NCBI GenBank assembly: GCA_022709625.1
Contig: JAKLIL010000001.1
Coordinates: 1-28,392, forward strand
Reading direction: 5' to 3'
Length of the DNA stretch: 28,392 nucleotides
DNA from: Verrucomicrobiota bacterium
GTDB lineage: Bacteria; Verrucomicrobiota; Kiritimatiellia; CAIQIC01; Lenti-01
Below the pieces are notes generated by a model. That model searched no databases. It had not been told where the DNA came from and saw only the letters and a list, made by a program, of their open reading frames with translations. Shown here in pieces: positions 1-28,392 of the stretch. The position numbers and the translations under genes were made by a program. Position 1 is the stretch's first letter. Each line of letters opens with the position of its first letter.

Positions 1-1284
1 CTAGGCTTCCCGCGAAATATCCGCCCCCAGCGCCCGCAGCCGCTCCTCGACGCGTTCGTAGCCGCGGTCGATCATGTCGGCCTGCTCGATCGTCGTGGTG
101 CCTTTTGCGCACAGCGCCGCGATGATCAGCGCCATGCCCGCGCGAATGTCCGGACTCGTGATGTGCTGGGCCCGCAACTGCGCCGGCCCGCTGACCACGA
201 CCCGGTGCGGATCGCATTGGACCAGCGTGGCGCCCATCTCCAGCAGCCGGTCCACGAAATACATCCGGCTTTCGAACAACTTTTCGAAAAACAATATTTC
301 CCCGCGCGCCTGGGTAGCCAACACCAGCGCGACGCTGAGGAGATCGGACGGAATCGCGGGCCAAATGCCGTCTTCGATTTTCGGAATGGCGCCGCCCAGG
401 TCCTGGCGAATGCGCAGGCGCTGGCGCGACGGCAAAACCAGTTTGCCGTCGGCCACCGTCCAGGCCACCCCCAAACGCCCAAACGCCCGCCGCATGACTT
501 TCAGCGTGGTGGCGTCGGGGATTTCCTCCACGGCCAGCGCGCCCCCCGTGGCCACGGCGGCCGCCAGGAAGCTGCCGATCTCGACGTGGTCGGGACCGAC
601 GCGATGGCGGGCGCCGCGCAAGCGGCGTACTCCCGTGATTTCAAGACGGTTGGTGCCCAGCCCGGAAATTTTCGCGCCCATCTTGCCCAGCAGGACGCCC
701 AAATCCTGCACATGCGGCTCGCCGGCGGCGTTCAGGATCGTCGTACGTCCCGGGGCCAGCGTTGCGGCCATGAGGATGTTTTCGGTGGCGGTCACGCTGG
801 CCTCCTCCAGCAGGATGTCGGCGCCGCGGAAAATCCGCTTCCGCTGCAGCCGGAACGCATCGCCGCGCCACGCCATGCCGATGCCCAATTGGCCCAGCCC
901 TTCGAAGTGCGTGTCGAGCCGCCGCCGGCCGATCGCATCGCCGCCCGGCGGATAGAGCAGCGCGCTCCCGTGCCTGGCCGGCAACGGCCCGGCCAGCAGG
1001 ATCGAGCCGCGGACTTTGGCGCACAGTTCCCGATCCAGCGCCGTGCGGTTCAGTCCCTTGGCGCAGAGCGTCACGACGTGCCCCCGCCGCTCCACCGCCA
1101 CCCCCAAGGAGGCCAGCAGCTTCAGCAGGTTGGCCACGTCGAGAATGTCCGGAACGTTCGCCAACGCCAGGGGTTCGTCGGTCAGCACGCTGGCCGCGAG
1201 CATCGGCAGTACGGCGTTTTTGTTGCCCAGCGGAAGGAACGATCCCGCGATTTTCCGCCCGCCCCGGATGATGAATCGCGCCAT
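1..1284 (-). CDS. murA: UDP-N-acetylglucosamine 1-carboxyvinyltransferase (Asp-type active-site loop)
   Basis: 427 aa. Motifs GNKNAVLP, EEASVTATEN, FESR and SPDIRAG; active-site loop PPGGDAIGRRRLDTH. Confidence 0.96.
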   Translation of the reverse strand: MARFIIRGGRKIAGSFLPLGNKNAVLPMLAASVLTDEPLALANVPDILDVANLLKLLASLGVAVERRGHVVTLCAKGLNRTALDRELCAKVRGSILLAGPLPARHGSALLYPPGGDAIGRRRLDTHFEGLGQLGIGMAWRGDAFRLQRKRIFRGADILLEEASVTATENILMAATLAPGRTTILNAAGEPHVQDLGVLLGKMGAKISGLGTNRLEITGVRRLRGARHRVGPDHVEIGSFLAAAVATGGALAVEEIPDATTLKVMRRAFGRLGVAWTVADGKLVLPSRQRLRIRQDLGGAIPKIEDGIWPAIPSDLLSVALVLATQARGEILFFEKLFESRMYFVDRLLEMGATLVQCDPHRVVVSGPAQLRAQHITSPDIRAGMALIIAALCAKGTTTIEQADMIDRGYERVEERLRALGADISREA

Positions 1285-1302
1285 GCCGCCCGCCCCCCGG
1301 CC

Positions 1303-3150
1303 CTATTCCACCGTGACGCTCTTGGCCAAGTTCCGCGGCTTGTCGATGTCCGCCCCGCGCAGCTTGGCGTTGTAGTAGGCGAAGAGCTGTAAGGCGACGA
1401 CATTGATCAGCGGGGAAAATTCCTCGATCGTCTCCGGCACCGGGATGACGTCCTGCGCCAGGCCCTGCAGCGTTGCATCGCCCTCGGCCGCGACGGCGAT
1501 GATCCGCCCCTTGCGCGCCTCGACCTCCTTGAGGTTCGAGACCATCTTGTCGCGGACTTCGTCGGCGGTGGGGGTACATAGGCACACCACCGGCAGAAAC
1601 TCGTTGATGAGGGCGATGGGGCCGTGCTTCATTTCGCCCGCCGCGTAGCCTTCCGCGTGCTGGTAGGAGATTTCCTTGTTCTTGAGCGCACCCTCGAGGG
1701 CGATGGGATAGTTGAAGCGGCGGCCCAAATACAGCGCGTTGTAGCACTCGTAGTATTTCTGGGATATCCGGCGAACATCGTCCTGGCGCTCCAGCACGCG
1801 GTGGATGCCGTCGGGAATCCGCGCCAGCGCGGCGGTCAATTCCCGCTCGCGGGCGGCATCCATGGCGCCCCGCAGGCGGGCCAGCCGGATCGCCAAAAGG
1901 GCAAAGGCCAGCAACTGGGCGCTGAACGCCTTGGTCGAAGCCACGCCGATTTCCGGACCGGCCTGCGTCAGCAAGCCCCCGTCGCTCTCGCGCAGCAAGG
2001 TGCTGCCGGCCACGTTGCAAATGCCCACCACCTTGCACTCCATCCGGCGCGCGAGCCGGACCGAGGCCAGCGTGTCGGCGGTTTCGCCAGACTGCGACAC
2101 CGCCACCACAAGCGTGCGTTCGGGCAGGCGCGGGTGGCGATAGCGGAATTCGCTGCCCAAATCCGTTTCGCAGGGGATGCCCGCCCACGCTTCGAGCAGC
2201 AGCCGGCCGTACATGCCGGCGTAATAGGCCGTGCCGCAGGCCAAAATCACGATGCGCTGCAGCCCGGCCGCCTCGGCGGCGAGCAGGTCCGACACCTCGC
2301 CGAGATTCACGGCGCCGTCCTTGCCCACGTGCGTTTCCAGCATAGTCCGCAGCACCCGCGGCTGCTCGTGGATTTCCTTGAGCATGAAGGTTTCGAAGCC
2401 CGCCCGTTCCGCGGCTTCGGCCCGCAGGGTGACGGTTTTGATTTCCGGCTGCACCGGCGTGCCGTCTAACTTCGCCATGGCAACGCCGGCCGGCCGGAGT
2501 TCCGCGACCTCTCCGTCGTTCAAGTAGATCACTTGCTTCACGCGGTTCAGGATGGCGGGAACGTCGCTCGCGATGAACTGTTCGCCTTCGCCGACGCCGA
2601 CGATCAACGGGCTGCCGCAGCGGGCCGCGTACAAAACGGCCGGTTCGTCGCGGAAGACGATGCCCAGCGCGTAGGCGCCTTGGGCCTGCCGCAACGCCTG
2701 ACGGATCGCGGCGGAGCGACTAACCGCGCCGTCTTTCAGAAGTTCCTCGATCAGATGCGGAATCACTTCGGTGTCGGTTTGGGAGCGGAACACGTGCCCC
2801 TTGGCCTCCAGATCGGAGCGGAGGGCGAGATAGTTCTCGATGATGCCGTTGTGCACGGCGGCGATATTCCCGGCGCAATCCACATGCGGATGGGAATTGA
2901 CCTCGGAGGGTTCGCCATGCGTTGCCCAGCGGGTGTGCCCGATGCCCAATTGGCCGGCCAAAGGTTCCGTTTCGAGCGCTTCTTCCAAATTTGCAAGCCG
3001 CCCCACCCGCTTGCGGACCGCCAGCCTCCCATCGGCTTGCCGCACCGCCACGCCGGCCGAGTCGTAGCCCCGGTACTCGAGCCGTTGCATGCCTTCCAGC
3101 AGCAGCGGAACCGCATTTCTCGGCCCCACGTAGCCTACGATGCCGCACAT
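1303..3150 (-). CDS. glmS: Glutamine--fructose-6-phosphate aminotransferase (isomerizing)
   Basis: 615 aa. N-terminal MCGI nucleophile, GHTRWATHG, HNGIIENY, SQSGETADT, GPEIGVASTK and C-terminal PRNLAKSVTVE; GAAAGGA RBS upstream. Confidence 0.98.
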   Translation of the reverse strand: MCGIVGYVGPRNAVPLLLEGMQRLEYRGYDSAGVAVRQADGRLAVRKRVGRLANLEEALETEPLAGQLGIGHTRWATHGEPSEVNSHPHVDCAGNIAAVHNGIIENYLALRSDLEAKGHVFRSQTDTEVIPHLIEELLKDGAVSRSAAIRQALRQAQGAYALGIVFRDEPAVLYAARCGSPLIVGVGEGEQFIASDVPAILNRVKQVIYLNDGEVAELRPAGVAMAKLDGTPVQPEIKTVTLRAEAAERAGFETFMLKEIHEQPRVLRTMLETHVGKDGAVNLGEVSDLLAAEAAGLQRIVILACGTAYYAGMYGRLLLEAWAGIPCETDLGSEFRYRHPRLPERTLVVAVSQSGETADTLASVRLARRMECKVVGICNVAGSTLLRESDGGLLTQAGPEIGVASTKAFSAQLLAFALLAIRLARLRGAMDAARERELTAALARIPDGIHRVLERQDDVRRISQKYYECYNALYLGRRFNYPIALEGALKNKEISYQHAEGYAAGEMKHGPIALINEFLPVVCLCTPTADEVRDKMVSNLKEVEARKGRIIAVAAEGDATLQGLAQDVIPVPETIEEFSPLINVVALQLFAYYNAKLRGADIDKPRNLAKSVTVE

Positions 3151-3194
3151 GCGCTAATCCTTTCTGTTTCCAGATTGGCCGGAATCCATATGGC

Positions 3195-3230
3195 AAAGGC
3201 CGGGACAGCTCCGCGGCATCCCGGCCTTTT
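3195..3230. terminator. Probable intrinsic terminator between the pilin-like gene and glmS
   Basis: Perfect 11-bp inverted repeat AAAGGCCGGGA (3195-3205) / TCCCGGCCTTT (3219-3229); T-runs are short on both strands. Confidence 0.6.
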
Positions 3231-3247
3231 CATGGGCGGAAGGAGAA

Positions 3248-3862
3248 TTACGGATCAACCACGGTCAAGCCCGTGGAAAACCCCGAAGAGTTGAGGTTTT
3301 CGAGCGTCAATTGGTTGCCCTTCAGTGAAAACGCCGCGCCGCCTTTCTGCACGACCACCAGTCCGGCATTGCCAAAAGGCACGTCGGCGGCACTCAAAGC
3401 CGTAAAGGCGGCCAAGGTGCCTTTGTAGTTCTTGGTTATCAGGAAGGCGGTTCCCTCGGGAGTGCCGTCCGTCATGTCCACCGTTAAACGCCACGCGTTG
3501 TTAGCGGCGGCGAATTGGGATTCATTGGTGGTTTTGGCGGGCGTGATCCCCTTGGCGGCGAAAAAGTCGTAGGACACGTTCATCACGCCGGACGTAACCA
3601 AGTTCTTGAAATACGCCGTTGAATTCGGCGAATTGCTGGTGGAGGGCCAGCCCGAGCTGCTGGCGCCCAGCACCGCGTTGTCCATTTGATTCGCAAACGC
3701 GGAGGTATAGATGTTTTTGCCGTTGGAAACGGTTTGAACCAGAGCCGCGCTCGTAAGCGCTTTATTGACGGCCGGCACGAGAATGGCAGCCAACATGGCG
3801 ATGATGGCGATCACCACCAGCAGTTCGATGAGGGTAAAACCAAAGGCATAGCGCTTAGTCAT
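3248..3862 (-). CDS. Type IV pilin-like / T2SS pseudopilin-like protein with prepilin N-methylation site
   Basis: MTKRYAFG|FTLIELLVVIAIIAMLAAILVPAV is a class III signal peptide with G|F cleavage and E5; AAGGAG RBS 9 nt upstream. Confidence 0.88.
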   Translation of the reverse strand: MTKRYAFGFTLIELLVVIAIIAMLAAILVPAVNKALTSAALVQTVSNGKNIYTSAFANQMDNAVLGASSSGWPSTSNSPNSTAYFKNLVTSGVMNVSYDFFAAKGITPAKTTNESQFAAANNAWRLTVDMTDGTPEGTAFLITKNYKGTLAAFTALSAADVPFGNAGLVVVQKGGAAFSLKGNQLTLENLNSSGFSTGLTVVDP

Positions 3863-3894
3863 TTCACATGTCTCCTTATGACAACTCTGATGGC

Positions 3895-3922
3895 ATCATA
3901 CGCCGTTGGGACGGCGAGTCAA
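3895..3922 (-). promoter_or_regulatory. Sigma70-type promoter for the pilin-like gene
   Basis: Minus strand reads TTGACT-N16-TATGAT, ending 32 nt before the ATG. Confidence 0.6.
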
Positions 3923-3954
3923 CCCTCCAACCATCCTAATTTCGCCGCCGCATT

Positions 3955-4422
3955 TCAATAGGCCGTAGCCGTCCCCGGAAAAAATCCGTGTACAAACAGC
4001 GCCATGGCGATGCCCAGCACGGCGCCCATGAGGACTTCCAGACGCGTATGGCCCAGAAATTCCACCAGTTTTTCCGGAGAGAACTTGTGGTTTCGGTAAA
4101 AGTCTTCCGCCATCTGGTTCAGCAACCGCGCCTGCACCCCGGCGGCGCGCCGCACGCTCTGGGCATCGATCATGATCAGCGCCAGCACGCCCAGCGCCAC
4201 GGCGAACACGGCCGAACCGAAACCCGCACGCAGGCCCACCGACATGGCGCACGCCGCCGCGGAGGCCGTATGGGAACTGGGCATACCCCCCAACCGGAAG
4301 AGAAAACCGTAATCGAACTTCTTTTCGCGGAGCGCAAAGGTGAACAGCTTGATGAATTGGGCTACCAGCCAGCTGGCCACCGCCGCCACGACTGTGACAT
4401 TGTTGACAAGATCATGAAACAT
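3955..4422 (-). CDS. Divergent PAP2 family membrane protein (DUF212/YuiD-like)
   Basis: 155 aa hydrophobic protein with AQFIK, GGMPSSH, DAQSVRRAAG.QA.LLN and GHTRLEV.GA.LG family motifs. Confidence 0.9.
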   Translation of the reverse strand: MFHDLVNNVTVVAAVASWLVAQFIKLFTFALREKKFDYGFLFRLGGMPSSHTASAAACAMSVGLRAGFGSAVFAVALGVLALIMIDAQSVRRAAGVQARLLNQMAEDFYRNHKFSPEKLVEFLGHTRLEVLMGAVLGIAMALFVHGFFPGTATAY

Positions 4423-4566
4423 TGCGCGCCACTCTACGCACCCCCCGGCCCTGCCGCAATCCCAAACCCCGCCTCGGCGACCCTATCGAAAAACGCCCCG
4501 CGGTTGCCCCCTTGCGAACTTCATGGATTTGTGGTTGGTTGTGTCCGAAATCTCCCGCAGGCACTC

Positions 4567-5100
4567 ATGGGCACATCCTCGAAAACGTTGGCCGCAAAAT
4601 TAAGGAAATTGGCCAAGCGCCAGCACGGATGTTTCACCGCCGGCCAAGCCATTGAAATCGGCTATGCCGACAGCGTCCACCTCTACCACGTGAAGAACGG
4701 AGAGTGGATTCGGGTCTATCGTGGAATCTATCGGCTTTCCAATGCTCCGGAATCCCCCGAGGCCCGTGGAATGGCCGCCCTTCTTTGGACCCGGGATAAA
4801 ACCGGAAAAATCCAGGGATTTCTCTTGCCGGAAACCAAAGAGGCGATCCTCAACGGTACCCTTTCGTCTTCGCAGACCATCGAAATCGGGGTTCCACAAG
4901 GTTTCCGGCGCTCCTCCCATCCTCCATCCGGAATCAAGATCGAAATCGCGAATAAAAAATTACATAAATCCTCAAATATTAATGCTGTAGCCGTCCATGG
5001 ACAGGTGTTTCGAAAGGCCGTTCCACCAACGGGAATGGATATGCCAGATTATTTTGATTGGATTGATTATCAATCGGTTATATGCGAATTAAAGCCATAA
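4567..5100 (+). CDS. AbiEi-family (type IV TA antitoxin-like) winged-helix protein, orphan, divergent C-terminus
   Basis: 3' part of ORF 3988..5100. LRKLAKRQHGCFTAGQA and GEWIRVYRGIYRL match the AbiEi N-terminal pattern. Start chosen at ATG 4567 because the upstream frame is antisense to DUF212. Confidence 0.7.
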   Translation: MGTSSKTLAAKLRKLAKRQHGCFTAGQAIEIGYADSVHLYHVKNGEWIRVYRGIYRLSNAPESPEARGMAALLWTRDKTGKIQGFLLPETKEAILNGTLSSSQTIEIGVPQGFRRSSHPPSGIKIEIANKKLHKSSNINAVAVHGQVFRKAVPPTGMDMPDYFDWIDYQSVICELKP

Positions 5101-6551
5101 ATTCTATTCTTTACCTGCTTTCTTCGCTCTTTATCGATCCACCTTGTGCAAGTGCCTTCTATTTCCGCTTGGACGGCGACCGCCTTTGGTTGCAGGCGAA
5201 CCAGACGCCATTGTCGGAAATATTGGATGAATTTTTCCGCGCCGGTGTCGAAGTCCGGTTGGATCCACGCGTCCAATCCGTTGTTACGGGAAGCGTGCAC
5301 GGAAAAGATCTCGGCGAGGCTCTGGAAGCCCTGCTCGAACCCAACGACTATGTTTTGACCTGGAAAATGCTGGGCGGTCCCTTGGGACGCATCCCTAAAT
5401 TGAAGGAAATCGACGTATTCAAGCCGGGGGGCGAAGCCGCCGTCCAGCCCAGGCCTTGGAAACCGCGTGCTTTCGAGACGACGCGCGGGGTTTCGGGCAC
5501 CGCTCCCGAGTTCGTCAAAGACGAGCTGTTGATTGGCGTACGTTCCGGCGCCACCTACGACCGGTTGCAACATCTTTTGGATTCGATCGGCGGCATGATC
5601 GTGGAGGCGGATGCTTCCACCGGCGTCTATTTGATCCGTTTCCCGTCCGGAACGAACGTGGAAGCGCTTCTGGAGCGGTTGCTCCGCCATCCTTTGGTCG
5701 CTCATGCCGAATTGAACTATGTCGCCCGGCTTCCAGAACACGCTGCAGCAGATGATGTTCCGGCGACGATCCCGTCCGTTAAGCCGCCGGCCGAAGGGGC
5801 CATTCCCGTGGCGGTTCTCGATAGCGGCTTGGACCCGCGCGCGGGTTTGTCCGGAGTCGTGTCCGCCGGATGGGATGCGGTTGATCCAGGAAAGCCCCTG
5901 TCCGATCCCGAAGGGCACGGGACGCAAATGGCGTTTCTGGCATCGGGACTTCTCTCGGCATCCGGCCTGGCCACGGCCGGCCGCACGTTGCCGGTCGTGT
6001 CCATCCGGACATTCGACGCAGAAGGCAAAACCTCGAATTTCGCCATTTTGCAGGCGTTGACCTACGCCGCGAAGGCCGGCGCGAAGGTCGTCAACATGAG
6101 TTGGGGCTCCGACACCGACAGCGACTTCATGCGCGCCGCCATGCAAAAAGCCGCCCGGCGCGGATTGATACTGGTCGCCGCCGCCGGCAACGAACCCACG
6201 GGCCGCGCGGTGTATCCGGCCGCCTACCCGCAGGTGCTCGCCGTGGGCGGCATCCTGGCGGATGGCCGTCCCTGGAATCGGTCCAACCACGGCGAGTTCG
6301 TCGATTTGTCGGCTCCGGCCTTGGCCGCTTTTCCCATTGGGCACAATGGGCCGGCCGGCCGCTACGCCGGCACCTCGATTTCCTCGGTCGTCGTCGCCAA
6401 CGCCCTCGCGCAATATCTCAACCGCCATCCCGGCGCCACCGCCGCCTCCGCTACCGCCGCCCTGACCCAGGCGCTCTCCCCCGCTCCCGCCGGCGGCTAC
6501 GGGGCCGGAATCCTCGATGCCGCCGCGTTGCGGCGGTTCCTGAATCCCTGA
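5082..6551 (+). CDS. S8 (subtilisin-like) serine peptidase with N-terminal STN/secretin-N0-like segment and prodomain
   Basis: Triad motifs VAVLDSG, DPEGHGT and GTSIS, oxyanion AAAGN, prodomain-like EFVKDELLIG...AELNY. Start codon and signal peptide uncertain. Confidence 0.85.
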   Translation: MRIKAINSILYLLSSLFIDPPCASAFYFRLDGDRLWLQANQTPLSEILDEFFRAGVEVRLDPRVQSVVTGSVHGKDLGEALEALLEPNDYVLTWKMLGGPLGRIPKLKEIDVFKPGGEAAVQPRPWKPRAFETTRGVSGTAPEFVKDELLIGVRSGATYDRLQHLLDSIGGMIVEADASTGVYLIRFPSGTNVEALLERLLRHPLVAHAELNYVARLPEHAAADDVPATIPSVKPPAEGAIPVAVLDSGLDPRAGLSGVVSAGWDAVDPGKPLSDPEGHGTQMAFLASGLLSASGLATAGRTLPVVSIRTFDAEGKTSNFAILQALTYAAKAGAKVVNMSWGSDTDSDFMRAAMQKAARRGLILVAAAGNEPTGRAVYPAAYPQVLAVGGILADGRPWNRSNHGEFVDLSAPALAAFPIGHNGPAGRYAGTSISSVVVANALAQYLNRHPGATAASATAALTQALSPAPAGGYGAGILDAAALRRFLNP

Positions 6552-6583
6552 TGGCCCGAAACGCACGGGGCGCAAAATGCCTG

Positions 6584-6613
6584 TTGTTTCGTTGCCGAAA
6601 AGCATGCTATAAA
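6584..6613 (+). promoter_or_regulatory. Sigma70 extended -10 promoter for the trxA cluster
   Basis: TTGTTT (6584-6589)-N18-TATAAA (6608-6613), preceded by TG-n; GGGAGG RBS at 6634-6639. Confidence 0.5.
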
Positions 6614-6645
6614 TCCGCCGCACCCGCCCATTCGGGAGGATGAGG

Positions 6646-6954
6646 ATGAGCGCCGAACTGAACGATGCCAACTTCAACGAGTTCATATCTTCCGGGCTGG
6701 TCCTGGTGGATTTCTGGGCGCCGTGGTGCGGACCTTGCCGCATGCAGTTGCCCATTCTGGACCAGATCGCCGCGCAATTGCCGGCGGTCAAAATCGGCCA
6801 GGTCAACGTCGACGCCAACGGCGAACTCGCGGCGCGATTCGGCGTCAACACCATCCCCTATCTCGTCGTCTTCAAGGACGGCAAGAAAGCGGCCGATTTC
6901 GTCGGCCTGCGCCAAGCGCAGACGCTGATCGACGCCCTCGCGCCCCTCGGCTAG
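6646..6954 (+). CDS. trxA: Thioredoxin
   Basis: VDFWAPWCGPC active site and cis-Pro TIP. Start at 6646 gives 6-nt spacing from GGGAGG; 6640 is the alternative. Confidence 0.95.
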   Translation: MSAELNDANFNEFISSGLVLVDFWAPWCGPCRMQLPILDQIAAQLPAVKIGQVNVDANGELAARFGVNTIPYLVVFKDGKKAADFVGLRQAQTLIDALAPLG

Positions 6955-6962
6955 CCCGCGCC

Positions 6963-7199
6963 ATGCCGTTGTACGAATACATTTGCAAAGCCTGCGGAAA
7001 AACCTCCGAAGTGCTGGTCTCCGGGTCGCGCCAACCCAGCTGCCCCCATTGCGGTTCCCGTCAACTCGACCGGCAACTCTCCGTATTCAGCGCGCGGAGT
7101 TCCACACCCCCTTCGCACCACGTGCCCCCCTGCGGAACCGGCGGCTGTCCCGTGGGCGGCGGCGGTTGCGCCGGCGGCGGCTGTCCTCTCGGCCCGTAA
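6963..7199 (+). CDS. FmdB-family zinc-ribbon protein
   Basis: MPLYEYICKACG...CPHCGS (two CxxC) plus a Gly/Cys tail CGTGGCPVGGGGCAGGGC; 3' end of ORF 6723..7199. Confidence 0.9.
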   Translation: MPLYEYICKACGKTSEVLVSGSRQPSCPHCGSRQLDRQLSVFSARSSTPPSHHVPPCGTGGCPVGGGGCAGGGCPLGP

Positions 7200-7214
7200 C
7201 CCTTCGGAGGCCTC

Positions 7215-8159
7215 ATGAACAAGCCCCTCGCCGTCATCGCCATCGGCGGCAATTCCCTCATTCTGGACAGCAAGAAAATCACCGTGCTGGACCAATACCG
7301 GGCAGCCAAGGAAACCTCGCACCACATCGCCGCGCTCGTCGCCGCCGGCTATCGCGTCGTGATCACCCACGGCAACGGCCCGCAGGTTGGCTTCATCCTG
7401 CTGCGCTCCGACCTTGCCCGGCATGTTCTCCACCAGGTGCCCCTCGACAGTTGCGTGGCCGATACCCAAGGCGCCCTCGGCTACCAGATCGGCCAGACCC
7501 TCGCCAACGAACTCCGGCGCAAGAAACTCCACCAGCCGATCGCCACCGTCGTCACGCAGGTCCTCGTCGACAAGCACGATCCGGCCTTTGCCAACCCCAC
7601 CAAGCCCATCGGGTCCTTCTACACCGAGGCCGAAGCCCGCCAGCACCAGGCCGACAGCGGCTGGATCCTCAAGGAGGACGCCGGCCGCGGTTGGCGCCGC
7701 GTCGTCGCCTCCCCCAAGCCGCTCAAGATCATCGAGGAAGAAACCATCCGCCTCCTGATCGCCCACGACGTCGTCGTCATCGCCGTGGGCGGCGGCGGCA
7801 TCCCCGTCGTCGAAAACGCGCGCGGCGAGCTCGAAGGTTGTGCCGCCGTCATCGACAAGGATCTCGCCTCCTGCCTGCTCGCCAAGAACCTGAAGGCCGA
7901 CCTTTTCATCATCTCCACCGGCGTCGACAAAGTCGCCGTCGATTTCAAGAAGCCCACCCAGCGCGAACTCGACCGGCTCCGCCTTGCCGAAGCCAAACGA
8001 TATCTGGCCGAAGGCCAGTTCCCCGCCGGCAGCATGGGCCCCAAGATCGAAGCCGCCATCGATTTCCTCGAACACGGCGGCAAGGAAGTCATCATCACCC
8101 AGCCGCATTTGCTCGAAGCCGCCATCGCCGGCAAGAACGGCACCCATATCGCACCTTGA
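7215..8159 (+). CDS. arcC: Carbamate kinase
   Basis: AIGGNSL, ITHGNGPQVG, DAGRGWRRVVASP, AVIDKD and GSMGPK motifs; GGAGG RBS. Confidence 0.95.
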   Translation: MNKPLAVIAIGGNSLILDSKKITVLDQYRAAKETSHHIAALVAAGYRVVITHGNGPQVGFILLRSDLARHVLHQVPLDSCVADTQGALGYQIGQTLANELRRKKLHQPIATVVTQVLVDKHDPAFANPTKPIGSFYTEAEARQHQADSGWILKEDAGRGWRRVVASPKPLKIIEEETIRLLIAHDVVVIAVGGGGIPVVENARGELEGCAAVIDKDLASCLLAKNLKADLFIISTGVDKVAVDFKKPTQRELDRLRLAEAKRYLAEGQFPAGSMGPKIEAAIDFLEHGGKEVIITQPHLLEAAIAGKNGTHIAP

Positions 8160-8193
8160 TGGAGCCGGTCCGCCGCCGCCCCGGAAAAACGAA

Positions 8194-8640
8194 ATGAAAT
8201 TCAGCCCCGCCCGCCCAGGTCGCGTTTTCATCCTGCGCCTCGAACACGGCGACATCATCCACGAATGCCTCGAGCGGTTCGCCGCCGCGCAGGGCATCAC
8301 CCATGCCGCGCTGACCCTGCATGGCGGCGCGGATGCCGGCAGCACCCTGGTGGCAGGCCCGCGCGACGGCCAGTCGCCCCCGCCCATCCAGCCCCTGACC
8401 GCAACCCTCGCCGACGTCCATGAAGTCGTCGGCAACGGCACGATCTTCCCCGATGGCAACGGGGTGCCCGTCCTCCATGTCCATCTGGCCTGCGGCCGCG
8501 GCGAACATGCCGTCGCGGGCTGCATCCGGACCGGCGTGAAGGTCTGGCATGTGCTTGAAGTCGTCCTCGTCGAACTGCGGGATTCCACCGCCCGGCGCCG
8601 GCACGATCCGGCGACCGGATTCGCACTCCTCGACCCCTGA
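8194..8640 (+). CDS. PPC domain (DUF296) protein
   Basis: FILRLEHGDII, EVVGNGTI, LHVHLACGR and AVAGC...EVVLVEL; start at ATG 8194 within ORF 7984..8640. Confidence 0.85.
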   Translation: MKFSPARPGRVFILRLEHGDIIHECLERFAAAQGITHAALTLHGGADAGSTLVAGPRDGQSPPPIQPLTATLADVHEVVGNGTIFPDGNGVPVLHVHLACGRGEHAVAGCIRTGVKVWHVLEVVLVELRDSTARRRHDPATGFALLDP

Positions 8641-8692
8641 TTGCCGGCGCCGTGTCCCGCTCCGCACCACGATCTGGGCCCATGGACGACAC

Positions 8693-11600
8693 ATGGCGCT
8701 GAACGTTAGCTGGGGCAACGCGCTGGAAACGTTGGCGGACGATTTGTTCGCCAAACTCGCCGAGCAACCGGCCAATTCGCCCATGGAGGTATTCGCCAAG
8801 CGCGACTGCATCGTGGTGCCCAACCGCGTCCAGCAGGCTTGGCTGCAGCAGCGTTTCCTCTACGACTTGGACCGGTCCGCCGCGCCCGTGCCCCACGTGT
8901 TGGCGAACTGCGATTTTCCGCTGCTGAACCTCTTCGTCAACGATTGGCTCTACCGCATGGACCCGCGGGAGGCCGGCGCCGCGCGGCCCGATCCCGAACA
9001 GCATCCGTTCTCCGTCAAAAGCCTGCGCTGGCGTATCTACGAGGTGCTCCGCCACGGCGCCCCCGACGTCGATTTCACCCCGCTCGAACGCTACGTCGCT
9101 GCCGGCGACAAACGCGATCCGCGCAAGTGTTTCAAGCTGGCCGGCCGCTTGGCCAAGCTGCTGGACGAATACCAGACCTACCGGCCCGAAATGATGGCGG
9201 CATGGGCCGCAAAAGGCAACGCGCCCAGCGATGAAACAACCGCGTGGGAACCGGCCCTCTGGCGCAATCTGGTGCAGGGCCGGGAAGACCAAACCTGTTT
9301 GGCCGCTTTCCGGAACATGAAGGCTCAACTTCGGTCGTGCGGCATCGCCAACGCGTATCGCCGGGTTTTCGTTTTCGCGCCAGCGATGCTGCCGCCGGCG
9401 CATCTGGAATTCTTTCGCCTCCTGGGCGAATTCATGGACGTGGATTTCTACCTGTTCAACCCGTCCCGCGAAGACTGGTTCGACCGCGACACGCTGACAA
9501 AGCGGCTGACGGGCGCCGGCCTGCAGGAGCGCCCCGGCGACACCGGCGACTGGCTCGCCGTTCTGCACCCCTTGCTGGGAGCCTATGGCCGGGGCGCGCG
9601 CGATCTGGTGGCGGGCGCGCTGGACCTGACCGGAGGCCAGATCGCGGACACGTTTGTCCGGCCTGCGGACGATTCGCTCCTGCACGCGCTCCAGCGTTCG
9701 CTGGTGGAGTGCGACGGCACCATGGACCGCAAACCGCTGGCCGCCGACGGGTCGATCCAACTCCATCTTTGCCACGGCAAAATGCGCGAGGTGGAAATCC
9801 TGCGCGACCAATTGCTGAAGTGCTGGGACGATTTCCCAGACTTGCAGCCCCGGCATGTCCAGGTGCAAGTGGCCGATCTCGATGCCTACGCGCCGTACAT
9901 CGAGGCCGTGTTTTCCGCCGCCCATCCCAACGCCCCGGACGCCATTCCGTTCGCGATCGCCGACCGCGTGGCGGCGGGAGAAAGCCGGGCGGCCCAGGCC
10001 TTCCGGCAACTGCTCGAACTGGCCGACAGCCGCTTTACCGCCCCGCAACTGCTGGAACTGCTGCATTGCGACGACGTCGCGCGCCGGTTTGGTTTCGAGC
10101 CCGACAAGGTGGTCGCCGCCGCCCGCTGGCTTGGCCCCGCCGGTGTCCGCTGGGGCCGGGATCGCCAACACCGGGCAGACGTTTCGGGGGCGGATTTCAC
10201 GGAAGAAACCTCTTGGCGCCACGGACTGGATCGGCTGCTCCTTGGCTACGCCATGGGCCGGGAGCCCGCCCCCGCCCAGCCTGCCGGAGTGGTTCCCTGC
10301 GATCGCGTCGAAGGCGACGCGGCCGTCCTGCTGGGCCGTTTGGCTCGGTTCTACGACATGCTGGTCGATTTCGTCAAATATGCCGGGACGCTTCACGCCC
10401 CGGCAGATTGGGCCAAACGGCTTGAAACGCTGGTGGACGATTTCTTCGTCAGCGACAACGATACCTATCGCGACCTCGGCATCCTCAAAAGCGCCATTCG
10501 CCTGCTGCGCGACAGCGCCGACACCGCCGGTTTCAATCAGTCCGTTCCCCTGGCCGTCGTGCGGGATTTCCTGACGGGGCACTTGGGCGAAACCGCGGGC
10601 GGCACCGACCTCGACCGCAACGCGGTCGTCTTCAGCTCGCTGCGCCCCGGCAGCAGCGCGCCCCGGCGGGTCCAATGCCTGCTCGGCATGGGCGACGGCC
10701 TGTTTCCCCGCGCTGAAAACCGCCCCGCCTACGACTTGCTGCGCGGCGCCCGCAAAATGGGCGACCGCTCCCCCGCCATCGAGGACCGGTTGGCCTTCCT
10801 CGAAGTCCTCCTGAACGCCCGCGCGCGCTTGCTGATTTTCTATCCGGCGTTTTCCGAGGAGGACAATTCCCCCGCTTGCGAATCGGTGGCCGTGCGGGAG
10901 CTGGCCGAATATCTCGACCGACGCTTCGACCTGTCGCGTTCGTTCGCCGGCCCGCCGTTCAGGGTCGTGCACCGCCTGCAGGCGTGGCACCCCGCCTATT
11001 TCGGCTGGGAACGCGACGTCCATCCCGGTCTGTTTTCCTATTCGCAGAGCGACGGCGCCACCGCCCAAGCCCTCTGCGCGGGCCCAGCGGAAACACCGGC
11101 GGCGCCGGCGGGGCCGCCGCCGCCGGCGGCGATCTCGCTGGAAATCGGGGAACTTGTCCGGTTTTTCGAAAATCCCGCGCGGCATTATTTCCGCCGCGTC
11201 CTGGGCGCGGAGCCGGAACCGAATCCCGAGGACTTGCCGGCGGACACCGAAACGTTCGAGCCGGGCAGTTTGGAAAAATGGGAAATCCGCAACCGGCTGC
11301 TCGAATCGCTTGCCAAGGGCGAAGCGCCGGCGGCCCGGGAGCGCTTATTGCGCGAATTCATGGCCAACGGCACGGCGCCCTTGGGCCAATGGGGCATGAA
11401 ATGGTGGGCGGATTTGGAGCGCGACGCGCAGGCCCTGCTCGCCCGGGAACTGCCGCGCCTGGACACGCTGGGCGCAGCCCTGCGCGCCCGCGCCGCCGCG
11501 CCGCCGCGCGAGTGGTCGGTCAACCTCGCCGTGGACGGCATCCCGGTCGCCTTGCGGGGCGCGGCGCCATGGCCGGGTGAAAACCTTCTCTTCGATTTCC

Positions 11601-12064
11601 ATTGCTCCGACTTCAAGGCGCGCCGGCTGCTTGCCGCGTGGCTGCTCCACTTGCTTGCCAACGCCGCGGGCGACCAACCGGAGTCGCTCCACGTCCAAGG
11701 CGGCAAAAAACCGCAACTCTTCAAGTTCCGCCCGCTGGCAGCCGGCGCGGCCAAGGATTTGCTGGCCGATTATCTGCGCGTGTATTTGTTCCAGTCGGCG
11801 CCACCGCCGCCCTACACCCCGGAAACCGCGTGGGCCTACGTGAAGGAATTGGCCGGCAACGATGCCAATGGTCTCGCCGCGCTGGCCAAGGCCCGCGCGA
11901 CCTGGATCCCCGACCCATGGTCGCGCAAGGACGGCCTCGATTCCTACTTCGTGGCGGTCTTTGGCGCGCATGGCCCTTTCGCCGACGAAGCGGCTTTCGC
12001 AACCCTGGCCGGGCGCATCATGGGCCCCGCGTGGCGGAACTGGCGGGAAGGGGGCGGGCCGTGA
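8693..12064 (+). CDS. recC: Exodeoxyribonuclease V gamma subunit
   Basis: Begins MALNVSWGNALETL; motifs ANCDFP, DEYQTYRP, LHLCHGKMREVEIL, YIEAVF, DRLAFLEVLLNAR and FFENPAR; first gene of a translationally coupled recC-recB-recD unit. Confidence 0.93.
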   Translation: MALNVSWGNALETLADDLFAKLAEQPANSPMEVFAKRDCIVVPNRVQQAWLQQRFLYDLDRSAAPVPHVLANCDFPLLNLFVNDWLYRMDPREAGAARPDPEQHPFSVKSLRWRIYEVLRHGAPDVDFTPLERYVAAGDKRDPRKCFKLAGRLAKLLDEYQTYRPEMMAAWAAKGNAPSDETTAWEPALWRNLVQGREDQTCLAAFRNMKAQLRSCGIANAYRRVFVFAPAMLPPAHLEFFRLLGEFMDVDFYLFNPSREDWFDRDTLTKRLTGAGLQERPGDTGDWLAVLHPLLGAYGRGARDLVAGALDLTGGQIADTFVRPADDSLLHALQRSLVECDGTMDRKPLAADGSIQLHLCHGKMREVEILRDQLLKCWDDFPDLQPRHVQVQVADLDAYAPYIEAVFSAAHPNAPDAIPFAIADRVAAGESRAAQAFRQLLELADSRFTAPQLLELLHCDDVARRFGFEPDKVVAAARWLGPAGVRWGRDRQHRADVSGADFTEETSWRHGLDRLLLGYAMGREPAPAQPAGVVPCDRVEGDAAVLLGRLARFYDMLVDFVKYAGTLHAPADWAKRLETLVDDFFVSDNDTYRDLGILKSAIRLLRDSADTAGFNQSVPLAVVRDFLTGHLGETAGGTDLDRNAVVFSSLRPGSSAPRRVQCLLGMGDGLFPRAENRPAYDLLRGARKMGDRSPAIEDRLAFLEVLLNARARLLIFYPAFSEEDNSPACESVAVRELAEYLDRRFDLSRSFAGPPFRVVHRLQAWHPAYFGWERDVHPGLFSYSQSDGATAQALCAGPAETPAAPAGPPPPAAISLEIGELVRFFENPARHYFRRVLGAEPEPNPEDLPADTETFEPGSLEKWEIRNRLLESLAKGEAPAARERLLREFMANGTAPLGQWGMKWWADLERDAQALLARELPRLDTLGAALRARAAAPPREWSVNLAVDGIPVALRGAAPWPGENLLFDFHCSDFKARRLLAAWLLHLLANAAGDQPESLHVQGGKKPQLFKFRPLAAGAAKDLLADYLRVYLFQSAPPPPYTPETAWAYVKELAGNDANGLAALAKARATWIPDPWSRKDGLDSYFVAVFGAHGPFADEAAFATLAGRIMGPAWRNWREGGGP

Positions 12065-15000
12065 GCGCGTTTTCCCGCGCCGTCTTCGGGTCCGGCCTCG
12101 ACCTCGCACACCCCCTGCTGGTCGAAGCCAGCGCGGGCACCGGCAAAACCTACAACGTCCAAAACGTCTACCTGCGGCTCATCCTGCAGGCGGGCCTGAC
12201 GGTGCGGCAAATCCTTGTGGTGACGTTCACCAATGCCGCCACGCGCGAACTGCGCGAACGCCTGCGAACGGTCCTGCTCCACTGCCGCCGCGAATTGGAA
12301 GCGTTGGCGGCCGGCCAACCGGTCACCGGACACCCGCGCATCCACGCCGCCATTCAACTCGCCCGCGCCGATTCCGACAGCGATGCGGACACGCTTCGCC
12401 GGCGCATTCAACTCGCGTTGATGGATTTCGACGGCGCGGCCATTTTCACGATCCACGGCTTCTGCAAGCGGGTGCTGGAACGCTACGCCTTCGAATGCGG
12501 CCACGACCCCGACGCCGAACTCATGCCCGAACAAAGCGGCATCGTTCGCGAAGCCTGCCAAGACTGGTGGCGGAAGCACGCCTATGGCGCCGGATCCGGT
12601 TCGGTTCCGTTCCAGTCGCCGGGCGAACTGTTCGACTTGGTCTCCACGGCCTACCGCAATCCCATTGCCAAGCTGAAAGGCTCGGCCTTGCCGGCCGGCA
12701 TCGACTTTGGGCCGTTCATCTCCGCTTGCCAAACCACGTGGCGCGAATTGGAATCGTTGAAGGGCAAAATCGAATGGATCGGCGGGGGCCGGCTCAGCCG
12801 GGCCAAGAAAAACACGGCCGACGCCACCCCCATCGCCAAATGGGCCGCGCAAGCGGATGCCGACCCGGCCGCGCTCCGGCCCGGCGGCGCCGGTGCAGAC
12901 GCGCCGCCCTTGCTTGCCGCCCTGGCCGACGTGCTGGCCGTTGCCCGCGCCCTGCCCGCAGCAGGCGACGCCGCGCCATTCGCCCGGCACCTGAAAACCA
13001 TCGCCGAATCCGCGCCCGCCTACGCGGTTTTGACCCAGAAGGCCCGGGTCGCGCGCGATCTGGCCGACGCCGTCCGCAACCGCATCCGGGACCGTGCGGC
13101 GCTGACCTACGAGGCCATGCTTGTCAACGTGCGCGAAGTGCTGCAAGACCCCACCGATGGCCCACGCCTGCGCCTGTTGCTCCGCGCGGAATTCCGGGCT
13201 GCGCTCATCGACGAATTCCAGGACACGGATCCGGTACAATACGATATTTTCCGCGCGCTCTTCGCCTCGGAGCCAAACGCCCGGGAAGAACGGTTGCCGC
13301 TGGTGTTCGTCGGCGACCCCAAACAGGCCATCTACGGCTTCCGCGGCGGCGACGTCTTCACCTATTACCAGGCGAAAGCCCACATCCCGCCCGCCAACCG
13401 CCACACGCTCGGCGAAAATTTCCGCTCCGAAGCCCACCTTGTCGCGGCCATCAACGAAATTTTCCGGGACGACGCGGGCGGGCACCCCACCTTCCTGAAT
13501 CCCAACGTGCCCTATGCGCAGGATTTGGCCGCCCACGACGTCGACGGCCAAACCGCATTGCTCGTCGACGGAATCCGCGACGCCCACCCGCTCAAGATTT
13601 GGCGGCTGCCGACAGACCCGAAAGTAGATTATGCCGGGCCCGTTGCCCGGGAAGTCGTCCGCCTTCTGTCCGCCCCCAACCTGACCATCGGCGGCGCCAG
13701 CGTCCGGCCGGGCCAGATCGCGGTCCTCGTCATGCGGCACCGGGAGGCCGCGCAAATCCAGCAGGCGCTGCTGGCGGCCGGCGTGAACGCCGTCCGCCAG
13801 TCCACCGGCAGCGTGTTCGATGCCGTCGACGCCCCGCGGCTGGCGCTGGCGATGCAGGCCATGCTGGAACCGGGCCGGGCCCAGGTTGTCCGCAGCGCGT
13901 TGGCATCCGGCCTAGTGCCCTGTCCGTGGGCGCAACTGGCCCGCTTCAAGGCCGAAGAAGAAGCGCCCGCCGCGCCGCCGCCGGCAACCGCCGTGAATTC
14001 GCCCGGGCAGCCCGGCGAATTCGAGGACTGGATCGACGTCTTCCGCGAAGCCGGACTCCGCTGGAAAAAATTCTCATTCGTGGACAGCTTCCGGCATGTC
14101 TGCACCCGGCTGCGCATTCCGGAACACCTGGCGCGGCAGCCCGACGGCGGCCGGCGGCTGTCCGACCTGCGGCATTTGGCGGAGTTGGCCCATCAGGCCG
14201 CCCGCGCCATGCGCCTCGGGCCCGTCGCGCTGCTGGGCTGGTTCACCCGGCAACTCGACCCGGCCCGGCGGGACGCCGCCGGCGACGACGACGACGCCAA
14301 GCCGCGCATCGCGGACGACGACGATGCCGTCCAGATCATGACGGTCTACAAAAGCAAGGGGCTCCAATTTCCCATCGTGTTTGCACCGACGCTCTGGACC
14401 AACAAATCCGAAGCCAAGCACGGCGGCGATCCAATTCTAAAATACCACGAAAACGACCAGCCGGTGCTGGATTTGGATTTGGAATCCCCAGCCGGCCAGA
14501 AAGCCGCCAAGGCGGAAAACCACGAGGAGAACATCCGCAAGACCTACGTCGCGCTGACCCGCGCCATCAACCGGGCGTATCTGTTCGAAGCGGATGGGCA
14601 GGCGGAGCCCGGAGATTATGCCGTCGCCCACTTGTTGCAACGGTTTCCCATCCCCGGCCCCGGGGCTGTCGTCCAGTCAGGACACGTCTTGCGTCAATTC
14701 GTGCCCGCCGATTTGCCGAGCACTCCTTGGACGAGCCCGTTGAAACCGGATCCCGAATCGCTCCAAGCCCGCAAGCCGACGCAGGCCGTGGACAACCAGC
14801 ATGGCCAGGCCAGTTTTTCCGCCCTCGCCCCGGAGGGTGCCGCCCGTCAGGTTGTCGCGGCCGGGCGCGACGTGGATGGCGACACCGCGGCGACGCCCAA
14901 GACGGACGAAGATCCCGCCGACCCGATCTTCGCGATTCCGGGCGGCGCCAAGGTCGGCGAATGCTGGCACGAAATTTTCGAGCACGTCGATTTTCCGGAC

Positions 15001-15729
15001 GTGGCGCACAATCCCGCCGCCGTCCGCCAAATCGTCGATCACACCTTGGACAAATACCGGATTTGCCCGGAACCGCGGGACGTTTTGCCGGGCGATGTCC
15101 GCGCCGCCATGCGGGCGCGCCGCGCGGCGGTGCACGGCATGGTGGCAAAGACGCTTTCCGTTCCGCTCCGGGAAGATCCCACCGCCCCGCCGTTCGCGCT
15201 GCGCGACGTGCCGCGCTCTGCGCGCCGCTCGGAAATGGAATTCCAATTTTCCCTGCAACGGACCGCGGCCGAAACTCTCGGCGGACTGGCCGCCGTCTTG
15301 GACGCGCATTGGCACGGCCCGGCCCGCGACGACGGATTCATCGCGGACCTCGAATCCCAGACCCGGGAGATTCCCCAAGGCTTCATGACCGGCTTCATCG
15401 ACTTGGTCTTTCGGCACGGCGAACGCTTTTATCTCGTGGACTGGAAATCCAATCGGCTCAACGGCCGGCCGGACGACTTCGCTCGCGTCGGCCTCGCCGC
15501 GGAAATGCGGGCGCATGCCTATTACCTGCAATACCTGATCTACGTGGCCGCGATCCACGGGTTCCTGGCGCGGCATCTGGCCAACTACGACTACGACCGG
15601 CATTTCGGCGGCGTGTTTTATCTTTTCCTGCGCGGCATCGACGGCCATTCGGGCAACGGCGTTTTTGCCGACCGACCGGCCAAGGCCTTGGTCGCAGCGT
15701 TGGCGGATTTTCTGGGGAGACGGCCATGA
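12061..15729 (+). CDS. recB: Exodeoxyribonuclease V beta subunit (3'-5' helicase-nuclease)
   Basis: GTG start overlaps the recC TGA. Motifs EASAGTGKT, LIDEFQDTD, VGDPKQAIY, NFRS, YVALTRA; nuclease GFIDLVF...VDWKSN. Confidence 0.95.
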   Translation: MSAFSRAVFGSGLDLAHPLLVEASAGTGKTYNVQNVYLRLILQAGLTVRQILVVTFTNAATRELRERLRTVLLHCRRELEALAAGQPVTGHPRIHAAIQLARADSDSDADTLRRRIQLALMDFDGAAIFTIHGFCKRVLERYAFECGHDPDAELMPEQSGIVREACQDWWRKHAYGAGSGSVPFQSPGELFDLVSTAYRNPIAKLKGSALPAGIDFGPFISACQTTWRELESLKGKIEWIGGGRLSRAKKNTADATPIAKWAAQADADPAALRPGGAGADAPPLLAALADVLAVARALPAAGDAAPFARHLKTIAESAPAYAVLTQKARVARDLADAVRNRIRDRAALTYEAMLVNVREVLQDPTDGPRLRLLLRAEFRAALIDEFQDTDPVQYDIFRALFASEPNAREERLPLVFVGDPKQAIYGFRGGDVFTYYQAKAHIPPANRHTLGENFRSEAHLVAAINEIFRDDAGGHPTFLNPNVPYAQDLAAHDVDGQTALLVDGIRDAHPLKIWRLPTDPKVDYAGPVAREVVRLLSAPNLTIGGASVRPGQIAVLVMRHREAAQIQQALLAAGVNAVRQSTGSVFDAVDAPRLALAMQAMLEPGRAQVVRSALASGLVPCPWAQLARFKAEEEAPAAPPPATAVNSPGQPGEFEDWIDVFREAGLRWKKFSFVDSFRHVCTRLRIPEHLARQPDGGRRLSDLRHLAELAHQAARAMRLGPVALLGWFTRQLDPARRDAAGDDDDAKPRIADDDDAVQIMTVYKSKGLQFPIVFAPTLWTNKSEAKHGGDPILKYHENDQPVLDLDLESPAGQKAAKAENHEENIRKTYVALTRAINRAYLFEADGQAEPGDYAVAHLLQRFPIPGPGAVVQSGHVLRQFVPADLPSTPWTSPLKPDPESLQARKPTQAVDNQHGQASFSALAPEGAARQVVAAGRDVDGDTAATPKTDEDPADPIFAIPGGAKVGECWHEIFEHVDFPDVAHNPAAVRQIVDHTLDKYRICPEPRDVLPGDVRAAMRARRAAVHGMVAKTLSVPLREDPTAPPFALRDVPRSARRSEMEFQFSLQRTAAETLGGLAAVLDAHWHGPARDDGFIADLESQTREIPQGFMTGFIDLVFRHGERFYLVDWKSNRLNGRPDDFARVGLAAEMRAHAYYLQYLIYVAAIHGFLARHLANYDYDRHFGGVFYLFLRGIDGHSGNGVFADRPAKALVAALADFLGRRP

Positions 15730-17597
15730 CCGCCGGCGCCGCGCCGCGCCTGGCGGCAACGATGCCTGCGTTCTACGAGGCGGGCCTGCTGCGGGATCTC
15801 GACGTGCAAACCGTCTCGGCGCTGGTACGGATATTCTGCGGAGCGTCCCCGCCCGCCCCCGAAATCCAAATCCTCCTCGCCCTGGCCATCGGCGCGACCG
15901 GCGCCGGCCACGCGTGCCTCGACTTGAACCGGCCGGACTGGCGGCAACTGCAACGCGTCCGGCACGACGACGAGCCTACCGATTCCGCCAGCCGCACCGC
16001 GCTGTTGGCCCGTTTGCCCGCTCCGCCGGCCGTCCACGCCTTGCTGTCCGCCGCCGCGCCGTTGGTCGGCGACGGCGCAGCGGACCGGCCCTTCGTATTG
16101 GCGGCGGGCCGCCTCTACCTGCGCCGCTTCTGGAACTACGAAAACCAAGTCGCCCGCCAATTGCGGCGCATGGCCCAAACGCCGGACCAGGCCGTCCCTT
16201 CCGAAATTCTCGCGGCCGTCGATGCGCTCGTTTTACGCAAACCGGGCTCCGGCGGCGCGCCCTTGAAACTGGCCCCCGCCCAGGCGGAAGCCGTCCGCAG
16301 GGGTCTGCGGGGGCAATTGACCATCGTTACCGGCGGCCCGGGCACCGGCAAAACCACAGCGGCTGCGATTCTCCTGCAATTGCTGGCGCGCGAGACAACG
16401 CCGGGCCAGCCGCTCCGCGTCCGCCTGGCCGCGCCCACCGGCAAGGCCGCCGCCCGCCTCGATGAAAGCGTGCGCGGCGAAATCGGCGCGCTGGGCGCCG
16501 CGCTCGATTTGAAACCCGCCGCCACCCTCGACCGCCTCCTGAAGCCCCGTCGAGATTCCCCCTATTTCCAACACGACCGCGACCATCCCCTGCCCGCCGA
16601 CATCGTCGTCGTGGACGAAGCCAGCATGATCGATCTGCCTAAAATGGCGAAACTGCTGGACGCGCTGGGAACCCAAACCCGCCTCGTCTTGCTGGGCGAC
16701 AAGAACCAACTGGCCTCCGTCGAACCCGGCAGCGTCATGGCCGAAATCTGCGATGCGCGGACGCTGCAGCCCTGCCTCGTCGAACTGACCGAAAGCAAGC
16801 GCTTCGGCGACGCGTCCGTCGTCAAACTCCTCGCCGCGGCCGTCAACGACATGCGGTCCGACGAGGCTTGGCGAATCGCGTTGTCCGGCGCCGACGAGCG
16901 GCAAATCGTTGTGCGCGATTCCGGCCGCTTCGGTCGCAAGGAACCGCCGGCCGAATTCGCCGCCGAAATCAAACTGCGCTATGCAGCGTTCCGCAACGCC
17001 CAAACCCCGGCGGATGCTTTCCGGGCGCTGGCGCAATTCCGCGTGCTCTGCGCGCTGCGCCGGGGCCCAACCGGCGCGGACCGCATCAATGCCGCCATCG
17101 AAGACGTGTTGTTCCCCCACCGCCGGGGCGAATTCTACGACCACCGGGTGATTCTGGTGAACAAGAACGATTACGAAATCCATCTGTACAACGGCGACGT
17201 CGGCGTCGTGCTGCCGGATCCCGAACGCGGCGGCAGCCTGGCCGCGTTTTTCGAAGGCCGGCCGCGCTCCGTCCCCTGCCGCCTCCTGCCCGAACACGAA
17301 ACCGCCTTTGCGCTGACCGTCCACAAGGCGCAGGGGTCGGGTTTTGGCCGCGTGGCGGTGCTGCTGCCCGACCGCGACAGCCCCATCCTGACGCGCGAAC
17401 TCATCTATACGGCGATCACCCGCACCGAAACGGGCGTGGAACTCTGGTGCGAAGAACAAGCCTTCAAGGCCGGCGTGGCGAAGCGCACCGAACGCAGCAT
17501 GGGCCTCAAAGACCAACTCGATGAACCGCCTTGGGCGGACGCCCCCCCCGGAAGCAAAAAAACCGGCGGCGTGACCGGCCGGGGACTCAACTGGTGA
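15726..17597 (+). CDS. recD: Exodeoxyribonuclease V alpha subunit (5'-3' helicase)
   Basis: ATGA overlap with recB. Motifs LYLRRFW, TGGPGTGKT, AAPTGKAA, VVDEASMID, LGDKNQL, NGDVG and LIYTAITR; 3' part of ORF 11862..17597. Confidence 0.95.
   Translation: MTAGAAPRLAATMPAFYEAGLLRDLDVQTVSALVRIFCGASPPAPEIQILLALAIGATGAGHACLDLNRPDWRQLQRVRHDDEPTDSASRTALLARLPAPPAVHALLSAAAPLVGDGAADRPFVLAAGRLYLRRFWNYENQVARQLRRMAQTPDQAVPSEILAAVDALVLRKPGSGGAPLKLAPAQAEAVRRGLRGQLTIVTGGPGTGKTTAAAILLQLLARETTPGQPLRVRLAAPTGKAAARLDESVRGEIGALGAALDLKPAATLDRLLKPRRDSPYFQHDRDHPLPADIVVVDEASMIDLPKMAKLLDALGTQTRLVLLGDKNQLASVEPGSVMAEICDARTLQPCLVELTESKRFGDASVVKLLAAAVNDMRSDEAWRIALSGADERQIVVRDSGRFGRKEPPAEFAAEIKLRYAAFRNAQTPADAFRALAQFRVLCALRRGPTGADRINAAIEDVLFPHRRGEFYDHRVILVNKNDYEIHLYNGDVGVVLPDPERGGSLAAFFEGRPRSVPCRLLPEHETAFALTVHKAQGSGFGRVAVLLPDRDSPILTRELIYTAITRTETGVELWCEEQAFKAGVAKRTERSMGLKDQLDEPPWADAPPGSKKTGGVTGRGLNW
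17556..17582 (-). terminator. Intrinsic terminator of tRNA-Lys, lying antisense within the recD 3' end
   Basis: Minus strand CCGGC...GCCGG stem followed by T7, starting 9 nt after the tRNA CCA. Confidence 0.6.
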
Positions 17598-17667
17598 GAC
17601 GGGCGGGGATCGAACCCGCGACCACAAGCTTAAAAGGCTCGTGCTCTACCGACTGAGCTACCGTCCC
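17592..17667 (-). tRNA. tRNA-Lys (anticodon UUU), CCA encoded
   Basis: GGGACGG-TA-GCTC-AGTCGGTA-GAGC-A-CGAGC-CT-TTT-AA-GCTTG-TGGTC-GCGGG-TTCGATC-CCCGC-CCGTCTC-A-CCA; 76 nt, full cloverleaf. Confidence 0.98.
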
Positions 17668-17902
17668 TCCAACGTGTTTGCAGCGCGCAAATCTGCGGGC
17701 GTTTTTACGCTACCCCATCCGCCCCGACAAGCAAAAATCCATTTTCCGCGCACCGGCGGGACCTCCGGACCTCGGGACGACGGTTTGCATTCCCTTTGTT
17801 TCCTGCTTCAGGTTGCCGGCCGTCCATTTCGACATTGGATAGGGCCCTCTTTCCGCCTCCGCTATTGCGACGACGTTCGATTGGGTGTATCAAACTGCCC
17901 GC

Positions 17903-19288
17903 ATGTCCCTGCCGCATCCAACCGAAACCATTGCCGCCATCGCCACCGCCCCCGGTACAGGCGCCATCGCCATCGTCCGCCTCTCGGGCCCCGACGCCTT
18001 GGCCTTGGCCGATCGAATTTTCATTTGTCCCGCGCCGCGCCCCTCCCAACGCCCACCGGGCACTTTTGTTCATGGTCAAGCGGTGGCGCCATCTTCCGGC
18101 GAGGTCTTGGACGACGCCTTGTTGCTTGTTTTCCATGCTCCGCACTCCTACACGGGCGAAAATTCAATCGAAATCCAATGCCATGGCGGTTCGCAAGCCG
18201 CCCAGCGCATCCTCGCCGCGCTTTTTTCCATTGGCGCGCGCCAGGCGGAGCCCGGCGAATTCACCAAACGTGCGTTTTTGAACGGAAAGATCGACCTGAC
18301 CCAGGCCGAAGCCGTAGCCGATCTCATCCACGCCCGTTCCGAGCGCGCCGCCCGCCTCGCCTCGGCCCAACTTGCCGATGCGCTCGGAATCCGGATTCGC
18401 GGCATTTACGACGACTTGCTGGGCGTTACCGCCGACATCGAAGCCATGCTGGATTTTCCAGATGATGAACTTCCCCAACATGTTCCGACAGAATTATCCG
18501 GCCGTCTCGAGGCTGTTTCCCGCCACATCCAGGCGCTGTTGGACACCTGGCAAGAAGGCCATGTCTTGCGCGAAGGAGCCCGAATCGTCATTGCGGGCGC
18601 CCCCAACGTCGGGAAATCCACCCTGTTGAACCTGCTGGCGGGTCGCGACCGCGCCATTACCTCCCCCCACCCCGGAACGACCCGGGACACGATCGAAGAG
18701 GCCGTGGTTCTGCTCGGATACCCCATGCAACTCATCGATACCGCCGGTTTGCGGGACGCGCCCGGCGAAATCGAACAAGAAGGCATTCGCCGCACCCACC
18801 GCGCCCTTTCCCAGGCGGATCTTTGCGTTTTCCTTGTGGATGCTTCCAACAATCTTTCCGCCGCCGAAAAAGCCTTCCTCGCGGCCCACAAACCCGAAAA
18901 ATTGCTCGTTTTGCTCAATAAAATCGATTTGGGACAAAAAATCAGGACGGAAAATCTACCCGGCCTCGATTCCATGCCGATTTCGCTCAAAATAGATCCT
19001 CCAATTGCCAAAATTTCCGGAAAAATCGTCCAAAAAATATTGCGCACACCCCATGGAAGCGATCATGCGGAGCTTGCAATATCCGCCAGGCATAGGAATC
19101 TGCTTCTTTCTGCCTTGGAGGATATTAAATTTGCATTACATCATCTGAAAACGGGCTCGGAGGCCGATTTTTTTCCTGCTGCCAACCATGCCAGGGCCGC
19201 TTTGGATCAAATCGGCTATGTTTTCGGAAAAAACTGTCAGGAAGAGTTGCTCGACGCCATATTTTCAAGGTTTTGTGTAGGAAAATAG
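17903..19288 (+). CDS. mnmE: tRNA U34 modification GTPase MnmE (TrmE)
   Basis: [30 protein letters not shown]1 [22 protein letters not shown] and C-terminal FCVGK. Confidence 0.97.
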
Positions 19289-19352
19289 TTGTCAGGATTT
19301 CCTATTGGCCTTTAATATTGTTATTTGTTTCACGATATTATCCCCCTCCCCC

Positions 19353-21260
19353 ATGAATTCGTTTGACGTGATTGTGATTGGAGGAGGACACGCCGGTTGC
19401 GAGGCGGCTTTAGCCGCTGCCCGGATGGGTGTCCGGACCGCCCTGGTCACAATGGATCTGCAAGCCGTAGCGCGCATGTCGTGCAATCCATCGATCGGCG
19501 GCATCGCCAAATCACACATGGTCTTCGAGCTCGACGCCTTGGGCGGCGAAATGGCGTTGAACACCGACTGCACTGGGATCCAGTTCCGGGTTCTGAACAT
19601 GCGCAAAGGCCCCGCCGTTCGCGCCAACCGGGTTCAATGCGACAAACCGGCCTATTCCGCGCGCATGCTTTCCGTTTTGCGGGCCCAGGAAAATCTAACT
19701 CTCGTCCAAGGCCAAATCGAAGCCGTCAAAGCCAAAAACGACCGAATTATTGGAGTTTTTGGGGAAAATACAGGGTTTTTGGAGGCAAAAGCCGTGGTTT
19801 TGACCGCCGGAACCTTTCTGCGCGGCAAAATCCACATCGGAAAATCCGCTGTTGGCGCCGGCCGGATCGGCGAACCATCCGAGGAACACCTCAGCCTCCA
19901 ATTGATGGATTTCGGCTTCAAAACGGAACGCCTCAAGACCGGAACGCCGCCGCGCCTACACAAAGACAGCATCGATTACGCAAAAATGCTTATTCAGCCA
20001 GGCGAACTCCCACCTCCGTTTTTTGGGTGGCGTTGCCGGTCGGCCCGCGGATTGTTCCACGTGGAACAATCCGGCCGCGGCCAGGTTTCCTCCGACCAGA
20101 CTTCTCCCCATGTTCCACATGGAACAATCGACCTGCCGCCATTCGCACCTTGGGTTCCCGGGGAGAACCAGATGCCCTGTTGGCTCACGCATACGAATTC
20201 CCGCACCTTGGAAATCATCCGCGCGCATCTTTCGGATTCCGCTTTGTACGGCGGACTGATCGAGGGCACGGGCGTCCGCTATTGTCCATCCATTGAAGAC
20301 AAAGTGGTTAAATTCGCCGAGAACGCAGAACATCATGTTTTTATCGAACCGGAGGGTCGGAATGTGTTGGAAGCCTATCCAAACGGCACATCCAACAGCC
20401 TGCCGGTCGACATACAGCTAGAGATGATTCGTTCCATATCGGGACTCGAGCGGGCGGAATTTCTGGCGCCTGGATATGCCATCGAATACGACTTTTTCGA
20501 TCCTACCCAATTGAATCCAACGCTTGAAACCAAGAGGGTTGGGGGACTGTATTTTGCGGGGCAGGTCAATGGCACGACTGGATATGAAGAAGCGGCTGCA
20601 CAAGGGTTTATGGCAGGCGCCAACGCCGCGTTGCATCTCATTGGCGGAAAGAGTATTACTTTGAAACGCCACGAGGCTTATATTGGCGTCATGATCGACG
20701 ATTTGGTGACGAAAGGGACGAACGAACCCTATCGGATGTTCACTTCGCGGGCGGAGCACCGGCTGCTGCTGCGACAGGACAATGCCGCATTTCGCCTGCA
20801 CGGCCAAGCGGGGGAAATCGGCATCGTGCCGGGAGAACGACTGCAGGAAATTCGAGCGATGGAGCGCGCCATTGCCGCCGAAATCGACCATCTCCGGCGC
20901 AGCCGCTACGAGGGTCTGTCTCTGGACCAATGGCTGAAGCGGCCGGAGACAACCTATGCGACGATGCCCACGCGGAAAGACGATTTGTCGGCCGAAGTCG
21001 TGGAGCAGGTCGAGTTCGAGGTGAAATACGCCGGGTACATCGAGCGGGAATTGCGCCAAATCGCCCGGGCGGAAGAAATCGCCCGCCACAAGATCCCAGC
21101 CGATCTCGACTACCACGCCATCGGCGCTTTGCGCTACGAATCCAGGGAAAAACTATCCGCCATTCGTCCGCACGATCTTGGCCAAGCCGCCCGAATCTCC
21201 GGCGTCACGCCGGCCGATATTGCCATCCTGTCGGTCTGGCTTAAAAAACATTCGAAATAG
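19353..21260 (+). CDS. mnmG: tRNA uridine-5-carboxymethylaminomethyl modification enzyme MnmG (GidA)
   Basis: [59 protein letters not shown] and [10 protein letters not shown]; carries an internal insertion. Confidence 0.98.
20053..20068. promoter_or_regulatory. parS centromere-like site 1 (within mnmG)
   Basis: TGTTCCACGTGGAACA, core of a perfect 26-bp palindrome at 20048-20073. Confidence 0.9.
20111..20126. promoter_or_regulatory. parS site 2 (within mnmG)
   Basis: TGTTCCACATGGAACA, one mismatch to site 1, starting 58 bp downstream. Confidence 0.8.
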
Positions 21261-21268
21261 CGAACGGG

Positions 21269-21320
21269 ATTTTATAATTTATGTAATATATTGTACTGCA
21301 ATATATTATATATTGGTTTA
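21269..21320. repeat. AT-rich element with three alternating copies of a TAATATATTG-like 10-mer
   Basis: TAATATATTG (21284-21293), its exact inverse CAATATATTA (21299-21308) and TTATATATTG (21306-21315), between convergent mnmG and the anti-sigma gene. Confidence 0.7.
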
Positions 21321-22025
21321 TCGTCCGAGAAGATGGACTGCCGCAAGAACGACGGGGCCGCCGGCATCGGCCCACCGGGCAGGAAACGCGCCGGGATGGG
21401 CGATCATGCGATTGAGTTTGGCCATGTGTTCCCGGGGCGGCAGGAGCAATTCGGAGCGAATGGACGCCGCCTGCCAATCCGAATCCGCGCGGGGCAATTG
21501 GGCGGCCGTCTTGACCGCCATGCCGGCCAAATACTGGGTGAATCCCGAACCTGAAAAGCCCTCGCCGAACCGACCGTCGATTCCTTGTTTCCGCAACAGG
21601 AATGCCATACCGGACCGAATGGCATGGGCATGGGGGCCATCCAGGGGCGAAGGCTCGCCATGCATCAGGGCTAACAACGCCAAGGCCGTCACGCCCACGT
21701 CGTACCGGGGACGCGCATTCCGGGGATCGCTGGACCAGGCGCCGTCGGACCGCTGGGTGGCCAACAAAAGTTCGCTGGGCCGGGCATCCGCAGACACCGG
21801 AACGGGACGGAAAAGCCGCCAACCGACCCCGACCAGCAGCGCGAAGACCGCCGCCGCGGCGGCCATTCGCGGCAACCAGGAATAGCGGGGCGGGGCAGGG
21901 CGGCGCAGGCGCGCCAATGTGCGCGTGGAGAAATCGGCGGATGGCTCCGGCGGGGTCTGGGCCCGCAGACGAGCCAGCAAGTCGGCGAACCGCGGTTCCG
22001 CGAGGGGATCAGGACTTCTCTTCAC
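21318..22025 (-). CDS. Putative membrane anti-sigma factor with extracytoplasmic prenyltransferase/squalene-cyclase (QW-like) repeats
   Basis: GTG start overlaps the sigma gene end by 17 nt. About 50-aa cytoplasmic segment (PEPSADFSTRTLARL), one TM helix (MAAAAAVFALLVGVGW), then LLATQRSDGAW and FLLRKQGIDGRF. Confidence 0.72.
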   Translation of the reverse strand: MKRSPDPLAEPRFADLLARLRAQTPPEPSADFSTRTLARLRRPAPPRYSWLPRMAAAAAVFALLVGVGWRLFRPVPVSADARPSELLLATQRSDGAWSSDPRNARPRYDVGVTALALLALMHGEPSPLDGPHAHAIRSGMAFLLRKQGIDGRFGEGFSGSGFTQYLAGMAVKTAAQLPRADSDWQAASIRSELLLPPREHMAKLNRMIAHPGAFPARWADAGGPVVLAAVHLLGR

Positions 22026-22560
22026 GGTAGATCTCCTGCAAGGCGGCCAGCGCATTGAACACGCGCGATTTGACCGTTCCCACGGGAATGCGGACGATGG
22101 CGGCGATTTCGTCGTAGGAAAGGCCCTGGTGCACGGCCAGCACGAGGACGTCGCGCAATTTGGGCGAGAGACGGTCCAGCGCGGCCTGGACGTCGAGCTG
22201 CCGCCGGAGCCGGCCGAGGCCGCCATCGGTGGCCGCTGGCATTTCCCGGCGATAGCGGTCGGCAAAGAGCTTGAACCGGACCTGCCGACGGACGTAATCG
22301 AGCCAAACATGGCGCGCCAAGGTGTAGAGGAACGTCGTGAACTTGGCCGTCGGCCGGTATTTTTTGCGATAGTTCCATAGGCGCAGAAACGTTTCCTGGG
22401 CGAGATCTTCGCCATGGGAAGAAGCGCCCAGCCGGACGAAATAGTTCAGGAGCGGCCGCTGATGGCGGAGAACCAATGCCCGGAAGGCCTCTTCGCGTTC
22501 TGCCCGCACCAAGGCCATCAAGGCAAAATCGTCTTTTTCAGGCTGGACGCCGGCGGACAT
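22009..22560 (-). CDS. ECF-family RNA polymerase sigma factor
   Basis: Region 2 EDLAQETFLRLW...KFTTFLYTLAR; region 4 LSPKLRDVLVL...LSYDEIAAIVRIPVGTVKSR. Start at MSAGV is inferred; 22617 is the alternative. Confidence 0.93.
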   Translation of the reverse strand: MSAGVQPEKDDFALMALVRAEREEAFRALVLRHQRPLLNYFVRLGASSHGEDLAQETFLRLWNYRKKYRPTAKFTTFLYTLARHVWLDYVRRQVRFKLFADRYRREMPAATDGGLGRLRRQLDVQAALDRLSPKLRDVLVLAVHQGLSYDEIAAIVRIPVGTVKSRVFNALAALQEIYREEKS

Positions 22561-22634
22561 AAGGCGGCATTGTTGACCCGGTTGCGCGCAAAAGCAACGT
22601 ATTTGGCACCGACGCACGGGACGGGACGAAACCT

Positions 22635-22662
22635 TGAACCCGGGGCGGGCCGGCGGCGTTTA
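22635..22662 (+). promoter_or_regulatory. Candidate ECF-type promoter for the secreted repeat protein
   Basis: TGAACC (22635-22640)-N16-CGTTTA (22657-22662) fits the AAC/CGT ECF pattern; no sigma70 -35 at 17 nt from the overlapping TATAAA. Confidence 0.55.
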
Positions 22663-22687
22663 TAAAAGCAGAATTGGCATACTTCTC

Positions 22688-22766
22688 GGGCGACACGGAG
22701 GTCGCCCCTCCGGTTGCGGAATCAGGCGACTACGGCCGTTCCGAAGGGTCGGGCTCCGTCCCGACC
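22688..22766 (+). ncRNA. Candidate structured 5' leader RNA (two hairpins with complementary loops)
   Basis: GGGCGAC-ACGGAG-GTCGCCC (22688-22707) and GGTCGGG-CTCCGT-CCCGACC (22747-22766); no known riboswitch consensus recognised. Confidence 0.45.
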
Positions 22767-22805
22767 AGAGATGGAAACTCGAATTTTTTAGAAAGGAAAA
22801 GCGGG

Positions 22806-23933
22806 ATGAAAAAGAGTCTGCTCGGGATCGTGGCGGGGGCGTTGTTCGCAGGCGCGGCGCAGGCGGGCTTGCCGGCGGAACTGCAGGCGGAAACGCGCGC
22901 CGCGATGGCCAAAGGCGCGGCTTGGCTGGCGGCCCAGCAGCAGCCGGACGGCCATTGGGCGCTGGCGGATTCGCCCGCGCTGACGGGGCTCGCGATGTGG
23001 GCGCTGCAGAAAACCGATCCCGCCGCCTACCAAGCCGCGATCAACCGCGCGCTGGTGTTCGTCCTGACCAGCGTTCAGGAAAACGGCTCGATTTGGCGCT
23101 CGCCGGCGATGCAGCGCAAGGGCGGAGGGCTGGCCAACTACAACACGGCGGTCTGCATGACGGCGCTGCACGCGCTGGGCCGGCCCGAACTGGTGCCCGT
23201 GGTGCAAAACGCACGGGCCTATCTGGCGAAAATGCAGTATCTCGGGCCGGATGCGTACCGCGGCGGCATGGGCTACGACGCGGACCAAGGCCGGCCCTAT
23301 ACGGATCTGTCCAATTCCTACATGGCCTACGAAGCGATGCGGCTCACCCAGGACGTCGAGGATTTGCGCGCCGCCGGCGAAGCCAAGGCCGATCTCGACT
23401 GGTCGGCCGTCCAGGAATTCCTGGCGCAGGTTCAAAATCTCCCGGGGGTCAACACGAACTCATGGGTCAGCGCGGACGCGGACAACCGCGGGGGCTTTGC
23501 CTATTCGCCGGGCGCCGGCGCGTCCGTCACGAACGCGGAGGGGAAGGTGACGCTGCGCTCGTACGGCAGCATGACCTATGCCGGCCTGCTGTCGCTGGTC
23601 TACGCGCAGGTGGACGCCCAGGACGGGCGCGTGCAGGCCGCGCAAGATTGGGCCCGCCGCCACTGGACGCTCGAGGAGAATCCCGGCATGGGCGCGGAAG
23701 GCCTGTACTACTTTTTCAACGTCCTGACCAAGTGCCTGGCGGCGGCGGGCAACGACACGCTGATGCTGCCCGACGGCCGCACGGTGGTCTGGCGCGAGGA
23801 AGTCGCACGCAAGCTAATTGGGTTGCAGAAGCCGGACGGATTCTGGGTCAACGAGAACAACCGGTGGTGGGAAGCCGATCCCAATCTCGTCACGGCCTAC
23901 ACGCTGCTCGCGCTCGCCGCCGCGCTGCCGTAG
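22806..23933 (+). CDS. Secreted prenyltransferase/squalene-oxidase-repeat (alpha/alpha barrel) protein
   Basis: Signal peptide MKKSLLGIVAGALFAGAAQA; repeats WLAAQQQPDGHW, FVLTSVQENGSI, YLAKMQ...GGMGY, FLAQVQ...GGFAY and KLIGLQKPDGFW; GAAAGGA RBS. Confidence 0.85.
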   Translation: MKKSLLGIVAGALFAGAAQAGLPAELQAETRAAMAKGAAWLAAQQQPDGHWALADSPALTGLAMWALQKTDPAAYQAAINRALVFVLTSVQENGSIWRSPAMQRKGGGLANYNTAVCMTALHALGRPELVPVVQNARAYLAKMQYLGPDAYRGGMGYDADQGRPYTDLSNSYMAYEAMRLTQDVEDLRAAGEAKADLDWSAVQEFLAQVQNLPGVNTNSWVSADADNRGGFAYSPGAGASVTNAEGKVTLRSYGSMTYAGLLSLVYAQVDAQDGRVQAAQDWARRHWTLEENPGMGAEGLYYFFNVLTKCLAAAGNDTLMLPDGRTVVWREEVARKLIGLQKPDGFWVNENNRWWEADPNLVTAYTLLALAAALP

Positions 23934-23961
23934 GCGCGCGCCGGCCAACCGCGGAACCCGA

Positions 23962-23989
23962 ATCAAAACGCCGCAGGCCTGAAGCGGCG
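23962..23989 (-). terminator. Intrinsic terminator after the alpha/beta hydrolase
   Basis: Minus strand CGCCGC-TTCAGGCCT-GCGGCG-TTTTGATT, in the gap between convergent genes. Confidence 0.55.
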
Positions 23990-24005
23990 GCGGTCCGTGC
24001 GGCCA

Positions 24006-24824
24006 TCACGGCTTGAAGGCCGCCAGAAATTCCTCGAGTTCGGCGTTGCCGGCGCCGCCGGGAACAAACCAGGAATTGTCGTCGTGCGGGCCCGCCAACA
24101 GGACGAACCGCTTGGGCTCCGCGGCCGCGGCATGGAGGATGCGGCCGCTCTGGAAAGGAATGACTTCGTCGGTCGGGCTGTGGCCGAACAGTTTGGGCAG
24201 GTCCTTGAGTTCGGCGGACGTTTTGGCGGCATCGTAGGAAACGGACAGCAGCCGGTCGATCGGCAGGTTGGGGTACAGCCGCCGGGCCATGTCGGCGGCG
24301 GAGGCAAAGGCGCCCTGCACGATCAGCGCGGCAACCGGCCGATCCTTGGCCAACTGGATGGCTACGGCCCCGCCCAGGGAATGGCCAAACGCCAGGATGG
24401 GCAGTTTGCGGCTCATGGCCTCGGCGGCCTCGAACGCCGCGCGGGCATCGGCGTAGAAGCCCTTTTCGGACGGACGGCCTTCGCTGCGGCCATAGCCGCG
24501 GTAATCCCACAGGAGCAGATTGAAGCCGCGCTTGACGAATTCCGGCGCCAGATGCGCGCTGCCGCCGACGTTGCTGCCGTTGCCGTGGCAGAACACGACG
24601 GTGCCGCGCGGCCGATTGGCGGGAATCCACCACCCGGTCAGGGACGTGCCGTCGGCCGAGAGGAATTGCACGTCCTGGTACCGCAGTTGGAAATGGGCGG
24701 GGGTGACCGCAATGTCGGGCGCGGGCAGATACAGGAGGCTGTACTCGGACCGCCGCAGATAGATCCAGCCGGCCGCCAGGCCCACGACCAGCAGGAACGC
24801 CAGGGATCCGAGTGTTTTTTTCAT
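24006..24824 (-). CDS. Membrane-anchored alpha/beta hydrolase (ABHD13/Bem46-like)
   Basis: N-terminal TM helix; FCHGNG, WDYRGYG.SEG.PSE.G.Y.DA, nucleophile GHSLG, TDEVIP and GPHDD; 3' part of ORF 24006..26090. Confidence 0.9.
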   Translation of the reverse strand: MKKTLGSLAFLLVVGLAAGWIYLRRSEYSLLYLPAPDIAVTPAHFQLRYQDVQFLSADGTSLTGWWIPANRPRGTVVFCHGNGSNVGGSAHLAPEFVKRGFNLLLWDYRGYGRSEGRPSEKGFYADARAAFEAAEAMSRKLPILAFGHSLGGAVAIQLAKDRPVAALIVQGAFASAADMARRLYPNLPIDRLLSVSYDAAKTSAELKDLPKLFGHSPTDEVIPFQSGRILHAAAAEPKRFVLLAGPHDDNSWFVPGGAGNAELEEFLAAFKP

Positions 24825-24829
24825 CCCGC

Positions 24830-25957
24830 CTATACTTCCAACGTTTTCGGGAAGCTGGCGAGGATTTTGTAGCCGGCGGGGGTGACGGCCACGACGTCTT
24901 CGAGGCGCACGCCGCCCACGCCGGGCAGATACAGGCCCGGCTCGACGGTGACGACGTTGCCGGCGCGCAGCCGGCCGGGTTCGCGGCGCAGGCCCGGCGA
25001 TTCGTGCACGTCGAGGCCGATGCCGTGGCCGAGGCTGTGGATGAAGCCGCGCTCGCGCCCGGGCGGCGTCCAGCGCGTTTCGTAGCCGGCATCGCGGAAA
25101 TACGTCTCGACGGCGGCCTGGACGGAACGGCCGGCCACGCCCGGGCGGATCATGGCCAGCGCCAGCCGCTGGGCGCCGAGGACGGCGCGATACAGGCGGC
25201 GAATCCGGGCGGGGGCGCGCCCGCGCACCACCGTGCGCGTGATGTCGCCCCAATAGCCCGTGTCCTTGTCGCGCGGGAAAATATCGATCACGATGGGCAC
25301 GCCGGCGCGGAGCGGCCCGTGGCCGGCGTCGTGGGGCCGCGCGCCTTGCGGGCCGACGGCCACGATGGTATCGACGGCGGAACAGCCGTGTGCCCGCAGG
25401 GTTTGCTCGATGAGGTCCTTGAGGATTTCGGAGGTGAGAAGTTTTCCTCCGCGCAGCAGGCGGCCCGGCGCAGATATTTTCGCGGCGCGGATGGCCTGGA
25501 TGGCGGCACGCATGGCGGCGACGGCGGCGCGCTGCGCTTTGGCGAGGCACGCGATTTCGCGCGCGGTTTTCACGGCGCGCCGCGGAAAAGCGGGTTGCTC
25601 CGCCAGCCGGACCCGTACGCCGCCCCGTTCGAGCGCGCGGGCGATGCCCAGCGGAAAATACGGGCCGGCCCGCACGGTGCGCAAACCCAGCCGGCGCGCG
25701 AGCGCCAGCGCCTGGGCGCCCAAGCCACGCGGGCCGGGCGGAGCGTGCGCGAAGAGTTCGGCCGGCGTATGCAGGACCGCGGCGGGGCATGTCCGGCGCG
25801 CCCGCGCGGCCTCCAATGCGGACACCGCCAAATGGAGACGCGCACCATGCACCAGCAGCAGGAAGGGATCGGCCGCCGCGAGCCCCGTGGCATAGCGGAC
25901 GTCGTTTTCCTCCAAGCCTGTGGCCGCTAGAATGCGGGGTGCTGTTGATTTCTTCAT
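24830..25957 (-). CDS. Xaa-Pro aminopeptidase (M24B family)
   Basis: Metal ligands in IDIFPR...GDITRT, HSLGHGIGLDVHE, TVEPGLY and VRLED. Confidence 0.92.
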   Translation of the reverse strand: MKKSTAPRILAATGLEENDVRYATGLAAADPFLLLVHGARLHLAVSALEAARARRTCPAAVLHTPAELFAHAPPGPRGLGAQALALARRLGLRTVRAGPYFPLGIARALERGGVRVRLAEQPAFPRRAVKTAREIACLAKAQRAAVAAMRAAIQAIRAAKISAPGRLLRGGKLLTSEILKDLIEQTLRAHGCSAVDTIVAVGPQGARPHDAGHGPLRAGVPIVIDIFPRDKDTGYWGDITRTVVRGRAPARIRRLYRAVLGAQRLALAMIRPGVAGRSVQAAVETYFRDAGYETRWTPPGRERGFIHSLGHGIGLDVHESPGLRREPGRLRAGNVVTVEPGLYLPGVGGVRLEDVVAVTPAGYKILASFPKTLEV

Positions 25958-26231
25958 ATTTTACTGGCTTTCGAGCCGATCCGGGGTTGTTGATTGGCAG
26001 ATTTTCCGCGGATTTTCGGGCATTTTCAATGCCAAAAACGCCTGTCAAGTGCCGAAAAATCCGTTTTCCGCAAAAACAGGGGCCCACCACGTATTGACAT
26101 GGCTGAAATCATCCATCCCATATCTGGTTGTCCATCAGAAAAAACGGGATTCCAGCGAGGTTGGGGCTTGTCCATTCGCGGATGGGCCACTAGGGTCGGG
26201 ACCGTTTTCGGGGCTGAAGACCGGAAAGCGG

Positions 26232-26252
26232 TTGTTCACAAGTTGTGGATAA
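26232..26252. promoter_or_regulatory. Inverted pair of DnaA boxes upstream of dnaA
   Basis: TTGTTCACA (26232-26240, one mismatch to TTWTNCACA) and perfect TGTGGATAA (26244-26252). Confidence 0.8.
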
Positions 26253-26382
26253 GTGGTCGGAAGCCCCTGTCTGCCGAGTCCGAATGGATGTCGGCGGGTG
26301 GGTTGCGGACGGAGAAATTTGAATTGTGCCGGCGTGCCCGCCATGCGAGAGTGGCAGGTCGAGGCAGGAAGAGGATCTTTCG

Positions 26383-27756
26383 GTGGAAGCGAACAAGGCG
26401 AAGCAGATTTGGGCGAAAGCCTGCGAATACCTCTCGTCCGCGATTTCCGCGGACATCTACAATCGCTGGATCGGCGTGATCGCGGCGACGGGCGACGACA
26501 AGGCCGGCCAATTGACGTTGACGGTGCCGAACGGATTCTACCAGGACTGGCTGGAAGAGCACTACCTGCCGCTGATCCGCAAGGCGCTGGGGATTTCGGA
26601 CCTGGACCATCTCGCCATCGTCTTCATGGTGGACGGCTCGCGGCAAGCCGCGGAAACCACGGACAAGGCGGGGGAGGAAAAGGAAAAGCCGGCGAAAGCC
26701 CGGATCGTGAAATCGTACAACGCGGGGGCGGCGCTCAATCCGCGGCACACGTTCGACAACTTCGTGGTCGGACCCTCGAACACGTTCGCGCACGCGGCGG
26801 CGCTGGCGGTGGTGGATTCGCCGGGACGCGCCTACAACCCGCTGTTCATCCACGGCGGCACGGGGCTGGGGAAGACGCACCTGATCCAGGCGATGGGCCA
26901 GGCGCTTCTCCAGCGGGGCAAGGGGACGGTGTGCTACACCACTTGCGAAACCTTCACCAACGAGTTCATCCAGGCAGTCCAGCAGCACGAAATTTCGGGC
27001 TTCCGGAAAAAATACCGCCACATCGACCTGCTCCTGATCGACGACGTCCATTTCCTCGCCAGCAAGGAAGGCATCCAGGAGGAATTCTTCCACACCTTCA
27101 ATTCGCTCCACCAAAACCAGAAGCAGATCGTGATGACGAGCGACCGGCCCATCGGCGAAATCGCCAACCTGCAGAAGCGCCTCGTGTCGCGCTTCGAATG
27201 GGGGCTGGTGACGGAAATGGAGATGGTGGACCTCGAGACCCGGGTGGCGATCCTGCGGCGGAAACGCGAGGAACTCCGGCTGCAGCTGGAAGATCCCGCG
27301 CTGTTTTTCATCGCCCAGCACGTGAAGTCCAACATCCGCAAGCTCGAAGGCGCCCTCCTGCGCGCGGCGTCGTACGCCTCCCTGACCCGCAAGCCGCTGA
27401 CGGCGGAATCGCTGGAATACCTTCTGCGCGACACCATCGAACAGGAAAACCAAAACGCCCTGACCATCGAGGGCATCCAGCGGATGGTCGCGGAATACTA
27501 CGACATCCGCCTGGGCGACATGACCAGCAAGCAGCGCCCGCAGAACATCGCGTTCCCGCGGCAGGTGGCGATGTACCTCTGCCGGGAAATGACCGACCAG
27601 TCCCTGCCGGCGATCGGGAATTCGTTTGGCCGGAACCACGCGACCGTCATCCACGCCCACCGCACCGTCGGCGGGAAAATGAAGACGGACCCGAACCTGC
27701 GGCAAACCATCCTCTCGCTGCAGCAGCGCCTGGGCGGAGCCACCGCCCCGGCCTAG
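26383..27756 (+). CDS. dnaA: Chromosomal replication initiator DnaA
   Basis: GTG start after GAGGA. Motifs FDNFVVG.SN, AYNPLFIHGGTGLGKTHL, LLLIDDV, QEEFFHTFN, RLVSRF, NIRKLEGAL and PRQVAMYL. Confidence 0.98.
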   Translation: MEANKAKQIWAKACEYLSSAISADIYNRWIGVIAATGDDKAGQLTLTVPNGFYQDWLEEHYLPLIRKALGISDLDHLAIVFMVDGSRQAAETTDKAGEEKEKPAKARIVKSYNAGAALNPRHTFDNFVVGPSNTFAHAAALAVVDSPGRAYNPLFIHGGTGLGKTHLIQAMGQALLQRGKGTVCYTTCETFTNEFIQAVQQHEISGFRKKYRHIDLLLIDDVHFLASKEGIQEEFFHTFNSLHQNQKQIVMTSDRPIGEIANLQKRLVSRFEWGLVTEMEMVDLETRVAILRRKREELRLQLEDPALFFIAQHVKSNIRKLEGALLRAASYASLTRKPLTAESLEYLLRDTIEQENQNALTIEGIQRMVAEYYDIRLGDMTSKQRPQNIAFPRQVAMYLCREMTDQSLPAIGNSFGRNHATVIHAHRTVGGKMKTDPNLRQTILSLQQRLGGATAPA

Positions 27757-28052
27757 CGATGCGGCGCCGATGCCCGACCCTCGCCGTTCCAGTGCGGGGC
27801 CGTTTGCCGGCGGGAAACGTGCATAACGCCGTGGCAACCCCAGGAGCGCCTGTGGAAAACCGGCGGAAGTTGTGGGCATGTCCGGATACGGGGGGCGGAC
27901 CCACAGGGGTGGGGGGTGGTTTTCGACAGTCGAAAAACCGGTTTCAGGGCCTGTGGGGCGATTCTGGGCTTGATGTTCACACAACCCACAGGACATACTG
28001 ATACGGATTTATTTCTTTATAGATTGAAATCCCAGCAACAGGAGTCGGCGGA
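27757..28052. other. Probable oriC unwinding region (dnaA-dnaN spacer)
   Basis: TGTGGAAAA (27851-27859, consensus box); near-boxes at 27818, 27920, 27973 and 27982; AT-rich ATTTATTTCTTTATAGATTGAAAT (28007-28030). Confidence 0.75.
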
Positions 28053-28392
28053 ATGAAAATCAAAGTCAACAAAGACCCCATCATCGATTGCCTCCAAAAG
28101 GTCCAATCGGTGATCAATCCGCGCAACGCCTTGCCGGTCCTTTCCAACGTCCTGTTCAAGGCCGAGGGCAAGCAGCTCGAACTCACCGCGACCGACATGG
28201 CCCTGACCGTGCGCGCCACGCTGCCAGCCGAGGTCCTGGAACCCGGCGCCACGACCCTTCCCGCCAAGCGGATCTTCGGGGTGTTCCGCGAACTGAGCGT
28301 GGACGAAGCGGAGATGGAGGTCAACGACGCCAACATCGCCTTCATCCACGCCGGCAGCTCCTACTTCCGGATCCACGGCATTTCCGAAGCCG
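28053..28392 (+). CDS. dnaN: DNA polymerase III beta sliding clamp (5' part, runs off the window)
   Basis: Manual translation MKIKVNKDPIIDCLQKVQSVINPRNALPVLSNVLF...LELTATD...GATTLPAK; AGGAG RBS at 28040-28044; follows dnaA. Confidence 0.96.
   Translation, partial: MKIKVNKDPIIDCLQKVQSVINPRNALPVLSNVLFKAEGKQLELTATDMALTVRATLPAEVLEPGATTLPAKRIFGVFRELSVDEAEMEVNDANIAFIHAGSSYFRIHGISEA

Follow-up and report, generated by a model that had tools for sequence, protein, structure and literature searches.

A probable compact version of an ECF sigma/anti-sigma module with a partial terpene-cyclase-like toroid in a Kiritimatiellia bacterium

Introduction

A Kiritimatiellia bacterium from activated sludge carries a locus in which an ECF sigma gene overlaps the gene for a single-pass membrane protein and lies divergent to a gene for an exported protein. 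Is the membrane protein an anti-sigma factor, what kind of sensor is its outer domain, and does the sigma factor control the gene across from it? We followed up a first-pass annotation of the window, the whole 28,392-nt stretch of DNA analysed. The reading that we favour, with somewhat better than even confidence, is that the locus carries a compacted form, specific to its lineage, of an ECF signalling module that occurs across Kiritimatiellia, and that its sigma factor would read the promoters of the exported protein's gene and of a TonB-dependent receptor gene.

Results

An ECF sigma factor and its membrane partner

The sigma gene, the overlapping membrane gene and the divergent signal-peptide gene all lie at the coordinates first given for them, and the three-gene arrangement is real:

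22009..22560, minus strand: ECF (group IV) sigma factor, 183 aa (Pfam Sigma70_r2 and Sigma70_r4_2, TIGR02937)
22009..22025, minus strand: 17-nt overlap of the sigma and anti-sigma genes (sigma stop against anti-sigma GTG start, from the sequence)
21318..22025, minus strand: shortened anti-sigma-like membrane protein, 235 aa (homologue family, colinear with long zinc-finger/toroid forms)
21876..22025, minus strand: its cytoplasmic part, residues 1-50, with helices at 11-21 and 32-40 (AF2 model, alignment with long relatives)
21813..21875, minus strand: its single transmembrane helix, residues 51-71 (AF2 helix; hydrophobic run after Arg-rich residues)
21321..21794, minus strand: its periplasmic partial alpha/alpha toroid, residues 78-235, about 8 helices and two QW-like repeats (AF2, VIA-align, AFDB, profiles)
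22806..23933, plus strand: exported single-domain (alpha/alpha)6 barrel protein, 375 aa (homologues, AF2 model, Foldseek)

The sigma product matches Pfam Sigma70_r2 (PF04542, E 4e-15) and Sigma70_r4_2 (PF08281, E 5e-14), with no region 3 match in the Pfam search, and scores 83.7 bits against TIGR02937 sigma70-ECF (cut-off 42.9). Having sigma-2 and sigma-4 only, at a length within the usual 180-200 aa or so, it belongs to the ECF (group IV) sigmas; every match to an NCBIfam equivalog model fell far under the cut-off of that model. Its orthologues are single-copy and occur in 29 of 201 sampled genomes, all of the same class, and the window's family has about 6-8 sigma-70-family genes per genome.

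The membrane gene starts with GTG at 22025, a choice made because 40 aligned homologues all begin MK..PDPL. The resulting overlap with the sigma gene, likewise 17 nt at three related loci (L001, L002 and L004) and 11-14 nt at loci of longer relatives by rough ORF calls, implies translational coupling. Domain matches and the conserved overlap thus bear out the proposal of an ECF sigma with a co-translated, anti-sigma-like membrane partner, and a coupled gene directly downstream of the sigma gene, encoding one membrane helix, is the arrangement of class I (ZAS) anti-sigmas.

An exported barrel protein

The divergent gene encodes a protein with a Sec-type signal peptide at residues 1-20 (MKK...AQA, then G), and it contains the repeats quoted for it in the first-pass annotation. 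Homologues are 75-88% identical (4818 hits), and the family profile matches squalene-hopene cyclase at E 9e-5. The AF2 model is a single alpha/alpha barrel, for which Foldseek gave a TM of about 0.55 to MmpH, the single-domain cyclases 8pak and 8paj, AprG and MstE. The ring is complete, with about 375 columns aligned to single-domain barrels at TM 0.53-0.61, though the mean pLDDT of the model is only 71. Glycoside-hydrolase-like and AprG barrels are matched just as closely as terpene cyclases, and the DxDD catalytic motif is absent from the translations of both the barrel and the outer domain of the membrane protein.

Other families show no constant setting for the barrel gene, whose neighbours include genes for GDP-mannose dehydratase, glycosyltransferases, a SIS-domain protein and URO-D-like proteins, sugar-nucleotide genes and others, and no function can be inferred from its neighbourhood. 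The barrel family also occurs in 48 sampled genomes that have no copy of this sigma; the barrel is therefore independent of the sigma, which counts against our reading of the locus. Of the two weak RNA sources found, one activated-sludge metatranscriptome contig spans 23808-24000; neither source says anything on transcript starts.

A predicted promoter shared with a receptor gene

The leader of the barrel gene contains two features:

22635..22660, plus strand: predicted ECF-type promoter of the barrel gene, with -35 TGAACC at 22635-22640, a 16-nt spacer and -10 CGTT at 22657-22660 (phylogenetic footprint)
22670..22775, plus strand: species-specific, hairpin-rich insertion of about 100 nt (absent from five related loci)

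A 22-nt part of the insertion is repeated at 100% identity on three other contigs of the same genome (C194, C74 and C13). Across six loci of the window's family, the -35 element and the spacing of the predicted promoter are conserved and the spacer sequence is variable, with the -10 element reading CGTT in four and CGCT in two. The barrel transcript would be expected to start some 7-10 nt beyond 22660. Among Kiritimatiellia genomes, 16 of 27 with the sigma orthologue have GAACC-N16-CGT ahead of the barrel gene, versus 1 of 25 without the sigma (Fisher p 1.8e-5, relatedness ignored), on a motif background of 0.012 per 350 nt. Contrasts between sigma and motif inside three families (f7, f8 and f10) were all concordant. 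Against this, five sigma-positive genomes have no motif upstream of the barrel gene, and another ECF sigma with the same distribution could read it. A sigma-70 consensus scan of 21200-24100 found no promoter.

Genome-wide, TGAACY-N16-CGTT was found 8 times in the MAG versus about 5 expected from shuffles, and the strict form 3 times versus about 1 expected. With no enrichment, the promoter case rests on position and conservation, and motif matches by themselves do not allow the regulon to be extended. One genome-wide match lies on contig C3. ECF sigmas usually autoregulate; in the loci of the window's family, no GAAC...CGT was found on the sigma's own strand, and the usual autoregulation is thus not seen.

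The same motif precedes a gene for a haem-type TonB-dependent receptor. In other families, it lies between the sigma gene and a divergent TonB-like or TonB-dependent receptor gene, and in the window's family it is upstream of the unlinked receptor orthologue in 4/4 genomes. Of the 17 sampled genomes with both sigma and receptor genes, 9 have the two adjacent and divergent. The receptors most resemble haem receptors (TIGR01785, E 1e-53 to 1e-57, under the cut-off of that model); they start with the Plug domain and gave no STN match.

That the motif before the barrel gene follows the sigma, both across genomes and inside three families, and that in other families it immediately adjoins the sigma gene and points toward the receptor gene, makes it unlikely that the neighbours in the window came together by accident. 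On such an account, a rearrangement put the sigma/anti-sigma operon between the barrel gene and mnmG, and the element is read by another ECF sigma or is no promoter at all. It would fit the distribution of the trio, which is adjacent in the window's own family (f1) alone among the genomes sampled; in every genome outside f1 where both sigma and barrel genes were located, the barrel gene is on another contig, and its surroundings differ. It would also fit a motif of the generic GAAC...CGT ECF type that is not enriched in the genome, and a barrel that many genomes keep without this sigma. Adjacency of the three genes is confined to the window's family; elsewhere, the sigma pair lies beside a TonB-dependent receptor gene. 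On the evidence of the footprint and the co-distribution, the divergent barrel gene is probably under the control of the sigma, as the first-pass annotation had supposed.

A shortened anti-sigma-like protein with a partial toroid

The family of the shortened membrane protein comprises about 140 members of about 235 aa at 47-72% identity. Mean column identity in the family is 65%, and 29 invariant residues lie in both the cytoplasmic and the periplasmic parts; in the former, D6, P7 and F32 are invariant and F13, L20, R21 and Q23 nearly so. The protein has no His/Cys zinc motif, nothing in an alignment of 40 family members corresponds to HxxxCxxC, and Pfam gave no zf-HC2 (PF13490) match, so that the zinc motif of class I (ZAS) anti-sigmas is missing. 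Against NCBIfam NF052375, an anti-sigma model, it reached E 0.0015 and 18.6 bits, below the cut-off of 100.

The link to anti-sigmas runs through longer relatives of 416-460 aa, which combine a zinc finger (zf-HC2 with HxxxCxxC) and a single membrane helix with a complete toroid of the terpene-cyclase-like kind. Their profile matches the solved anti-sigmas RsiW (E 2.3e-5) and RslA (E 7.6e-5). The window protein is colinear with these long forms but has neither their N-terminal part with HxxxCxxC nor some 170 residues from the middle of the toroid. Of the four-helix anti-sigma domain, it keeps the last two helices in this alignment, and these correspond to the stretch after the zinc motif; the loss of half of the class I anti-sigma domain is a further point against our reading. 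FecR domains gave no match in short or long forms.

The outer domain had been described as a partial toroid of the terpene-cyclase/prenyltransferase type, and its homology to barrel repeats supports this. The two quoted repeats, LLATQRSDGAW (residues 86-96) and FLLRKQGIDGRF (residues 142-153), fall within residues 82-162, which match the squalene cyclases of NCBIfam TIGR01787 at E 5e-6, a better match than chance would give. The family profile matches squalene-hopene cyclase 2sqc at E 9e-7; against Pfam SQHop_cyclase_C, the sensor scored 14.5 bits, below the threshold of 26.1. Its AF2 model has a pLDDT of 81-97 per 10-residue block over residues 78-235. VIA-align placed it with drimenyl diphosphate synthase (Z 9.7) and the C4b thioester domain (Z 9.1), and its matches in AFDB are proteins named 'Squalene cyclase C-terminal domain'. 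Foldseek searches of the PDB returned weak E-values, 0.1 or worse, and the fold assignment rests therefore on VIA-align, AFDB and the profile searches, with homology to QW-like repeats seen in TIGR01787, the 2sqc profile and AFDB. A complete six-hairpin ring is not formed, there being only about 8 helices and about 170 residues fewer than in the long forms.

The annotation had named no characterised anti-sigma with this type of sensor. Rare it is not: hundreds of anti-sigma-type proteins in the databases have a toroid together with a zinc finger and a single membrane helix. In literature on anti-sigmas with prenyltransferase, squalene or SQHop_cyclase domains, we found no paper characterising such a sensor, and neither the paper that reclassified ECF sigmas nor the one on class I anti-sigmas mentions a toroid sensor domain in its main text. 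The toroid anti-sigma sensor is common in this bacterial group and uncharacterised.

Sensor and barrel share a superfamily

How closely the sensor resembles the barrel bears on a loop that had been proposed for the locus, in which the partial toroid binds the exported barrel, or the same small ligand, and the target feeds back on its regulator. BLASTP between the two was not significant (E 0.29), and a search of the short-form profile in its own genome yielded no second match at E 0.01 or better, barrel included. Profile comparison with the barrel gave 53% for the short form and 97% for the long forms, whose toroid matches the barrel at E 1e-11 by profile-profile comparison. As judged from these comparisons, sensor and barrel belong to one fold superfamily and are not close paralogues, so the proposed resemblance stands at superfamily level and fails as a specific kinship.

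When residues 78-235 of the sensor were modelled together with residues 22-375 of the barrel, the predicted complex scored 0.00 and received no verdict from the tool. This result counts neither way; sensor-barrel binding is unsupported. The feedback loop seems to us improbable. It does draw on the periplasmic location of two proteins of one superfamily, on the coincidence, in the same family, of the central-toroid loss with the move beside the barrel gene, and on the precedent of RsgI anti-sigmas, whose carbohydrate-binding sensor modules resemble their targets (PMC10328401, PMC6852018). The specific similarity that it calls for is missing, the match of the long-form toroid to squalene-hopene cyclase (E 3.5e-20 from an HMM search, a method not directly comparable with profile-profile comparison) is at least as strong as its match to the barrel, and neither sensor nor barrel has a known ligand. 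Least probable of all is that the protein is a decayed remnant that senses nothing and is a constitutive tether or non-functional, the sigma being controlled otherwise, for although zinc-finger helices and much of the toroid are lost, the short form shows strong conservation of both length and sequence over about 140 clusters, has invariant residues on both sides of the membrane, retains its overlap with the sigma gene and is predicted to fold confidently in the periplasm.

Discussion

A compacted ECF module would bring these observations together as follows. The sigma factor would be co-translated with a putative single-pass anti-sigma. Relatives of this protein have a complete terpene-cyclase-like alpha/alpha toroid on the periplasmic side and, in the cytoplasm, an anti-sigma domain of the zinc-finger type. 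What the window's family retains of this design is the membrane helix, the final two helices of the cytoplasmic part and, from the toroid, only the initial two to three hairpins and the terminal pair of helices. The cytoplasmic helices would tether the sigma at the membrane, and a periplasmic event at the toroid remnant would free it. That event might be ligand binding or proteolysis; other membrane anti-sigmas release their sigmas by proteolysis. The freed sigma would recognise promoters of the form TGAACc-N16-CGTTtaa, with two candidate targets, the adjoining gene for the exported (alpha/alpha)6 barrel and the unlinked gene for the haem-type TonB-dependent receptor. Most other families have the receptor gene as the divergent neighbour of the sigma pair; in the window's family, the pair may have moved beside the barrel gene, which would already have been a target.

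Known systems share parts of this design. Like the class I (ZAS) anti-sigmas RsiW (PDB 5wuq) and RslA (PDB 3hug), the window protein spans the membrane once and is co-translated with its ECF sigma; it is colinear with the stretch after the zinc motif of long relatives that carry zf-HC2. It differs from them in lacking that motif and the first helices of the domain, and in its truncated terpene-cyclase-like extracytoplasmic toroid, a kind of domain that we did not find in the literature. Class II terpene cyclases and their (alpha/alpha)6 relatives (squalene-hopene cyclase 2sqc, drimenyl diphosphate synthase 7xq4, 8pak and MstE 6sbb) share the QW-like repeats and the toroid fold with sensor and barrel, both of which, unlike them, lie outside the cytoplasm and have no DxDD, and the sensor is a partial ring. 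The relatives recall FecI/FecR/FecA (PMC9249621), with an ECF sigma and a membrane anti-sigma divergent beside a TonB-like gene and a TonB-dependent receptor gene with an ECF-type promoter; the anti-sigma, however, has no FecR domain, the receptor has no N-terminal STN, and in the window the receptor is unlinked. In RsgI of Clostridium thermocellum, the outer sensor is the same kind of module as the induced exported proteins, but the sigma is of the sigma-I family, the sensor folds are CBM-, PA14- or GH-like with known ligands, and the organism is Gram-positive (PMC10328401, PMC6852018).

A bolder reading, which we regard as a long shot, is that toroid anti-sigmas constitute an undescribed ECF signalling route in PVC bacteria. 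The ring would sense either a homologous exported ring or the cargo, possibly a tetrapyrrole-like or hydrophobic ligand, of a haem-type TonB-dependent receptor that has no signalling domain, and the cut-down ring of the window would work with the barrel that it induces.

For an abundant, uncharacterised class of anti-sigmas, the compacted module would supply a testable regulon, made up of a sigma, a promoter consensus and the two genes under its control. A terpene-cyclase-like ring serves this class as periplasmic sensor, and the class appears tied to a TonB-dependent uptake system without the usual wiring through FecR and a receptor signalling domain. The window protein may represent a natural minimal anti-sigma, its two cytoplasmic helices and partial ring offering a compact start for binding and structural work. 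The module would also place in a regulatory setting an exported barrel protein that is very conserved and occurs PVC-wide.

The gene for a probable shortened anti-sigma factor overlaps the sigma gene

The first-pass annotation had described an ECF sigma gene, an overlapping membrane protein gene and a divergent gene for a signal-peptide protein. All three were confirmed, the sigma by Pfam and by TIGR02937, which exceeds its cut-off, and the repeats quoted in that annotation are found in the translations of both the membrane protein (the sensor) and the exported protein (the barrel). The features, including one from six intergenic regions of f1, the window's own family, are:

22009-22560, minus strand: ECF sigma factor, 183 aa (Pfam Sigma70_r2, E 4e-15; Sigma70_r4_2, E 5e-14)
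21318-22025, minus strand: anti-sigma-like membrane protein, 235 aa; GTG start set by homologue alignment
22806-23933, plus strand: exported barrel protein, 375 aa, Sec signal peptide
22635-22660: putative promoter element directed at the barrel gene (f1 intergenic alignment, n=6)

The GTG start was fixed because 40/40 homologues share the N-terminus MK..PDPL; the resulting ORF and the sigma stop share 17 nt, an overlap identical in three related contigs. Contig C1, all of which makes up the window, comes from a MAG of 2.26 Mb and 69% completeness. Homologues in the databases are labelled Kiritimatiellia, and the single RNA-library match is an activated-sludge metatranscriptome. Conserved housekeeping genes (mnmE, mnmG, an alpha/beta hydrolase and an M24 peptidase; window 17885-21260 and 24006-28000) surround the module; dnaA comes next in two related contigs, which probably places the locus close to the origin of the chromosome. 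A 708-aa 'sigma' in a public gene call (locus L004:2891-5017) was rejected as an artefact that runs antisense through the barrel gene (3185-4375, minus strand) before the true 183-aa sigma.

Among 1.8 billion representatives, profile searching found 3677 relatives of the 235-aa protein, whose own family comprises ~140 clusters of even length (mostly 233-245 aa; identity 47-72%). Past these short forms lie relatives of 416-460 aa, with Pfam zf-HC2 in most of those scanned and SQHop_cyclase_C or Prenyltrans in every one of them; HxxxCxxC was seen in both long forms whose sequence was inspected (n=2). The long-form profile matches two anti-sigma factors of solved structure, RsiW at E 2.3e-5 and RslA at E 7.6e-5. 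Squalene-hopene cyclase is matched as well (HMM search, E 3.5e-20). The 235-aa protein aligns colinearly to the long forms, lacking ~40 N-terminal residues and ~170 mid-toroid residues. It retains the first repeats, the RW..GG motif at the C-terminus and the two helices ahead of the membrane helix. HxxxCxxC is absent, as the annotation had said, because the missing N-terminal part is the one that bears it. Judged by these alignments, the 235-aa protein is probably a cut-down anti-sigma factor. Simple decay is argued against by the 29 invariant residues of the short-form family, which lie on both sides of the membrane (40-homologue alignment). Other shortened forms (248-312 aa) occur in metagenomes, with one of 253 aa in genome G113; among 201 genomes the ~235-aa form is restricted to f1. 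A full-length toroid anti-sigma of genome G128 (L018:5806-7056) likewise lacks HxxxCxxC, and the motif was therefore lost more than once in the anti-sigma family.

The sensor is a partial toroid related to the exported barrel

The AF2 model of the sensor (mean pLDDT 81; 81-97 per 10-residue block across residues 81-235) forms a partial ring of about eight helices. VIA-align returned drimenyl diphosphate synthase (Z 9.7) and the complement C4b thioester domain (Z 9.1), where, by the tool's own guidance, such Z values are just middling among helical repeat proteins; Foldseek against the PDB also gave a weak structural echo of transcobalamin. Nearly all AFDB cluster matches are named 'Squalene cyclase C-terminal domain', and the best of these align over the anti-sigma and membrane helices as well. 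Barrel-repeat homology is present in the anti-sigma C-terminus, the short-form family profile matching squalene-hopene cyclase (E 9e-7) and NCBIfam TIGR01787 matching the 235-aa protein (E 5e-6).

The barrel occurs in 76 of the 201 sampled genomes, usually in single copy, and is 75-88% identical across its best 120 matches. Its model (mean pLDDT 71) is one (alpha/alpha)6 barrel, with Foldseek TM values of ~0.55 to MmpH, the single-domain cyclases 8pak and 8paj, AprG and MstE; no DxDD motif was present in its translation. The proposed resemblance between sensor and barrel holds at superfamily level, with profile-profile matches of 53% probability for the short form (E 1.3e-4, 72 columns) and 97% for the long forms (E 1e-11, 205 columns), but not beyond it, as BLASTP gave no significant match between the two. 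In genome G026, a 777-aa protein (L017:9412-11742) ~2 kb from a sigma/long-anti-sigma pair weakly matches both toroid profiles (E 1e-7 to 1e-9), and that locus is a cluster of toroid-repeat proteins.

A promoter-like motif upstream of the barrel gene tracks sigma

Co-conservation of the three genes, which the annotation had led us to expect, was found in f1 but not elsewhere (201 species, one phylum; gene calls in fetched loci are rough ORF calls). The order barrel, sigma, anti-sigma is kept in every f1 locus examined (4/4 genomes and three metagenomic contigs), usually adjoining mnmG and mnmE. In the other Kiritimatiellia families the sigma orthologue is followed by a long anti-sigma (~350-445 aa), and the barrel orthologue lies on a different contig among diverse neighbours. 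A TonB-dependent receptor gene is divergent from sigma in nine genomes of five families, sometimes with a TonB-like gene ahead of it; these receptors are closest to haem receptors, yet under the family cut-off, and no STN domain was found in them. In the window's own genome, a partial orthologue of this haem-type receptor (C362:1062-1841) is unlinked to sigma.

Across the six aligned f1 sigma-barrel intergenic regions, GAACC is invariant and its distance to GCG(T/C)T is fixed, with a variable spacer. Other families carry GAAC(T/C)-N16-CG(T/C) between sigma and the divergent TonB-like or receptor genes, and TGAAC-N16-CGTT closely precedes the unlinked receptor orthologue in 4/4 f1 genomes, including that on C362 (TGAACT-N16-CGTT, 44 nt ahead of the GTG start). 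Seventeen instances gave the consensus TGAACc-N16-CGTTtaa. The strict motif lies upstream of the barrel orthologue in 16/27 sigma-positive genomes (22/27 when CGC or a spacer of +/-1 nt is accepted) and in 1/25 sigma-negative genomes, against a background rate of 0.012 per 350 nt; the association (Fisher p 1.8e-5) is overstated, as relatives are non-independent. Contrasts inside families f7, f8 and f10 are consistent with the motif tracking sigma (3/3). It is chiefly this distribution that supports the suggestion that sigma controls the barrel gene, and it further indicates that the barrel gene was probably a target already before the two became neighbours.

A third strict match in the window's genome (TGAACC-N15-GCGTT; C3, minus strand near 1437) lies outside a long open frame. 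The barrel leader itself contains a ~100-nt hairpin-bearing insertion (window 22670-22775) that none of five related loci has, one of them from a genome of the same genus. Contigs C194, C74 and C13 each carry a copy of its 22-nt segment 22745-22766 with 100% identity, and the insertion resembles a short, repeated palindromic element and not a conserved riboswitch.

Relation to known systems and proposed mechanism

The ECF sigma/anti-sigma pair belongs to the ZAS lineage, but the 235-aa protein lacks the zinc motif. The relatives' wiring to a TonB-dependent receptor is similar to FecIRA, although FecIRA's defining FecR domain and STN domain are lacking. A literature search on toroid-type anti-sigma factors found no paper, though the architecture is plentiful in databases (profile search, Pfam scan).

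Building on the computed gene identities, truncation, partial toroid fold and promoter-like element co-distributed with sigma, we propose that residues 1-50 of the 235-aa protein would still bind sigma, which would be freed when the toroid remnant receives a signal in the periplasm or is cut by a protease. The motif would then be read by this sigma and not another ECF sigma; f1 genomes have ~6-8 sigma-70-family genes. As a guess, allowed by the haem-type receptor and the transcobalamin echo, the signal may be tetrapyrrole-like. The logic, with a sensor resembling its target, would be like that of RsgI/sigma-I (PMC10328401, PMC6852018).
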